The position numbers and the translations under genes are program-made. From IMG/VR virus record IMGVR_UViG_3300033149_001248, positions 1 to 60,850 of that record: a stretch of 60,850 nucleotides of DNA. One strand, 5' to 3'. The notes below the pieces were generated by a model. It made no database searches. It saw only the letters and a list, made by a program, of their open reading frames with translations, and was not told where the DNA came from. This document shows positions 1-60,850 of this stretch, one piece after another. Positions within the stretch are counted from its first letter, which is position 1. The number at the start of each line of letters is the position of its first letter. This stretch comes from a virus. Lineage: Duplodnaviria; Caudoviricetes.

Positions 1-114
1 GCGCCATCGGTCCATCCCCCGAGAACCTAGCGGTAGGTTCCGGGGCGGGTCTTCGATCCGGGGAACCCCGTAGCAATCGCAGCCAGGTCTCCAGCCCACC
101 GTAGTCGAAGGCCA
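1..114 (+). repeat. Exact 114-bp terminal overlap with 60176-60289
   Basis: Direct comparison of the two ends. Confidence 0.95.
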
Positions 115-1092
115 GCAACCCCCGCCTACCTGACTCATCTCCCGACTCTGACTACCGTAGGGGGAGTCGGCTTTCCGTTTAGTCGGTCTAGGGTTCGTGT
201 AGGGCCGTCTAGATATAACCCTCTCCCAACCCCGGCCACAAGTAGGGCAGGCCCCATATCGGCTCGTACCGGCGCTCAGGCAGACCCGTACCAACTCTGG
301 GGGAAAGACGGCACAGTGGCTCCCTGGGTGGGCGCAAACCCCAATCGTCCAGAACGATGGCCGATTGCGGCCTGTGTCCAACTCGATGGCCCGCTTAGGG
401 GCGTCGTTTTTGAGGGGACCTAGCCTATACTGGCCTTCGGTTCGCAGGTGTCCAACCGATCCGCTGCGTATATCAGTTGTGACGATCCGGCCCCCACGTT
501 TGGCAGCTTGCTTCATCACTCCAATCGAATAGGGTACTTTGATGGCTTCGGCATCATAGTAGTATTTGGTTCCAGTCGTAAGCAGAAAGACGTATTCATG
601 AGCCTTGGTACAACGGCTCTTCGCTGCTGACTCTGGTACGGGATTCGGCTTCGCCCAAACGATGTCTTGCCGTAGGGTCCAGCCGTCGTTGTTCAACGCG
701 AAGGCTACCCGCCACGGCAACCCCATTACGCTACCCCCGCCCCCCGAGTAAGTATCACCTAGGTTTAGCCAGACGGTCCCATCGGGTCGAAGCACCCGCT
801 TGACTTCCCGAAACACCTCAACCAACCGGCAAACGTAGCATTCACCGCATAGCCCGTCCGTTCGCCGTAGTCGTTTCCCGTTCCGCTCGCAGTCGGCTAT
901 CGGCTCGCAGCCTAGCTCTAGCCTCTTATCGGTTCCCCGATAGTTTCGCAGGGACCAGTAGGGCGGGGAAGTTACTACGCTCTGAACGCAAGCGTCGGGT
1001 AGCTCCTTCAAGATTCGGGTAGCATCTCCGTGATAGAGTCGCACTCGTTGTTGATCGGTAGTGCTCCAATAGGGCTTGATCCTCTTAGGCAT
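1..1092 (-). CDS. Beta-class N4-cytosine/N6-adenine DNA methyltransferase, N-terminal part (allele A); continues through the circular junction into 60175-59906
   Basis: Not in the ORF track because it runs off the end. Manual translation MPKRIKPYW...VVTSPPYW...WLNLGDTY...DIVWAKPNP...HEYVFLL...HCAVFPPELV; DPFVGSGT lies in the 59906 ORF. Confidence 0.9.
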   Translation of the reverse strand, partial: MPKRIKPYWSTTDQQRVRLYHGDATRILKELPDACVQSVVTSPPYWSLRNYRGTDKRLELGCEPIADCERNGKRLRRTDGLCGECYVCRLVEVFREVKRVLRPDGTVWLNLGDTYSGGGGSVMGLPWRVAFALNNDGWTLRQDIVWAKPNPVPESAAKSRCTKAHEYVFLLTTGTKYYYDAEAIKVPYSIGVMKQAAKRGGRIVTTDIRSGSVGHLRTEGQYRLGPLKNDAPKRAIELDTGRNRPSFWTIGVCAHPGSHCAVFPPELVRVCLSAGTSRYGACPTCGRGWERVISRRPYTNPRPTKRKADSPYGSQSREMSQVGGGCWPSTTVGWRPGCDCYGVPRIEDPPRNLPLGSRGMDRWR

Positions 1093-3286
1093 TAGACCGC
1101 TCCTTGGTCGAACGAACGGGCCGCTGAATACCAATAACCTGAACCCGGTGATAGAGTTTCTTGATCCGCTCCGTGGCCCGCCAACGTTGGTGTAACCGGC
1201 TTTTACCCGGCCCTTCGGGGGCATATATCTCGATCACTCCGATTCCCTTTAGAAACCGCAGCAAGTGTCGAGCCTTATCATCGGGCAGATTCATAATCCC
1301 TGCTAACGTACTAAAGCGCAGCCCCTCGGGATACGTACACAGGTGTTCCAAGGCCGTTAGCGTTACGCCACGGGCCGTATCGAGGGCCACCCGCTTGACT
1401 CGACGCATGACGTGACGATCTACAGACGAACGGTTTAAGACTAGCGCCAGACACTTCGCTAGCCGGGTTAGCTGGCTTACCAGCCTAGCTCCAAACTCCC
1501 GTTCCGCCGTTTCGATCTGGCGGGTGGACGGACGGGCGCGCATATAGGCTACAAACTTGCCTAGTGCAACCAACTGCCGTCGGGCTGTATCGTCTATCTT
1601 GATCTTAGGCAGCAATCGGGGAGCGTTTTCCCGCAGCCACTCGACGTAACCCCCTGTAGCTCGCATAGCCTTGACCTTTTCTGGGCTATAGAACGATTCG
1701 GGTTTGCCGTTGGACTGGGTGCTGATCTCTTGCTCCGCTCGGTTGACTACCCGCCAGAGGATATCATCCTCAAGCTCATCGTCGATCCGCTCCATGATAA
1801 CGCAGTCCAAGAACCGTTCCCCTAGCTCTGATTGATCTAGGCTTCGGATAGCCGACGTTCCGCAGAGGATCCAGGTCATACGCACATTTTCGTATTCCCG
1901 GCTAGTCGCGTTTCGGTAATGACTCCGCGAAACACAGTCGTATATGTCGCGCGCTTCGGCTAGAATCTGCGAAAGGTTCGGCGCTTGAAGCAACGTATCC
2001 CCGTCTTTGATCACTAGGGTCTTGTCCCGTAGCTGGTTGATTAGCGAATAGTCCTGCCCGTCTTCGGTACGGAACCCGCTTAGGAATCCCCGAATACTCG
2101 ACTTCGCTACGACATGCTGCCGAGCAACGGCTAACGCTTCGCAGAGGGTTGACTTCGCCGTAGCGGCGGGACCGACTACCTTAAGCCATAGCTGGTCGCC
2201 GATGAATGGGGTACTAGCTACCGTAGCCAGCATAGCGGCCAGAGCGTGGTCGAGACCATCGGTCCACTTGAGGGCTTTTCTCCAGTGTCGTATCAATTCC
2301 CGATAGCTCGTACACCGAGCGGGTCTAAGCCGTAGGGGGTCGGCTCCGCTATCGCCCTTTGCTTCAATCCAATCCTGGGGCACGGGCCGGGTCCAGTCCA
2401 GCAACAGCTGGAGTCGTTCCCCCCGTTGAACGTCTGGCCGACCGAGTAGATCACGAACGTCGGCCCCTTCCCGCTCACTGAGGTTCGACTCCGCCCAATC
2501 CAGACAGTACAGCTTCGTGAGAGGAACCCCATGGGCATGGAGCAAACGGGCTACCCGCAACATCCCGTTTCGACCCCCGGTGTCGTTGTCGTACAGTAGG
2601 TGCACCGCTTCCCGGTCCTTGAACAGGGCTACCCATTCATCACGAAACACAGAGCAACCGGGTACGGCTAAAACCCCGGCCCCCTGGCCAAGACTGTTTG
2701 CTACGGAACCTGTCGGAACCAGGCGGTGGCCCAGGGGCTTGTAGCTCCGTAGGGTTTCCCAGAGCACGATGGCATCCCACAACCCTTCGCAAAGCCAAAT
2801 CGTTTTCGGCCCCTTCGGTGACGACTTCGGCAACAAGGGAATACCGAGTAGCTGGTGGCGAAACGGCTTCGGAGTCGCTAGGAGCACCCGTCGGCCTCTA
2901 GCCGTAGTGTAACGATATACCTGGCGGATATGGCCCCGTAGGTCGTAGGCTGGAACCAACCAATCCCCCAGCAACGGAGAACGGCAGACGCCCCAAGCCC
3001 AGAGGCTTTCCGCCCGACAACCCCGTTCCTCTGCCAGGGGTTCTAGGTCTTCCACTCGACCCGCTTTCTGGCCGATCTCACAAAGCCACTTCAAAAACCC
3101 GTAGGCGTTTCCGGCCCAGTTGCATACCCAGCAATGAAACCGCCCATCATCGGTACGCACGGCTAGTTTTCCGGCTTTCCCACATACAGGGCAATCTCCC
3201 GTTGCTTCCTCAGAACCGTCTTCCCAGGATAGCTCTAGGCCGTGAAACAGATAGACCCGTAGTCCTTCCGGTGCAACTTTAGGCAT
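1085..3286 (-). CDS. Primase-helicase: Zn finger + TOPRIM + MCM-like AAA+ domain
   Basis: CPVCG...HCWVC; CEGLWDA and YDND TOPRIM motifs; GPAATAKST Walker A-like; LGERFL arginine finger. Confidence 0.8.
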   Translation of the reverse strand: MPKVAPEGLRVYLFHGLELSWEDGSEEATGDCPVCGKAGKLAVRTDDGRFHCWVCNWAGNAYGFLKWLCEIGQKAGRVEDLEPLAEERGCRAESLWAWGVCRSPLLGDWLVPAYDLRGHIRQVYRYTTARGRRVLLATPKPFRHQLLGIPLLPKSSPKGPKTIWLCEGLWDAIVLWETLRSYKPLGHRLVPTGSVANSLGQGAGVLAVPGCSVFRDEWVALFKDREAVHLLYDNDTGGRNGMLRVARLLHAHGVPLTKLYCLDWAESNLSEREGADVRDLLGRPDVQRGERLQLLLDWTRPVPQDWIEAKGDSGADPLRLRPARCTSYRELIRHWRKALKWTDGLDHALAAMLATVASTPFIGDQLWLKVVGPAATAKSTLCEALAVARQHVVAKSSIRGFLSGFRTEDGQDYSLINQLRDKTLVIKDGDTLLQAPNLSQILAEARDIYDCVSRSHYRNATSREYENVRMTWILCGTSAIRSLDQSELGERFLDCVIMERIDDELEDDILWRVVNRAEQEISTQSNGKPESFYSPEKVKAMRATGGYVEWLRENAPRLLPKIKIDDTARRQLVALGKFVAYMRARPSTRQIETAEREFGARLVSQLTRLAKCLALVLNRSSVDRHVMRRVKRVALDTARGVTLTALEHLCTYPEGLRFSTLAGIMNLPDDKARHLLRFLKGIGVIEIYAPEGPGKSRLHQRWRATERIKKLYHRVQVIGIQRPVRSTKERSNA

Positions 3287-3680
3287 GATCGTTCTCCGTC
3301 ACCATGTTGAGTGCTTGTTCTTCGGCAACCAAATCCCGATGCGCGGCCCGTTCGTCTGAATAGCGTTCCGGGTATCGTATCCGCAGCTTATTGATGTTGG
3401 CCTGTAACACCCGCTCCATAGACATCCCCAAGGCGTTACAGGCCAACGCGATATACCAAAGCATATCGCCTAGCTCCTCAACCAGCCGAACCCGATTGAG
3501 AGGTTGACCGTAGTGAATGTGTTTCTCCCATTCGCAAGCCAATTCCCCGACTTCCCCCATCAGGCCAATAAGAGCATGATTGAGTCGGGTATTAGTAACC
3601 GAGCTAGCCAACCGATGGTGGGCCGCTCCTTGGACGCATTCGGTCCGCTTCGCTAATCGTTGATACTCGTTAACATCCAT
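3279..3680 (-). CDS. MazG-like nucleotide pyrophosphohydrolase (candidate dTTP/dUTP remover)
   Basis: GLMGEVGEL...EELGDMLWY...NINKLRIRYP. Confidence 0.9.
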   Translation of the reverse strand: MDVNEYQRLAKRTECVQGAAHHRLASSVTNTRLNHALIGLMGEVGELACEWEKHIHYGQPLNRVRLVEELGDMLWYIALACNALGMSMERVLQANINKLRIRYPERYSDERAAHRDLVAEEQALNMVTENDHA

Positions 3681-3695
3681 TCGTCAATCCCCTCA

Positions 3696-4250
3696 CTAGT
3701 ACAAACGAACTTCCCAGAAAACCGTATTATACCCCGGCAGCGTTCCCCAATTCACGGAGTAGGTGGAAAACTCAACTACGTGATCGGGGTAGCGGTCTAG
3801 TAAGACCTGGAGCCACTCATAGCTGTTAGGGCATAGGAATCGTTGCAGCAGACACAACGCGAACACACCTCTAACCGTTCGTCCTTGGAGGCGTAATGCT
3901 TCGCGCATCGGTCGAGCTACGCAACTGTAGTATAGGTCGAGGCCCCACAGCCCCCGCTGAACTTCGCCCTGAAAGACGGTTTTATCAGTGGGGGCCATGG
4001 CGCTAATATACAACTGGTCGGCCCGATAGTAGCGTAGGGCTTCCGCCCACGCCCGCTCGAACCCCTCTGGGGGAACGTTATACCAGGTCCGCGCTCCGGC
4101 TACCCGGTTGCGGATATGGACTAGCCCCTTGTATCCGTCGGCTAAATACTCCTGGCGCGTTCCCCAAGTAGGGGAGTGATTACCAAATTCGCCTCGGATA
4201 TACCGCTCAACGAAGTCGGCTTTAGTCAAAACAGGCGGGAAGTCGGCCAT
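3696..4250 (-). CDS. Hypothetical protein, possible divergent ATP-grasp ligase
   Basis: C-terminal VVEFS...VFWEVR resembles the ATP-grasp metal-binding strands; lies in the modification operon. Confidence 0.4.
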   Translation of the reverse strand: MADFPPVLTKADFVERYIRGEFGNHSPTWGTRQEYLADGYKGLVHIRNRVAGARTWYNVPPEGFERAWAEALRYYRADQLYISAMAPTDKTVFQGEVQRGLWGLDLYYSCVARPMREALRLQGRTVRGVFALCLLQRFLCPNSYEWLQVLLDRYPDHVVEFSTYSVNWGTLPGYNTVFWEVRLY

Positions 4251-5283
4251 GACGTTTCTCCAACCAGAGGGCTAGGGCGTTTCTCCAACCGAAGTCTTTT
4301 ACACGACGCATCCACCGAGTCGCCCCTTCCACGTTCCCGGTTCGATGACAGAAAAAGCTATTCACGGCCGGGGCGACTACCTTAGCCAGCCACTGACTCT
4401 TCCAAGCATCCGGGTCGAGCAGGTGCTGGTATCCTACCAGACTATCGGTAAACGCTCCGGCCTCTTCCAACGCGATCCCATCGGGTTCCGGCCCTCTGGG
4501 GGAAGACACATAGTCGCTCAGCAACTGCCGGGTACTCGGCAACTCGTACCAGTCCAACCAGGTCTTCGCTCCGGCCAAAATAAAGCTATAGACGTGAGCG
4601 TTGTTCGTGAACTGGTAGTAACTCCCCTGCGGATAACCGGATAGACTAGCGACTACCGAGTGAATATAGCTGAAGTGGACTACGTTAGCCCCTAGTGCGC
4701 CCCAAACCAGGTCGTTAGAGCGGTTACAAACCGTCATCCTCAGACGACCGTTTTTCTCGACCATGAAATACAGATGCGTATTGCAGGGCAGGTCTTTGGA
4801 ACCGCTCGCCAACCCCCGTAGGTCAATCTCGGGGTTCCATATTGCCACGACTACCCGCCGTGTGTTGGGATCACGCTTGAGCTCATCGGCGGCTAGTCTT
4901 AGCTGGTCGATACTCAGAGGCGGGTATCGCCTCATGCGGTGTCCGTAGGCTCCCGACAACGTACAACCGTCGTCACTGTATTCGGCCATCCGCCGATTGA
5001 ACAGCGTCAGGGGTTTTACGTCGTTACGACCGGCCAGCATCCAGACGGTTTCAACTAGGTGAAAGACGGGGTTGGCATCTCGGGGCTGATTAAGCAATAC
5101 CCGAAGATACGGCATACGATACTCGATCAGCAACGGCTCCGTCAGTTGATAAATATGGCCTACCCGACTGTCTCGATAGCCGATGTCAGGGTCGGTTAAC
5201 TTCGCGTGGTCTGTTGCCCGTCGGTAAAACAAGCCAATCAAATCTTGAAACGCCTGGTTAACGTGCGCGTACCTGACTTCCAT
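4222..5283 (-). CDS. Thymidylate-synthase-family dUMP hydroxymethylase
   Basis: TRRVV, KDLPCNT catalytic Cys, NRSNDLVWG, Asn specificity residue in GANVVHF (dUMP type), NAHVY; likely start MEVRYAH. Confidence 0.85.
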   Translation of the reverse strand: MEVRYAHVNQAFQDLIGLFYRRATDHAKLTDPDIGYRDSRVGHIYQLTEPLLIEYRMPYLRVLLNQPRDANPVFHLVETVWMLAGRNDVKPLTLFNRRMAEYSDDGCTLSGAYGHRMRRYPPLSIDQLRLAADELKRDPNTRRVVVAIWNPEIDLRGLASGSKDLPCNTHLYFMVEKNGRLRMTVCNRSNDLVWGALGANVVHFSYIHSVVASLSGYPQGSYYQFTNNAHVYSFILAGAKTWLDWYELPSTRQLLSDYVSSPRGPEPDGIALEEAGAFTDSLVGYQHLLDPDAWKSQWLAKVVAPAVNSFFCHRTGNVEGATRWMRRVKDFGWRNALALWLEKRHGRLPACFD

Positions 5284-5848
5284 GGCGTACCCTTTCGACA
5301 TTAGGGGATTCAGACAAAACCTCAGACAACCGCTGCTTGAGGTAACGTATCGGGTCGTGGGTGTATAGTCGGTTTTGACTACACGGAAACAGAATCGCTT
5401 TCCCGCCCGCACGGCGGAATCCAATTATAGTCGATTCCCGGTCGTCTATGAGAACATTATCGGGTCGGGCTAATGCTGTCTTATGGGGCGTAAACACGTA
5501 GCGGTCGAACGTTTCCCCGAAGTATCTTCGCAACCAGCGTATCTTTCCGGCTACGCACTCGGGGTGCATCGACGGCGCGCTAACGATTAGCCACGGCACC
5601 CCCTGGTTCTCCACCAACTTGACTACGGACCAAAACCAAGGGGTAGGCTCTAGCCGCTCCCAAAACTCTGCCCCTAGTCGGTTAATCGGCTCCCAAAATT
5701 GGCGGGCGTTTAGACCCATAGGTTCGAGAATCGACCAGGCTCCCGGCTCTTTGCGCTCTAGTAGCCGCTCCCAATTCCAGCCGTGGACCCGTAAAGCACC
5801 CCCCACAAAGTCGGCTAGAACCTCATCCATGTCCAGCAAAATCATCAT
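5258..5848 (-). CDS. HAD 5'(3')-deoxyribonucleotidase (NT5C-like)
   Basis: LLDMDEVLADF, K..WL, LIDD motifs. Confidence 0.9.
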   Translation of the reverse strand: MMILLDMDEVLADFVGGALRVHGWNWERLLERKEPGAWSILEPMGLNARQFWEPINRLGAEFWERLEPTPWFWSVVKLVENQGVPWLIVSAPSMHPECVAGKIRWLRRYFGETFDRYVFTPHKTALARPDNVLIDDRESTIIGFRRAGGKAILFPCSQNRLYTHDPIRYLKQRLSEVLSESPNVERVRHGSQVRAR

Positions 5849-5907
5849 CGTAAACCCTTTAGCTATAACGACTTACAACTTTTTCCAAAATCGGTCAAGA
5901 AAACCCC

Positions 5908-5935
5908 TTGACTTGCCGATAGGATTAGCTATAAT
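5908..5935 (+). promoter_or_regulatory. Sigma70-type promoter TTGACT-16-TATAAT
   Basis: Near-consensus hexamers upstream of ORF 5993. Confidence 0.75.
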
Positions 5936-5992
5936 GGAGGTGTCGGTTGAACGTTATTCGTTTCGTTAACCCGTTCGTGAAGGAGTGGAGCA

Positions 5993-6337
5993 ATGGCTAA
6001 GACCCGTACCCCCAAAACCACGAAGACCACCAAGACCGCGAAGAAACCGGCCGCGAAGAAACCGGCCAAGAGCAACGGCCCGGCGTTGGGCAAGGTCCAC
6101 GTTCGGATTCTCCGAGCGCTCGCCAAGTCTGGAAAGCCTATGTCTCGTACCCAACTGGCCAAAGCAGCCCAAGTCCACCCGTCGGTCATCGGCAAATATG
6201 CCGGGTACGTCAACCCCGATATCAACGCCCGGCCCGTTCATAGCGGGAACCTGCTCAACCAGGGAATGGTTAAGATTGAAGCGCACCCCGACGGAACATA
6301 CTACGCTATTACCCCTAAGGGCCGTAAGGCCGTATAG
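5993..6337 (+). CDS. Small basic winged-helix DNA-binding protein with Lys/Ala/Thr-rich N-terminal tail
   Basis: AGGAG RBS; KTAKKPAAKKPAK; RILRAL...MSRTQLAKAA...YAITPKG wHTH pattern. Confidence 0.75.
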   Translation: MAKTRTPKTTKTTKTAKKPAAKKPAKSNGPALGKVHVRILRALAKSGKPMSRTQLAKAAQVHPSVIGKYAGYVNPDINARPVHSGNLLNQGMVKIEAHPDGTYYAITPKGRKAV

Positions 6338-6368
6338 CGGCCCCGTAAACAGCCATAGCCACAGCCTA

Positions 6369-6404
6369 GGCCCCCTAGCCCCGTATCGGCTAGGGGGTCT
6401 TTTC
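6369..6404 (+). terminator. Intrinsic terminator
   Basis: CCCCCTAGCC/GGCTAGGGGG stem followed by TCTTTT. Confidence 0.75.
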
Positions 6405-7385
6405 TTATGGGTACAGGTGTTTGTACGGTTCGTTAGACACATCATCAAATCTCCCCTCTAGAATGGCCTGCCGGTTTCTAGCGACTATGGCTCTTGTATT
6501 CTTGGAGTAAGACGTTGCTTGCCAACGACGTTCTCGCCACCCAAGAAACTTCGGTCTCGGGGGAAACTCCCGATGCGCGTATCGTTCCCAATAGACGGCT
6601 AGCGGGTCGGTTCCCTCAATCAAGCAGATTAGTAGATCACGGCATAGCTCTATAGCGGTCAATACCTGCTCCGGCGTTTCCGCCTGGAAAAACGGCCGGA
6701 ACTCGATTGTATCGCTTTGGAGTAGCTGCCGGATATTAACCGTCGGCCTTGGTTGGGCGTGGTATAGCGGCTTTCCCGCTTTCGACCAGGGGCACTCTAG
6801 GCTGATTAGCTCCTCAACGGTTTTAGCCTCTAGCTGCTTACGAACTCGGTATTCGGGGATAATCGTCCAATGACTCCGTTTGATATGAGCTAGCCACTGT
6901 TTCAGTAACTTCCTATCGGCCGTTGTTTCGCAGGGATAATAGTCGGCATCTAGCGGGTCGATGACCTCTAGAAACGGACGCAAATTGAGACAATTGGTTT
7001 GTATCCGTTTCAGAATCTCAAGACCCCGCTCCCGTAAGCCGGGAACCCGGATATGGACTTGGGTACCTGCCCGGTGGGTTACTCTAGTTTCAGGGAATCG
7101 GGTTAGAAACTCATGGAACAGCTGGGCCTGCCCGTCCGGGGTATCGGTCGGCGGGGTGTTAATCTCCGCTCCAAACGGGTAGTCTTTCAGCGTTGGGTCG
7201 CCTGCTATTCCGTTCGTGTTTGTAATCTGAGGTTCTGGGTCTCGACCGTAGCCCTCCCAACCCCGGCGGGTGTCCCAGTCGGACAGCTCGTGCTCCGCTC
7301 CATAGGTCCAATACTTCGGGTCGAGCCAGTGATACTTAGCTATTCCCCATAGTCGTTGCCGTTTCTTCCGTTGTTTCTTCGCCAT
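6405..7385 (-). CDS. Putative amidoligase (glutamine-synthetase/glutamate-cysteine-ligase-like COOH-NH2 ligase)
   Basis: YGAEHE, GAEINTPP, GTQVHI, TVNIRQL, TIEFR motifs. Confidence 0.75.
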   Translation of the reverse strand: MAKKQRKKRQRLWGIAKYHWLDPKYWTYGAEHELSDWDTRRGWEGYGRDPEPQITNTNGIAGDPTLKDYPFGAEINTPPTDTPDGQAQLFHEFLTRFPETRVTHRAGTQVHIRVPGLRERGLEILKRIQTNCLNLRPFLEVIDPLDADYYPCETTADRKLLKQWLAHIKRSHWTIIPEYRVRKQLEAKTVEELISLECPWSKAGKPLYHAQPRPTVNIRQLLQSDTIEFRPFFQAETPEQVLTAIELCRDLLICLIEGTDPLAVYWERYAHREFPPRPKFLGWRERRWQATSYSKNTRAIVARNRQAILEGRFDDVSNEPYKHLYP

Positions 7386-7399
7386 GGCCTAGCTCCTGC

Positions 7400-8287
7400 T
7401 CAGCCAATATTCCAAAACAGCGTATCCGGGTAACGTTCCCGTTCTCGCACCCACCAACGAAACGCCTTTAGGTCATAGTACGGATTGCAAGGCCAATCAG
7501 GTGTCGGTCCGGGGCGGGCCGTATCCCGATATTGATAACCCTCGTCAATTACCTCAACCGGGAAGTCATCTACTCCTGACATCTTCAACAAGTATTTCAA
7601 CACGGCTGTTTCTGGCCGGGAATACCCCAGGTGAATCAGAAACCTAGCCACCTGAATCCCCCGCTCAACGAACCCTCGTATAACCCCCGCTGCAATCGTT
7701 CCGCTACTAGCCGGAATCAGGACGTAACGGAACGGACGGTTAGGCACTTCGGCCGCTGTCTCCGCCACCGTTTCTGGTAGCTTCAGCGCGTTGGGCATCA
7801 TATAACCGCCTTCGGCTTGGCATAGTTTCTTCGCCTGGTGATAGAGGATAGCCGATCTTCCGGCGGGTAGCCCGACTAGCTCCGCTCCGTAGCTCTGGGC
7901 TAGTCGCTGGGGGGCCCTCGGCCCTGGTTCACGTTTGTACTCGGGATAGTAGTTGAGGCATCGCTTACCTAACGACCTACAGACTCGGGCGACGGCCGCT
8001 CCGGCTTGGCTATGGTAGGTGTCTAGCACTCCGATAACCGCTTCAGGGCGGCTAGCAATTCGCCGATAGCATCCCCGAATCTTGGAAAAGTAGGGGCCAG
8101 GGGGTAGGCAGGCTAGGTCTTCGCGCTTCACCCACAGCCCCCATTCCTCACGAAACTCTATCGGGGTGCCTACTCGGATAATACCATGAACAACCCGGCC
8201 CCTAGAGCGTCGGCAGGTGTTGGAGCAATCGTTGGTTGGTTCTCGTTTTGGCATATCTAAGCAACGCCTTTCTGATATCATGAACAT
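7400..8287 (-). CDS. PLP-dependent fold-type-II enzyme (hypermodification decarboxylase-like); start uncertain
   Basis: WVKREDL, SKIRG (PLP Lys), PASSGTIAAG, PYYDLKA. Confidence 0.8.
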   Translation of the reverse strand: MFMISERRCLDMPKREPTNDCSNTCRRSRGRVVHGIIRVGTPIEFREEWGLWVKREDLACLPPGPYFSKIRGCYRRIASRPEAVIGVLDTYHSQAGAAVARVCRSLGKRCLNYYPEYKREPGPRAPQRLAQSYGAELVGLPAGRSAILYHQAKKLCQAEGGYMMPNALKLPETVAETAAEVPNRPFRYVLIPASSGTIAAGVIRGFVERGIQVARFLIHLGYSRPETAVLKYLLKMSGVDDFPVEVIDEGYQYRDTARPGPTPDWPCNPYYDLKAFRWWVRERERYPDTLFWNIG

Positions 8288-8993
8288 CTTTCCCGATGTA
8301 GTAGTGGCCCGATAGGTGCGACTTCCACTTGCAGAAAACCGTTTCCGTTTCCTGAACGTTCAGCCCCCGTTCGCCTCTGGGAGGCGCTAGTCGTTCGCCC
8401 AACCCGTCGAGTAGGTATCTATGAGCGTCAACTAGCGTTCCCCCGCCTAGGTATCGTTCGGCTACTAGATTTGCCCCCTGCTTTGATGTAACGAACATGT
8501 CGTCCAGGTCGGCTTCGCTAAACTCGATGGGCGCTATAGCTAGTCGCTCTAGCATATCGGGAACCTTCCACTTAATCCACTCGCCAAACCCCGGCAACTC
8601 CGTTACCCGTCGCATCACGTCTCCGGCCTTCGGCCCGGCTTCGATCAACCAGTCAATAACGGCTCCCGCCCCCTGGGGGAAACGATTGCGTAGATACCCG
8701 ATAGCCCGTTTGGCTATCCGCCCCCGGAAGTGCCTACGCTCAACCCCTCTAGGCCAATGGGTTCCGCCTTCGACTATAGCCATCATACCCTTCCAATACT
8801 CAGTCGAGTCGGCTATCTCGCTAACGATACCACAGACCCCGGGATGGTAGTAGCACCAGTAGGTTACTAGCCAACGACGTAGCTGGTCCGGGGGTAGCTC
8901 CGCTTTCCAGAGCGCTACGTACAGAGGATCAAGGTCCAGGGTATCGACTAGCCGCTGGCCAAACTCGATGGCCGGTAAAGCGTCTTTGTTCAT
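8202..8993 (-). CDS. Amino acid:DNA transferase (aGPT-Pplase2 family)
   Basis: DLDPLY, WPRGVERRHFRG, FGEWIKWKVPDMLER, QETETVFCKWKSH; likely start MNKDAL. Confidence 0.85.
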   Translation of the reverse strand: MNKDALPAIEFGQRLVDTLDLDPLYVALWKAELPPDQLRRWLVTYWCYYHPGVCGIVSEIADSTEYWKGMMAIVEGGTHWPRGVERRHFRGRIAKRAIGYLRNRFPQGAGAVIDWLIEAGPKAGDVMRRVTELPGFGEWIKWKVPDMLERLAIAPIEFSEADLDDMFVTSKQGANLVAERYLGGGTLVDAHRYLLDGLGERLAPPRGERGLNVQETETVFCKWKSHLSGHYYIGKDVHDIRKALLRYAKTRTNQRLLQHLPTL

Positions 8994-9007
8994 CGTTCGG
9001 TCTCCCG

Positions 9008-10327
9008 TTAGATACCCCGCCAGGGTCGTTGAAGGTCTTTCAGTCGCAGCTTCCGCGCTTCGCCCATGAGCGTATCTCCGCATGGGGGCACATCTCCCTC
9101 ATGCTCTACGCAATACAAGCATCCCGACGGCGGGCAGCAGTCTAGGGGCTGGAACGGCTCATCGAGTGAGTGGCGTCGATAGACGGGCACGGCCGGTCCA
9201 TGACACTGAGCCGCTGTCGTGAATCGAGGCCCAAGGCTTGCTAGTGGTTCCCCTTTCCCCGTTGAGCAATACTCGTAGCATAGCCCGTAGGTTAGCCCTA
9301 ATCGTCTAGCCGCGGCCCGAAGTCGCTTATGGGCGCGTATCCGATAGTCTTCGTCAACGGTTCGCTGCCCGCCGATGTTCTGATTGAACAACCGCTCGAA
9401 CTGCTTACCTCGCTTGCCAAACACTCGTATCATCCGGCTAACCAACGTTGGTGCCCAGGAGAAACCAGCCTCCACAAACTTAACGATCACGTGGTCGGCT
9501 CCGGCATCGGCTAGCATGCGGAACAACTCGACTAGCTGATCGTTGCTAGTGACTCCGGGGATGACCGGATTAACCTGAATTGATACGTAGATACCAGCGT
9601 CATGTAACCGCCGAACATCCCGTAGCTGGTCGTCTAGCGGTGGAGCCCCTGGACTCATACGTCGCCAGTCATCGGGGTCCGACGTATTGATTGACTTTTG
9701 CGCATAGCTGTAGGGGTTCCGCCGTAGGAGCCCAATTGCCCAGGTTGGGTAGGTTAACCGGCTTAGGAAGAAAATTGGCAGCCCTCGATTAACGAACGCT
9801 CCGGCCGTTCGCATCGAGTTACCATACCACGATTCTAGCGGATTGAACGGGTCGTGAAAGCTAGTAATGTATCCGGCGGCAGCCCTATAGCAACGGTCTA
9901 GCTCCCGACCGACTTGCTCCCCGTAGTTAACTGGAACGGTTACTAGCCCCGTGCCCCGATAGCCGCGCACCCCGGCGTTGACGTAGCAATGAATACATCG
10001 CACGGGACAATAGCCCCCGTATGGCTCGGTCAGTAGCGCTTCAGTATAGCAAGGTCGAGGCCGTACCCCGGCCGGTTCGTGCTTCGACTTGTACCAGCCC
10101 TGAATCGACTTCCCCCGCTCTAACCGAATATGCGGGTAGGGGTCTAGATACACCTTGACGCGCATCTTTTCCTTGGCGTTTCGCACCATACCTATCTCCG
10201 CCCATCGTACTCGCATCTTCCGGCGGAGTAGGGGGTCATCCTCTAGCTCGATTGGGCCTAGGTACTTGCAAGGCTCCGGTCGCATGAAGTAGGCATAGCC
10301 GGTTTCGTCAGTCTTGGTTTTTGGCAT
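9008..10327 (-). CDS. Radical SAM enzyme (hypermodification isomerase-like)
   Basis: PYGGYCPVRCIHCY CxxxCxxC; VNPVIPG; Cys-rich C-terminus. Confidence 0.85.
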   Translation of the reverse strand: MPKTKTDETGYAYFMRPEPCKYLGPIELEDDPLLRRKMRVRWAEIGMVRNAKEKMRVKVYLDPYPHIRLERGKSIQGWYKSKHEPAGVRPRPCYTEALLTEPYGGYCPVRCIHCYVNAGVRGYRGTGLVTVPVNYGEQVGRELDRCYRAAAGYITSFHDPFNPLESWYGNSMRTAGAFVNRGLPIFFLSRLTYPTWAIGLLRRNPYSYAQKSINTSDPDDWRRMSPGAPPLDDQLRDVRRLHDAGIYVSIQVNPVIPGVTSNDQLVELFRMLADAGADHVIVKFVEAGFSWAPTLVSRMIRVFGKRGKQFERLFNQNIGGQRTVDEDYRIRAHKRLRAAARRLGLTYGLCYEYCSTGKGEPLASLGPRFTTAAQCHGPAVPVYRRHSLDEPFQPLDCCPPSGCLYCVEHEGDVPPCGDTLMGEARKLRLKDLQRPWRGI

Positions 10328-10874
10328 TGATCGACTCCCTTATCCAACGCAGTATTAGGTCAGGGGCCTGTTCGCAGGTAACTCGCCGACACTCGACCCC
10401 AGCCTCGGTAAGCCTCTGTCTAGCCCGCTCAATAACCTTCACCCGCCTAACCGTCTTAAACGTATTCAGTGGCTTCGTATTTCCAACACTCAACCGCCGT
10501 TTCCGTATCCGCTCTAGACAGGTGTCTATCGGGGTGGTCAGAAACACAACCTTGAGCCGATTCAACTGTGAACTCCACTTAACATCTTCGCTCAGTAATA
10601 GCCCCTCCGCGAGAACAACGGCGGGGTCGTGCTCGGTTATCACCTGTTGAATCAGCTGGTAGATAGCTCGGGCGTTTCCTATCGTATCCCCGCCACCGGA
10701 AGGGCTTTCGTAATGGCCTAATACGATTATACCCTCACTCTTGTAGTACAAAGGGTTTCGCCGTCGGGGTCGATACACGGGATACAGGGTTCGGTTTAAT
10801 CGTTTCAAGACTTCACGCATGACGGTGCTTTTGCCGGAACCCGATGTTCCTCGAATCTGAATCACGGTGGTCAT
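10308..10874 (-). CDS. P-loop nucleotide kinase (candidate 5-hmdUMP kinase)
   Basis: IRGTSGSGKST Walker A; CLERIRKRR lid. Confidence 0.8.
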   Translation of the reverse strand: MTTVIQIRGTSGSGKSTVMREVLKRLNRTLYPVYRPRRRNPLYYKSEGIIVLGHYESPSGGGDTIGNARAIYQLIQQVITEHDPAVVLAEGLLLSEDVKWSSQLNRLKVVFLTTPIDTCLERIRKRRLSVGNTKPLNTFKTVRRVKVIERARQRLTEAGVECRRVTCEQAPDLILRWIRESINAKNQD

Positions 10875-10876
10875 GG

Positions 10877-11725
10877 CTAATTCTCCACACGATAGATTCT
10901 CTTAGGTCGGCCCTGATTAAACAGCGTCCGTTCGTATCGGTCAAACTCGCACAGGCAATTCTGCCAGTCAATCGCTTCCATGCGTCGGGTTAGTCCTCTA
11001 GGTAGCTTCGGTTCTAGGTTGTTTATTAGCTCAGTGAGGTAGCTCTCAAACGCCTCTTGGTTTAGGGGATGATTCAGGCGTCGCTCTAGAACACGATTCA
11101 ATCCACGACGGGAACCCGGACCCATCGGCGCCCATACCCGGCGGTCTTTCCACTGGCCGGTTAGAGCTAAGCGCAGGTCAGCCGTAATTTGCCCAGCCAT
11201 AAACGATCCCATGCCGCGTCGAGGCACCAGCGCAGCCCAGGTCTCCCGCATGCTGTCGGTATTGATCGGTGGAGGATTGTCGGCTAGAGGACAGACCGTA
11301 TAATCAACGACGCACGATACCTTGTCTGTCCCATCGTTACCCCTGACCATATAGGCGCCGTTGAAAATCGTGTTGCCCTGACGTCTGTAGGCCCGTAGTT
11401 GTTGCTTTACCCGCTCCGGCTCCCATGTCTCCGGGAACCCGATTAGCTCTAGGGTCTCCGGCCGGTTGAAGAATCTCGCTAGCGCGCAGGCGATTAGCAT
11501 ATTGGGATGGTCTTTATAGGGATTATACCAGTGGCGGATCAGCCACCGACTAACCCGGTCATCCCGTCGGATAACATTACAGAAACGATAACGCCTCAGA
11601 ATCGGATCATCCGTCCAGGGCCAGGGTTCCCCGGCCTCTTTACGCTGGCGGATAGTCTCCCGTTCCCGAATCCAATAGACTAGCCGATCAATCGGCCGCA
11701 GCTTCGCTACCCGTTCCAGGTCCAT
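10877..11725 (-). CDS. 5-hydroxymethyluracil DNA kinase (5-HMUDK, aGPT-Pplase1 family)
   Basis: ERETIR..KEAGEPWPWTDDPIL.RYRFCNV.R.DDRVS; GPGSRRGL; QNCLCEFDRY. Confidence 0.9.
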   Translation of the reverse strand: MDLERVAKLRPIDRLVYWIRERETIRQRKEAGEPWPWTDDPILRRYRFCNVIRRDDRVSRWLIRHWYNPYKDHPNMLIACALARFFNRPETLELIGFPETWEPERVKQQLRAYRRQGNTIFNGAYMVRGNDGTDKVSCVVDYTVCPLADNPPPINTDSMRETWAALVPRRGMGSFMAGQITADLRLALTGQWKDRRVWAPMGPGSRRGLNRVLERRLNHPLNQEAFESYLTELINNLEPKLPRGLTRRMEAIDWQNCLCEFDRYERTLFNQGRPKRIYRVEN

Positions 11726-11755
11726 GGCTTCCTCCAAATAGTCGTCTAGGATGTG

Positions 11756-13894
11756 TTAGGCATCGTCTAACGGGCTTCCGTCGGAACCTAGCCGAATCCC
11801 CTCACTCCAGTTGTCGCTGTGGTATTCGATACCTACGGGCGTGGGAACCCCTATATCATCCCCGACCCGCTCCATAAGCCGTCGAATCTTCATGATCTTC
11901 GGCAGGTTTTCCCGCCAAGGCTCTGGCCCCCGGCCCCTGGGAAAGTCGAAGACCAATTCATCGTGTACCTGAATCACCATATAGTAGCCCCTAGGGTCTT
12001 TCCGATTCAGCATATTTAGATACCAAAAGCAGTTAATCATTGCTTTCATCATCCACCAGCAAGCCGTTCCCTGTACCCGATAATTCAGAGGAACCGTCGG
12101 CCGAACCCCGCCCCACCTGGTGCGTTCGCAGACTAGGGGATAACCTCGTTTCGGGTCCACGGTTTTATCGGGGAACGTTTCCACGTAGCCGTTCTCATCA
12201 GCAAACCGAATCGACTCTTGATTCAACTGGTGTATCTGCTTAAACCGTTTCTGAATCTTCGCCTGCGCCCCCTTAACGTGGTAAGCACGGTCGGCGGTTC
12301 CGCTCGATTCGACGGCCCCGTATTGTACAGCAAAATTGCCGTTTTTCACCCACTGGTACCAGGTAGCCTTGTATTTTTTCTTGAACAACCGACCATCTAT
12401 CTCACCATCCGGACCCCGGCATTCCTCGAACAACTCGGGGTGGAGGATATGCGCCACTAGTAGATGATAGCTCCCGTAGTACGGTGGCTCACCGGGCCGC
12501 TCGAACAAACGGATCATCTCCCGTTCGCCCGCTTTGTAGGCGGGTATGCGTAGCTCGATATTCTCCGCGTCCAGCGACCACCACTCCCGCCCCGGCCCTG
12601 GGCCGAAACAGTAGCGTAGGTTGAAGCCTTCCTGCTTGCTGATATTTTGTTCGTTAGGGTTCTGACTCGACCACCGCAACGTGTTTGTTCCCGTCGGGTT
12701 AAGACTCGGGTGAAGCACCATCCAACCTTCGTCATCCGTCGGTAGCCAAAACCGCTCGTAGCCCTTTAGGTAGTTGATCGCCGTATCCCGTTTCCGTTTC
12801 TCCGCTAGGGCTTTCAGGAACCGATAGGCATCGGATTCCGGGGGTAGCCGGTCTAGGTAGCTCGATATAGCATACTTGTTTAGCTGTAGCTGCCCCGTCT
12901 TCGATGAACGGAGAATCGCTTTTGAGCCGATAGTTTCTCCCATCGTTCCCGCCCGGTCCCAGGGGGCTTGTTCGGCTAGACGATCTACGTCAACCAACGC
13001 TTCGGTCAACAATCGTTCCGCCACCGCTAGCAACGAGCGGTTGTTTCCCGCCCGGGGTAGCTCTAGCTCCATCCCATGACGGGTGGCTATCGCTTTACAA
13101 CGGTTGCCGAACCGGCGGCTTTCGCGCTGGTAACGCATCCGTAGTTGTCGGAGTCTCGGGCGGTTTACGGTGATCCCTCGCCGTTCCATAGCGCAGACTA
13201 TCGGCAGAACCTTCAGCCGCTCCCTGTAGATACGCACCAATCTCCGTTGCCAAATCAATCGACGCTGTACCCGCCAAAGGGCTAGCGTCGTTGCGCTATC
13301 GGCATTTGCATATTCGGCTGCTACCAGTCGCCAGGGGTGGTCCTGGGGGTAGCCCTCTAGCTCCGCTAGCTGAGCGGGCAGCCAACTATCAAACTTCCAA
13401 ACCGATTGCTTCGCGCTCGGCATATCGGGCCGTCCTGCGGCGGCTATCTGAATATCGGGGTATTGCCGGCGGGCTAGATTCCGCGCTTGCTGGACTGCTT
13501 CCGACAACCGCTTTTCGTATTCGGATATGTCCACCCCTAGATACTCCAGCGCCATGGTCGTTAGGTCGTGGGGGTGGAGGCTATTCAGCAGGTGCCCGGC
13601 TAGTAGGGTATCCCGAACCTTCGACCAATCCCAGCGAAGGTCGGGCATAATCGTCTTGAGCGCTTGATAGTCAAACTTGGCGTTCTGGAGAACAAGCACT
13701 GTTGCCCGATCTATCGCGTCCTGAATCTCCGCTAGTGAGCGTTCGTCTATCTTCGGCTCACGGGTTTGGGGATCGACCTCAAACGTCCACCACTCTTGCT
13801 CCCCGTTTGCCCAAGCCATCGTGACTAGATACGGTTTGGCTCCGTGGTAGAGGTCTAGACCAGTCGTTTCGGTATCCAGCGCAGCAGTAGTCAT
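11756..13894 (-). CDS. polA: Family A DNA polymerase with 3'-5' exonuclease
   Basis: DTETTG, NAKFD; TNTLRWSSQNPNEQNI; DAENIELR; KNGNFAVQYG; QVHDELV. Confidence 0.95.
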   Translation of the reverse strand: MTTAALDTETTGLDLYHGAKPYLVTMAWANGEQEWWTFEVDPQTREPKIDERSLAEIQDAIDRATVLVLQNAKFDYQALKTIMPDLRWDWSKVRDTLLAGHLLNSLHPHDLTTMALEYLGVDISEYEKRLSEAVQQARNLARRQYPDIQIAAAGRPDMPSAKQSVWKFDSWLPAQLAELEGYPQDHPWRLVAAEYANADSATTLALWRVQRRLIWQRRLVRIYRERLKVLPIVCAMERRGITVNRPRLRQLRMRYQRESRRFGNRCKAIATRHGMELELPRAGNNRSLLAVAERLLTEALVDVDRLAEQAPWDRAGTMGETIGSKAILRSSKTGQLQLNKYAISSYLDRLPPESDAYRFLKALAEKRKRDTAINYLKGYERFWLPTDDEGWMVLHPSLNPTGTNTLRWSSQNPNEQNISKQEGFNLRYCFGPGPGREWWSLDAENIELRIPAYKAGEREMIRLFERPGEPPYYGSYHLLVAHILHPELFEECRGPDGEIDGRLFKKKYKATWYQWVKNGNFAVQYGAVESSGTADRAYHVKGAQAKIQKRFKQIHQLNQESIRFADENGYVETFPDKTVDPKRGYPLVCERTRWGGVRPTVPLNYRVQGTACWWMMKAMINCFWYLNMLNRKDPRGYYMVIQVHDELVFDFPRGRGPEPWRENLPKIMKIRRLMERVGDDIGVPTPVGIEYHSDNWSEGIRLGSDGSPLDDA

Positions 13895-14008
13895 ACCACC
13901 CCCATCGAAGATAGAGGCGGGCGGCCAGCGACCAACCGCGACCGGGGCCGCAGGAAGCCACCGGCCGACCCGCTAAGGCAAGGAGAAACGACCATGCGCC
14001 GCACCCGG

Positions 14009-15067
14009 CTAGCCTTCGTGAAGCTCGGTCCAAGGCACGGCTTTGAACGTTCGGTTGTCGTCCAGGGCTTTGACCGTAGCCGTCTTTCGGCCAGCGAAAA
14101 CCTTGGTTACCTCAACCTCGATGGACTTGCGCGCCTTGGGCGGGCGGTACAGATAAATCTCACCAACCTCGGGCGCCCATTCCTCGGGGGATTCGTCTTC
14201 ATCCCCGTCGGCCTCATCCTCAAACGGGGCGTCATCATCCCCGTCGGCCTCATCTCCGTCGGCCCCGGCGTTTTGTACCATCTCAACTACGTCGGTCCAG
14301 GTCTCAGCCGCGTCGATCTGATCCTGGGTTAGCCCGGCCTGGAGGGCTAGCTCGTTAAGCCGGTCTGCGGCTTCCGGCACGCCACGGTCGGCCTGCTCGG
14401 CCAAAGTATCGAGGTCCGTTTCGGATTGCGTGTCTGGCCCTGTCTCGGCCTCAGAGGGGGTATTCTCGGCCCCGTCGGCTCCGTCTTCGTCCGACCCCGT
14501 AGCGTCTTCTACGGCGTCCGCTTCCCCGCCGTCCGATTCGGCGTATTCGCAGACCCCCCGCCACTGGTGCTGCACCCGCGGGTTCGGGAACTGCTCGGTG
14601 GGCGTACCCTGCCAGGTACGAAACCGGAAGTAAGGCCCGGCCTGCTTGAGCATATCAACCACGGCGTCCAAATCCTCGAACGACAACCCGGCCGTATCAA
14701 CACCGAGTTTTCGCAACTCGTTGAGGACCCAAGCCAGGTGATCCTCGACGGTTTCCCGGCTCCGTCCGGGGGTATCGCAGAGCGGTTCCATGATCGACGT
14801 TCGCAGACCCTCAATCCGAATACCATCGAACACTTTCGGTTCGACCACGACTCCGGCAGCGTAAAAGTACGGCTCACCCTCGAAGTCGCCGGATTTGTAG
14901 GTGTCAAACTTACACTCCACGAGTCGAGCAATACCGCCCTCGATCCCGGCGGGCAAGTCTCCGCCCGCTCCATAGTTGGTCTCATCGTTCTTGTGGGCAT
15001 CGAACGCTTTGCGTCCGGCTTCGCCCAGCTTCGACAACAGCTTGCTCTTGCTTCGTTGCTTAGCCAT
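14009..15067 (-). CDS. Acidic-tailed protein, probable ssDNA-binding protein
   Basis: Sits between Sak4-like ATPase and PolA; very acidic C-terminal half; start MAKQRSK overlaps upstream stop (TAATG). Confidence 0.5.
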   Translation of the reverse strand: MAKQRSKSKLLSKLGEAGRKAFDAHKNDETNYGAGGDLPAGIEGGIARLVECKFDTYKSGDFEGEPYFYAAGVVVEPKVFDGIRIEGLRTSIMEPLCDTPGRSRETVEDHLAWVLNELRKLGVDTAGLSFEDLDAVVDMLKQAGPYFRFRTWQGTPTEQFPNPRVQHQWRGVCEYAESDGGEADAVEDATGSDEDGADGAENTPSEAETGPDTQSETDLDTLAEQADRGVPEAADRLNELALQAGLTQDQIDAAETWTDVVEMVQNAGADGDEADGDDDAPFEDEADGDEDESPEEWAPEVGEIYLYRPPKARKSIEVEVTKVFAGRKTATVKALDDNRTFKAVPWTELHEG

Positions 15068-15303
15068 TACTGACCTCCAACCGATTGAGGAAACACGATC
15101 TTGACCGTGGCTTGAGAGGCGTGTAAATCGTTTGTTTCTAACGCATCCACCCCCAGCCACACTTCATCGTCTAGACGGTTCTCCCGTCTTTCTACGCTAA
15201 CGACCGTTACACGAATCGCCTTCGGTACGCGACGGTTCGGGGCTTCGCTACCTTGAATCGGCAGCACTAGGTCTTCGTTTCGTACTAGCTTGACCACTTT
15301 CAT
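15067..15303 (-). CDS. Hypothetical protein
   Basis: Translationally coupled to both neighbours. Confidence 0.6.
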   Translation of the reverse strand: MKVVKLVRNEDLVLPIQGSEAPNRRVPKAIRVTVVSVERRENRLDDEVWLGVDALETNDLHASQATVKIVFPQSVGGQ

Positions 15304-16190
15304 CGTTTCTTCCCTTTGCTCTTGCTGCTAGCGGTCGATTGCCCCTTTACCAGTTTGATAAACTTATCATACGTCGGATCCACAATTACGTCTGGGAGCA
15401 CCGTACCACGGGGAATCCGAAACTTTGTTATGTACACATCATGAGGGCCGGTTCGCAAACAGTATTCTACCCCGGAGCCACGAGCCATCGTAACGACTTC
15501 CTTGCCCCCTATTGTAGCCCGTTTCTCGACCATGCGCGGACGGATAAACGTTTGGCAGATGTAGTCACAAGCTGGGTTTAGCCAACCCATAACGCTCGGA
15601 GTTAGTGCGCTGCCGACGTAGGGGGTTAGTAACTCGCCACTTTCCTCGACGTTGAACTCCCGCTCCTGAGCAACGATAACAACGTTGCAGGGTAGGTTGA
15701 GCAACGCCCGCAGTAGCTCCTTCATCTGAAGCGAACACTGACCCCAGTCCTCGCGCTTCGCCATCCCCCAGCTTTTCTGGGCAGGTAGCTCGTCCAACCC
15801 TAGTATCTCCTTGAGCACTAGGTCTTGGAGGCCCGTAGCATGATCGAGCACAACGGTTTGGTACTTCCCGGATTCGACTATGTGGTCGGTCAGGGGCCGT
15901 ATCTCCGATGACTCTTGGAGCGCTACTTGGTCAATCGTTTTGCGATACTCGGGGGTGTCGATGGACAACAACTCACCCGGTTGCGAACCGCCCGAAGCGA
16001 TGACGGCCAGAATCGGTTTCGGAAACGTGGCCCAAAACGTAGTCTTACCCGTTCCGCTCCGGCCGTAAAGACTCAGTTTGATTCCCTCGCTCAACGGCTT
16101 CAGGGGGGCAATCCTTGCAACCACGTCATTCGACGCCCGCTGCTTAGACTTTCTACCCCCGCTAGCGCTCACTCTACTGACTTTAGGCAT
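15300..16190 (-). CDS. AAA_24/Sak4-like ATPase (recombination)
   Basis: YGRSGTGKTT, VVLDHAT, VVIVAQE. Confidence 0.85.
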   Translation of the reverse strand: MPKVSRVSASGGRKSKQRASNDVVARIAPLKPLSEGIKLSLYGRSGTGKTTFWATFPKPILAVIASGGSQPGELLSIDTPEYRKTIDQVALQESSEIRPLTDHIVESGKYQTVVLDHATGLQDLVLKEILGLDELPAQKSWGMAKREDWGQCSLQMKELLRALLNLPCNVVIVAQEREFNVEESGELLTPYVGSALTPSVMGWLNPACDYICQTFIRPRMVEKRATIGGKEVVTMARGSGVEYCLRTGPHDVYITKFRIPRGTVLPDVIVDPTYDKFIKLVKGQSTASSKSKGKKR

Positions 16191-16198
16191 GATACACC

Positions 16199-17251
16199 TC
16201 ACAATTCGGGGAACAACGTATCAATCCGCCGCAGCCCGGCGGTCGAACCCGTATCCAGGTATTCATCCAAATCCGTTCCGCCACCATCGGCCAACGGGTT
16301 GTAAATCCCATAGGGCGTCCGCCAGTGGTAGCGGTTCGTTTTCTTGATCACTTTCCAAACGTACCAATCCCAAATGTTCTCCAAGACCGGCTCTAAAAAC
16401 TCTATCCAGAATCGGTATAGGTGACGGCCGGGTACTTCGACTTCCCATCGCATGAAGTAGTGCTCTGGCTCACCCCGGATAAGACCTCCTAACCGTTCGT
16501 AAAACTCATCCGTTGACTCACCCTTACGTTGGCGAATCGAGTGTTTACCCCCGGCTAGCGGTCGGCGGACAACGTTGTATATTACCCCGGCCGGAGCCTT
16601 CGGAAGTTTAGGCTCAAGCCGCTGCCGTCGGTGCTCCTGAAGGGCGAATAGATAGAGGCCCGTTTGTAGGTCGAACAGCAGCTGGCGTTGTAGCCGTTCC
16701 GGCTCGACTTGCCCCTTGGTTTTATGCTCGCGCAGGTAGAGTTTGTTTCGCAACAGGTCAACCCCGTCCCACTTACCCCGTAGTCTAACCCGACGGCCGG
16801 AACCTAGCTGGACGGTAACGTCAAACGTAGTTTCCTGGAGCAGGGGCTTTCGGTTCACGGCGGTATCCCGATGTTCCCAATACTCCAGATAGGCCGGGAA
16901 CTGTACGCAACAGACCCGATACCAGTGTTCGATCTGGGGGGAACTATCCGGGTACCGACGCATGAGGCCTCGGCAGTAGTCGGCTAATGGCTTCCGCCAA
17001 TCGCCGTCTTTTGCCCAACCGGCTTCGGCCGTATGCCACATCTGGCCATACTCGATACGGTGGTTGAACTGATCAACGGGAGCAAGACCCTCCATAACCT
17101 GGACTCGGAACCGCTCCCGACAAATCAAGAATAGGTTAATCATCGACTGGGTTAGACCATCCTCCTCCGGCCCCTGCCACGGCCGAAACCCGGTCCGTTC
17201 CCTGGCTTGAACATTCTCCAAAGACGCCTTTAGCTTGCTCGGTAAAGCCAT
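16199..17251 (-). CDS. PD-(D/E)XK exonuclease (Cas4/RecB-like)
   Basis: LRGKWDGV...EHKT...QTGLY. Confidence 0.8.
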   Translation of the reverse strand: MALPSKLKASLENVQARERTGFRPWQGPEEDGLTQSMINLFLICRERFRVQVMEGLAPVDQFNHRIEYGQMWHTAEAGWAKDGDWRKPLADYCRGLMRRYPDSSPQIEHWYRVCCVQFPAYLEYWEHRDTAVNRKPLLQETTFDVTVQLGSGRRVRLRGKWDGVDLLRNKLYLREHKTKGQVEPERLQRQLLFDLQTGLYLFALQEHRRQRLEPKLPKAPAGVIYNVVRRPLAGGKHSIRQRKGESTDEFYERLGGLIRGEPEHYFMRWEVEVPGRHLYRFWIEFLEPVLENIWDWYVWKVIKKTNRYHWRTPYGIYNPLADGGGTDLDEYLDTGSTAGLRRIDTLFPEL

Positions 17252-17357
17252 AGTCTCGCTCCACTCCAAGTGGCCCTTGGGGGGATTCTCGGGCCGCGCC
17301 CCAACGTCCGATAATGTTTCTTACGTTCGGTCGCAGACCCGCTTTTCCCCGAGAATC

Positions 17358-18215
17358 TTACAAACAACGATTATAGCCCCTCCCGTCTAGCGATTCCCGT
17401 AGGTCCGCTAGGGAAACAATAGCCCGCTGCACGGCTAGGTCTTTTGCCCAGGATTCTAGCCGGAGTATCGCTGCGGGGTGGACTATCTCCTTGGTCAATA
17501 GCCGTTCCCGTTGATCTTCGGGTAGAGCGTAAGGGCCGTGCTTAGCGGCTAACCGCCCAACCCACACGACGGCTCTGGGGTGACTCATAGCTAGAAACTC
17601 CGCCAGCCTCGGGCGGCAAGCCTCGATCCACTCGGGTATCGGCTCGATCTTAGCAGCGTCGATGTTCTCAAGAAACAACTCCCGTAGCAACTCCCCGTAG
17701 CAAGCCTCGCTACCCCCGCAACCGCAACCGATCCGTAACCCGGCTAGGACGGGCAGTCGTTTAAGCCGTTGCTTCCCCTCACGGGTGTCGGTGTACCAGC
17801 CCCGCGCCCTCTGAACCCCGGCCGGGGTATCTACCCGAAACGGCAGCGACCACTCCCGGCTCTTAGGCAGCCATACGTCCGAAGACCGAGGGTCATGAAC
17901 TACTTGCGGCGGACTAAGGGCCGGGAAGCATCCGACTAGGTTAGTGATAGCATAGCTTCGGAAGTCGGGGCCTAACCCCTGGGTAATGACGTAGTCAAGT
18001 AGGTGCCCGGCCGGTCCAACGAACGGTCGCCCAATTACGTTCTCGCTAGCTCCGGGGGCTTCCCCGACAAAGACTACTTCAGCCGGAACCCGACCCCTAG
18101 CTAGTACCACTCGGTTACGACACTGCGATAGCCTACAACGCTGGCATCGAGACCAACGACGGGCGTGTCTCTGGAAGGGGGTCAATCGACTCTTAGCTGG
18201 CTTGGTTGACTTCAT
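17358..18215 (-). CDS. Family-4 uracil-DNA glycosylase with an internal insertion
   Basis: CQRCRL, FVGEAPG, GRPFVGPAG, TNLVGC, EACRP, HPAAILR. Confidence 0.85.
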   Translation of the reverse strand: MKSTKPAKSRLTPFQRHARRWSRCQRCRLSQCRNRVVLARGRVPAEVVFVGEAPGASENVIGRPFVGPAGHLLDYVITQGLGPDFRSYAITNLVGCFPALSPPQVVHDPRSSDVWLPKSREWSLPFRVDTPAGVQRARGWYTDTREGKQRLKRLPVLAGLRIGCGCGGSEACYGELLRELFLENIDAAKIEPIPEWIEACRPRLAEFLAMSHPRAVVWVGRLAAKHGPYALPEDQRERLLTKEIVHPAAILRLESWAKDLAVQRAIVSLADLRESLDGRGYNRCL

Positions 18216-18814
18216 GACCGTTTCCCCTCAATTCGTTTTGCGTATTCGGCTAACAGCAAAGCATCACAGGTACTTAGGGTTATCTGTCGGCCTAGGTCGG
18301 GGAATAGCTCCTGTGCCCGAGCCTTGAGCCGGTTCTTGAACCGGGTCTTGGGTTCGTTCTTCGCCCGGGGGCTGATTCCGAGTAGTTTTTGCCAGGCCCT
18401 AGGCGTCACATCCTCAAACGGGATTCCCCGGCCGACTAGCGCCATGCGTAGCGCTCCATAGCTAGCTCCGAAACGGAACATGTACGAACCCGGTTGGCCG
18501 GGTACCCAGGTGGTAGTACCGCAGGCCTTACACCGTATCGGTCGGCCGGAACCCGTTACGTACCCTCCAACCCGCTCGATTATAGCTAGCCGGTGAACTA
18601 CCTTCGGATCGTTTAGAGCGGCTAGCTCTGCTAGTAAGTGCCACAAGTCAACCTCGGTACTAGGCATCCGGGTAACTGTAGGAGCGGTTTCTATACCTAC
18701 CAACTCCGCTCCCCGTTGATAGGTAGTTACCCTAAGCGCGGCTAGACCCCCGGCTTTACCCGGATCGACCCCTAGATAGACACAGGCCCGTTCAATTACA
18801 GGTAGTTTAGGCAT
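18212..18814 (-). CDS. RuvC-like Holliday junction resolvase with CxxC insertion
   Basis: LGVDPGKAGG, AIIERV, FRFGASYG, VTPRAWQK, DALLLA. Confidence 0.8.
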   Translation of the reverse strand: MPKLPVIERACVYLGVDPGKAGGLAALRVTTYQRGAELVGIETAPTVTRMPSTEVDLWHLLAELAALNDPKVVHRLAIIERVGGYVTGSGRPIRCKACGTTTWVPGQPGSYMFRFGASYGALRMALVGRGIPFEDVTPRAWQKLLGISPRAKNEPKTRFKNRLKARAQELFPDLGRQITLSTCDALLLAEYAKRIEGKRS

Positions 18815-18922
18815 TAGCCGACTCCTTGATAACTCTTAGTTGAACGTTTCTAGTTGTTCTTATATTATAAGTCCTTAATAAAGGCGCCTTAGCGCTAGCG
18901 CGCGCTAAGGCGCTAGCGCGCG

Positions 18923-19114
18923 CTAGCTCTTAGGGTAGATAACCGCTTCAATAGTATCTCCGTTGATCGTTATAGATACCCGGCGGTTGTATCGTACAGC
19001 AGCGTTACGAATCTGGCAAGCCATCCCGTGAGGTTGGCAACTAAAGTCTCGGCCCCGTACCAACACTAGTCGTTTTCGATTCATCCACTTTTTCCACGGG
19101 TAGAGTCGCTTCAT
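18923..19114 (-). CDS. Small basic hypothetical protein (possible DNA binder), first gene of the leftward operon
   Basis: GGAGG RBS; MKRLYPWKKW...LVRGRDF. Confidence 0.55.
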   Translation of the reverse strand: MKRLYPWKKWMNRKRLVLVRGRDFSCQPHGMACQIRNAAVRYNRRVSITINGDTIEAVIYPKS

Positions 19115-19157
19115 GGGAACCCTCCTATGCTTTAGGGAAACGAAACCTACTCTTACA

Positions 19158-19200
19158 ATTATAGCTACCCGGCCGGTGTAGTCCCCGAGCCGGGTATAAT
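19158..19200. promoter_or_regulatory. Divergent TATAAT boxes at the left/right transcription switch
   Basis: TATAAT on minus 19158-19163 and on plus 19195-19200; -35 boxes poor. Confidence 0.45.
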
Positions 19201-19262
19201 CGGAGTAGGAGAGCCAAACAAAACCGTTTTGGAGACTATCCACTAGAGAAAGGGGATGTAAA

Positions 19263-19565
19263 ATGGGTGCCCAAGCCGACAAACAAGTGCCGTGGGAAGT
19301 TGTTAATACAAATCAGGGTTATGCGATTCGCGGTGACTGTAAGGCCTCTAATGGCGCGGTTATTCAACGATATATCGCACAACTTATCCCAGACAAACGC
19401 ACAGCCAAACTCATGGCTTGTGCGAAGAAAATGAAGACACTGCTTGAGGACGTCACCCAATACCTCGCTGATGGACCCACTGGTGAAGAGTCGGGTTGTC
19501 AAGACATCAAGGGGCAGCGCCTTTATCGTGAAATTTGCAAACTGCTCAGGGGGCTGAGAAAGTGA
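19263..19565 (+). CDS. Hypothetical protein
   Basis: RBS and ORF followed by a terminator-like hairpin. Confidence 0.6.
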   Translation: MGAQADKQVPWEVVNTNQGYAIRGDCKASNGAVIQRYIAQLIPDKRTAKLMACAKKMKTLLEDVTQYLADGPTGEESGCQDIKGQRLYREICKLLRGLRK

Positions 19566-19584
19566 GCTATTACACAATCGCAAC

Positions 19585-19660
19585 GGGAGCGGGGGTCGTT
19601 TCTCTCCAGCCACTTCCCCTCGTTCGTCTGTCACCCTACGGCGCCCGCTCCCCTGTTTTT
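19585..19660 (+). terminator. Large-loop hairpin plus T-run
   Basis: GGGAGCGGG/CCCGCTCCC then TGTTTTT. Confidence 0.5.
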
Positions 19661-19700
19661 CTAGCTAGATTCCCCCAGAATCCCCGCAGAAAATGGGGGG

Positions 19701-19729
19701 TTTACTAGCTCCGAACGACTAGCTATAAT
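19701..19729 (+). promoter_or_regulatory. Promoter TTTACT-17-TATAAT
   Basis: Upstream of ORF 19807. Confidence 0.6.
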
Positions 19730-19806
19730 AGCTACATAGGTTTCGTTCCCTACGGTCGGGGAACGGAGAACGGATCAATGGTTTCTAGCTGATTGGAGGA
19801 TCGACC

Positions 19807-21504
19807 ATGGCGAAGTCGAAGACGAAACGGAAGACCGGGGCTAAGGCCCCTACCCCCGCCGTACCCCAGGAGCCTACGGCACGGGTCTGCATCGGGGCAG
19901 ACGCTATAACTGCCGATCAAGCCAAGACGCTCCTAGGCTGGTCGGCGGAAACCGAACAGGTACGCTTCGGCACCGACTACCTACTCAAGGACTACCACGG
20001 GGTAAAGGTCCGTTGTCTCAACAACGTTCATAACCGGCCCCTCTATACGTCGGTGGTACAGACGTTGAAGCAGGAAATTCTCAGAAAGCGCTGGCGATTC
20101 AACGGTGAACCGATCATCGTTGGCAAGAACGGCTCGATCCTGAACGGCCAGCATACCCTAGTCGCCCTGGTACTAGCCGACCAGGAGTGGCGGGAATCCG
20201 AGTGTTGGAAGGCTTACTGGGAAGACGCCCCGGTGATCGAGAAAATGATCGTTTACGGAGTGGGCGAGGCAGACGAAGTAGTCAATACGATGGACACCTG
20301 CAAGCCCCGGTCGCTGACCGACGTAATCTATCGCAGCGAATACTTCGCCCATATCGGTTCTAAGGACCGTAGGGCCTGCGCTCGTATGGCGGACTACGCA
20401 GTGCGGTTGCTTTGGCATCGAACCGGGGCAACCCTCGACGCTTTTGCTCCCCGCCGTACTCACTCGGAGTCGCTAGACTTCATCAACCGGCACCCTAAGA
20501 TTCTCGAAGCCGTAGCGCATATCTATCAGGAAGACCGGGGCAAGCCTATCTCGAAACTCATCCCTGCGGGGTATGCTGCTGGGCTGCTGTATCTGATGGG
20601 CTGCTCGGATACCGACCCGTCAGAGTACCAAGACGCCCAACTGCCTAACGAGTCGTTGCTCGATTGGAGTCGGTGGCCTGAGGCGTGCGACTTTTGGGTA
20701 GCGCTTCAAGCCGACCCGAAGCTAGCCGCTGCCCGCAAGATGTTGCTCATGGGCCGGGAACATGGCATGTCGCACCAAGAACGTTGGGCCGTGGTAGTCA
20801 AGGCCTGGCACGTATTCTTGAAAGGCCGGACGGTTTCCGACTCTGACCTGAGGCTTAGCTATCGGGAAACCGAAGACGGGGTTAGGATTCTTGATGAGTG
20901 CCCCGTGGTTGGAGGCATCGACGTGGGTGATCCCCGATTGGTTGATGAATCGTTGCTTCCCGGCAAAGACCCGACCCCCCAGGAGATAGAGCAACGAGCC
21001 AAACAGGTACGGGAGAAACGAAACGGCCAAAAGCCTAAAGCCTCAACCAAGCGACGGCCTAAGCTCAAGCCTCACAAGGCCGGAAACGATTGGGCTGTTG
21101 GTGACGTAGCCTGGGTAGTCGATCCGGGTATGCCGGATGAACCCTACCTGGCGCGAATCGTTGATGTTTATGACTTGGGGCATGAAGAGGTAGCGATAAC
21201 CGTTGAGGATCAAGACGGCAATCAGTGGGAAGCTAGGCCGGATTGGCTTCAGCTAGAACCGGCTACGACCAAAACCGAGTCGGCTAATTCCCCTTCCCCC
21301 CAGAAACGGAAACGCCAAACGGCTCCCAAATTGGGCAAGACCTATTGGGTTAACGAACCGGACGGGGAACCTTGGCGGGGCAAGCTCATGAACCTAGACG
21401 GAGAAACGGCTACCCTCAAAGTGATTAACGGGTTTCAGGGGGCGGGCACAAAGCGTCAAACCCCCGTTGCCCGTCTAAGTACGGAGCAACCCGTGCGGGA
21501 CTAG
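19807..21504 (+). CDS. ParB/Srx-like N-terminal domain protein with C-terminal SH3/KOW-like modules
   Basis: WRFNGEPII...LNGQHTLVAL resembles the DGQHRL motif; two short beta-rich C-terminal modules. Confidence 0.55.
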   Translation: MAKSKTKRKTGAKAPTPAVPQEPTARVCIGADAITADQAKTLLGWSAETEQVRFGTDYLLKDYHGVKVRCLNNVHNRPLYTSVVQTLKQEILRKRWRFNGEPIIVGKNGSILNGQHTLVALVLADQEWRESECWKAYWEDAPVIEKMIVYGVGEADEVVNTMDTCKPRSLTDVIYRSEYFAHIGSKDRRACARMADYAVRLLWHRTGATLDAFAPRRTHSESLDFINRHPKILEAVAHIYQEDRGKPISKLIPAGYAAGLLYLMGCSDTDPSEYQDAQLPNESLLDWSRWPEACDFWVALQADPKLAAARKMLLMGREHGMSHQERWAVVVKAWHVFLKGRTVSDSDLRLSYRETEDGVRILDECPVVGGIDVGDPRLVDESLLPGKDPTPQEIEQRAKQVREKRNGQKPKASTKRRPKLKPHKAGNDWAVGDVAWVVDPGMPDEPYLARIVDVYDLGHEEVAITVEDQDGNQWEARPDWLQLEPATTKTESANSPSPQKRKRQTAPKLGKTYWVNEPDGEPWRGKLMNLDGETATLKVINGFQGAGTKRQTPVARLSTEQPVRD

Positions 21505-21521
21505 CTCCTACCTTTCCCCAG

Positions 21522-21583
21522 AAACCCTAGGGCGGGGTGGGGGTTTCCGGCCGGATTCCCGGCCCCGTTGCCCTAGGGTTTTT
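21522..21583 (+). terminator. Hairpin terminator
   Basis: AAACCCTAGGGC/GCCCTAGGGTTT plus T-run. Confidence 0.6.
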
Positions 21584-21691
21584 GGCGGAAAATTTGGGGT
21601 TTTTCAAAAAAACTTGTCGCCCTAAGTCCTTAATTTTCAACTACTTAGGAAACCGGCCCAGAAAAACTTGATAAAATTGGGGTTATGGGGG

Positions 21692-21719
21692 TTGACTTGT
21701 TCAACCGATTAGGTATAAT
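21692..21719 (+). promoter_or_regulatory. Early promoter TTGACT-16-TATAAT
   Basis: Near-consensus, AT-rich upstream region, heads the small-gene array. Confidence 0.8.
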
Positions 21720-21832
21720 AGACCGTAGAACGATTGAGATTTACGGTTCTTTGAAAATTTGAGCGGCCCCGACCTCCAGGCCCTGGTGGTGGACCGGTAC
21801 AAAGCCCGGCGGGGATGGGCGAACGAACCGAA

Positions 21833-21907
21833 ACCGAAAACTCCGCTCCTCAAACGAGCGGGGTTCGCGTAGGGCTGGGCTCCCTACGCCTGATGATGGT
21901 AGCCCGG
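21833..21907 (+). ncRNA. Type II hammerhead ribozyme with loop-I pseudoknot; predicted cleavage after C21866
   Basis: ACC-GAAA-stem III (10 bp)-UC-stem I (8 bp, loop CUGGGCU)-CUGAUGA-U-GGU-AGCCCGG. Confidence 0.88.
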
Positions 21908-21936
21908 TTTTTCGACTCTTTATAGGGAGAACGGTC

Positions 21937-22110
21937 ATGGCTAACAAAGAAACGAAGGATAAGCCCCACAAATCTATTGAGATTTACGGGGTACGGGGGC
22001 TCAAGAGCCGACCCTTCCGACGGGTTTTTAATAGTCAACGAGCGCTCGAACGTTGGCTTGAGAAAAACGGAGACGATTGCGAAGTTTACGGGTATCGGGA
22101 ACTCAACTAA
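21937..22110 (+). CDS. 57-aa hypothetical early protein (below track cutoff)
   Basis: GGGAGA RBS; MANKETKDKPHKSIEIYGVRG... Confidence 0.65.
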   Translation: MANKETKDKPHKSIEIYGVRGLKSRPFRRVFNSQRALERWLEKNGDDCEVYGYRELN

Positions 22111-22167
22111 ATTCAGAAGATAGGAACCCGGTTTTCGATTCTATTACGCTAGCCTAGGGGAACGATC

Positions 22168-22506
22168 ATGGCGACCACGAAAAATGTTAGCTTCCGGGCG
22201 GGTTATAGTCGAATGAACCTGACTATCCCACGGCGGCACGCCCGCCACCTGCTCTCCGTCTTGGGGTTCTACCCGGACGGGATTCTCAGCGAGCCGGAAG
22301 GCGAGCTAGATGCCGGAGAATTGTATATCGCTATCGCTCAGCTGCGGCATAAAATCATGCTGGGCGAGGATTCCGGCCTGGCTCTGGCTCCGACTAAAAA
22401 CGATTCGGGGCTTACCCGAGAGCAATTCGTTGAGCTGCTGGACCGATTCTCTCGGGTCGTCCAACGGGCCGTCGATATTTGGACCGACGTGCTCTACGTT
22501 GCTTAG
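22168..22506 (+). CDS. Hypothetical early protein (paralog of next gene)
   Basis: RBS; NLTIPRRHARHLLSVLGF...GELDA. Confidence 0.7.
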   Translation: MATTKNVSFRAGYSRMNLTIPRRHARHLLSVLGFYPDGILSEPEGELDAGELYIAIAQLRHKIMLGEDSGLALAPTKNDSGLTREQFVELLDRFSRVVQRAVDIWTDVLYVA

Positions 22507-22541
22507 TCCGGCTTACCCCTACCCTATCTAGGAGAAACACC

Positions 22542-22901
22542 ATGGCGCTTACGTTTACCGCAGGCACGGATTACGATATTACCATCTCCAACGTCAACGC
22601 CCGATGGCTTCTGGAAGCGCTCGGGTACGATACCCGGGAGCTTCTGGACGAAACGGGGTGGACGGGGGAGCTTAACCCCGTTGACCTGGGTCGGCGGTTG
22701 GTAAAGCTCGACCTGGCCCGTACCTACCAACCGACGGAGTTTACTCGGAGCGGTCGGGTAGAAAAGGATGCCGATGGCGTCACGGTCTATGACGGCGGGA
22801 TTGACCCGCTCCGGCTCGACGATTATATCGTTGGGCTTCAACAACTGGCCCTGGCCGCTATCGTAATGGAGGGCTCGGATCACGTGATCCGATATTACTA
22901 A
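22542..22901 (+). CDS. Hypothetical early protein
   Basis: GGAGA RBS before MALTFTAG; DITISNVNARWLLEALGY...GELNP. Confidence 0.7.
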   Translation: MALTFTAGTDYDITISNVNARWLLEALGYDTRELLDETGWTGELNPVDLGRRLVKLDLARTYQPTEFTRSGRVEKDADGVTVYDGGIDPLRLDDYIVGLQQLALAAIVMEGSDHVIRYY

Positions 22902-22908
22902 TCCCGAC

Positions 22909-22957
22909 TCCGCCCGTGCCGGAAAACGGAACGGCCGAATCGCACGGGGATTCGGCC
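22909..22957 (+). ncRNA. Kissing-hairpin motif copy 1
   Basis: TCCG[CCCGTGC]CGGA ... GGCCGAATC[GCACGGG]GATTCGGCC. Confidence 0.75.
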
Positions 22958-22996
22958 CCCTAGTACTACCCCTCACTTTGCCTAGGAGAAACGATC

Positions 22997-23368
22997 ATGG
23001 CTACCACCTACAAGACGTTCAACCGGAATACGATTCGGGGTGCTTTTCGGCGGGTTGCCGAATCGGTAGGGTTCCGTTTCCGGGGCGCTGAGACGCAGCC
23101 CTACAATTTTATCAGTTGGTTCGACTACCCGGCCGGGGTGAAGACCCCGACCGGCCGTTATAAGGCTATCCGCCGTCTGCTCAAAGCCCTGGACGAAAAC
23201 GGGGTACTGGCCCAATCTACGGGTCACGAAGGGGAATGGATAATCGGCAATAACCTGGCCTGGCTTTCGCTGGACGACCGAGAAGTGGTCGGAGCCGACT
23301 TCGTACTGGAAGTGCCCCGAACCGCCCGCACAGCGTTGTTCCGCCGGTATGGTCGTGAGGCCGAATAG
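22997..23368 (+). CDS. Hypothetical early protein
   Basis: CTAGGAGAAACGATC RBS. Confidence 0.7.
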   Translation: MATTYKTFNRNTIRGAFRRVAESVGFRFRGAETQPYNFISWFDYPAGVKTPTGRYKAIRRLLKALDENGVLAQSTGHEGEWIIGNNLAWLSLDDREVVGADFVLEVPRTARTALFRRYGREAE

Positions 23369-23439
23369 TCCGATAGGTTACGTTCGGGTCGGGCCGGTTT
23401 TCCGGCCCGGCCTAACCTTAACTACCTGGAGAAACGATT

Positions 23440-23862
23440 ATGTCTAGCCCGAGAATGCTGCTCTGCGACACCGTTGACCGAATCTATAACGAACTCCAAA
23501 AGCCGATTAACCGATTCAAGCATGCCGTCGAAGACGACGGCCCGACTTACGCCGTCCGCTATTGCTTGTTTGAAGCATTGGTTGCCGAAGCGCTCCGCGA
23601 ATCGCTAGCGGAGTTTCAGGCCGACGTTCCCACCCAAGACGCGGTACGGGGGTGGCTCGACCAGCTAATCGAGGCGAAGACCGAAGAAACGCTGCGATGT
23701 GCAGCGGAGTTTGCTAGCCGTGACCATAACCCGGAAACCGCCGCTCGCCGTAGGGCGTTGGTCGTCTTCGTCCACCTGCTCAAGCAGTTGGCTACGGCTT
23801 GGCGAGCCGTCACCGAGGACGGGGCCGACCCCGTAACGGCCTTTGAAACCGTCACTGTCTGA
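23440..23862 (+). CDS. Hypothetical early protein
   Basis: GGAGAAACGATT RBS. Confidence 0.7.
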   Translation: MSSPRMLLCDTVDRIYNELQKPINRFKHAVEDDGPTYAVRYCLFEALVAEALRESLAEFQADVPTQDAVRGWLDQLIEAKTEETLRCAAEFASRDHNPETAARRRALVVFVHLLKQLATAWRAVTEDGADPVTAFETVTV

Positions 23863-23889
23863 GCTCCTCGTTTCGCTAGCCTAGGGAGA

Positions 23890-24144
23890 ATGACTATGAA
23901 AAAGCCAATTCGCTGCTATGGCCAATACGCTAGCCCTAACATCGTACAGGAAGTCTATGAGACGGCCAGTCGTGACGCTGGCCGTCGGGTTCGCCAGCTA
24001 CGGAAAGCCGGATTCCAAGCGGTTAGCAGTCCGATGGGGCCACAGGTCACCCCGGTCGGGGTTGTTAAGCTCACCATGGTAACTATCTTTACTACCGAGT
24101 CGGAGCGGTTGCCGACGGACAATTGGAAACTCATAAGGCTCTAG
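23890..24144 (+). CDS. Hypothetical early protein
   Basis: CTAGCCTAGGGAGAA leader. Confidence 0.7.
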   Translation: MTMKKPIRCYGQYASPNIVQEVYETASRDAGRRVRQLRKAGFQAVSSPMGPQVTPVGVVKLTMVTIFTTESERLPTDNWKLIRL

Positions 24145-24203
24145 TCTAGGGAAAGCTAACCGGCTTTCTCTGTTTCGTTTCCTCTAGCCTAGGGAGAACG
24201 ATT

Positions 24204-24494
24204 ATGGAACGATTTTGGTTGACTTGGGGTCCGCAGCGGTTTCCTCAATTTATGTGTTTCACCGTTTGCGGAGAACAGGTCAAGGTTGTCGGACCTATCG
24301 GGTCGGGCTTCGTTGACCGCTCCGTCATGTCCCGTAACGAAGCGCGAACCCTGTGGCGTAGGTATCTTAGCCGGGGTTGGCGTCCGGCCGACCCGGCTAT
24401 CGTACCACCATGGGTAGCCCGCAAGGCCCGTAGGCTGGCCGTAGGGGATACGACGGTTTTCAATTTGGAAACCCCGGCCCGTCCGGTCTGCTAG
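24204..24494 (+). CDS. Hypothetical early protein
   Basis: CTAGCCTAGGGAGAA leader. Confidence 0.7.
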   Translation: MERFWLTWGPQRFPQFMCFTVCGEQVKVVGPIGSGFVDRSVMSRNEARTLWRRYLSRGWRPADPAIVPPWVARKARRLAVGDTTVFNLETPARPVC

Positions 24495-24502
24495 AAACCC
24501 AG

Positions 24503-24555
24503 CCCTGCCCGCACCAGGGAAGCGACGCCCGACCGAACCGTGCGGGGGTTCGGTC
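24503..24555 (+). ncRNA. Kissing-hairpin motif copy 2
   Basis: CCCTG[CCCGCAC]CAGGG ... GACCGAACC[GTGCGGG]GGTTCGGTC. Confidence 0.75.
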
Positions 24556-24684
24556 TTCGCTCCGTCTAGGAGACAGCCATGAATCTCCAAGAACCAGTTG
24601 ACCGGGGCTATCGTCCAAGCATGGCCTGACGCTACGGAATACCAGCGCGGACGGCCCTAATCTTCGAGCAATAGGGAGCCCACG

Positions 24685-25143
24685 ATGTGCTACCTAGTAC
24701 TAATCGACGGTCAGGTACGTGGCCGCCACACCCGGCTTGCATATGCCAATCGGGCGGCCCGAGCATATGCTGCTAGCCGACCGGGTAGAGTCGTGCTAGT
24801 AGTTAAGCAGACGGGGAAACGGCGCAGGCCTGTAGCGCTGGCCTACAAAGTCCTAGGTTCCCGACCCGTACCTATGGGGTTGGTAGTAACCCGGCTCCTA
24901 CGGCTACTGCGTCGTTGGCGAGCTAACGAAAGCACCCCGCAAAACTTCGGTTGGTTCGATGGGGATTATGAGCGGCAGCTAGAGCAGGCCGCGGCAAGCC
25001 TAATCCGCTCCCACGGGTATGACCCCGATACGTTTTGGGAGCGGGTACGAGCGGTTACAACCGACCACTGGGCGACCAAATACCTCAGTTGGTTGCCCCT
25101 AGGCGACTACCTACCTTCGACCATTAAGCCTTTCGGAGAATAG
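24685..25143 (+). CDS. Hypothetical early protein
   Basis: GGGAG RBS, co-oriented ORF. Confidence 0.65.
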   Translation: MCYLVLIDGQVRGRHTRLAYANRAARAYAASRPGRVVLVVKQTGKRRRPVALAYKVLGSRPVPMGLVVTRLLRLLRRWRANESTPQNFGWFDGDYERQLEQAAASLIRSHGYDPDTFWERVRAVTTDHWATKYLSWLPLGDYLPSTIKPFGE

Positions 25144-25145
25144 CC

Positions 25146-25346
25146 ATGAACCTAACCGAGTTTGAACGCTGCCGTAAGACCCTCACCGACGCGATTCGGG
25201 TAGCCGGTCGGGTCGAGCGGCAGACCGGCCTTCCTGCCTACGTATATCGACAGACGACCGGCCCTGAGCCGGTTTTCGTAATCGTATCCCGCCCACCGAT
25301 TCATGGTACGTGGTGGGATAGCGACGGAGTGAAGCACGAATCCTAA
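25146..25346 (+). CDS. Hypothetical early protein
   Basis: GGAG RBS, coupled to previous gene. Confidence 0.6.
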   Translation: MNLTEFERCRKTLTDAIRVAGRVERQTGLPAYVYRQTTGPEPVFVIVSRPPIHGTWWDSDGVKHES

Positions 25347-25382
25347 CCCCCTACCCCCGTTTTTTCGCAAGGAGAACTGACC

Positions 25383-25586
25383 ATGAAAGCAACTGAACTC
25401 CGAATCAACGAAGTCTATTTGGCGAAGGTTTCTGGCCGAATCGTGCCCGTGCGGTTGGACCGGATTCAACTACGTATCCACCATAGCTCCGGTCGGGCCT
25501 ACAGGGAGTATCATGTAACAAACCTCAGAACGGGCCGCAAGCTAACCTTCCGAAGCCCCCAGCGCTTTCGACGCTCCGCCGTCTAG
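25383..25586 (+). CDS. Small basic hypothetical protein
   Basis: AAGGAG RBS; YLAKVSGRIVPVRL...TNLRTGRKLTFRS. Confidence 0.7.
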   Translation: MKATELRINEVYLAKVSGRIVPVRLDRIQLRIHHSSGRAYREYHVTNLRTGRKLTFRSPQRFRRSAV

Positions 25587-25597
25587 CAACGAGAACC

Positions 25598-25647
25598 CCG
25601 CCCGCGCCGGAATTGCCCTGGGCCGTTGCTGCGCGGGAGCGCGGCCC
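25598..25647 (+). ncRNA. Kissing-hairpin motif copy 3
   Basis: CCG[CCCGCGC]CGG ... GGGCCGTTGCT[GCGCGGG]AGCGCGGCCC. Confidence 0.7.
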
Positions 25648-25667
25648 AACCCTAGTGGAGGAAAACA

Positions 25668-26021
25668 ATGGGCGTAAAGATTCCACGTATAATCAGCCAC
25701 AAAAACATGGGTCCATTGCTGAAAGCGTTGTCCGAAGAACCCTGTTATCAACCAGGGTCGCAGACAGCGCCGCAGCCAGAGGATTGGCACCAACGGCCGG
25801 TTTGGTTAGAGGTGCCTGTTGGTGAATTGGTCCGGGATGAACTAACGACTTTAGCGCTGGTGGGGCGCAACCCATACGAAATTGTGCCCTTGACCGGGAA
25901 GGAAGGATTCCGTGCCCAAGGTTTGGAGGGGAAAGTCCGTATTCGGAAGACCCTCTTTGCGGCCTTGATGGCTCTTCGAGACATTGTGCCTCAATATCGG
26001 GGTCGAATCGTGGTAAGCTAG
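25668..26021 (+). CDS. Hypothetical early protein
   Basis: GGAGG RBS. Confidence 0.65.
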   Translation: MGVKIPRIISHKNMGPLLKALSEEPCYQPGSQTAPQPEDWHQRPVWLEVPVGELVRDELTTLALVGRNPYEIVPLTGKEGFRAQGLEGKVRIRKTLFAALMALRDIVPQYRGRIVVS

Positions 26022-26028
26022 CTCTTGC

Positions 26029-26084
26029 CCCGCCTGCGCCGGGAAAGCCGAACGGGGGTCGGTATCGCGCAGGGGTGCCGACCC
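26029..26084 (+). ncRNA. Kissing-hairpin motif copy 4
   Basis: CCCG[CCTGCGC]CGGG ... GGGTCGGTATC[GCGCAGG]GGTGCCGACCC. Confidence 0.75.
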
Positions 26085-26108
26085 GTTTTACTAGTCTAGG
26101 AGAATCCG

Positions 26109-26357
26109 ATGATTACCGAAGAACAACGACGTCAGTTGCTTGACTTAGTTGGCCAACGTACCCAAACCGAAGACGACGGGCTACGGAACCGGCTAGCCGA
26201 CCTGATCGAACAGGTCATCAAGAGTGGAACGGCCGACCCTTACGAGCAGGGGGTGCTAACGATGCTTCGGTTTGCGAACCTGTCGAGGCGGATTCACCCC
26301 CAGGTTCGGTCCTGCGTAGAATTGGCCCTAACGTTCTACTGGCTGGCCGCAACGTAG
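26109..26357 (+). CDS. Hypothetical early protein
   Basis: CTAGGAGAA RBS. Confidence 0.65.
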   Translation: MITEEQRRQLLDLVGQRTQTEDDGLRNRLADLIEQVIKSGTADPYEQGVLTMLRFANLSRRIHPQVRSCVELALTFYWLAAT

Positions 26358-26374
26358 TAGTAGGGGGAACCGCT

Positions 26375-26788
26375 ATGAAAACGAAGACCGTCTATAAAGT
26401 GCTTAGACGGAGCGGGGGCCGGTTGCTTTCGTCCAACATAGCCGTTCCCGGATGGGAAACCGAATACCAACCCGGCCAACCGACCTATCCTCCACCCCTC
26501 AGCTATCTTTATGCCTTTGATAGTCTAGCCGGTGCTAGGCAATTCGCTAGGGCGATGAACGCCCGGGTAATTAAAAGTCTTCCCGGGGTGGAATATGAGG
26601 TTTGGCAGGCTGAGGCCGAAGTCGTTGACCAAAAACCCCGCCGGATTCACTGGCCGGATACCCCGCCAATCCTAAGGGCATTCTGGGCTAACCAAGACTT
26701 CCCCCTACGGGCTGAAAACTATCCCAGCGCCCCGCCGGGAACGGTCTGGTGTCGATTCGTAACTATTCAATTCAAGCTAAAGGAGTAA
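26375..26788 (+). CDS. Hypothetical early protein
   Basis: RBS, co-oriented. Confidence 0.65.
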   Translation: MKTKTVYKVLRRSGGRLLSSNIAVPGWETEYQPGQPTYPPPLSYLYAFDSLAGARQFARAMNARVIKSLPGVEYEVWQAEAEVVDQKPRRIHWPDTPPILRAFWANQDFPLRAENYPSAPPGTVWCRFVTIQFKLKE

Positions 26789-26791
26789 GTC

Positions 26792-27082
26792 ATGACGCTA
26801 GTTTACAGAGTCGTTCGGCTCGATACCTATGTCCTTAACCAGAAACAGAGGAAAGCCGTTGAGGCGGTCCTGGCTAAGATTCGGGAACTGGGCGCCCAGG
26901 GTATCGACCTGGCCGATGCCCGTTACCGAGTGGTCCGTGCGTTGCGGAATAACAGACCGTTGTATCTGGAAACGGGTTACGCTGGTGGTCCCGGCCGTTT
27001 GTTCGAACCAGTCGATCATAATGACCGGATCGAGGCGGAAACGCTCTGCCAAACTTCGACCCGATGGTTCCGGCTCGTATAA
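26792..27082 (+). CDS. Hypothetical early protein
   Basis: AAGGAG RBS. Confidence 0.6.
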   Translation: MTLVYRVVRLDTYVLNQKQRKAVEAVLAKIRELGAQGIDLADARYRVVRALRNNRPLYLETGYAGGPGRLFEPVDHNDRIEAETLCQTSTRWFRLV

Positions 27083-27127
27083 AATCTAGTTTCGCTTCCA
27101 ACCCACTAGCCTAGGGAGAACGTATCC

Positions 27128-28696
27128 ATGACCGAAGCTAAGACCAAAACTCGAACCAAACGCAAACCCCGTTCGGCTCGGAAGAAACCCGCCCCGCATT
27201 TGATTATCGAGGCCAGAGCGGGTACGGGCAAGACTACGACCCTCATTGAAGGGTTACGGGTTATCACGGGGAAGAAACCCCGGATCAAACCCTCAGAACA
27301 GCAAAGCCGTATTTGGGACGCCATGCGACAGGGGCCGAAACCTAAAACCGTTTGCTTCGTGGCGTTCAACAAGTCGATTGCTACGGAGCTTCAACGACGG
27401 GTTCCGGCCGGTTGTTCGGCCTCGACACTCCATAGCCTAGGGCTTCAGATTATCCGCCAGTCGTATCCCCGGATACGAGTCAACGGAAGTCGAACGGTGA
27501 ACTTACTAGCGGAGCACCTAGGCTATACCCCCAGGGAACTTCGCCGTGACCCGTTCTGGGGGTCGATGGTTTCGCCAATCAGCCAACTAGTACGCCTTGC
27601 TAAGCTCAACCTAATCGACCCCGATCCGACGGCCCTATACGAGCTAGCTTTGCGCTACGGCATAGAGGCCGATGAACGGGTCTGCTCAACGGCAGCCCGT
27701 ATCCTAGAACGTGCCCGTTCGCTGGACGATAATGAGGTTGACTTCGATGACATGGTTTGGCTAGGCGGGGAACTGCCAACGTCAACCATGTTCGACTTGC
27801 TCCTGGTTGACGAAGCCCAAGACCTCAACCCGGCTCAACAACGGCTCGTTCAACGGGTAGGCCGTCGGCTCATCCTCTGCGGTGATCCGTGCCAGGCTAT
27901 CTACGGTTTTGCCGGAGCGGATACCGAAAGCATGACCCGGATGGAGTCGGCCCTATCGCAAACCGAAGTCGGGGTTGAGCACTTGCACCTCACCGTTACC
28001 CGTCGCTGCGGACGGGCGATTGTTGAAGAGGCGAAACCCTACGTTCCCCAGTTTGAAGCGCACCCGGATAATCCCGAGGGTCGAGTTAGCTTTACCCAGC
28101 TAACCGGCCCCCAGGGTTCAACGGTGCTAGACCTAGCGGAACCTGGCGACATGGTTCTGAGTCGGGTCAACGCCCCGCTCGTATCGCTCTGCTTCCGGTT
28201 CATCAAAGCCGGTCGGAAAGCGTCGATCCAGGGGCGCGACATAGGCCAAAACCTAACTAGTACAATCAACCGGCTCTGCAAGCCGGATGATACGGTGGTC
28301 CGGCTCCTAGACCGGCTAGCCGAATGGCTAGACCGGGAAGTGTCCAAAGAACGGGCCAAGGCCGGGGGCCGTTACAATCCTGAAGGGCGCATCGCAGCCC
28401 TCCAAGACCGGCACGATTGTATCGTGGCGTTTACTGACGAAGCAAAGACGGTGCGCGAAGTGCTTGCTAAAATCGAGCAAGTGTTTACCGATGACGAAGA
28501 CCGGCCTGATATCCGGTTATCGTCTATCCATAAGGCTAAGGGCCTGGAGGCTGACCGGGTCTTTGTTCTCCGGAACCGTCACGCCCCGCTGCCTCACCCC
28601 ATGGCTAAACTGGCATGGGAAAAAGAGCAGGAACGTAACCTAACCTACGTAGCTATTACCCGAGCTATTCAAACCCTCGTTTGGGTAGGCGACTAA
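27128..28696 (+). CDS. UvrD/Rep-family SF1 helicase
   Basis: ARAGTGKTT, VDEAQD, GDPCQAIYGF, SIHKAKGLE, YVAITRA. Confidence 0.92.
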   Translation: MTEAKTKTRTKRKPRSARKKPAPHLIIEARAGTGKTTTLIEGLRVITGKKPRIKPSEQQSRIWDAMRQGPKPKTVCFVAFNKSIATELQRRVPAGCSASTLHSLGLQIIRQSYPRIRVNGSRTVNLLAEHLGYTPRELRRDPFWGSMVSPISQLVRLAKLNLIDPDPTALYELALRYGIEADERVCSTAARILERARSLDDNEVDFDDMVWLGGELPTSTMFDLLLVDEAQDLNPAQQRLVQRVGRRLILCGDPCQAIYGFAGADTESMTRMESALSQTEVGVEHLHLTVTRRCGRAIVEEAKPYVPQFEAHPDNPEGRVSFTQLTGPQGSTVLDLAEPGDMVLSRVNAPLVSLCFRFIKAGRKASIQGRDIGQNLTSTINRLCKPDDTVVRLLDRLAEWLDREVSKERAKAGGRYNPEGRIAALQDRHDCIVAFTDEAKTVREVLAKIEQVFTDDEDRPDIRLSSIHKAKGLEADRVFVLRNRHAPLPHPMAKLAWEKEQERNLTYVAITRAIQTLVWVGD

Positions 28697-28711
28697 CCTA
28701 GGAGACTAACC

Positions 28712-28921
28712 ATGGTCAGACCAAAGACCCCGAAGACCCGCTGCGCTAACTGCGGTAAGACGATGACCGACCCGATGCAAGAGCGCTACACCTGCCCCTA
28801 CTGCGGTTGTAGCCCCGTTCCGAGTCGGGTTTACCCGGCGGATAGCGGCTTTCATCCCAAGACCCTAACCCCCCGGCTCCGCCAACTAATCGAGCAACGG
28901 CGCAGGGCCGCTCAGAGCTAG
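28712..28921 (+). CDS. Small Zn-ribbon protein
   Basis: CANCG...CPYCG. Confidence 0.7.
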   Translation: MVRPKTPKTRCANCGKTMTDPMQERYTCPYCGCSPVPSRVYPADSGFHPKTLTPRLRQLIEQRRRAAQS

Positions 28922-28984
28922 GCTAGAGCCTCGGTTGTTCGTTATCGCCCGCTCCGCCATACCATATAGCCGTTTTCCCTAGGC

Positions 28985-29027
28985 ACCGCCCCCGTAGTTA
29001 GCTCGTAGCGCTGCGGGGGCGGTTTTT
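28985..29027 (+). terminator. Intrinsic terminator ending the early operon
   Basis: ACCGCCCCCGTAG/CTGCGGGGGCGGT plus T-run. Confidence 0.8.
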
Positions 29028-29522
29028 CTATGCGCTCGGGGTCGGGGAACGGCGGGAGAACGGGAATCTAGCCTAGGTTCCTGCCCCCGACGGCCCGAGA
29101 ACCGACCGTTCCGGCTCTGCTCCGGCCCATAGCCCAAATCTCCCGGCCCCCAACGGTTCCGAAGCCGGGCAGGGGGAGAATTTGGGCTATGGCCGCTGTA
29201 GGGCCTAGAATCGGGTTTCCGTACCTTCGGGGGGTAGCTTAGAACGGTTATGCTTCCGCGGATTCGGCCGGGGAATCCTAGGGGGGCCGTTTCTAGGTCC
29301 GGAGCAAACCGCCGTTTCTAGGGCCGGAGCGGGCCATAGCCCCAATCCTAGGCCGTCCACGGGGTTTCGGCCGTCGGCCGTAGGGGTTCGATCCTGGGGG
29401 TTATAGAGGGGCCAAACAGAACAAAGAGAAACCGCCCCCGCCGTAGGGGCCGTCGAGCGGAGTGGAGCGCTGCGGGGGAGAAACCCGACGGCAGGGGGCG
29501 GGGGCGGTTCAGGGGTCTGAGG

Positions 29523-30368
29523 CTAGGTGCCGGGGGTCCATAGGGGAATAGGGTTGCGGATTATTACATGCGGTACGTTCTCCGTTCCGGTCGTAGAGTC
29601 GGGGTTGGGTTCGGGGGCTTCGGCCGATTCGGCCAGGTTCCCCAGGGCGTCCCAGTCTTCGCCCGGCCATGAGAGGCTAGGTTCATGACGTCGGTTACCC
29701 GTAACCGAAGGTAGGTCGGAACGGTGCTGGGCTAGGCTAGGCCAGTGGACGTATTCGTACAGACCGGCCTGGCGGATAGCCGTAACGATAGCTCCGTCAA
29801 CGCTCCGCCAACCCCGGGTCGAGTCGCGCAAACGATCACGCATATGGGGGGCGATCAAAACCCGACTTAGTACGTCGGCCGGAAACACCAGCGCTACGGC
29901 GCCTAATCCCCGTTGAAGGCTAGGTCGATGAAAGCCGGGTCGAGGCGGTCCGTCTTTCGATTCTTGCCTGAGCAACTGCTCATAGGTTCGATACGTGTAT
30001 AGGTTCCAGTAGCCGTCCTTTGGTCCTGGCCTGCGCTCTAGGTAGGGCCGAACGTTTCGGCAGAGGCGCAGGTCATCCTGGAAGATAGCTAGGTGGGTTG
30101 AGCCGGGGGTGCGTATCCATAGCTCCCATGCCGCTAGTACCCAAGCACCCGCTGTTCGTGCCGGGGGTCGGTGGACGGTTACGGCTTGAGGGGCGGGGTC
30201 TAGGGAGTCGATAGCTCGTTGCGCTTCCTCGGTCAACGGCCCGTCAACTGATAACAGATGGACGGTGCGAAACCCGCTCCGTACTATTGATTGATAGCTT
30301 CGCAGGGTTTCTCCGTTAGCTAGTCGTTCGGGAACGGTCGTCATTGCTACAGCCCAACGATAGGCCAT
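29523..30368 (-). CDS. GT-A fold glycosyltransferase
   Basis: AIFQDDLRLC, GAVALVF, WPSLAQH. Confidence 0.7.
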   Translation of the reverse strand: MAYRWAVAMTTVPERLANGETLRSYQSIVRSGFRTVHLLSVDGPLTEEAQRAIDSLDPAPQAVTVHRPPARTAGAWVLAAWELWIRTPGSTHLAIFQDDLRLCRNVRPYLERRPGPKDGYWNLYTYRTYEQLLRQESKDGPPRPGFHRPSLQRGLGAVALVFPADVLSRVLIAPHMRDRLRDSTRGWRSVDGAIVTAIRQAGLYEYVHWPSLAQHRSDLPSVTGNRRHEPSLSWPGEDWDALGNLAESAEAPEPNPDSTTGTENVPHVIIRNPIPLWTPGT

Positions 30369-30370
30369 GG

Positions 30371-31333
30371 TTAGGTCTCCTGTCGGTTAGCGGGTTCGGA
30401 TAGCTTTGCGTTTTGAAGATAGCACGTTACCCGTCCGACGCTTCCCCCTAACTGGTCGAGGCGGGTAACGTGTTGAATGCCAGCAGGTCGCCGAAGTCCT
30501 CGACGCATGGCGGTCGAGTAGTGGGTTCTAGTAACCTGTGCGGGGGCATCGGTTTGTCGATCTAACGATCCCCAACCCCGTAAAGGTACGCCACAACGGG
30601 GGCAGTAGAAACGGGCTTGTTCTCCGAAGACTTCCCAGCCCTGCTTCCACCAACCCGGCTCGACCGTCACTCCTAGGTCGGGCCAATCGGGTTCCCCGTA
30701 ATGGAAGGTAGCTAGCGCCCCGGCTATCTCGCAAAAGTAGCCCCTTAACCGGCCGTTGACAACAGCGACCATCGCTGACCAGTGGCGGTTAATATCGCAA
30801 CGGGTAATCTTCGCCCACTGTTGTTCGGGCGGTAGTAGGTCTTGAACGGCCGTAAGGATCGGCGGGTGTCGGCTAGGCTGGTCGAGGCCGAACGGTTTTG
30901 CTTCGGGCCAACCCCTCCGTATCTCGTTAAATGCTTCCCTTGAACCGTGAACGTTAAGGTTGCTGTAGGCCGGGTTAAACGTCTTCGCGCAAACGGGGCC
31001 GTATTGGTAGATACGGTTGGACCAGAGGCCGCACTGTTCGGCCGGGAAGTACCGTTGAAGAATCTCGCAGAGTAGGGCGAACTGCGAATGGAGGCAGGGG
31101 TTTCCGCCGAAGACGCCTACCACGCCCCAATAGCCCCGCAGACTAGCTACCGCTCGTTCAAACTGCTCGGGCGTCATAGTCGTATCCCAGCCAATCTTTC
31201 GCCAATCGCATAGCTGGGTACAGTTAGGGCAAGAGCCGTCGCAATGGGACGTTACCCGAATCTGAATAACGCCTTCGCGCGGTTTGCCCGGTCGGCGGTC
31301 TCTGGGGAGAATCATTACTTCATATGGTTCCAT
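30371..31333 (-). CDS. Radical SAM protein
   Basis: TSHCDGSCPNC, FGGNPCLH; C-terminal Cys cluster. Confidence 0.85.
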   Translation of the reverse strand: MEPYEVMILPRDRRPGKPREGVIQIRVTSHCDGSCPNCTQLCDWRKIGWDTTMTPEQFERAVASLRGYWGVVGVFGGNPCLHSQFALLCEILQRYFPAEQCGLWSNRIYQYGPVCAKTFNPAYSNLNVHGSREAFNEIRRGWPEAKPFGLDQPSRHPPILTAVQDLLPPEQQWAKITRCDINRHWSAMVAVVNGRLRGYFCEIAGALATFHYGEPDWPDLGVTVEPGWWKQGWEVFGEQARFYCPRCGVPLRGWGSLDRQTDAPAQVTRTHYSTAMRRGLRRPAGIQHVTRLDQLGGSVGRVTCYLQNAKLSEPANRQET

Positions 31334-31336
31334 GGC

Positions 31337-32119
31337 TCAATCCCTACTGCTAGGGTTGGAAAGTCGTTCGTGTTGGTATCGGTCGGCCCCCTGCTTACCT
31401 CGACGTTGGCGAAGATAGTCAGCTAGCCGTCGCTGTCGCTGGAGGCTTTTGGAGGGAAGCCGGTTTTGGCTATCGGGTAGGGTTCGACCGCACCAGTTGA
31501 TTCCGCACGGGCCTAGGTGAAGCACGGGCCACTCTAGTCGTATTCGATGCTTTCTAGGCCAAAGGGCTTGGAACCAACTATCCGCTCCCCCGGCGTGTCG
31601 CCAATCGGTCTGATGCCAAGGGGGTTCGGGTAAGTGGGGGTCTTCGGCATGGAATATCTGCGTATAGCCTGGCCACTCGGCTAGGTTTCGATGCATAGGT
31701 AGTTTGTCCCATTGATCCTCTGGCGGGATAGGGTCGAAAGCGCGATCCAGGATGTATCGTTTCGGGCCGTAGAGGTAGCCTACTTGCAAGTCCAGCAAGG
31801 GGGCTTTCCTCGGCCAGAGAATATCTACGTCCATCAGACACATCCAGCCCCACCGCCCGAACCAGTCTAACGCCTCTTCCAAAGCTAGCCACTTGTTAAA
31901 GTCGGCTCCGTCTTTGTAAAACGATTCGGTTTCATAGATACAAACCCGGAGACCGTTTCGCCGCGATATGTCAATAGCAACGTCTTTGGTTTTCCGGTCG
32001 TAGGGAGTAGTAACGATAAGTAGCTTTTGGAAGTGATGTATGTTCCAAGGCAACGTTCGCGCTAGGATGTCCGCGAAGTCAACGCAAACTATAGCTGCTC
32101 GTAGCTGGGGTTTAGGCAT
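31337..32119 (-). CDS. GT-A (family-2-like) glycosyltransferase
   Basis: CVDFADIL, FNKW, LMDVDI DxD, GYTQIF, VLHLG. Confidence 0.75.
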   Translation of the reverse strand: MPKPQLRAAIVCVDFADILARTLPWNIHHFQKLLIVTTPYDRKTKDVAIDISRRNGLRVCIYETESFYKDGADFNKWLALEEALDWFGRWGWMCLMDVDILWPRKAPLLDLQVGYLYGPKRYILDRAFDPIPPEDQWDKLPMHRNLAEWPGYTQIFHAEDPHLPEPPWHQTDWRHAGGADSWFQALWPRKHRIRLEWPVLHLGPCGINWCGRTLPDSQNRLPSKSLQRQRRLADYLRQRRGKQGADRYQHERLSNPSSRD

Positions 32120-32136
32120 GATCGGTCTCCTATCCG

Positions 32137-33255
32137 CTAAGCAAATATGTTCTCCGGTTGCGGCTTACAACTGGCGGTTGATGGAACGGAGGCATGGTAG
32201 TTAATCCTAAGCCTATCTATGGCAAGGGATAGTTGAATCCCTAGGTAGCGATAGTTGTAATGACGAACGGCTAACCTAGCGTAATGGTACTGTCGGTCAG
32301 TGTAGTAGTCGGCTAGGGCTTGTCGTACCGCACCACGAACCTGTGCAGGGGTAGCGTCGGTGGGAATACGAATCAGGTTTTCATCAATACCCGGCAACCG
32401 ATCCTCTGGCGGTAGGTCTGTGATTACCCGACAGCCTACTGCCGTTGACTCTATAATCTTGCGCAGGGCATAGCCGTACCGACTACAAGTACAAATTGAC
32501 ACCTTGTAGTGGCTCAACTTATGGAGGTAGCTAGGCGTTAGGCACCCACGCCGGTGGTAGCCCGGGTGATGCTGGAAGTCAACTAGGTTAGCTAGCTCTG
32601 TGCTTCCGTATAGTCGTTTGCGTAGCGGGTAGTGACGGCTAATAGCCCCCGTAAGAATAGCCGGTTTCCGACGGCGGCCAAGACGAAACGGTGGAAGCGC
32701 GTTGGGGTCGATGCTATGGTAGGTACGGATTAGGTGTTGTGGTCTCACGTAGGGGGCTAAGTGAGCAACTATCTGAGGGTGGTAGTAGATAATCCACGCG
32801 TGGCATCCCATCTCTATAGCGCCGCGGCGGTGGTAGATAGGACGGTGATGGGCGTCTTTGAGGATAGTGAGCTTGAATATGTCGGGTCGCTCGGCTAGCG
32901 CCTCTACATGGGTAAACCGCGCGCGGTATTCTCGCCAGTCGCCCTGAGCTACGTCCCACTCACGCTTGTCTTGAACCACGACTACATCGGTTTCTGGTCG
33001 CTGTTCTAGAATCCGGCGCACGTCGGTGTCCCCGTTAGGCAGGTTGAATCCCCATAACTCATACCCTGCGTGCTGTAGCGCTAGCATAATCTGCCACCCT
33101 TCATCGGTCATATGGTGGCGCATAGACTCTACGGCTAGCGCCAACCGCCCCCCGTTACCACACGGTCGATTCTGGGGGGAATAGGTAGGCGCTGGCAAGG
33201 GTTGCATACCGCGCGGTCTAGGCAACTGGCTGACAATCTTGCTTAACGGATTCAT
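32137..33255 (-). CDS. GT-B (CgeB-like) glycosyltransferase
   Basis: GAISRHYPLR, HPGY, YALRKIIESTAVGC. Confidence 0.65.
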   Translation of the reverse strand: MNPLSKIVSQLPRPRGMQPLPAPTYSPQNRPCGNGGRLALAVESMRHHMTDEGWQIMLALQHAGYELWGFNLPNGDTDVRRILEQRPETDVVVVQDKREWDVAQGDWREYRARFTHVEALAERPDIFKLTILKDAHHRPIYHRRGAIEMGCHAWIIYYHPQIVAHLAPYVRPQHLIRTYHSIDPNALPPFRLGRRRKPAILTGAISRHYPLRKRLYGSTELANLVDFQHHPGYHRRGCLTPSYLHKLSHYKVSICTCSRYGYALRKIIESTAVGCRVITDLPPEDRLPGIDENLIRIPTDATPAQVRGAVRQALADYYTDRQYHYARLAVRHYNYRYLGIQLSLAIDRLRINYHASVPSTASCKPQPENIFA

Positions 33256-33529
33256 AGGCTCGTGCTCGGTGAATGGCGTAGGTGACTAGTTGGCGGGCGA
33301 CTCGTCTAGAGAACGGCAAGTGCCGCTGGTGGGCGCTTTCTGCCAACCAATCAACGATAGTCTCCAGGTTTTCTTCGCACCAATCCGGTCCCATCTCGTC
33401 CATCAACAACGCGCGCTGGTCGCACTGGCACCCATCCCCGGAACGGATCCAAAACCGGGCTAGAATCCGCTTCAGCTGGGTACCTGGTCCGTTAGGGTTA
33501 GGTGAGTTTGACGATATAGGCGTCTGCAT
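33218..33529 (-). CDS. Small Cys-containing hypothetical protein
   Basis: GPGTQLK...CQCDQRA..MDEMGPDWCEEN..TIVDWL. Confidence 0.65.
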   Translation of the reverse strand: MQTPISSNSPNPNGPGTQLKRILARFWIRSGDGCQCDQRALLMDEMGPDWCEENLETIVDWLAESAHQRHLPFSRRVARQLVTYAIHRARAYESVKQDCQPVA

Positions 33530-34412
33530 CTGAAATATACAGGTCTCCAGGGGAACCGTATATCTTGCTATAGTCAATCGTTACCCGTAAGTCGTAGTTA
33601 TCGGTTCCAGCTATCCAAAGCAACGATGTCTGAACGTAAAGCGTATAGGCGTCCTCGTAAATTAGTCTAGCGGTATCGAAGGCCTGCTGGGCTAAGCCGG
33701 TCGTTTCTAGGGTTAGTAAGGCTCGCCCGATCTGGGGGCGGTACTTATCATATTGGTGAGTGTGGCCGTCGGCCGTCGTTGTATCCTCTTGACTATAGTT
33801 AGAAACCGACCCCCAACCCGTCTGGGATATGGCGGCCCAAACGTGAACGTAGTATATGGACCCTTCGGATGAACTACTAATGAACGGGTCAACGTTGCTA
33901 GAAACCGTTTGGAGGGTTAGTCCCATAGAGGCCAAGTCGTTACCCGAACTAACGCTCCAACCTAGGGCAGCCGACCCGCCGCTAAGGGTTTGAGACGGGG
34001 CGGCATTGAACGAGCCTAGCTTTGCTGCCTTCGGCCCCGGCGCACCCGTTCGTGTAGCAATCCACCGGCCCCACTTATCCCGAACGGCTAGAATCCAATC
34101 GTTTTCTAGCTCGTGGTCAAACGGGTTATAGACTGTAACGGGGTGTGATTCGACCTGAACTATTCGGTTATCTGATTCTCGAATCTGGTAGATATAGCAC
34201 TGGGCCGAACCCGGCGTAGTGTAACCGCCGAAAGTCGTTGCGGCGGGGATCGTACCTGTACCAACGGGGTGCGCTAGATAGACTTCGGGGGCATAGCGTA
34301 AGAACCGATCAGGCCTCTGTACACGATTGGGGATAGGTCGCTGCCGATCTATTCGGCCTAGATAGCCCCGTAGCTTCGCTAGGCTCTGCTCACCCAATAC
34401 GTAGATACCCAT
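33498..34412 (-). CDS. Putative tail-tip/baseplate-associated protein
   Basis: Position after tape measure; beta-rich C-terminus. Confidence 0.45.
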   Translation of the reverse strand: MGIYVLGEQSLAKLRGYLGRIDRQRPIPNRVQRPDRFLRYAPEVYLAHPVGTGTIPAATTFGGYTTPGSAQCYIYQIRESDNRIVQVESHPVTVYNPFDHELENDWILAVRDKWGRWIATRTGAPGPKAAKLGSFNAAPSQTLSGGSAALGWSVSSGNDLASMGLTLQTVSSNVDPFISSSSEGSIYYVHVWAAISQTGWGSVSNYSQEDTTTADGHTHQYDKYRPQIGRALLTLETTGLAQQAFDTARLIYEDAYTLYVQTSLLWIAGTDNYDLRVTIDYSKIYGSPGDLYISDADAYIVKLT

Positions 34413-34414
34413 GG

Positions 34415-34873
34415 CTATCCCTCCGATGGAACTGCATAGACGGTGATCTGGCTTGGTCTGCCTAGTGAGCGGAGTAGAATATCGGGGCTGGAAGGTTTCC
34501 CGGCTAGGAAGCGCCGAGGCGGGACTAGCCAGGTGCCGGAAACCCCCGGTTCAATCCCCGAACCGATAAGTACCTCGACCCCTCGACCGGCATAGCTTTC
34601 CGGCTCATCGTTAACAATTACAAGCATCTCCGGGCTTTTCGCCCAAGCCAGGTCTAACGGGGTCCACTCGCTGGGCACTAACAACGGCCGTCGGTAGAGA
34701 CCGTCATAGGTATCTAGCAAGGTCTCAAACCGATGGTCGGCTTGCTCTGTCCGTTCAGCCGTATCAGTGAAGTAGATTGTTAGAATAGCTGCCAAACGGG
34801 CTACTGGAGTCGGTCGAGCGGGAACGTCGGCAGGGGCTAGCTCCGACGGGTCGATATGGTTGGGCAACGACAT
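34415..34873 (-). CDS. Hypothetical virion protein
   Basis: GGAG RBS before MSLPNH. Confidence 0.5.
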   Translation of the reverse strand: MSLPNHIDPSELAPADVPARPTPVARLAAILTIYFTDTAERTEQADHRFETLLDTYDGLYRRPLLVPSEWTPLDLAWAKSPEMLVIVNDEPESYAGRGVEVLIGSGIEPGVSGTWLVPPRRFLAGKPSSPDILLRSLGRPSQITVYAVPSEG

Positions 34874-34901
34874 GGCTCCACTCCATTCTCTAGGGAAAAG
34901 A

Positions 34902-35333
34902 CTAGGATTCAAACGCCTCAACCAGTAGGTCCGCCACTCCGCCGTCGCAACGAGCCCATAGCTGGTTAGCGGCTCCCAGGGTTCCCGTACCGCTAGTGCC
35001 GGTGCTGAGGTCACGGCTCAGGTAGCTGCTCAGGCGGAAGATATAGTTTTCCCCTGGCTTCAATTCGATCATGGGGAAGAAACGGTCACTATCGCTGTCA
35101 TATATCCCAACATGAATCGTGTAGGTATCATCGAGGTTTTGCATACGACACATCCCCGGATGGGCCAACTCGGATAGGTCTATCTGAGTACCCATGGCCC
35201 CAACGGAAACTGCCCCGGGAGATGGGCCTTTAGCCCCGTCCATGTCGGCACGAAACGAGGTAGGCCGGGAAGCGTAGTCGATCTGGCCGGAACTGATAAC
35301 TAGTTGTCCTGTAACGGTGATCTCGTTGGCCAT
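34902..35333 (-). CDS. Hypothetical virion protein
   Basis: MANEITVT..., tail module. Confidence 0.55.
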   Translation of the reverse strand: MANEITVTGQLVISSGQIDYASRPTSFRADMDGAKGPSPGAVSVGAMGTQIDLSELAHPGMCRMQNLDDTYTIHVGIYDSDSDRFFPMIELKPGENYIFRLSSYLSRDLSTGTSGTGTLGAANQLWARCDGGVADLLVEAFES

Positions 35334-35346
35334 CGTTTGTTCTCCG

Positions 35347-36303
35347 TTAGCTCAGGGTGGCTGGGATACCAAGCAGGAAAAAGTTGTTCTCCTGGTAGTA
35401 TTCTACGTTGATGAAGTGAGGATTGTTGATGTCCGTTAGCGGCTTCCCCGTTCCGTCTAGTAGAATCGACTCAACGGGGTTGCCTTTGCGGTCCACGGCT
35501 TGAATAAAGTGGGCCGGGTTGTTGGGGTCGGGGTCGCTGCCGTTGATCTTGTCGAGGGTCCATTCGCCTGTTGACTCATCCCAATGCCCGTTTAGAACCT
35601 TGGAACCACGGTCGGCTATTAGTCGGTCATGACCCCCGTAACGTATCTCGAACTCATAGGTGATCTGGAAGTAAAAACTACAAGTCCCGTATAGCTTACG
35701 CTCCCAGGTTACGCGCGATAGACGCACGCACCGTTTCGGCAATCCCCACATAGGAACGGCGTTCACCGTATTATGCATCTGGGTGATTAGCGGTAGGTCG
35801 AGGGTTAGCTGATTGATTGTGATGGCTACTGTTGGGTAGCCCGTCTCAAACTCTAGCTCGGGGCCAGACAACCGCTCATGGCTGCTAGATAGGATCGGTT
35901 GTCCGTTGCGGTCGTATCCGGCCTCTTCAGAGTAGGTTACAAACTGGCCGGATATGCGTGGTGGTTCTAGCAGTGGGTTGGTGATAGCCTGGTTCTGGCA
36001 ACGATCATGCCTCGGGGGTCGGGTCGTAAAGTACTGGGTAACGATCCAGTACCGCCCTGGCGCTCCCGCCCGATAATGGGGGTCTCGTTCAACGTCTAGA
36101 CGGGCTTGGCACCATGCCCAGGTGTCAGCATCGCCCTCTACAACCCAAGCAGCCCCTACGGGGTATAACCCCGTAGCATTCATCACGGCCGCGGGGCCTT
36201 CGCTTTCTGAGGAACGTACACGGAAACGTACCTCATAAAGCCGGTGGCCCTCATCGTCGATTCGGCCTTTCCAACCAATTGGTCCGCCAATCACTGTAGC
36301 CAT
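35347..36303 (-). CDS. Putative distal tail/hub protein
   Basis: Immediately downstream of the tape measure gene. Confidence 0.5.
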   Translation of the reverse strand: MATVIGGPIGWKGRIDDEGHRLYEVRFRVRSSESEGPAAVMNATGLYPVGAAWVVEGDADTWAWCQARLDVERDPHYRAGAPGRYWIVTQYFTTRPPRHDRCQNQAITNPLLEPPRISGQFVTYSEEAGYDRNGQPILSSSHERLSGPELEFETGYPTVAITINQLTLDLPLITQMHNTVNAVPMWGLPKRCVRLSRVTWERKLYGTCSFYFQITYEFEIRYGGHDRLIADRGSKVLNGHWDESTGEWTLDKINGSDPDPNNPAHFIQAVDRKGNPVESILLDGTGKPLTDINNPHFINVEYYQENNFFLLGIPATLS

Positions 36304-36305
36304 GG

Positions 36306-38771
36306 TTAGATTCCCGCTTCATCTACGTTGCCGAGTTTCTGATCGATCTCACCTAGTATGTTTGCTAGTCGGTCAACTCCCCTAGCAAACGCATTGCTGA
36401 TAGCGGCTAGCCCTCGGCCCACGCCTTGACCGAGACCAGCAGCTACGGCTTGGGAGGTAGGCATAGGGGCGGCGACTTCGATGGGTTGTTTAGGAGCTAC
36501 TGGCGCTCGATAGACGTAGGCTTGTTGGGCTAGTAGGGCGCTGAGTAGCTTTGCCGAACCCGCTCCTAAGGCCTCAATCTCCTTAGGTGGTAGGATAATG
36601 GGTTGAATACGGGTTTCCTGAACGGGGGGTACAATAGGCCGGGCGCGGAAGTAGTCTTTCAACCGTTCCCAGGCAGTCATCGCCCCCTTAAACAGCCAAC
36701 GCAGAAAGTCCTCTGCTTCGCGGCGCCGGTGCTGACGCACTAGGTCGCTCCAAAGCCGGGTGATCAACTTGTTACGTTCCCGCACTAAGTCCTCTACCCC
36801 TTCGCCGATAGCGTCTAGCTGGGTCTGGAGAGACTGTTCGATCTGGGCTAGGTCTTTCTGCTGCTGGGAAGCTATGGCGTCTAGGTTCTTCCGGTGTTGG
36901 TCCTGGAGAGACTTGGAAAATGCGCTTTGGGAATTGAGCAGTCGCTGTAGCTGCTTGATAGTATCGTTGGTGATACTGTCCCCTATAATCGGAACCTGTC
37001 TGAGGGCCTGAACGACTTGAATAAACGCCCGGATAGCGGCGCGGCGCAGGGCGTCGAAGGCTTTGGCGAATTGACTGACTACCCAATATCGCACGTCCTC
37101 CAGCGCCGTTTTCAACCCGGCTACTAGGTTTGTCCAAGACCGGGCGGCGCTAGCTTGAAGCCGGGCTAGTCCCGAGCGGACCCAACCCAAGAACTTAATG
37201 AGTAGTACCTGGGCGCTTAGTAAGACTAGACGCATGGCGGCTCGTAAGTCACCGGCTTGAATAGCCAAGGCGATACCCCGCCAAGTGGTACGAAACTCTC
37301 GCACCAGGGTTTCCCAGCCTTGCCTGAACTGCTCTAGGGCAGCGTCTAGTAGCCCTAGCTTTGCTCCTACCACGGCAGCGGTTCCCCCGATAGCCGCAGC
37401 TATCAGCCCTGGTACCGAAGTCAGGAACGACACCAGGGAAGCTAGCCCGCTAGTTAGTGCTATTACGGCCGGAACCACCACGGTTCCTACTACGCTGGCT
37501 AGACTACCTAGTAAGACCAACACTGGCCCAGCCGCAGCCGTTAGACCAGCGAGCACTAAGACTAGCTCTTGTCCCTGAGGGGATAAACGGTCCCACCAGT
37601 CTATTACCCGGTTGGTAACCGAGCGCAACCGATCCATCACTCGAACCATTACGGGACCGATACGCTGACCAATAGTCACTAGTATTGACTTTAACCGGCT
37701 CCACACCTGTGAAGCAGCGAAGGCTACGGTGCCGTGTAAAGCCTCGAAGGCTCGTTGGGTACTGTTGGCTGAATTACGGACACCTTCCATAACGGAACGA
37801 ACGGTGTCGGCGTCTTGAGCTAGAACGTTCATGACGCCTCGCAAGGCTCGGACGTTAGGAACGATCTGGGCTAGCGCTTCCTCGTTGTCTCCGAACCGTT
37901 CGTCAAGCAACCGGATAACGTCGAGTAACCCGCCGGGTTGGGCCGCAATATTGCGCAATTCCTGGAAGCTCAAGCCAACTTGGCTTAGGATTCGACGGGC
38001 GGCTGCGCTCGGTTTCTGGAGCGTCATAAGGATAGCTTGAACGCTGACAGCCGCTTCGGCCGCGTCCATACCCGTGCGGCTCATAACGGCCATCGTTCCG
38101 GCTACGTCCTCAAAGTCAACGTTCAACGCTGCGGCCATAGGCAATAGTCTGCCGATAACCCCGGCTAGGCTATCAGCCTCTAGCTTGCCTTCGCGCACTG
38201 TAGCCACGAGAATATCCGTAGCCCGGGCTGCCGTCATCCCGACTTTGGCATAGGCATTCATAGCTGACGTAACAGCGTCGGCTACAACCATTGTTTCACC
38301 CAGACCACCGACGCTAGCCTTAGCCGAGGCGGTTAGAGCGTCGATTGCTCTAGACCCCCGCAACCCAGCTGACGTGATGAAGAATAGTGCGTTGGCTAGC
38401 TCCTGGGGGGAACGGCCTAGAGCGGGGGCCATAGCTACTAGGTCTTTCTTCCACTGATCGACTTGGCGTTGAGAGACCCCAACTAAGCCAACGATCTTTT
38501 GCATCGAAGCCTCGAAGTCGGCCCCCATCTTCACGGCCGCTCCCCCGGCCGCTGCTAGGGGAAGCGTGACCCGGGTTGTAAGCCAACGACCGCCTTGTTG
38601 CAGGGCGCGACCGGCGGCTAGCATACTACCCTTGATAGCCTCCATCTGGCGGGCGGCTCGGCGGATAGCTGCGGCAGCCCGGTTGGCTTGGTGTTGAGCC
38701 TGGCGAAGCATGTGCTGATAGCTGGCGGAGTCGCCGACTAGCCGAACAACAAGTCTAAGCACTTCATCCAT
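36306..38771 (-). CDS. Tape measure protein (TP901-like)
   Basis: VTLPLAAAGGAAVKMGADFEASM; Ala-rich helical sequence with hydrophobic segment. Confidence 0.92.
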   Translation of the reverse strand: MDEVLRLVVRLVGDSASYQHMLRQAQHQANRAAAAIRRAARQMEAIKGSMLAAGRALQQGGRWLTTRVTLPLAAAGGAAVKMGADFEASMQKIVGLVGVSQRQVDQWKKDLVAMAPALGRSPQELANALFFITSAGLRGSRAIDALTASAKASVGGLGETMVVADAVTSAMNAYAKVGMTAARATDILVATVREGKLEADSLAGVIGRLLPMAAALNVDFEDVAGTMAVMSRTGMDAAEAAVSVQAILMTLQKPSAAARRILSQVGLSFQELRNIAAQPGGLLDVIRLLDERFGDNEEALAQIVPNVRALRGVMNVLAQDADTVRSVMEGVRNSANSTQRAFEALHGTVAFAASQVWSRLKSILVTIGQRIGPVMVRVMDRLRSVTNRVIDWWDRLSPQGQELVLVLAGLTAAAGPVLVLLGSLASVVGTVVVPAVIALTSGLASLVSFLTSVPGLIAAAIGGTAAVVGAKLGLLDAALEQFRQGWETLVREFRTTWRGIALAIQAGDLRAAMRLVLLSAQVLLIKFLGWVRSGLARLQASAARSWTNLVAGLKTALEDVRYWVVSQFAKAFDALRRAAIRAFIQVVQALRQVPIIGDSITNDTIKQLQRLLNSQSAFSKSLQDQHRKNLDAIASQQQKDLAQIEQSLQTQLDAIGEGVEDLVRERNKLITRLWSDLVRQHRRREAEDFLRWLFKGAMTAWERLKDYFRARPIVPPVQETRIQPIILPPKEIEALGAGSAKLLSALLAQQAYVYRAPVAPKQPIEVAAPMPTSQAVAAGLGQGVGRGLAAISNAFARGVDRLANILGEIDQKLGNVDEAGI

Positions 38772-39066
38772 CGGAACGCTCCGGGGTTATGCGCCTGATC
38801 GTAATAGCTTTCGGCCCTCCAAGACACCTAATCCAGCACTGCTTCGACTCATCGACGCTCCGGGGCTTGGAGGATTCGGTGCGGAAGCGTAGTAGGTATT
38901 GATCCAGAGGTCGAAGTTTTCCGGTGCGAAGACCATCCGTCAGCTGACATAACTGCATAAGGTAGTAGTCGCTCCGTTCGGGAACCTCCAGCCGACAACG
39001 GAACCAGCGACGCCATAATTGAAACTCCCGGTGGGAAACCCGTTGCTGGCATTCGGCTAACGGCAT
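38764..39066 (-). CDS. Tail assembly chaperone frameshift extension (gpGT-like)
   Basis: Reached by -1 shift from the 39102-39479 ORF. Confidence 0.7.
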   Translation of the reverse strand: MPLAECQQRVSHREFQLWRRWFRCRLEVPERSDYYLMQLCQLTDGLRTGKLRPLDQYLLRFRTESSKPRSVDESKQCWIRCLGGPKAITIRRITPERSDG

Positions 39067-39101
39067 GCCCAGGGTAGCCGCTAGCCGAAGCCAGTCATAG
39101 G

Positions 39102-39479
39102 TTATTGGGTCAAAGGGTCCGCCGTCTCCTGGTCAATCAGGTCTTCGCTCGGAACGGATACCTGGCTGATCTCGGCGGCTTTCTGGTACAAGTCGCGCAC
39201 GACTCGATAGGGCCAGCCCTGAATTGTTTCCAGGGGTACGTTTTCGCCTTTGTCGTTGAACAAGCAGAGGCTTACGAGCAGAGCCTCGATATGATCGACC
39301 TGTTGAAACCCTACAACCTTCGGGGTTCCGGTGGTGGGGTCGGTAGCGATCTTGAGACCCTTCATGACGGCGTTTCGCCACTGGGTAGCGGCCCAACCGC
39401 TCGCTTCCCGAAGCGTGTAGTTGTGGCCGTCGATAGTGACGGGAATCTCCTGCGGCTTCGTGTCGAACGAAAGACTCAT
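39102..39479 (-). CDS. Tail assembly chaperone (gpG-like)
   Basis: Between tail tube and tape measure. Confidence 0.75.
   Translation of the reverse strand: MSLSFDTKPQEIPVTIDGHNYTLREASGWAATQWRNAVMKGLKIATDPTTGTPKVVGFQQVDHIEALLVSLCLFNDKGENVPLETIQGWPYRVVRDLYQKAAEISQVSVPSEDLIDQETADPLTQ
39111..39117 (-). other. -1 frameshift slippery site C CCT TTG
   Basis: In-frame X XXY YYZ; the -1 frame is open into the 38764 ORF. Confidence 0.7.
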
Positions 39480-39575
39480 ACTCCACTCCTTGTGCTAGAG
39501 GTAGTTAGGGGGTCGAGGGCTAGATGCTCTGCGCCTGTGGCCGGTCTAGAGCGTCTAGCCCCCTAAAATCCAGGG

Positions 39576-40061
39576 TTAGGTTCCGGCTACCTCGGTCAAC
39601 ACCGGCCCGGATTCCTCATCGTTGGCATCGTCATAGTTGGTTGGTACGATGGTTAGCGTCACTTCGGGGGCGGTTCCCCGCTCGTGCGAACCCGGTTCGA
39701 TACTTCGCAAGTAGCCCCAAAACGCCAGCGTCGATCCGTCCGGGAAGTGAATGGTGATCTCGGTGTTGACGTTGACTAGTTGGGCGGTAATCGCTGCCAA
39801 GTCATAGAGGTTCGGGTCATACAGGGCGGTAACCTGAAACTCGCCCAGGTCTAGCAGCGATTGGGGACCACGGGTCACCCAAGCCGAATTGTGCATAGTA
39901 GTCAAGTCAATCGGATCGCCACCATCGACCGCAGGCGGAGTCACGGTCTTTTCCCAAAAGCAAATATCCGGGTCGGTTTTGAAGGCAATCTTGGTAGGGT
40001 ATCCGTCCTGGAGAGGGATACCCGAGGGGGCGCTTCGGACGGTGTCGCTAGGTGCAGTCAT
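39576..40061 (-). CDS. Major tail tube protein
   Basis: IDLTTM...DLGEFQVT..YDP...FPDGSTLAFWGY. Confidence 0.8.
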   Translation of the reverse strand: MTAPSDTVRSAPSGIPLQDGYPTKIAFKTDPDICFWEKTVTPPAVDGGDPIDLTTMHNSAWVTRGPQSLLDLGEFQVTALYDPNLYDLAAITAQLVNVNTEITIHFPDGSTLAFWGYLRSIEPGSHERGTAPEVTLTIVPTNYDDANDEESGPVLTEVAGT

Positions 40062-40085
40062 CGTTTGTCTCCTGCTTATCTAGGG

Positions 40086-40520
40086 TTAGGTTGAGGCTAC
40101 TTTGGCGTTTAGGGTGAACAAGTTTCGGGCAGCGCCGCGCTGCTCCCTTCCTAGGTACAATATACCCGTTGTCCGGGTAGCGGCATATATCAAATACGAT
40201 TCGGATTCGCTAAGGGATACGGTCCGAAGGTCTAGGGCGTCCAGGGCATCGGCTATCGCGCGCGCTTTCGTCCAACCGTCTAGGTAGGCGGCCGACCGAA
40301 CCCGAATCTGGACGGTGGGCTGCTCGACGGCCCGACCGTCCGGTTGCCGGAACCCTTGAAGAGCGCTACCCGTATCATATACTGTGATACAATCATCCGG
40401 GTCATCCGGTTCATAACCGCAATACACAGGCCACTCGCTCCCGACCGTCGGGTCGGTCGCTAGGTTCAAGTCGATCAGCAGTTGCTGAACGATTCCGGCA
40501 GTGCTTGTGGCTTGACTCAT
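40086..40520 (-). CDS. Tail terminator-like protein
   Basis: PDDCITVYDTG...PTVQIRVRS. Confidence 0.7.
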   Translation of the reverse strand: MSQATSTAGIVQQLLIDLNLATDPTVGSEWPVYCGYEPDDPDDCITVYDTGSALQGFRQPDGRAVEQPTVQIRVRSAAYLDGWTKARAIADALDALDLRTVSLSESESYLIYAATRTTGILYLGREQRGAARNLFTLNAKVAST

Positions 40521-40867
40521 AGCTTTCTGGTGGTTGCGCTTGCTCGAAGCGTACCCGTGTCAACGGGTACCCGTTTCTGGGATTCGCGTTGAATCCGTAG
40601 CCCGGCCCGGAGTAGGGCTTGTTCCAGGGTTCGACCTAGCCGAAGGTCTTGTTTAACCAGGTCGGATAACTCCCCGCTATCGGATAATTCCCGAGCGGGT
40701 CGTTCCAGAAACTTCGCTTCCCCTACTACGTGACGGGCTTTGAGGTTCTCGTGGACATAGATTGCGTAGTTGGTTCCGTAGCCGACTACTACCGATGGTG
40801 ATCCGGCTACTTGGTCGAGTAGTCGGCGGAGTCGCTGATTCAATCGTTTAAGGCCGATAATCTCCAT
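40517..40867 (-). CDS. HK97 gp10-like neck/tail completion protein
   Basis: NYAIYVHE, AKFLERP, VPVDTGTLRAS. Confidence 0.75.
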   Translation of the reverse strand: MEIIGLKRLNQRLRRLLDQVAGSPSVVVGYGTNYAIYVHENLKARHVVGEAKFLERPARELSDSGELSDLVKQDLRLGRTLEQALLRAGLRIQRESQKRVPVDTGTLRASATTRKL

Positions 40868-40869
40868 AG

Positions 40870-41214
40870 CTAGCTTGTCTCCTGTACGTCGATTCTGAGG
40901 TGACCCTTCCGAACGGGAAACGTTTCCCGGTCCGTACCTTCGATCACGATAAAGTAGGCATAATATAGCCCCGCTGTATCAACGTCGGCGGATTGGAACT
41001 GGTACTGGACCTGCCCCTGGGAAGCGTTAGTGATCGTGACGTTATCTTCGGTTTCGGCTACCTTAGTTGTACCATCGGGGGCAACCATCTTGAACTTCAC
41101 CGTGATCCCCGTACCCGAGAGGTCAACCACTGACCCGTCGGGCCGTACTAGGGTGGCAGTCAACGGTGTTCGAGTATCGCCGACTTGTAGGTAATGCGTC
41201 TGTGGGGTACTCAT
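40870..41214 (-). CDS. BppU N-terminal-like virion protein
   Basis: GDT..L...VDLSG...GQVQYQF..ADVDTAG.Y...TFP. Confidence 0.65.
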   Translation of the reverse strand: MSTPQTHYLQVGDTRTPLTATLVRPDGSVVDLSGTGITVKFKMVAPDGTTKVAETEDNVTITNASQGQVQYQFQSADVDTAGLYYAYFIVIEGTDRETFPVRKGHLRIDVQETS

Positions 41215-41217
41215 GGC

Positions 41218-41388
41218 TTAGTCCGTTTCGTGCTCGTCTTGTTGAGGCCCGACTAGGCTATAAGCCATAGCCGCGATGCCCTCTAGCTCGTAGGGGTTTT
41301 CGTCTGTTCCAACTAATAGTCGCTGGCTTTCGGGTTCTATCCCTGGCCAGTGAAGGATCCAGCTAAGTAGGTCGATCCAACCGCTCAT
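41218..41388 (-). CDS. 56-aa hypothetical protein (below track cutoff)
   Basis: ATG directly follows the upstream stop; fills the gap. Confidence 0.45.
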   Translation of the reverse strand: MSGWIDLLSWILHWPGIEPESQRLLVGTDENPYELEGIAAMAYSLVGPQQDEHETD

Positions 41389-43389
41389 CTAGCTGACTCC
41401 CGTGATCGGCTTAGCGTTAGCGCGGGTTGTGACGGTCTTTTCTACTAGCGTGGTTCCGTCCGTTTTGCGAATCGTCCAGGTGGTTCCGTTGATAGACGAT
41501 TCCAACCCGGCCATAACCAGAGTGCAAAGGCTGTGCTCGGGGGCGCTGTTCTCTACATCGCTCATGTCGGTAGTGAATACGAGACTTGGAACCTCCGAAA
41601 CGGCCGCATCTAGGTTCCCGATATTGTTTGCTAAAGCCGTGGCCACTTCGTCATCCCCGGTGATCTTTTGAACGTCCGCCTGGACGGAACCCGTATCATC
41701 CGTTACGATCTTATAGGCGGGGTTGACTAAAACGTAGCTTCCGGGGTCTTCCCCGTCACCGTATCCCGAAACCTGAACGGCTATATCGTTTCCGGCTATA
41801 TCTCGCAGCAACCCGTCTTCCAGAACTAGGTCATAGACCCCACCGATTGCGTATATACCATAAGTGGAACCGCCGCAAACGAAACCGGCTCCGGCCAACG
41901 AGGAAAACGTAACTGCATCCCCGGTCGGGTTACTGATGGTTAGGCTCCGAGCGGAAAGGTCAACGTTGTCGCTCGCCCCTTGTCCGGTAAACACGCTCTT
42001 TACGTTGTCCGCAGCCATATCACTTCCGCTAATCAAGACCGTATCGGCTAAGGCGTAGCCGCTGGAATCGGTCTGAAGCGGGTTATCGGGGTTGGCTAGA
42101 ATCCTTTGGGCTATATCGGCAGCGTTACAGACCGACGTATAAGTGACATACGCCTGGTCGATATACAGCGTTGTGCCGTCGAGTAGGCTATCCCCATAAA
42201 ACCGAATCCGAATTAGGTTCGTTCCGTCTTGCCGGTGTCGAGGGAACAACGGGATGACGATGACCGAATCATCGGTAGGGTCGCTGTTTGCTACCCCGGT
42301 GAATCCGCCGTTCGGCGGGACAATCGTATCCCACGAATCGGCTTCCCAGTTACGCACCTGAATAGTAACGCTATCGCGGCCCCCTGGTTGGCTGCCTTCG
42401 TGGAGTCGGCCCTTGACGTGGAAGGCAACCGGGACATAGACGCCTCCTAGGTCGAAGTCATACTGGACGTCAATCACGTTAGGGGTAGCGGTTCCCGTAC
42501 TTACTGCGGCGGTAACGCTGTGGTAGGTTCCATCTAGGGTGTGCGTATTAGCAAAGTCTCCACCTTCGCTTCCATCGACAATCGTATAGTCACTGGCGAC
42601 CATACCGACGCTAGCCGACGCCACCCCGATGTCGTAAACGGCTTTTAGAACGTCATCCACGGATGCATCGAGGTACACTAGCCTATCTGCATAAGCCTCT
42701 AACGTATCGGCCGTGGTAGCGCTTCCGCTGATCTGGGTGGAGTTTACGGGCACTAGGTCTCCACTACTAGTCTCAATCGTACCCGTACCACCGAGAACAA
42801 GGTCAGCCCTACCCGCAACCCCGCCTACGCCTTGTAGCCAGACGGCGGGGCCTTGGCTAGTCGATCTTGCTAGTAACCCGGCATCACGCCCTATACACTC
42901 CAGCGCGTTCCCTAGGTCGGATACCAGATACACGGCAACCCCAGTATCGTTATGAACCGTCAAAGACCGGATACTCAAGTCAACGTCGTCAGCTGCGCCC
43001 GTACCCGTAAAGACCGACTTGACGTTGCTAGCTGCCATGGGGGAAAGGGCTAGGCTTTTCACGTCCACTTGTCCGTCCAAAACGTCCGTGCCGGTCCAGA
43101 CTAGCGAACCCGCTTCAAAACCGGACAGGTCGGCTTCCTGAAGGACGGCTCCGCTAATACTGCCTACTAGCAACACGTAGGCCCCGGCCGAAACCGCTGA
43201 GGGGAACGTTCCTAGGTACACCCCCGTGTTACCAGTTTCGGTTAGAGCAATTTCATAATCTGACAGGTTGGCGGAGTTATACGCCTCGAAGGTCTCGGAC
43301 GTACTATTCCACCACTCGCCCTGATCGTTCAACAGGCAAGCCCGCATGGTCAGGCCGGATAGGTCTTTGACGATGATCTTGTTGCTCAT
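41389..43389 (-). CDS. Large acidic virion protein with internal duplication
   Basis: Two copies of MAAxNVKSVFTGxGAxDxVDLSxRSLT. Confidence 0.55.
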   Translation of the reverse strand: MSNKIIVKDLSGLTMRACLLNDQGEWWNSTSETFEAYNSANLSDYEIALTETGNTGVYLGTFPSAVSAGAYVLLVGSISGAVLQEADLSGFEAGSLVWTGTDVLDGQVDVKSLALSPMAASNVKSVFTGTGAADDVDLSIRSLTVHNDTGVAVYLVSDLGNALECIGRDAGLLARSTSQGPAVWLQGVGGVAGRADLVLGGTGTIETSSGDLVPVNSTQISGSATTADTLEAYADRLVYLDASVDDVLKAVYDIGVASASVGMVASDYTIVDGSEGGDFANTHTLDGTYHSVTAAVSTGTATPNVIDVQYDFDLGGVYVPVAFHVKGRLHEGSQPGGRDSVTIQVRNWEADSWDTIVPPNGGFTGVANSDPTDDSVIVIPLFPRHRQDGTNLIRIRFYGDSLLDGTTLYIDQAYVTYTSVCNAADIAQRILANPDNPLQTDSSGYALADTVLISGSDMAADNVKSVFTGQGASDNVDLSARSLTISNPTGDAVTFSSLAGAGFVCGGSTYGIYAIGGVYDLVLEDGLLRDIAGNDIAVQVSGYGDGEDPGSYVLVNPAYKIVTDDTGSVQADVQKITGDDEVATALANNIGNLDAAVSEVPSLVFTTDMSDVENSAPEHSLCTLVMAGLESSINGTTWTIRKTDGTTLVEKTVTTRANAKPITGVS

Positions 43390-45095
43390 GGTACAGGTCT
43401 GGGCGGAATCAGGAATACCTCGATCTTGGAATAGCCGCTGGACAGGCTGGCGTTGGCTTTAGCCACGGCGGTATCTCCGCTGCCCGCTTTACAGAGGGCC
43501 CCCCAACGGGAAGCGTTGGCGGTTTCGTCAGCGATACAGAGTAGGTCACCCCGGGTGACCGCCCCTAAGTCGGCATCTACGTAGCAGAGGGCTGGACCCA
43601 TGGTGCGGACATATCCCCCGTAGCCGTTAGCTAGATACGCTTGATTGACTCCTAGGTAGCCGGGATCGTTTTTCTGGTTGGGAAGCCGAACCTCGTTGAC
43701 ACGTGTGCCCCCAGTGTTTGCGCAGAGGGCATTGCCGCTGCCCAGGGTAGCCCCCGTGCTGTTCCATGCCGGAACGGATTCGATGCGCAGGGCGTTCTCC
43801 GGGTAGGTGCGGTAGTAGCCCCGCAGGTCCACGGTGGCCCCGACTAGTTTGCTATGGTTTGTGCCGTCAACTAGCGGGGAAGTACTGCCCGATACCTGCC
43901 CGGTGATGCGCGGGTTATCCACTACTCCCATGCTGGGGGCGAAGTCGATGATAGGGCTGCCGGAGTGGGGGCGGAACTTCACGCCTTCCAGGATAGGACC
44001 GACACAGGCTTTGTCAGCAAACGGGCTAAAGCGTACGCAAGGGGCGTTAGCCGTAGATTCGATGAACCCGCCCTGTACAACCCCGCCCCAGTTGGCATAG
44101 CCGTGCATAATGAGCGCAGGCATGTTGTCCCGGTCGGTGTGAATCTCGCAATTGCTCCAGCATACGTAGCCGGAACGTGCCCCGCAGCCATAGGGGTCGT
44201 CGGATAGGTAATTGCGACCGTTCTGGGCCACCTTTACCCCGGTGATGAACCCGTGCCAGTCGGCCTGAATACCTACGTTGCAATCTTCAACCCAGGCGCC
44301 CCGCTGCTGGTAGCCCCAGCCGTAGGTTACTGCAATGCCGGTTCCTAGGAAGTACCGAGACTCTACGTCACGCACGTGTACGTCGAAGGCGGCCCCGTTG
44401 ACCAGCCCGGCATGTTCCCAGGAGTTAGCCGGAGTCTGGTTGGCGTAGTTGCCTTGTAGGCTAAGCTCATGAACGTGCTGGCCCCCCACGGCGTAGTCGC
44501 CCTCGGTAGTGGTGTGTAAGAGGATGCAGTTGGCTCCGGTCTGATGGCTGAGGATGGTATGAAGAGGCCCGGCCCCCTCTAGTGAAACCCAGGGTCGTAA
44601 CCGTAGGGAAGATTGGGGGCGTACCCAATTGACGTTATCGAAGCTGTAATAGCTGATGCTGAAAAGCTGAATTAGCGTTCCAGTCTCGGGAACGTCCATA
44701 ACCGCTACCCAACCGTGGCAACCATAGTATTCGAGGGTATTGCCGCTATGGTCTCCGCCCCGCAGGTACACTACGTCTCCGGCTTGGAACTTAGCCCGGT
44801 TAGCTTCGCTGCCTACGTCTAGCCAACACTTTCCCCCGCTACCTTCGCCCGTACCATAGAACTTGCCGGTTCCAGCTACACGTTCCGTATCCGAATGAGC
44901 ACCCAGTCGGAAGTTTCCCCCGGATAACCGCAGGCAACCCCGCCCGTTGTTCCATACGTAGTCGATGGCCTCCTGAAGAATCACATGGTCATCCGTTCCC
45001 GTACAACGCCAGTAGGCCCGCCGTTTCTCGGAAGATAGGGCGTCGGCAGCCGCTACAAACAGCCGATCCTGAGGCATGCGTTGAATAACGGGCAT
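43386..45095 (-). CDS. Tailspike/pectate-lyase-like beta-helix protein
   Basis: CTGTDDHVILQEAID...LSGGNF, SLEGAG; Gly-rich beta repeats. Confidence 0.65.
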   Translation of the reverse strand: MPVIQRMPQDRLFVAAADALSSEKRRAYWRCTGTDDHVILQEAIDYVWNNGRGCLRLSGGNFRLGAHSDTERVAGTGKFYGTGEGSGGKCWLDVGSEANRAKFQAGDVVYLRGGDHSGNTLEYYGCHGWVAVMDVPETGTLIQLFSISYYSFDNVNWVRPQSSLRLRPWVSLEGAGPLHTILSHQTGANCILLHTTTEGDYAVGGQHVHELSLQGNYANQTPANSWEHAGLVNGAAFDVHVRDVESRYFLGTGIAVTYGWGYQQRGAWVEDCNVGIQADWHGFITGVKVAQNGRNYLSDDPYGCGARSGYVCWSNCEIHTDRDNMPALIMHGYANWGGVVQGGFIESTANAPCVRFSPFADKACVGPILEGVKFRPHSGSPIIDFAPSMGVVDNPRITGQVSGSTSPLVDGTNHSKLVGATVDLRGYYRTYPENALRIESVPAWNSTGATLGSGNALCANTGGTRVNEVRLPNQKNDPGYLGVNQAYLANGYGGYVRTMGPALCYVDADLGAVTRGDLLCIADETANASRWGALCKAGSGDTAVAKANASLSSGYSKIEVFLIPPRPVP

Positions 45096-45129
45096 CTGTT
45101 TCTTCCCCTATTAGGCGACTAGGTTTTTG

Positions 45130-45483
45130 CTAGGGCCTCCATCCAAGCCACCAGGTTATCCCGGCTAGCGCTAAGCCGCTAACAACCCCGATAAGACTAC
45201 TAATCAAGTGCGAAACAGCCCACCAGTATCGACGGGCTATCCCGTTCGTTACCTGTTCGACCTTCATCATACGCCCCACCAACCCGTTTTCCATCCGGCC
45301 GTCGGTTCCGAAAACAGCGGTCTTTAGCGACTTGATATCCGTGCGGCAAGCCGGACACTGCGCTTTGATCACGGCTACGTCCTGCGCTACTTCGGCTAAC
45401 CGCTCCGATAGTTGGTCTAACTTATGGTCCTGCCCTTCCAATCGTTGTTGTATCGACTGAAGCAATCCGTTAGGGTCGGCCAT
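45130..45483 (-). CDS. Coiled-coil protein with C-terminal TM segment (holin-like)
   Basis: Heptad N-terminus; hydrophobic C-terminus. Confidence 0.45.
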   Translation of the reverse strand: MADPNGLLQSIQQRLEGQDHKLDQLSERLAEVAQDVAVIKAQCPACRTDIKSLKTAVFGTDGRMENGLVGRMMKVEQVTNGIARRYWWAVSHLISSLIGVVSGLALAGITWWLGWRP

Positions 45484-45590
45484 CTCATCTCCGTTTTCAG
45501 CTAGGGGAAAACCCCCGCCGGAGCAAAGCTAGGGGGCGTCGGTGGTACCAGGGGGAAGCGCTCCGGCAGGGGTCGGTCCTAAGGGGTTAG

Positions 45591-46019
45591 CTACGGGGCG
45601 GGGGTCTCCTGCTGCTGTTGCTGGGCGGCCAACTCCCGCCGTCCGCTAGGGGAGTCGAGGATGGCTTTGACGATGGCCTTGGTATCCGTCGGATGCTTTT
45701 CATCGAGCATCTGGGGGAGAACGTCGTAAAAGCACGGACGGATCAGGTCCAGGAACTTCTCATGCTTGTCCTCGGCCTGCATGATCTCCAACCGCAACTG
45801 TCGAATCTTTTGGACGGCTCCGCTGACGTTGATAGCGCTAATCGAACGGAAAACGTCCGCTAGCCGGTGAAGTTTTTTCGACGCCAACCAGCCAGCGAAC
45901 TCGCCGACTTCCTCTTGCCATACGTCAACGGTTTTGTCAACCGCGAGCAGTTTCTTCACTAGCAGGTAGGCGACCACCGCCGCCAAAACCGCGATAGCGA
46001 TGGTTTGAAGATTAAACAT
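45591..46019 (-). CDS. Membrane-anchored hypothetical protein
   Basis: N-terminal TM helix. Confidence 0.55.
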   Translation of the reverse strand: MFNLQTIAIAVLAAVVAYLLVKKLLAVDKTVDVWQEEVGEFAGWLASKKLHRLADVFRSISAINVSGAVQKIRQLRLEIMQAEDKHEKFLDLIRPCFYDVLPQMLDEKHPTDTKAIVKAILDSPSGRRELAAQQQQQETPAP

Positions 46020-46043
46020 AACGTGTCTCCTTGAGGGTTAGAG

Positions 46044-46736
46044 TCAACCACGAAAACGGAAAGCACCGAGCAGGTGCTGTACGACGGGAACAACCGCCCC
46101 TACCAACGCTCCGATAGCCCCCAGCCAAATCGGAGCCAACGGGTTCCCCGCGTCCGGTCGGGTAGCGTCGAGGTCCGGCACAGGCGTTACGTCCGGCTTC
46201 GGCTCAGGCTCCGGTTTCGGTTCCGGTTCGGGTTCGGGAGTAGGCTTCGGCCTTCGCCACGGGCAAACGTAGATAGGCCGCGCTCGCCACAGCCTCAACA
46301 GAGGGCCAGCAACCCGCTCCCCGTCGAGCGTCGGGCCGGATTGCTTAACCAGAATCTGCCCGTCGCTTCGCTGAACGAGCAAGCAGGGAAACTCGGTCAC
46401 AACCGAGCGGAACCGGGTTCGGTAGATGGACGACTCGGGGGTGTAAATATGAAAGTGGGTTTGGGCCTTAAGGCTTCGCAAAGCCGGGTCGGCCTCGAAC
46501 ATCGCAACCAACTGACGTTCGTTCGCCCGGCTCCGCCAATCGGAGTGGAGGAACAAACTCACGTGGTAGGCTTCCCCGTCATCGGGCAATTCGATGATCG
46601 CCGATTGGACGGGAACGTTTTGGCCGTAGGATATCACGTGATCGATCACCTGGTTCTGCTGATACTGAACGTACATGAGCCCCAAGACGGCTCCGCTCAG
46701 CGCCAGCAGCGCTACCACCAACGTCCAACCTCTCAT
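46044..46736 (-). CDS. Membrane protein with two TM segments and PEPK repeat linker
   Basis: Start MRGWTL after GGAG; PTPEPEPEPKPEPEPKP. Confidence 0.55.
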   Translation of the reverse strand: MRGWTLVVALLALSGAVLGLMYVQYQQNQVIDHVISYGQNVPVQSAIIELPDDGEAYHVSLFLHSDWRSRANERQLVAMFEADPALRSLKAQTHFHIYTPESSIYRTRFRSVVTEFPCLLVQRSDGQILVKQSGPTLDGERVAGPLLRLWRARPIYVCPWRRPKPTPEPEPEPKPEPEPKPDVTPVPDLDATRPDAGNPLAPIWLGAIGALVGAVVPVVQHLLGAFRFRG

Positions 46737-46752
46737 AGCTCGGTCTCCTGGT

Positions 46753-47394
46753 TCAAGGGTAGGTCCACGGCCGACTAGGCCACGGACTATAAACGGGTAC
46801 CAACGCCTTGCCCCCGTAGGCTTTCCACTGATGAACAAACACCCCTTTGGGGATGTACTCTAGCCGGTGCGGGTAGTTGTTATCGCAGATAACGGCGTAG
46901 GTTCGGCCGTCCCGCTCGACGTAGCCGAAGAAACTCACTGCATGGAGGGGCTTGTAGTGAATCGCCGCTCCCCTTCGGGTTCGGCTAGCCCACTCCAGTA
47001 GCCTCTCATCCCCCGTAGTAGTCCAGGCGTAACGCAACCCTAACCGCTCGCTGATTCGGGCTAGGTCCGATACGCTGGCTGCTCCGCCGTAGGTTCGGCG
47101 CCAACGGTCGGCTAGGTCGTCTAGGCCCTGCCAGCGAAGGATCGTGATCAGCGATGCGTGCATACACGAACCGCCCCCGTAATTTCGCTGCCGTAGCTCG
47201 GGGGGTAGGTCCACGGGGGGCAGCGCTCGGTAGGCCGGGGGTATCGCGTCGGCCGGAGCCCAGCCCGGCACCCCCGAAACCCCGAAACGGCCCTCTAGGC
47301 CCCCTAGGACGGCCAACAACACAATCCCTGCGGCCCCTAGGCCGATTAGGCCGGGGAGCGGGTGATTGGGGCTATGGCGGTCTAACAGGGCCAT
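46753..47394 (-). CDS. Membrane-anchored papain-fold (C39-like) cysteine peptidase
   Basis: GGSCMHAS...LHAV...DNN catalytic pattern; N-terminal TM. Confidence 0.6.
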   Translation of the reverse strand: MALLDRHSPNHPLPGLIGLGAAGIVLLAVLGGLEGRFGVSGVPGWAPADAIPPAYRALPPVDLPPELRQRNYGGGSCMHASLITILRWQGLDDLADRWRRTYGGAASVSDLARISERLGLRYAWTTTGDERLLEWASRTRRGAAIHYKPLHAVSFFGYVERDGRTYAVICDNNYPHRLEYIPKGVFVHQWKAYGGKALVPVYSPWPSRPWTYP

Positions 47395-47405
47395 CGGCGT
47401 TTCTC

Positions 47406-47972
47406 CTACGGGATCAGGGTCCAACGATACTCTAGCAGCGCGCTACGGGCTAGGTCGGCCGGTTCCGTAAGCCGGTCGGCCAGTCTCGGCACCGGGTCCA
47501 CTCCGCCGTAAACCCGTAGGGCGGTAGCTACGGCCTGGGAGCAAAACGGGGGCCGCTTCCCGACCGCGTTGTCGTCTAGCTCTGGGCGAACGAACAACCG
47601 GATTAGCGGTAAGTGGAGGGTAGCGGCGTGAAGTAACCCTAACCAACCGTAGCTACAACCGCAAAGGCTACGCATATATCGAACGGCCCTAGCCCGGTCA
47701 ACGTTTGGCTCCGTAAGGCGGTAAACGTCTATGCGCCCCGGCCGTTGACGAACATAGCGTTCTAGGCTAACGGCACGGCCCCCATAAAAGCCAGTAACCT
47801 CTAGCACGAACGGGTCGCCGTCCCATGTGGCGTACATCCCGGCGTGGCTATAGATACTACGGCCCGCAACGGCTATCAGCCCCGGACGGCGGAAAAGCAG
47901 AACGTCGCCGTCCTGGGCTTCCCGGTGGACCAGCTGGGCGGATAGGTAGCGGGGATGGAGGGGGCTGTGCAT
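47406..47972 (-). CDS. Permuted NlpC/P60 (YiiX/YebB-like) amidase
   Basis: DGDVLLFR, YSHAG, FCSQAV, EPADL. Confidence 0.8.
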   Translation of the reverse strand: MHSPLHPRYLSAQLVHREAQDGDVLLFRRPGLIAVAGRSIYSHAGMYATWDGDPFVLEVTGFYGGRAVSLERYVRQRPGRIDVYRLTEPNVDRARAVRYMRSLCGCSYGWLGLLHAATLHLPLIRLFVRPELDDNAVGKRPPFCSQAVATALRVYGGVDPVPRLADRLTEPADLARSALLEYRWTLIP

Positions 47973-47974
47973 AA

Positions 47975-48358
47975 CTATCTCACCGTAGGCATCGAGTCAT
48001 GGTAGCGGGTAAGCAACGCTTGGACGCAAGCGCCCCGCCCGTTCACTCTAGGAACGGAACGGACGCCCGCTACTCGGAACAGGTCCGACGTGGGGGTACT
48101 TCCGGCTAGGTCAACGAGCGTTCCCTTCCAGACGATAGCTCCTAGGGGTAAGGGGTTTTGGAGTATGATGCTGGCCTCGATCTGAACGGGTTCGCCCGTC
48201 GGGTTTTGAATCAACCGGCTTTCCCATTCCCATCGGCATAGGTACTCTTCACCGTCTTCGAGAACGGGGCGACCGTAACGATCACGGCTAGTCCGCTGCC
48301 AGACCACTACAGTATCGGTTAACCGTCTAGTCCAGGCGGGTTTAGTTGCGCTCGTCAT
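47975..48358 (-). CDS. Head closure protein
   Basis: DRYGRP...CRWE; position. Confidence 0.6.
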   Translation of the reverse strand: MTSATKPAWTRRLTDTVVVWQRTSRDRYGRPVLEDGEEYLCRWEWESRLIQNPTGEPVQIEASIILQNPLPLGAIVWKGTLVDLAGSTPTSDLFRVAGVRSVPRVNGRGACVQALLTRYHDSMPTVR

Positions 48359-48767
48359 AGGTCAATTGCTCCGACTCCGTTTTGCCTAACCAGGCCGCTC
48401 CGGCTCGGGCGCCAGTTTCTACCCGCCGACTGAGGGCAGCTAGTCGGCCCGATACATCTAGGAGAATTGCCCTCTGGCCGTGCTGAGTAGCTGACAGCCC
48501 GTAGCCGGTGCGGCCCTGGTAGGTGGCGGTGGCAGCCCCGACGCGCTCGGCCTGGAGGGGGAGGTCGGTGGCTTGGTAAAAGTGGGCGGCTAGGTAGGCT
48601 TCGATCTCGGTTAGCAGGGTAGCGTTCAACTGGTCTCCGCCGTCTTCGCTCGCCAACCAATCGGTTAGGGCTTCGGCAGCGGACATGAACGGTTCCAGGT
48701 CGGTCGAGCCGTCCCAAAGGGAACCCAGTACCTGTTGAACCTTGCTAACCGATGCGCGCCTAGTCAT
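48342..48767 (-). CDS. Head-tail adaptor
   Basis: IEAYLAAHF...GLSATQHGQRAILLDVSG. Confidence 0.7.
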   Translation of the reverse strand: MTRRASVSKVQQVLGSLWDGSTDLEPFMSAAEALTDWLASEDGGDQLNATLLTEIEAYLAAHFYQATDLPLQAERVGAATATYQGRTGYGLSATQHGQRAILLDVSGRLAALSRRVETGARAGAAWLGKTESEQLTYDERN

Positions 48768-49062
48768 TATCGCCCTCTGAGGTTTCGGGGGTTTCGGCCG
48801 GGTTTTGGAGGCGATGGACGATAGCCTGAATCAGCGCGGGCTTCGATGCTCGCTGGGGGATATTAGCCCCCAACCGGGTAGCGTATTCCCGCAGCTGACT
48901 CGTGCTCAGAGCCTCTAGGGCTTCGGCCGAATAGACGGCTTCAAACTTAGGGGGGCCACCCCTATTCAGTCGGGTCAAATCGGTTCGGCTAAAGACCAAT
49001 TCCCCCGTCTGATAGGTGCGGCCCCCTTCCCGGTGAAGTCCGATCAAAACGCGATACAACAT
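48760..49062 (-). CDS. Capsid-adjacent protein with HeH/Rho-N-like motif
   Basis: LSTSQLREYATRLG.NIP..ASKPALIQAI. Confidence 0.6.
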   Translation of the reverse strand: MLYRVLIGLHREGGRTYQTGELVFSRTDLTRLNRGGPPKFEAVYSAEALEALSTSQLREYATRLGANIPQRASKPALIQAIVHRLQNPAETPETSEGDND

Positions 49063-49089
49063 TGCTCCACTCCATAGTAGCTAGGAACG

Positions 49090-50271
49090 TCAGCTGGTCG
49101 TGGCATGAACGATTCCGCAATTGCCGTTGTAGTCGGCCCGTAGTTGCGGAACCATGATCGCCATCACCTTGAAGTGCAACTCCATACCGCCTTTTGTCTC
49201 CCACTGAACGGTGGTCAGGTCCATGCCGATAACGGCTCGGGCTACGTCGGCCGTCATCTGAACCATCACCAGAGAAAACGTATCGGTGAAAAAGTCCAGA
49301 CGGCGGACCCCCTGAATGCCCTCGATAGCGGCTAGCCGTTGACGAAGCGTCATGTTCGTTCCGGCTACTCCGGCCGACGGGTCGCCCTTAACGTAATCGT
49401 CGTCCAGGTACGTGTCCCAGTCGCTGCTGTGGTACAGCATGAACGGGCCATAGTATTTGGCGTTGTAGAGCAGCTGGCGCATCTCCAGCACTTCGCTCAA
49501 CAACGTTTCGGGCTTCCAACCGGAGTCGGTCGGGGCGGTGAGGTCCGTCTTCGTGATACGGTTCGGAAAGTTGGTGTAACCGTACACCGTGGGGCTTCGG
49601 CCGTAGTCGTTGCTGTTCCCGTAGGTAAGGCCGGTGACGGAACCGATCAGGGTTTTCTCGATCATCTCCGCTACCCGGCGCCCGGCAATCTCCGCCTTGA
49701 CGGTATCGAGCGGGGTGTTTCCGTTTCGGGAAACGGCCAGGCGTCGGCTACTGAAGCTGAAGTCGAAGTGGGTAATCGGCAGGGGCAGGCCTTCCAGCTG
49801 GAACAGCACGTTCGTATCCTGGCTTTCGCTCAAACCGTCCATGTCCACGACGGCTTCGCCCGGATCGTTCATAGTCTCGTGTTCCAGGATCATCCGGCTC
49901 ATGCCGTCGAACCCGCCGAACGTATTAGCGGCGGCCAAGTCGGCCCAGGCCCGCAACCGCTCCCGGGCGGCCCGGAGAACGGCCGTATCGAGCATGATCC
50001 ACTCATCCTTGCGCAACGTAGTAGCGTTGAGAACCGGGTGGTAGATACCCTGGTTCATTACCTCTTGAACCAGGCGTTTCTCATAGACCGGCTCCATACG
50101 CTGTCGTTCCTCGTTCCAGCGCATACGGCCGGTGTTAACCGTCACGCAGGGGCGGCCCTTTTCATCGAAGTAGGGCCGGAGCAAACCAGGGTCGTAACGA
50201 ACCTGGCCCAAGGCGTTGCCCACGGGTCCGTGGGGTCGGCCGTTAAGCACGTAATCGTTGAACACAAACAT
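49090..50271 (-). CDS. Major capsid protein (HK97 fold, encapsulin/linocin-like)
   Basis: TLRKDEW..LD.AV, LPLPITHFDF, YGYTNFPNR, FKVMAIMVPQLR. Confidence 0.85.
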   Translation of the reverse strand: MFVFNDYVLNGRPHGPVGNALGQVRYDPGLLRPYFDEKGRPCVTVNTGRMRWNEERQRMEPVYEKRLVQEVMNQGIYHPVLNATTLRKDEWIMLDTAVLRAARERLRAWADLAAANTFGGFDGMSRMILEHETMNDPGEAVVDMDGLSESQDTNVLFQLEGLPLPITHFDFSFSSRRLAVSRNGNTPLDTVKAEIAGRRVAEMIEKTLIGSVTGLTYGNSNDYGRSPTVYGYTNFPNRITKTDLTAPTDSGWKPETLLSEVLEMRQLLYNAKYYGPFMLYHSSDWDTYLDDDYVKGDPSAGVAGTNMTLRQRLAAIEGIQGVRRLDFFTDTFSLVMVQMTADVARAVIGMDLTTVQWETKGGMELHFKVMAIMVPQLRADYNGNCGIVHATTS

Positions 50272-50309
50272 AGGGGTCTCCTTGATTGCTGGTTAGGTTC
50301 TGGGGGGAA

Positions 50310-50792
50310 TCAGTAGCCGGTGAACATACAGCGAACCAACGTGCCTTCCGCCGTTACGTCGGACACGGCCTCCATAGCCATGAACGGTTCGCACTCGGGG
50401 GTTCCCGTAGTCGTGATCAGCAGACCCGTTCCGTCATCGGGAATAGCCAGGTCGCCGATAGCCACACTATCGCCGGTTCCGGTTCCGGCAGCGCTCCAGA
50501 GCACGTTCAATTCTTCGCCCGGCAACGGAGCGTAAACGAACACTCGGTCGCCGTCTGAGTAGCTGTCCGAGTAGGTTTTGCCCTGAAGCGTATCTTCGAG
50601 CACCACGAAGAACGGCCCCTGAGGCCGGTTTCCGTCGGCGTCACGATTGTACTTTTCAAACACGGGGCGACCGCTCACAAGGTCGGTGGCCTTGATCTGC
50701 ACGATCATACCCGGCTTGAGGGTTCCAGAGGCTTTGCCCTCCAGAAACACGCCTCTGGGGTGAGACGATACCATGATTCCGGTGCCGTACAT
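50310..50792 (-). CDS. Capsid decoration/cement protein
   Basis: EGKASGTLKPG...LEDTLQGKT..D.Y..GD; directly upstream of MCP. Confidence 0.65.
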   Translation of the reverse strand: MYGTGIMVSSHPRGVFLEGKASGTLKPGMIVQIKATDLVSGRPVFEKYNRDADGNRPQGPFFVVLEDTLQGKTYSDSYSDGDRVFVYAPLPGEELNVLWSAAGTGTGDSVAIGDLAIPDDGTGLLITTTGTPECEPFMAMEAVSDVTAEGTLVRCMFTGY

Positions 50793-50829
50793 TTGTTGGC
50801 TCCTGTTAGGTTAGAGGTTCGGTTAGGGG

Positions 50830-52567
50830 TCACTTATCTGAGAACACCAAGCTAGGCAACGGCAGGAACGATGCGCGGTCCTGCTCATCCATCTCCCGGT
50901 TGACCGTCGGGGGCGGGGTAGCCGCTCCGGCCCAGTTAGCAACCGGCATCGGTTCCGGTTTCGGTTCCGGCGGAGCAACGGCGTCGAGCAGCTGAACATC
51001 TCGCTCCAGGTCTTCCAGGCTCCGCTCGTTCAATCGCTTAACGTGTTCGGCCTTTTGGGTCTCGTCTTTGACGTTAGCCGTCAACCGCTCGATCAGCTGC
51101 TGCTTTCGCTTGGCCTTTTCGTTACGGGCGAAAGCAATGTCCTCACGGATCGACTCCGGCGCGGCGGCCAACCATTCTTCCTCGGTCATGGGCTTAGTCT
51201 CCTTGGCGTTGCCCGTAGGTTTCTGGGGGGAATCGGTGGGGGCGGGTTCGACGTTCTCCGCCAGCAGCCCCCGGCGGGGGCGGGTTCGACGTTCTCCGCC
51301 AGCAGCCCCCGGCGTTTGGCTTCGCTAAGCAACACCTCATCGCTTAGCTGTTCGGGGGTGAGCGGGGCGGGTTCGCCCTGGTTAGCCGTAGTCTTGGCCT
51401 GGTTCGTCTTCAACGACTTCGCCAAGCGTTTCAGCACGGCGCCGTCCAGCTTACTAAGCAGGGGGCGGTCCGCCTCGGTCCAGCAACAATCATCGTTGCT
51501 GTTCTTGATCAAATAGTCGATCATCTCTTGCTTAGTCACGGGGTTTCTCCTGTTTCTGAGGATAGAGGGAAGGTCTTTAGTGGTTTTCTTCGGATTGAAC
51601 TTGAGCCAGGCTTTTCGTACCCGGCTTTTGACGGCCTTCAGCTGGTCTCGGGGGATACGTACCTTGCGGCCTCGATAGCCTTTGCTTTGCCTAGAGCAGC
51701 CACGGCCGCGGCTACGTGGGCCTTATCGTGAATCGGTAGTTTCCAGGTCGATGGTTTCTCGGGGTCGGGAACGTAGGCAAACTTATCGGCGGTCAACCGC
51801 TTTCCACCCACCGTCTTAGTCGGGGCGTTGGTACGCATGCCCGTATCAACTAGCTTTTCTCGATTCAACGAGTGGACGTGACTCGGGTCGCCCGCTCGTC
51901 GAACCTTGAAGTCAGCGATCTGATGCATATGGCCGTCCTCCCAATTAGTCCAACCGTAGCCGTCCGGGTCAACGGTTATGGTATGGGCATGATCGTTACT
52001 GGTTCCCGTTCGACCCATAAGTACGGGGCCGGAATTAAACACACCGCAGCCGTCTTTCACGGAACAGGCTCCTACGCTATCGGGGAGCAGGGCTAGGTGG
52101 TCGGGTTGGTAGTCTCGCGCGATAGCCCAATAGGGGGCGTTCGGCGGGGCCGGTTCGTTTCGGGTGAATAGCCCCGTTGATAGCTCGATAGGTTCCCCTT
52201 CGATGAACCGTTGATAGAGGCCCAGTTGCTTGAGTCTCTGCTCGTCAAAGTAACCGTAGGCCCTTAGCCGTCCGTCCGGCTCAACCCAGGGGCGTCGAAC
52301 CATACCCAAACGCACTTCGGCCGGAGCATCACTAGCCGATACGAAAGAGCCGTCTAGAGGGTCACTAGGATGGTTCAGCGTAATCGGCACCCCGTCCCAG
52401 CGACTAACCGAAGCGCGCACCTCATCGGCCGGGTAGTACAAAGGCCCGTGGCTTCCGTTCAACACCCCCGGAACGATCAGGGTCATAGGGGCGACTAGGT
52501 AGCGCTTACCCCGATAGACTACCCGTTTCAAAGACTTACCACTATAGTTGACTACAACCCGTTCCAT
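50830..52567 (-). CDS. DUF2213-type prohead protease-scaffold, split into three ORFs (51638-52567, 51186-51539, 50830-51189) by 5-bp and 38-bp duplications
   Basis: PITLNHP, ELSTG, PDHLALLP..GACS..DGCG; removing both duplications gives one 564-aa frame. Confidence 0.75.
51238..51313. repeat. Exact 38-bp tandem duplication
   Basis: GGGGGCGGGTTCGACGTTCTCCGCCAGCAGCCCCCGGC x2. Confidence 0.95.
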
Positions 52568-52574
52568 ACCATGG

Positions 52575-52602
52575 AGTATAAGGTGCTTCCACCAGGCGTC
52601 AA
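52575..52602 (-). promoter_or_regulatory. Promoter TTGACG-16-TATACT for head/tail genes
   Basis: Ends a few bases upstream of the protease ATG. Confidence 0.6.
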
Positions 52603-52650
52603 AGGTTTCTTCACCGACTTTTAACCCCCTAGATTAGCGTTAGAGGATTA

Positions 52651-52929
52651 TCAATCCGGTTCCGACCGACTAATGAGCATCACTAGTCGATACGTAGATT
52701 GACGCCTAGCCCCATGGTATTCGCAGAGAATATCCAACCCGTAGGGCCGTATCCGAGAACGTAGTTGGCTTAGGTGTACCTTTAGACTTTCCGCCCCGCT
52801 ATTAGGATCATACAGACATCGAATCAACTCCCGCCTATAGTGACTTTCGCCGTCCAGCAGGACCTCTAGTAGCCTTCGCTGAGTAGGCGATAGCCGCTCT
52901 AATCCCCTTAGCTCGATCCGTATGCTCAT
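52651..52929 (-). CDS. Winged-helix (OmpR C-terminal-like) regulator
   Basis: LSPTQRRLLEVL...SLKVHLSQLRSRI. Confidence 0.75.
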   Translation of the reverse strand: MSIRIELRGLERLSPTQRRLLEVLLDGESHYRRELIRCLYDPNSGAESLKVHLSQLRSRIRPYGLDILCEYHGARRQSTYRLVMLISRSEPD

Positions 52930-53417
52930 CCCGCCGTTCCCCTCATCCTACGGTTTAACCGCTCCCTCCACATAGGATACTCCAAACGGTACTCATCATC
53001 TTCCCCCGTCACTTTCGCCCTACGCACCCCCGTAGCCCAGAACCCTACGCTAGACAGGAACAGCTGGACCCCTAGCAACCGCTCCGGCACGTAGGCCACG
53101 ATACCTTCCACCCCCCGTTCCGACGCTTTCAAAATCAACCGCCGTATCAGCACCGTTCCGCAGCCCCTTCGCCGATACTTCGGGTCAATCACTATCCGCT
53201 CTAGTCGTACCCACCGTTTCGCCCCTTCCCAAGTCGGCCGATAGACCAGATAGCCGACCGCCACGCCCCCTACTTCCATCACCGACCCGTTCGCCCCGAT
53301 AGGTCTTAGAGCGCGGCGCAACCGCTTCATATCCCAGGGGTCATCCGTTCCCCGTCGCTCGATGTCTAGAATACGCTCGATATGCCTTCGGTTGAACTTC
53401 GGTTGCTGTAGTTGCAT
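52926..53417 (-). CDS. GNAT acetyltransferase (RimI-like)
   Basis: IDPKYRRRGCGT acetyl-CoA motif; QLFLSSVGF. Confidence 0.85.
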   Translation of the reverse strand: MQLQQPKFNRRHIERILDIERRGTDDPWDMKRLRRALRPIGANGSVMEVGGVAVGYLVYRPTWEGAKRWVRLERIVIDPKYRRRGCGTVLIRRLILKASERGVEGIVAYVPERLLGVQLFLSSVGFWATGVRRAKVTGEDDEYRLEYPMWRERLNRRMRGTAG

Positions 53418-53449
53418 AGCTTCCCTCCGTGACCCACGCCATTAGAATC

Positions 53450-54523
53450 CTAGACCAACCGATCTGCCCCCAGCCATCGGCTTTTCTCCAATCCCCCTTC
53501 CGGCTCGACGCTGCGCAATACCCGCCCCCGGATACCCCGGCGGGTGGCTACCCGGCCTTTGACTTTTCCTTCGCCTACGTAGGCCGGGATCCAAGCGCAG
53601 CGACATTGAGGGTGACGGGGAATCATCCCCCTCGCCTCGTGAATCGGAAGCGTTACCCCGTCTAGCGCAGTACAGAGGGGGCAGGTCCGCCCATCCTTCG
53701 TAATCTCCCATTCGACCATAACCCCTACCCGATCAACCCCTAGGGCCTCTAGACCGTCTAGTTGGCCTTCGGCGTGCGCCCGTATGATCTCCGTTCGTGC
53801 GATGATAACGGCCCGGCGTTTTCCAATCCCGTCGATCTGCTCTTTGATAGCGCGGGCTATCGTTTTCGGATTCTGACCAGCCACTAGCCCGTCGGCCAAT
53901 ACCCGTTTGACCGTAGTAGCCATGGCTTGAGTAGCCCCTTTAAGGTCCATGAACGTTCGAGCCGCTAGCGTCTTTACCCGCTCGACGGCTATGGGCTGTC
54001 CGAAAGCCATCTCCAAAAAGTCTTCCCTCGTTCCGTAGTACCACTCTAATGGAGCGTCGGTCCCATAGGCTTTGACGCGCTGCATACGATGTACGTCATC
54101 AAACGCTCGACCCATCCCCTTTCGGTAGCCCTCTTCAACGTAGGCTTGCCAGTAGTCTTGGTCAACGAGAACATCCCTCGATATTCTAGATTCCAACCAC
54201 CGTTCAAACTCCGCTAGCTGCTCGGGGGTAGTAGCGAACTGCCAACGGGTGTGGGTTACCAGGCCGAAGGCGTTTTCCTCGACTATTAGCTGATCGATGG
54301 CTTGCTTTAGCCGATCAAACCGCCGTCTTAGGTCGGCCACCATTCGTCTTCGCAACCCACTGGTCCTACTCGGATCAACCTGTAGGGGGTTGAGGTTCTG
54401 GGCTAGGATAGCACGGGCTTGGCGCAAGGCCCGTTCCTTAGCCCTAGGCCCTGTGTAGCAATAGCCGTGCCTTCCCCACTTCCAACCGGGTTTTCCGTCA
54501 CGTTGGCATCTCATCAACGGCAT
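53450..54523 (-). CDS. MuF/SPP1 gp7-like minor head protein
   Basis: IARTEIIRA, TCPLC, IPRHPQCRC. Confidence 0.88.
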   Translation of the reverse strand: MPLMRCQRDGKPGWKWGRHGYCYTGPRAKERALRQARAILAQNLNPLQVDPSRTSGLRRRMVADLRRRFDRLKQAIDQLIVEENAFGLVTHTRWQFATTPEQLAEFERWLESRISRDVLVDQDYWQAYVEEGYRKGMGRAFDDVHRMQRVKAYGTDAPLEWYYGTREDFLEMAFGQPIAVERVKTLAARTFMDLKGATQAMATTVKRVLADGLVAGQNPKTIARAIKEQIDGIGKRRAVIIARTEIIRAHAEGQLDGLEALGVDRVGVMVEWEITKDGRTCPLCTALDGVTLPIHEARGMIPRHPQCRCAWIPAYVGEGKVKGRVATRRGIRGRVLRSVEPEGGLEKSRWLGADRLV

Positions 54524-54533
54524 AGGTTTGCTC

Positions 54534-54869
54534 CTAAACAGCGCCCGGTCGGCGTCCGTTGTAGCGGCGGTCTTGACGAATGATCCGCACCATCACGGGC
54601 GGTAGCTCATGGACCATCCGCCTTTGGCGTTCTTCGGGAGTCCACCCCTCTTGAATCTCCAGGCATCGTTTGCGTATCTCGTCAGGCGTAGGCAAATACA
54701 CCGAGCTACTTTTGTTTAACAACCCGGTGATCTGACGGGGAGTCAACTGAAACCTCTTGGCAATCTCTAGAATCGAGACCCCCGCCTGACGCAGCTTAAC
54801 GACCTGCTCCCGCTGTTCTTCCGTGAGCTTAGGCTTCCGGTTCTTCCGGTTGCTTCGGTTCCGGCTCAT
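54534..54869 (-). CDS. HTH protein
   Basis: KLTEEQ...GVSILEIAKRFQLT. Confidence 0.65.
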   Translation of the reverse strand: MSRNRSNRKNRKPKLTEEQREQVVKLRQAGVSILEIAKRFQLTPRQITGLLNKSSSVYLPTPDEIRKRCLEIQEGWTPEERQRRMVHELPPVMVRIIRQDRRYNGRRPGAV

Positions 54870-56322
54870 TGTCCTCCATTCCTTCCACGGCTCCAGCTAG
54901 AATCGTCTGCGCTTCCTCTTCACCAAGACCCAAGAACCGAGTCAGATAGTCAATCGGCGGAATCAGGGCATCGACTTCGCCCGCCACGTACTTAGCCAGG
55001 GCGTTGGTCTTAACCTCAGCCACCTTTGCTTTTTCCAACTCGGTTAGAGCGTCAATGTCTGGCCAGTACACTCGATAGCCGTCTTTAGGCTCGGGGAGCA
55101 CGCGGAGCGCGATTAGCCGATTGATAAACGGCACAATCACCCTTGGCGTTAGATAACGGGAACGGCGTTCCTGTAGTCTATCGTTCCAAGTGGTCTGGTC
55201 TTGGCTTGAGGCTAACTCCCCCCGCTCCGATCCCAGAAAGATTCGCTTAGGAATACCCAGCTTGATGCAGATAGCGTTCAAGTCGGCCTCGATATGAGGC
55301 GTGGGATCAACGACGGTCGGCGCCAGAGGGCGGGCGGTCATGCCCATGAGGGTTAGATACCGCTGGAGACCTTCGCCGTAGTTTTCCATCATGTCCCGTA
55401 GGCTTTCAACGTCCACGGCTACATCGCCCCCTAGCTGCGGGTGAGTTTCCAGCGATAGGCCGAAGAACGCTCCGCGCCAGTACATCTCCGGGGCACTGCC
55501 GTAGAGTTTCCGCAGATTAAGGACGTGGTTCAGAACTGGCTGGAGCCTAGGTACCCCGAACACTTCGCTAGAACCTAGATTATCCGCTACGTGAACAACT
55601 CTGGTCCAGTGTACGGTTCGCGTAGCGATGTCGAGGCCCTGGCCCTGTTTGTCCTGGGCTTCGATTGTAGCGAAGCTAACCTGGTACTCTAGGGGCTGCC
55701 CGTATCGGGGGCTGGTCGGATCAGTAACATACTTAGCAACTTGAACCAACGACTCATCGAACACTCTCAAATAGAGCAACCGCCGTTGGCTTCCCGAACG
55801 GGATAGCTCCCCCGTCATCGGGTCCAACCCATCGGCCGGTTCGCGCAGGTCTCGACCGTCATCCAGGCCCAACAGCAGGACACCAAAACTGCCGATACCT
55901 GACATGACATCAAGCCGTTGAAGAATCTCCCAAATCGCGTAGGATTCTTCGCTCTGGTACCAGTTAACCCCGCCCCCTAGCCCCCTAGCTAAATCTTTCC
56001 AGGCCCCCTCAAAGACCGTTTCCCGATTCACGTCTTCGTCTTCGTAAACCGACGGTTGAACCCGCCAGCTTTCCATGGGCAGCACTTCGACTACCCGCGC
56101 AGCTACAGCCCATCGGTCGTACAACCGCCGATACTCTTGAGGGGATACGGCGTCGGGATAACCGCATTCCTTGTCGATGTCCCGCCGGGGGTCCGGCTCG
56201 TATGTCCGGTCGATAGCCGCGCGGCTCAACGTAGTAGCGTTGAGCGCTTGGGCTAGTTGGTTAATCAAAATCGGGTCTCGGAACCCGGCGTAAGAGGAAC
56301 GTTCGTGCGCAACGTCAATCAT
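54829..56322 (-). CDS. Portal protein (DUF1073-like)
   Basis: VHWTRVVH, GIPKRIFLGSERGELASSQD; between TerL and MuF. Confidence 0.85.
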   Translation of the reverse strand: MIDVAHERSSYAGFRDPILINQLAQALNATTLSRAAIDRTYEPDPRRDIDKECGYPDAVSPQEYRRLYDRWAVAARVVEVLPMESWRVQPSVYEDEDVNRETVFEGAWKDLARGLGGGVNWYQSEESYAIWEILQRLDVMSGIGSFGVLLLGLDDGRDLREPADGLDPMTGELSRSGSQRRLLYLRVFDESLVQVAKYVTDPTSPRYGQPLEYQVSFATIEAQDKQGQGLDIATRTVHWTRVVHVADNLGSSEVFGVPRLQPVLNHVLNLRKLYGSAPEMYWRGAFFGLSLETHPQLGGDVAVDVESLRDMMENYGEGLQRYLTLMGMTARPLAPTVVDPTPHIEADLNAICIKLGIPKRIFLGSERGELASSQDQTTWNDRLQERRSRYLTPRVIVPFINRLIALRVLPEPKDGYRVYWPDIDALTELEKAKVAEVKTNALAKYVAGEVDALIPPIDYLTRFLGLGEEEAQTILAGAVEGMEDNEPEPKQPEEPEA

Positions 56323-56866
56323 CGGCTAGCTCCTGTAACTGGTTTTGGCAGTGCTCGATGTCCGCTTTTAGCCACTCTAGCCGTTGCTCGATAGCCAACC
56401 AATCTACGTTTTCGACGGTTCCCCAACCGGCGGTTCGGCCGTCCGGGGATTGGGTGGTTCCGTCGGCGGAACCCGGCCAACGGGTTCGCTGCTGCAACGG
56501 CGCGCTCTTGGTTGCCTGTAGGGCTTTGAGCGCCATGTAACGCCCCCTAAGCAAATTATACTCCCGTTTTACAATGCTCAACCGCCGACGCCAGTATATC
56601 CGGCTCAACGCCTTCGCCCGTTCGGGCGATTCTGGGGGAAACTCCGGCCCGGCGTAGCTCGTTAGGCTGTACTGCCAACCGTCGGGAAACAATAGCTTCC
56701 CGGCCCAGACAACGGGATGTAGCCCGTGAATCGAACAAAACCGCTCGAAGTAGGCCCTCCAATCTAGTCGGGGAACGACCCCGGTGGTAGGGTCGGTTAG
56801 CTGGCGGATTAGCCCCCGCAGGTTTACCCGCCTACGTCGTTTCAGGTCTCTAACTACTCGTCTCAT
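56315..56866 (-). CDS. Hypothetical protein
   Basis: Coupled between TerL and portal. Confidence 0.55.
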   Translation of the reverse strand: MRRVVRDLKRRRRVNLRGLIRQLTDPTTGVVPRLDWRAYFERFCSIHGLHPVVWAGKLLFPDGWQYSLTSYAGPEFPPESPERAKALSRIYWRRRLSIVKREYNLLRGRYMALKALQATKSAPLQQRTRWPGSADGTTQSPDGRTAGWGTVENVDWLAIEQRLEWLKADIEHCQNQLQELADD

Positions 56867-58449
56867 CGGATAGCTCCCGCTACTGGACGAACGGCCTTTG
56901 AGGCACCGCTCTGAGCCCATACAGCCAACGTTAGAGCGTCCGCTTCATCTGGGCTATGCCCTACTAGGTCTGTGAGACTGGGCCGATTAGAGCCTTGCTT
57001 TCGGGTCTTCGGTAGAATCACTAGCCTACCCTCTTCATCATAGGTCAGAGGGATCACGGATAGCTGACGGCGCAATTCTCCGTACTGGCGGGGGATAGCA
57101 AACGGTTGACCGCTAGAGGGGTCTAGCCGTTGCCGTAGGGTGCCGTACAACTGGCCCCGCCGGTTGACGTAAGCGTAACGGGCCTCATCGGCTAGCCGTC
57201 GGTCCTTCAACGGCATGCGACCCGCTCGACGTTCGGGGGTCGCCGACTCGCCAAATCCTACGGTTCGCACCCCCTGGTAGCCTAGCGCGCGTAGCCGGTC
57301 GGCGTGTTGCTTACCGCCACCGCCCCGGTCGAATACGATGTCCGTTGGGCTGATGTTCCAACGTCGAGCCAAAGCTATCGTTTGATTGACTACCTGTACG
57401 GTGTCCGGGGTTCGCTGGGCTATTAGCTCGACTAGCCCATATTCCGAACAGATAGCCCAAGCCGTCTTGTCTCCCCCTTCGGCGCTATCTACTCCCATGG
57501 TTAGTCGCCCCCGCCGTAGTCCGTTTGGTCCTAACCGCTCCGCTATCTCAGCTGACTTTTCAAGCCATTCAGGCGGGAACATCTTAACCTCTGCCCCCTC
57601 GTAAAACTCCGCCCGGTGGCTGACGGCTTTCTGAATCTCATCCCAGAGTAGTTGTTCCCGTTGATACTCATCCCAAATCTTGACCCCTGGTACAAGTATC
57701 CGCCCGCTAGGTTTCTTCCCTTGGGCTATTTCAAGACGGGCTAGCCGAATATTCGGGCTATCTTCGGCCGTAATCCGAATCACTTTGCGGTAGTAGTAGT
57801 CACCGTCTTTGGCTGGTATGTCTCCGCCTGGGATACCCCTAGCCGGGTCGCCCGCAATCGCCCGTTTGAAAAAGTTTTCGCAGGGCCAGGTATTCCCGAT
57901 GATCAGCTTCCGGTGCGCCCAGGTATCGCACTTTTTGTAGTAGTCGTCAGGAACCGATGAGCTTTCGTCTGAAACGAATAGGGTCATCGGTCTTCCGTCC
58001 GGGGGCATAGCAATGTGGTGCCCTTGCATAGCCGCGATTCGGTCGGGGCTAGCAACCATCCCCTTGACATAGCTGAGCGGGCACTCCTGGCCTTTGTATA
58101 TCCGCCGTAATTCCCGGCTAAGAACGATTAGCGGTCCGCCTTCATCGACTCGGAGCGGGTAGGCACTCTCAGCGATGAACCGATGAATCTCACCCCACAG
58201 TACGTCTAGGTGATCGTCTTTCGCGCTAGTTGTAACGATTCGGCAGGGCACCCTAGTGAGGAAAAACCAGAGAACGATGAACGCTGAAACGAAGTCTTTA
58301 CCTAGCTTGTTCCCCGCCGCTACAACCGTCTCGTTATTCCTCTGCACAGAGTAGATGATCTGCTCTTGCTGCTTGTAGAACCGTATGTGTGGCCATAGTT
58401 TCTTCGCTAGTTGTAGCGGGTCAACCTCTTTAGGCCGTCCGTTGCTCAT
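56863..58449 (-). CDS. terL: Terminase large subunit
   Basis: AGNKLGKD, VSDESS, MGVDSAEGGD, SPDEADA. Confidence 0.9.
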   Translation of the reverse strand: MSNGRPKEVDPLQLAKKLWPHIRFYKQQEQIIYSVQRNNETVVAAGNKLGKDFVSAFIVLWFFLTRVPCRIVTTSAKDDHLDVLWGEIHRFIAESAYPLRVDEGGPLIVLSRELRRIYKGQECPLSYVKGMVASPDRIAAMQGHHIAMPPDGRPMTLFVSDESSSVPDDYYKKCDTWAHRKLIIGNTWPCENFFKRAIAGDPARGIPGGDIPAKDGDYYYRKVIRITAEDSPNIRLARLEIAQGKKPSGRILVPGVKIWDEYQREQLLWDEIQKAVSHRAEFYEGAEVKMFPPEWLEKSAEIAERLGPNGLRRGRLTMGVDSAEGGDKTAWAICSEYGLVELIAQRTPDTVQVVNQTIALARRWNISPTDIVFDRGGGGKQHADRLRALGYQGVRTVGFGESATPERRAGRMPLKDRRLADEARYAYVNRRGQLYGTLRQRLDPSSGQPFAIPRQYGELRRQLSVIPLTYDEEGRLVILPKTRKQGSNRPSLTDLVGHSPDEADALTLAVWAQSGASKAVRPVAGAIR

Positions 58450-59321
58450 AGCAAATCCTTTGCTGTTTCGGCTACCTTCGGATGAACATATAGGCATTCT
58501 ACCCTAGGTTGTTTTCGCTTCGCAGCCCCTCGTCCTTGAATCTCAGTTAGCCGGGTACGAGCGGCCACGCTACAAACCGTATTCCAGCGCTTTACTACCC
58601 AGCCCGCATCTACTAACGGTCGGTAAACCGGGTGCTCATAGGCGCTTAAAACCGCTGCGCCCTTTAATGTCAGTAGCGACTCGGTTAACGATTCATGATC
58701 GCTTACTGTTAGCTCATGCGAGTACACCGATCCCTTCCTAGTCGTTAGTACGTATGGAGGGTCGCAATAGAACAAGGTTTTAGGCGTATCATAGCTCTTT
58801 AAGACCGAACGAAAATCGCTGCACTCAATTTGAACTCGCTGGAAACGGGCGTGTACTTCGGGTAACCCTTCGATAGTCGATAACCAAGCGCTAACGGTCT
58901 TAGGCATCCTCCGGGTAATAGTTGATACCGAGTAGCCCCAGCTATGCCCAAAATTTCCGCCGAATGATTGACGGGCAACTACAAACCACATAGCGACTCG
59001 CTTAACCAGATCAGTTTGCTTCGACCAGTTAACTCGGCAATCGCAATATAGCTTTCGGCTATAGGGAAGCACGGCCACTCGACGGTAAAATTGATGAAAC
59101 AATTTAGGGTCGGATATTACGGTGAAGAAGTCGTATAACCCCCGGTCTATATCGTTATACACTTCCATCCCAACCGGGTCTTTCGATAGCAACAAACTAG
59201 CTCCGCCCCCGAACGGCTCGACGTAGGTTTGGTGGGGCCATCGTTCTAGAATCGGCACTATTTTGCTTACCATCTGACCCTTTCCCCCTACCCAAAGCAG
59301 TGGTCCTCGGAGTTTACGCAT
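58446..59321 (-). CDS. Dam-like (D12 class) DNA adenine methyltransferase
   Basis: WVGGK, YVEPFGGG, EVYND, YCDPPY. Confidence 0.92.
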   Translation of the reverse strand: MRKLRGPLLWVGGKGQMVSKIVPILERWPHQTYVEPFGGGASLLLSKDPVGMEVYNDIDRGLYDFFTVISDPKLFHQFYRRVAVLPYSRKLYCDCRVNWSKQTDLVKRVAMWFVVARQSFGGNFGHSWGYSVSTITRRMPKTVSAWLSTIEGLPEVHARFQRVQIECSDFRSVLKSYDTPKTLFYCDPPYVLTTRKGSVYSHELTVSDHESLTESLLTLKGAAVLSAYEHPVYRPLVDAGWVVKRWNTVCSVAARTRLTEIQGRGAAKRKQPRVECLYVHPKVAETAKDLL

Positions 59322-59913
59322 TGGAGTTTCCTTCCGTTTCGTTCGGTGGCTCTTGGGCCAATAGCTCTTGTTCTACGGGGTTCGTTTCCGTCGGCGGGGT
59401 AGCTAGCGCGTCCCAGTCGATTCCGTCTTTCGCCGTAGCCTCGATCTGGTGACGCTCAGGGGCCAAGAGACCCTTATGTTTCATCGCTAGGTCAACCGCT
59501 CCTAGCTTCGGAGACAACCGCAGACGGGTGCGAACCTTTTTCTCACCCCGCTCTAGGTCGATGGTTACCACCTGGTCTAGCCCGTCGATAACCGCGCGCG
59601 CTCGCTCGCTCATCAACGGGACAGGAAGCACTGCTCCTTCGTCATCGACCATCTCACCTACGTCTCGGGTGACTAGGTAGTACAGCTGGGTTAGAATCTC
59701 CTCGTGAGTCAATTCCCGTTGGCGGTTATCCCGCCGTACTTGCTCTTGAATAGCAGCCTTAACGTGCGGGGTTTTCAGTAGTCGAGCGGCCGCATGCGAT
59801 GGTCGCTTATACCCGGCGGCCTTAGCGGCTCTAGCCCCGTTGTAGTCAACTAGATACTCCGCTACAAAGACTAGCTGTCGGTCCGTGAGTTTATGGTCGA
59901 GTGATCTAGCCAT
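59314..59913 (-). CDS. terS: Terminase small subunit
   Basis: LTDRQLVFVAEYLVDYNGARAAKAAGY. Confidence 0.9.
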   Translation of the reverse strand: MARSLDHKLTDRQLVFVAEYLVDYNGARAAKAAGYKRPSHAAARLLKTPHVKAAIQEQVRRDNRQRELTHEEILTQLYYLVTRDVGEMVDDEGAVLPVPLMSERARAVIDGLDQVVTIDLERGEKKVRTRLRLSPKLGAVDLAMKHKGLLAPERHQIEATAKDGIDWDALATPPTETNPVEQELLAQEPPNETEGNSNA

Positions 59914-60850
59914 CGTTAACCGTCCGTCCTAGTACGGGCGCTTGCTGACCCGCCCCGATCAGCGGGGCCAAGCCGGGGTGGTCGAGCATCGCACCTTGAA
60001 TCCGGGGTATCGCATCGTTTTTCAGGTAGGTCTCCGAAAGGTCTATTCCCCAGCATCGCAGCCCTAGGCCCAACGCCACTACAACGGTCGTACCGCTACC
60101 CACGAACGGGTCCAACACTAGTTGAGGCTCTACTACCAGCTTATTATACGCCTTGGACAACGCCCGCCATCGTCTGCGCCATCGGTCCATCCCCCGAGAA
60201 CCTAGCGGTAGGTTCCGGGGCGGGTCTTCGATCCGGGGAACCCCGTAGCAATCGCAGCCAGGTCTCCAGCCCACCGTAGTCGAAGGCCAAGAACCTAGCG
60301 GTAGGTTCCGGGGCGGGTCTTCGATCCGGGGAACCCCGTAGCAATCGCAGCCAGGTCTCCAGCCCACCGTAGTCGAAGGCCAATAGCCCCCGCCCGCCTG
60401 GTTCAATTCTCTGCCGTGTTGTTTGTAAGGGGAGTCGGGTTTTCGGCGCATAGGTTGTTGTTTCGTATAGGGCCGTCTAGACACAACCCTTTCCCAGCCA
60501 CGGCCGCAAGTAGGGCAGGCCCCGTAGCGGCTCGTTCCCGCAGCTAGGCAGAGGCGTACTAGCTCTGGAGGGAACACAGCACAGTGGCTACCCGGGTGGT
60601 TCCCCGGCGCAATCGTCCAGACCGACCGGCGGTTTCGCCCCGCTCCTAGCTCGATGGTCCGGCGGGGCGCTCGATCCTTACGGGTACACATCCCGTATTG
60701 CCCCTCGGAGCGTAGTTTCCCGATGGAACCGCTACGGATGTCGGTGACGATTAGCCGGCCATCTGCCGCTTGACGGCGGGTCGCTTCGCTGTACGACTCT
60801 TTGATCGCCTCGGCATCGTAGTAATACTGCGAACCGAGCGTTAGCAGAAA
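59906..60850 (-). CDS. Beta-class DNA methyltransferase C-terminal part with alternative middle segment (allele B); open to the window end
   Basis: FLLTLGSQYYYDAEAIKE...RNRRSVWTI...HCAVFPPELV...LDPFVGSGTT. Confidence 0.85.
   Translation of the reverse strand, partial: FLLTLGSQYYYDAEAIKESYSEATRRQAADGRLIVTDIRSGSIGKLRSEGQYGMCTRKDRAPRRTIELGAGRNRRSVWTIAPGNHPGSHCAVFPPELVRLCLAAGTSRYGACPTCGRGWERVVSRRPYTKQQPMRRKPDSPYKQHGRELNQAGGGYWPSTTVGWRPGCDCYGVPRIEDPPRNLPLGSWPSTTVGWRPGCDCYGVPRIEDPPRNLPLGSRGMDRWRRRWRALSKAYNKLVVEPQLVLDPFVGSGTTVVVALGLGLRCWGIDLSETYLKNDAIPRIQGAMLDHPGLAPLIGAGQQAPVLGRTVNDG
60197..60382. repeat. Exact 93-bp in-frame tandem duplication
   Basis: 60197-60289 equals 60290-60382. Confidence 0.95.

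What the first reader, a model, noticed from the sequence alone, without database searches (positions are those of the whole stretch)
21833..21907. Type II hammerhead ribozyme in the leader of the early operon
All core elements are present: GAAA (21836-21839), 10-bp stem III, UUC cleavage triplet, 8-bp stem I, CUGAUGA (21890-21896), a single U insertion, stem II ACC/GGU, and a 7-bp pseudoknot between loop I CUGGGCU and downstream AGCCCGG, as in known type II hammerheads. It lies about 110 nt after the promoter and 30 nt before the first gene. Inference: self-cleavage gives the early mRNA a 5'-OH end and releases a structured RNA of about 140 nt.
Basis: partly seen in the sequence, partly recalled or inferred. 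Interest (0 to 1): 0.75.

Follow-up and report, generated by a model that had tools for sequence, protein, structure and literature searches.

The report
Phage hammerhead ribozyme before early genes
A well-formed self-cutting hammerhead RNA sits between a strong promoter and the first small gene of a phage operon; it is a new example of a common, already described kind of phage ribozyme.

Summary
Rfam's Hammerhead_II model (RF02276) matches 21832-21908(+) at 37.4 bits, against a gathering score of 37. The default-filter scan missed it. A covariance model built from 44 type II hammerheads of other viral contigs, window excluded, scores it 48.0 bits (E 4.5e-11); the next best hit in the window is 12.3 bits. 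None of 300 composition-matched random windows gave a comparably formed motif.

The "single U insertion" after A9 is a recurrent trait of phage and metagenome type II hammerheads, not a defect. The loop I/tail pseudoknot covaries in the family.

The ribozyme lies after a strong terminator hairpin and an 11-of-12 sigma-70-like promoter. It ends 29 nt before a 57-codon ORF with a Shine-Dalgarno site.

Most likely it cuts the leader after C21866, leaving an mRNA with a 5'-OH end and a terminal hairpin. Cleavage is inferred, not shown. The claim of a specially "structured" 140-nt leader is not supported.

This is a new member of a known kind (Perreault 2011; halovirus HF1/HF2 precedent). This scan has noted many phage hammerheads on other DNA. 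Interest is low to moderate.

The parts
21518..21590 (+). Intrinsic-terminator-like hairpin plus U5 that closes the upstream 565-codon gene (stop at 21504)
   Evidence: Fold gives -51.1 kcal/mol, z -5.06, with 0 of 200 shuffles as stable. Sequence read.
21692..21719 (+). Sigma-70-like promoter TTGACT-16-TATAAT; predicted start near 21726
   Evidence: 11 of 12 matches. One of 2 sites with at least 11 of 12 in the whole window, against a mean of 0.2 in 100 random sequences. The start site is inferred, not mapped.
21726..21866 (+). Predicted 5' cleavage fragment (leader, about 141 nt, would end in a 2',3'-cyclic phosphate)
   Evidence: Length follows from the predicted start and C17. Fold z -0.79, so it is not specially structured.
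21832..21908 (+). Type II hammerhead ribozyme, whole motif
   Evidence: RF02276 at 37.4 bits against gathering 37. R1 at 48.0 bits, E 4.5e-11.
21833..21835 (+). Stem II, strand 11.3-11.1 (ACC)
   Evidence: Pairs with GGU 21898-900. The outer pair is A-U here and G-C in most relatives, with 14 both-sided changes in the family.
21836..21838 (+). Core G12 A13 A14
   Evidence: these columns are invariant in alignment A1.
21839..21865 (+). Stem III hairpin: 10 pairs including A15.1-U16.1, loop 21849-55
   Evidence: present in every fold.
21866..21867 (+). Cleavage site: C17 (21866) | G1.1 (21867)
   Evidence: Position follows from the hammerhead consensus. Cleavage itself was not tested.
21867..21889 (+). 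Stem I hairpin: 8 pairs, loop I CUGGGCU 21875-81. It would be the 5'-terminal hairpin of the processed mRNA.
21890..21896 (+). Core C3 U4 G5 A6 U7 G8 A9 (CUGAUGA)
21897..21897 (+). Extra U between A9 and G10.1
   Evidence: The same extra U occurs in 11 of 15 well-formed relatives that did not match the fetching pattern.
21898..21900 (+). Stem II, strand 10.1-10.3 (GGU)
21901..21907 (+). Pseudoknot 3' strand AGCCCGG, pairs with loop I 21875-81
   Evidence: 7 pairs with one G.U. The central 5 pairs sit in the family register and covary.
21924..21930 (+). Shine-Dalgarno-like AGGGAGA
   Evidence: Read; lies 6 nt before the ATG.
21937..22110 (+). First ORF of the operon (57 codons, no known family)
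   Evidence: The only database match is itself.

Best explanation
The stretch 21832-21908(+) encodes a genuine type II hammerhead self-cleaving ribozyme. It belongs to the pseudoknot-stabilised kind that is common in phages.

The proposed sequence of events is as follows. Host RNA polymerase starts at the sigma-70-like promoter, near 21726. Once about 180 nt have been made, stems III, I and II form, and the tail AGCCCGG pairs with loop I. The RNA then cuts itself between C21866 and G21867. This detaches a leader of about 141 nt that carries the triphosphate end and finishes in a 2',3'-cyclic phosphate. The operon mRNA is left with a 5'-OH on G21867. Its 5' end is the 8-bp stem I hairpin, 70 nt upstream of the first start codon.

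The likely benefit is a fixed, promoter-independent 5' end for the small-gene operon. A 5'-OH end closed by a hairpin is a poor entry point for 5'-monophosphate-dependent RNase E. Transcripts reading through the upstream terminator would be trimmed to the same 5' end.

Shown here: the motif, its family membership, its uniqueness in the genome and its placement. Inferred: the transcription start, the cleavage itself, and the effect on mRNA stability or translation.
For: - The core and all three helices are intact.
- RF02276 reaches its gathering score, 37.4 against 37.
- Model R1, built from 44 hammerheads of other viral contigs, gives 48.0 bits, E 4.5e-11; the next best hit in the window is 12.3 bits.
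- A strict descriptor rang in 0 of 300 random windows.
- Family helices are 97-98% paired with many both-sided changes (that alignment was fitted to the model).
- The pseudoknot, which is not part of the model, is 64.6% paired against 53.8% in shuffles (0 of 500 reach it). Its covariation score is 0.339, against 0.186 in shuffles and 0.04-0.18 in the slid controls.
- The unconstrained minimum-energy fold of the 235- and 265-nt precursors contains all three hammerhead stems.
- In relatives, the next same-strand ORF starts a median of 34 nt after the ribozyme (42 of 73 within 60 nt), against 230 nt for random positions. The window's 26-29 nt fits this.
- The promoter and terminator bracket the leader.
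- Passages of PMC3088659 state that type II hammerheads with a loop I/tail pseudoknot cleave fast and that the pseudoknot is needed. They also state that in haloviruses HF1/HF2 a hammerhead lies 13 nt before the first early gene, with the transcript 5' end mapped within 3 nt of the cleavage site.
- Abstract and passages of PMC8782182: three type II hammerheads beside phage-like genes in Desulfovibrio vulgaris cleave in vivo and in vitro.
- Passage of PMC1636495: an extra nucleotide between A9 and G10.1 occurs in the active CChMVd(+) hammerhead, with only a moderate loss of rate.
Against: - No cleavage or transcript data exist for this sequence.
- The Rfam score clears the threshold by only 0.4 bit. 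The default-filter scan and the own-genome family search (whose controls also rang in 0 of 14) did not report the motif.
- No relative of this phage with the same gene neighbourhood was found. There is therefore no lineage-specific conservation test.
- The relatives were fetched with a pattern taken from this motif's core, so part of the R1 score is by construction.
- A short-range fold (21825-21915) prefers a hairpin that uses the pseudoknot strands in place of stem I.
- The family usually sits in short gaps between genes, a median of 7.5 nt after the previous ORF. Here it lies 327 nt after the previous ORF and behind its own promoter.
- The direction of any stability effect depends on the host. 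From recall: the 5'-OH produced by the glmS ribozyme triggers RNase J1 decay in Bacillus (Collins 2007, seen here only as a reference entry). The host of this phage is unknown.
Confidence: 0.8

Rival explanations
1. The motif is a hammerhead by descent but is slow or inactive in this context. Possible causes are the extra U, the fully paired 7-nt loop I, or competing folds. It would then persist as a neutral relic or act only as a set of leader hairpins.
For: The Rfam score is borderline. An alternative hairpin uses the pseudoknot strands in the 91-nt fold. A second copy of AGCCCGG at 21803-09 could compete for loop I. Perreault 2011 reports that small changes in the geometry of stems I and II or the pseudoknot lower rates by orders of magnitude (passage). 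It is a single copy with no conserved relatives in this context.
Against: Every conserved core base is intact. The extra U is shared by most relatives. Stem lengths (I 8 bp, II 3 bp) and the pseudoknot register are those of the family. Long-range folds keep all three stems. The upstream AGCCCGG sits in its own small hairpin in the minimum-energy fold.
Confidence: 0.12
2. The functional product is the released leader, not the mRNA end. The ribozyme would define the 3' end of a small RNA of about 141 nt, which carries one copy of the 14-nt repeat ATTGAGATTTACGG, or would time its release.
For: A strong promoter lies 106 nt upstream. The 14-nt repeat occurs at 21733-46 and again at 21976-89; 2 of 100 shuffles give 2 or more matches.
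Against: The leader folds no better than shuffles (z -0.79). No Rfam family matches it. The repeats are direct, so the two RNAs would not pair with each other. Relatives of the ribozyme mostly have no leader at all.
Confidence: 0.05
3. The resemblance is by chance, and the hairpins plus the U tract 21908-12 act as a transcription attenuator or terminator in the leader.
For: The helix CUGGGCU/AGCCCGG is followed directly by UUUUU, and the 91-nt fold makes it a hairpin.
Against: The terminator scan reports no + strand site here. The loop would be 19 nt. Chance does not explain an intact 11-base core in the right places (0 of 300 random windows; E 4.5e-11).
Confidence: 0.03

Closest known systems
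Type II hammerhead ribozymes with a loop I/3'-tail pseudoknot (Rfam RF02276; Perreault et al. 2011, PMC3088659; passages and section 6 read)
   Same: Same topology: stems I and III capped, stem II open. Same core and short stem II. The pseudoknot starts immediately after stem II. Intergenic position in a phage genome.
   Different: An extra U lies between A9 and G10.1, which the Rfam model treats as an insertion. The pseudoknot is 7 bp and uses the whole loop I, against 4-6 bp in most relatives. There is a single copy behind its own promoter, not a cluster between genes.
HHphage of haloarchaeal viruses HF1/HF2 (discussed in PMC3088659; passage)
   Same: A hammerhead lies a few nucleotides upstream of the first ORF of an early polycistronic transcript. 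There the mapped 5' end coincides with the cleavage site. A helicase belongs to the same operon in both.
   Different: HHphage is a salt-adapted core variant in an archaeal virus and lies 13 nt before the helicase gene itself. Here the core is the consensus, the proteome is basic and the signals are bacterial in type. The helicase is the last gene of the block, not the first.
Clustered hammerheads flanking single genes in prophages, for example around ardA in Agrobacterium tumefaciens (PMC3088659, section 6), and the arrays noted by this scan on other DNA
   Same: Same ribozyme family, and the same short distance to the next ribosome-binding site.
   Different: Those cut a long transcript between cistrons. 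This genome has only one, and it cuts a leader.
RiboJ-type synthetic ribozyme insulators (described in PMC7536230; passage)
   Same: Works alike: a hammerhead placed between promoter and ribosome-binding site normalises the 5'-UTR and leaves a hairpin at the new 5' end.
   Different: RiboJ is engineered from a type III satellite-RNA hammerhead with an added hairpin. This one is natural and type II. Its insulating effect is inferred.
CChMVd(+) viroid hammerhead with an extra A10 (PMC1636495, passage; De la Pena and Flores 2001 seen only as a reference)
   Same: One extra nucleotide between A9 and G10.1 in a natural, active hammerhead.
   Different: It is an A, not a U; the hammerhead is type III, in a viroid, and the extra base has a second role in viroid folding.
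Desulfovibrio vulgaris type II hammerheads (PMC8782182; abstract and passages)
   Same: Type II hammerheads beside phage-like genes, with activity shown in vivo and in vitro.
   Different: Chromosomal or prophage loci. No promoter-leader arrangement is described in the passages I read.

Membership tests
Hammerhead ribozyme, type II (RF02276) | Core strand C3 U4 G5 A6 N7 G8 A9 | tested here: met
   CUGAUGA at 21890-96.
Hammerhead ribozyme, type II (RF02276) | Core strand G12 A13 A14, followed by the A15.1-U16.1 pair | tested here: met
   GAA at 21836-38; A21839 pairs with U21865.
Hammerhead ribozyme, type II (RF02276) | Cleavage-site nucleotide H17 (not G) between stem III and stem I | tested here: met
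   C21866; the triplet is UUC.
Hammerhead ribozyme, type II (RF02276) | Three helices around the core, with stems I and III capped and stem II open (type II order) | tested here: met
   Stem III 10 bp, stem I 8 bp, stem II 3 bp. All three appear in the unconstrained fold of the precursor.
Hammerhead ribozyme, type II (RF02276) | G10.1-C11.1 pair directly adjoining A9 and G12 | tested here: inconclusive
   C21835 adjoins G12, but G21898 is separated from A9 by U21897. The same extra U is present in 11 of 15 well-formed relatives that did not match the fetching pattern. The position tolerates an extra base in CChMVd(+). This is a variant, not a break.
Hammerhead ribozyme, type II (RF02276) | Tertiary contact: a pseudoknot of at least 4 bp between loop I and the bases immediately 3' of stem II | tested here: met
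   7 bp, 21875-81 with 21901-07. The family register is the same and it covaries.
Hammerhead ribozyme, type II (RF02276) | Covariance-model score at or above Rfam's gathering score | tested here: met
   37.4 bits against 37 with the permissive filters. Not listed by the default-filter scan. 48.0 bits with model R1.
Hammerhead ribozyme, type II (RF02276) | Mg-dependent self-cleavage giving 2',3'-cyclic phosphate and 5'-OH ends | not testable with these tools
Gene-flanking hammerhead clusters of prophages (Perreault 2011) | Several hammerheads close together, flanking single genes or short blocks | tested here: not met
   Only one match in 60,850 bases. R1 with filters off gives a next best of 12.3 bits. 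Rfam E-value scans of the remaining three parts gave nothing.

The most novel reading that the evidence does not exclude
The ribozyme is a tunable processing switch and not a constitutive cutter. The promoter-proximal leader holds a second copy of the pseudoknot strand (AGCCCGG, 21803-09), which is transcribed first and could capture loop I. A 14-nt element is repeated just after the start site and inside the first ORF. Binding of a phage or host factor to the leader would then decide whether the pseudoknot forms. That would set how much early mRNA is released with a protected 5' end, and when a free leader RNA of about 141 nt appears.
Probability: 0.05. Interest if true: 0.6.

Novelty: new member of a known kind. 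Interest (0 to 1): 0.27.

Why it matters
This adds one clean, assayable example of a hammerhead placed between a host-type promoter and the first gene of a phage operon. That layout was inferred for haloviruses HF1/HF2 and is imitated by synthetic RiboJ insulators. Because there is a single ribozyme with a defined promoter, it is a simple natural system for asking what a 5'-OH, hairpin-capped mRNA end does for phage early expression. It also shows that Rfam's type II model, run with default filters, misses the common variant with an extra U after A9. Annotation pipelines therefore probably under-count these ribozymes. It does not change what is known about hammerheads.

Tried and rejected
- **Close relatives with the same neighbourhood.** None was found by any of these searches:
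  - blastn of 21500-23500 against named phages;
  - the 565-codon protein in viral contigs and in metagenome contigs (56 pattern matches, none confirmed);
  - the helicase in viral contigs (6 loci at 29-41% identity, none with a convincing hammerhead);
  - the first ORF in the protein collection (itself only);
  - tblastx and blastn of 19001-29000 against the 14 metagenome loci (nothing printed).
- **An exact 19-base stretch of the ribozyme in viral contigs.** It gave 2 hits, both without the rest of the motif, so they are chance matches.
- **Sequencing runs.** None was listed, and no RNA holder was listed.
- **The genome search on the window's own record with RF02276.** It gave 0 matches, but the controls rang in 0 of 14, so the result is uninformative.
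- **Cleavage unmasking the ribosome-binding site.** The mean unpaired probability of 21924-31 is 0.41 or 0.40 in the precursor and 0.37 or 0.25 in the 3' product. In the precursor the site pairs locally with 21916-20, not with the leader. Not supported.
- **A structured leader RNA.** z -0.79; rejected.
- **A haloarchaeal host.** The idea came from the best portal hit, Halorubrum phage Hardycor1, at 34% identity. It is rejected because 17 of 22 long proteins have a pI above 7.9, and 16 of them above 8.7, unlike acidic halophile proteomes. The host stays unknown. No tRNA genes were found.
- **Coverage limits.** The review PMC3334697 is not held. Supplements of PMC3088659 (alignments, Figures S1-S7) could not be seen; they may already show the extra-U form. 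The 18 or so pattern loci after L107 were not searched with R1 (one search took 99 of them).

Full report
**What the window is.** It is one IMG/VR virus record of 60,850 bases, estimated 86% complete. PHROG and Pfam matches give a tailed phage with three blocks.
- Bases 1-18.8 kb, minus strand: replication and nucleotide genes (primase, thymidylate synthase, DNA polymerase, Sak4-like protein, exonuclease, Holliday-junction resolvase).
- Bases 29.5-60.8 kb, minus strand: structural genes (terminase, portal, head morphogenesis, tape measure).
- Bases 19.8-28.7 kb, plus strand: a 565-codon gene of unknown function, then the region in question, then about fifteen small ORFs without any family, then a UvrD-type helicase.

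**The observation.**
- ACC at 21833-35;
- GAA at 21836-38;
- stem III of 10 pairs, from A21839-U21865 inwards, with one G.U and loop 21849-55;
- C17 at 21866;
- stem I of 8 pairs, 21867-74 with 21882-89;
- loop I CUGGGCU at 21875-81;
- CUGAUGA at 21890-96;
- one extra U at 21897;
- GGU at 21898-900, pairing with ACC;
- the tail AGCCCGG at 21901-07, complementary to all seven loop I bases.

**Is it more than chance?** Rfam's default gathering scan of the whole window listed nothing. With the permissive filters, Hammerhead_II (RF02276) matches 21832-21908 end to end at 37.4 bits. Its gathering score is 37. The E-value is 2.6e-6 on 301 bases and 9.6e-5 on 11 kb. The first blank was therefore a filter loss.

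My own descriptor (core words plus three helices) finds exactly one type II motif in the window. In 300 composition-matched random windows the loosest version rang in 2% and the stricter versions in 0 of 300.

**Relatives.** No phage with the same gene neighbourhood could be found. I then searched viral contigs with a pattern that fixes only core letters: CCGAAA, a gap, TC, a gap, CTGATGATGG.
- Most of these turned out to have all three helices and a loop I/tail pseudoknot, although the pattern demands none of them.
- After removing duplicates, 44 well-formed examples plus the window aligned with the consensus AGCC-GAAA-C...GUC...UGG...CUGAUGA-U-GGC-AG.CC.
- RNAalifold recovered the three stems, with compensatory changes in 13 of 14 pairs.
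- A covariance model from the 44, with the window left out (R1), scores the window's motif 48.0 bits, E 4.5e-11, with filters off. The next best hit in 60,850 bases is 12.3 bits. The genome therefore holds one hammerhead.
- Rfam E-value scans of the other three parts of the window found nothing of any family.

Searching 99 of the pattern loci plus the window with R1 gave 81 matches in 56 sources. On that alignment the three stems are 97-98% paired with many both-sided changes. This leans on the model's fit.

The pseudoknot is not in the model. In the register used by the window it is 64.6% paired, against 53.8% in shuffles (0 of 500 reach it), with lower values in all slid controls. One caveat applies: the 44 seeds were chosen with a pseudoknot of at least 4 bp.

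**The extra U.** Rfam's model also treats it as an insertion, which explains the borderline score. In the family it is common. Of 57 unique well-formed hammerheads in the fetched loci, 42 match the fetching pattern. Of the 15 that do not, 11 have the U and 4 have none. Several of the 11 differ from the pattern only in spacing. Among those with different letters the split is about even.

Forms with and without the U occur side by side on one contig. The outer stem II pair is G-C in most relatives and A-U in the window, a compensated change. An extra base at this position is known in the active CChMVd(+) hammerhead (passage of PMC1636495).

**Placement.**
- The upstream 565-codon gene ends at 21504. 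It is followed by a hairpin of -51.1 kcal/mol (z -5.06) and UUUUU.
- TTGACT-16-TATAAT lies at 21692-21719. Only two sites in the window reach 11 of 12 matches, against a mean of 0.2 in random sequence. A third, similar site (10 of 12) precedes the 565-codon gene.
- This puts the start near 21726 and the ribozyme about 106 nt into the transcript. The 5' fragment would be about 141 nt.
- AGGGAGA at 21924-30 and ATG at 21937 follow 29 nt after the pseudoknot.
- In relatives the next same-strand ORF starts a median of 34 nt after the ribozyme, and the previous one ends a median of 7.5 nt before it. 51 of 81 are clear of long ORFs, against 403 of 1620 random positions.
- So the distance to the next gene is typical of the family, but a promoter-proximal single copy is not the usual layout.

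**How it most likely works.** The mechanism follows from hammerhead chemistry and from Perreault et al. 2011 (PMC3088659: abstract, section 6 and passages). The RNA cleaves itself co-transcriptionally after C21866. The mRNA then starts at G21867 with a 5'-OH, and stem I forms its 5'-terminal hairpin. The leader leaves with the triphosphate end.

The same paper reports the closest precedent. In haloviruses HF1/HF2 a hammerhead lies 13 nt before the first ORF of an early polycistronic transcript, and the mapped 5' end lies within 3 nt of the cleavage site. Three type II hammerheads next to phage-like genes in Desulfovibrio vulgaris cleave in vivo and in vitro (PMC8782182). Synthetic RiboJ insulators work the same way (PMC7536230, passage).

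The effect on stability is inferred. Protection from 5'-end-dependent RNase E is established knowledge that I recall. The opposite outcome, RNase J1 attack on 5'-OH ends in Bacillus, is also recalled. The host is unknown.

**What did not hold.**
- The leader is not specially structured (z -0.79).
- Cleavage does not clearly free the ribosome-binding site.
- A short-range fold prefers an alternative hairpin over stem I, although longer precursors fold into all three hammerhead stems.
- No sequencing run was listed.

**Verdict.** This is a real and probably active type II hammerhead. It is a new member of a known kind, in a layout with a published precedent. This scan has already noted hammerheads on much other DNA: 371 notes in at least 257 genomes.

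Noticed in passing
window 5908-5935, 19701-19729, 21692-21719 (+): Three plus-strand sigma-70-like promoters share one form: a G/C run, TTGACT or TTTACT, 16-17 nt, then TAGSTATAAT. Two of them reach 11 of 12 matches, against a mean of 0.2 such sites in random sequence. They look like the phage's set of host-polymerase promoters.
   Followed up: partly
window 5981-6461 (+): The 5908 promoter lies inside the minus-strand replication arm and faces a plus-strand ORF (Shine-Dalgarno GAAGGAG, ATG 5994). The ORF encodes a very basic Lys/Ala/Pro/Thr-rich protein of histone-H1-like composition. The overlapping minus-strand ORF 5966-6448 is probably spurious.
   Followed up: no
window 21733-21746 and 21976-21989 (+): An exact 14-nt direct repeat, ATTGAGATTTACGG, occurs just after the predicted start site and again inside the first ORF. 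The second copy sits in an imperfect 12-bp hairpin, 21964-91. In 2 of 100 shuffles there were 2 or more matches. It may be a pair of operator or protein-binding sites.
   Followed up: partly
window 21803-21809 (+): A second copy of the pseudoknot strand AGCCCGG lies in the leader, 66 nt before loop I. It could compete for loop I, but in the minimum-energy fold it is held in a small local hairpin, 21804-08 with 21816-20.
   Followed up: partly
window 21907-21913 and 21926-21932 (+): GUUUUUC, directly after the pseudoknot, is complementary (with G.U pairs) to GGAGAAC in the Shine-Dalgarno region. The pairing appears in the minimum-energy fold of the 3' product but not in the centroid. Accessibility hardly differs between precursor and product.
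   Followed up: yes
window, whole; proteins of at least 281 aa: The proteome is unusually basic: 16 of 22 long proteins have a pI of 8.8-10.3. The best portal matches are haloarchaeal (Halorubrum) and Brevundimonas siphoviruses at 30-34% identity. The host is unresolved.
   Followed up: partly
L023, L027, L051, L064, L067, L070, L127, L128 and others: Many viral and metagenome contigs carry 2-4 type II hammerheads in successive intergenic gaps, often starting right after a stop codon and ending about 15-30 nt before the next start codon. Forms with and without the extra U occur on the same contig.
   Followed up: partly
Rfam RF02276 alignment: The model's printed consensus pairs a G with a G in stem II and leaves the C before GAAA unpaired. 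This looks like a one-column offset in the family's stem II annotation. Together with the extra U, it costs this motif score, and the default filters miss it.
   Followed up: no
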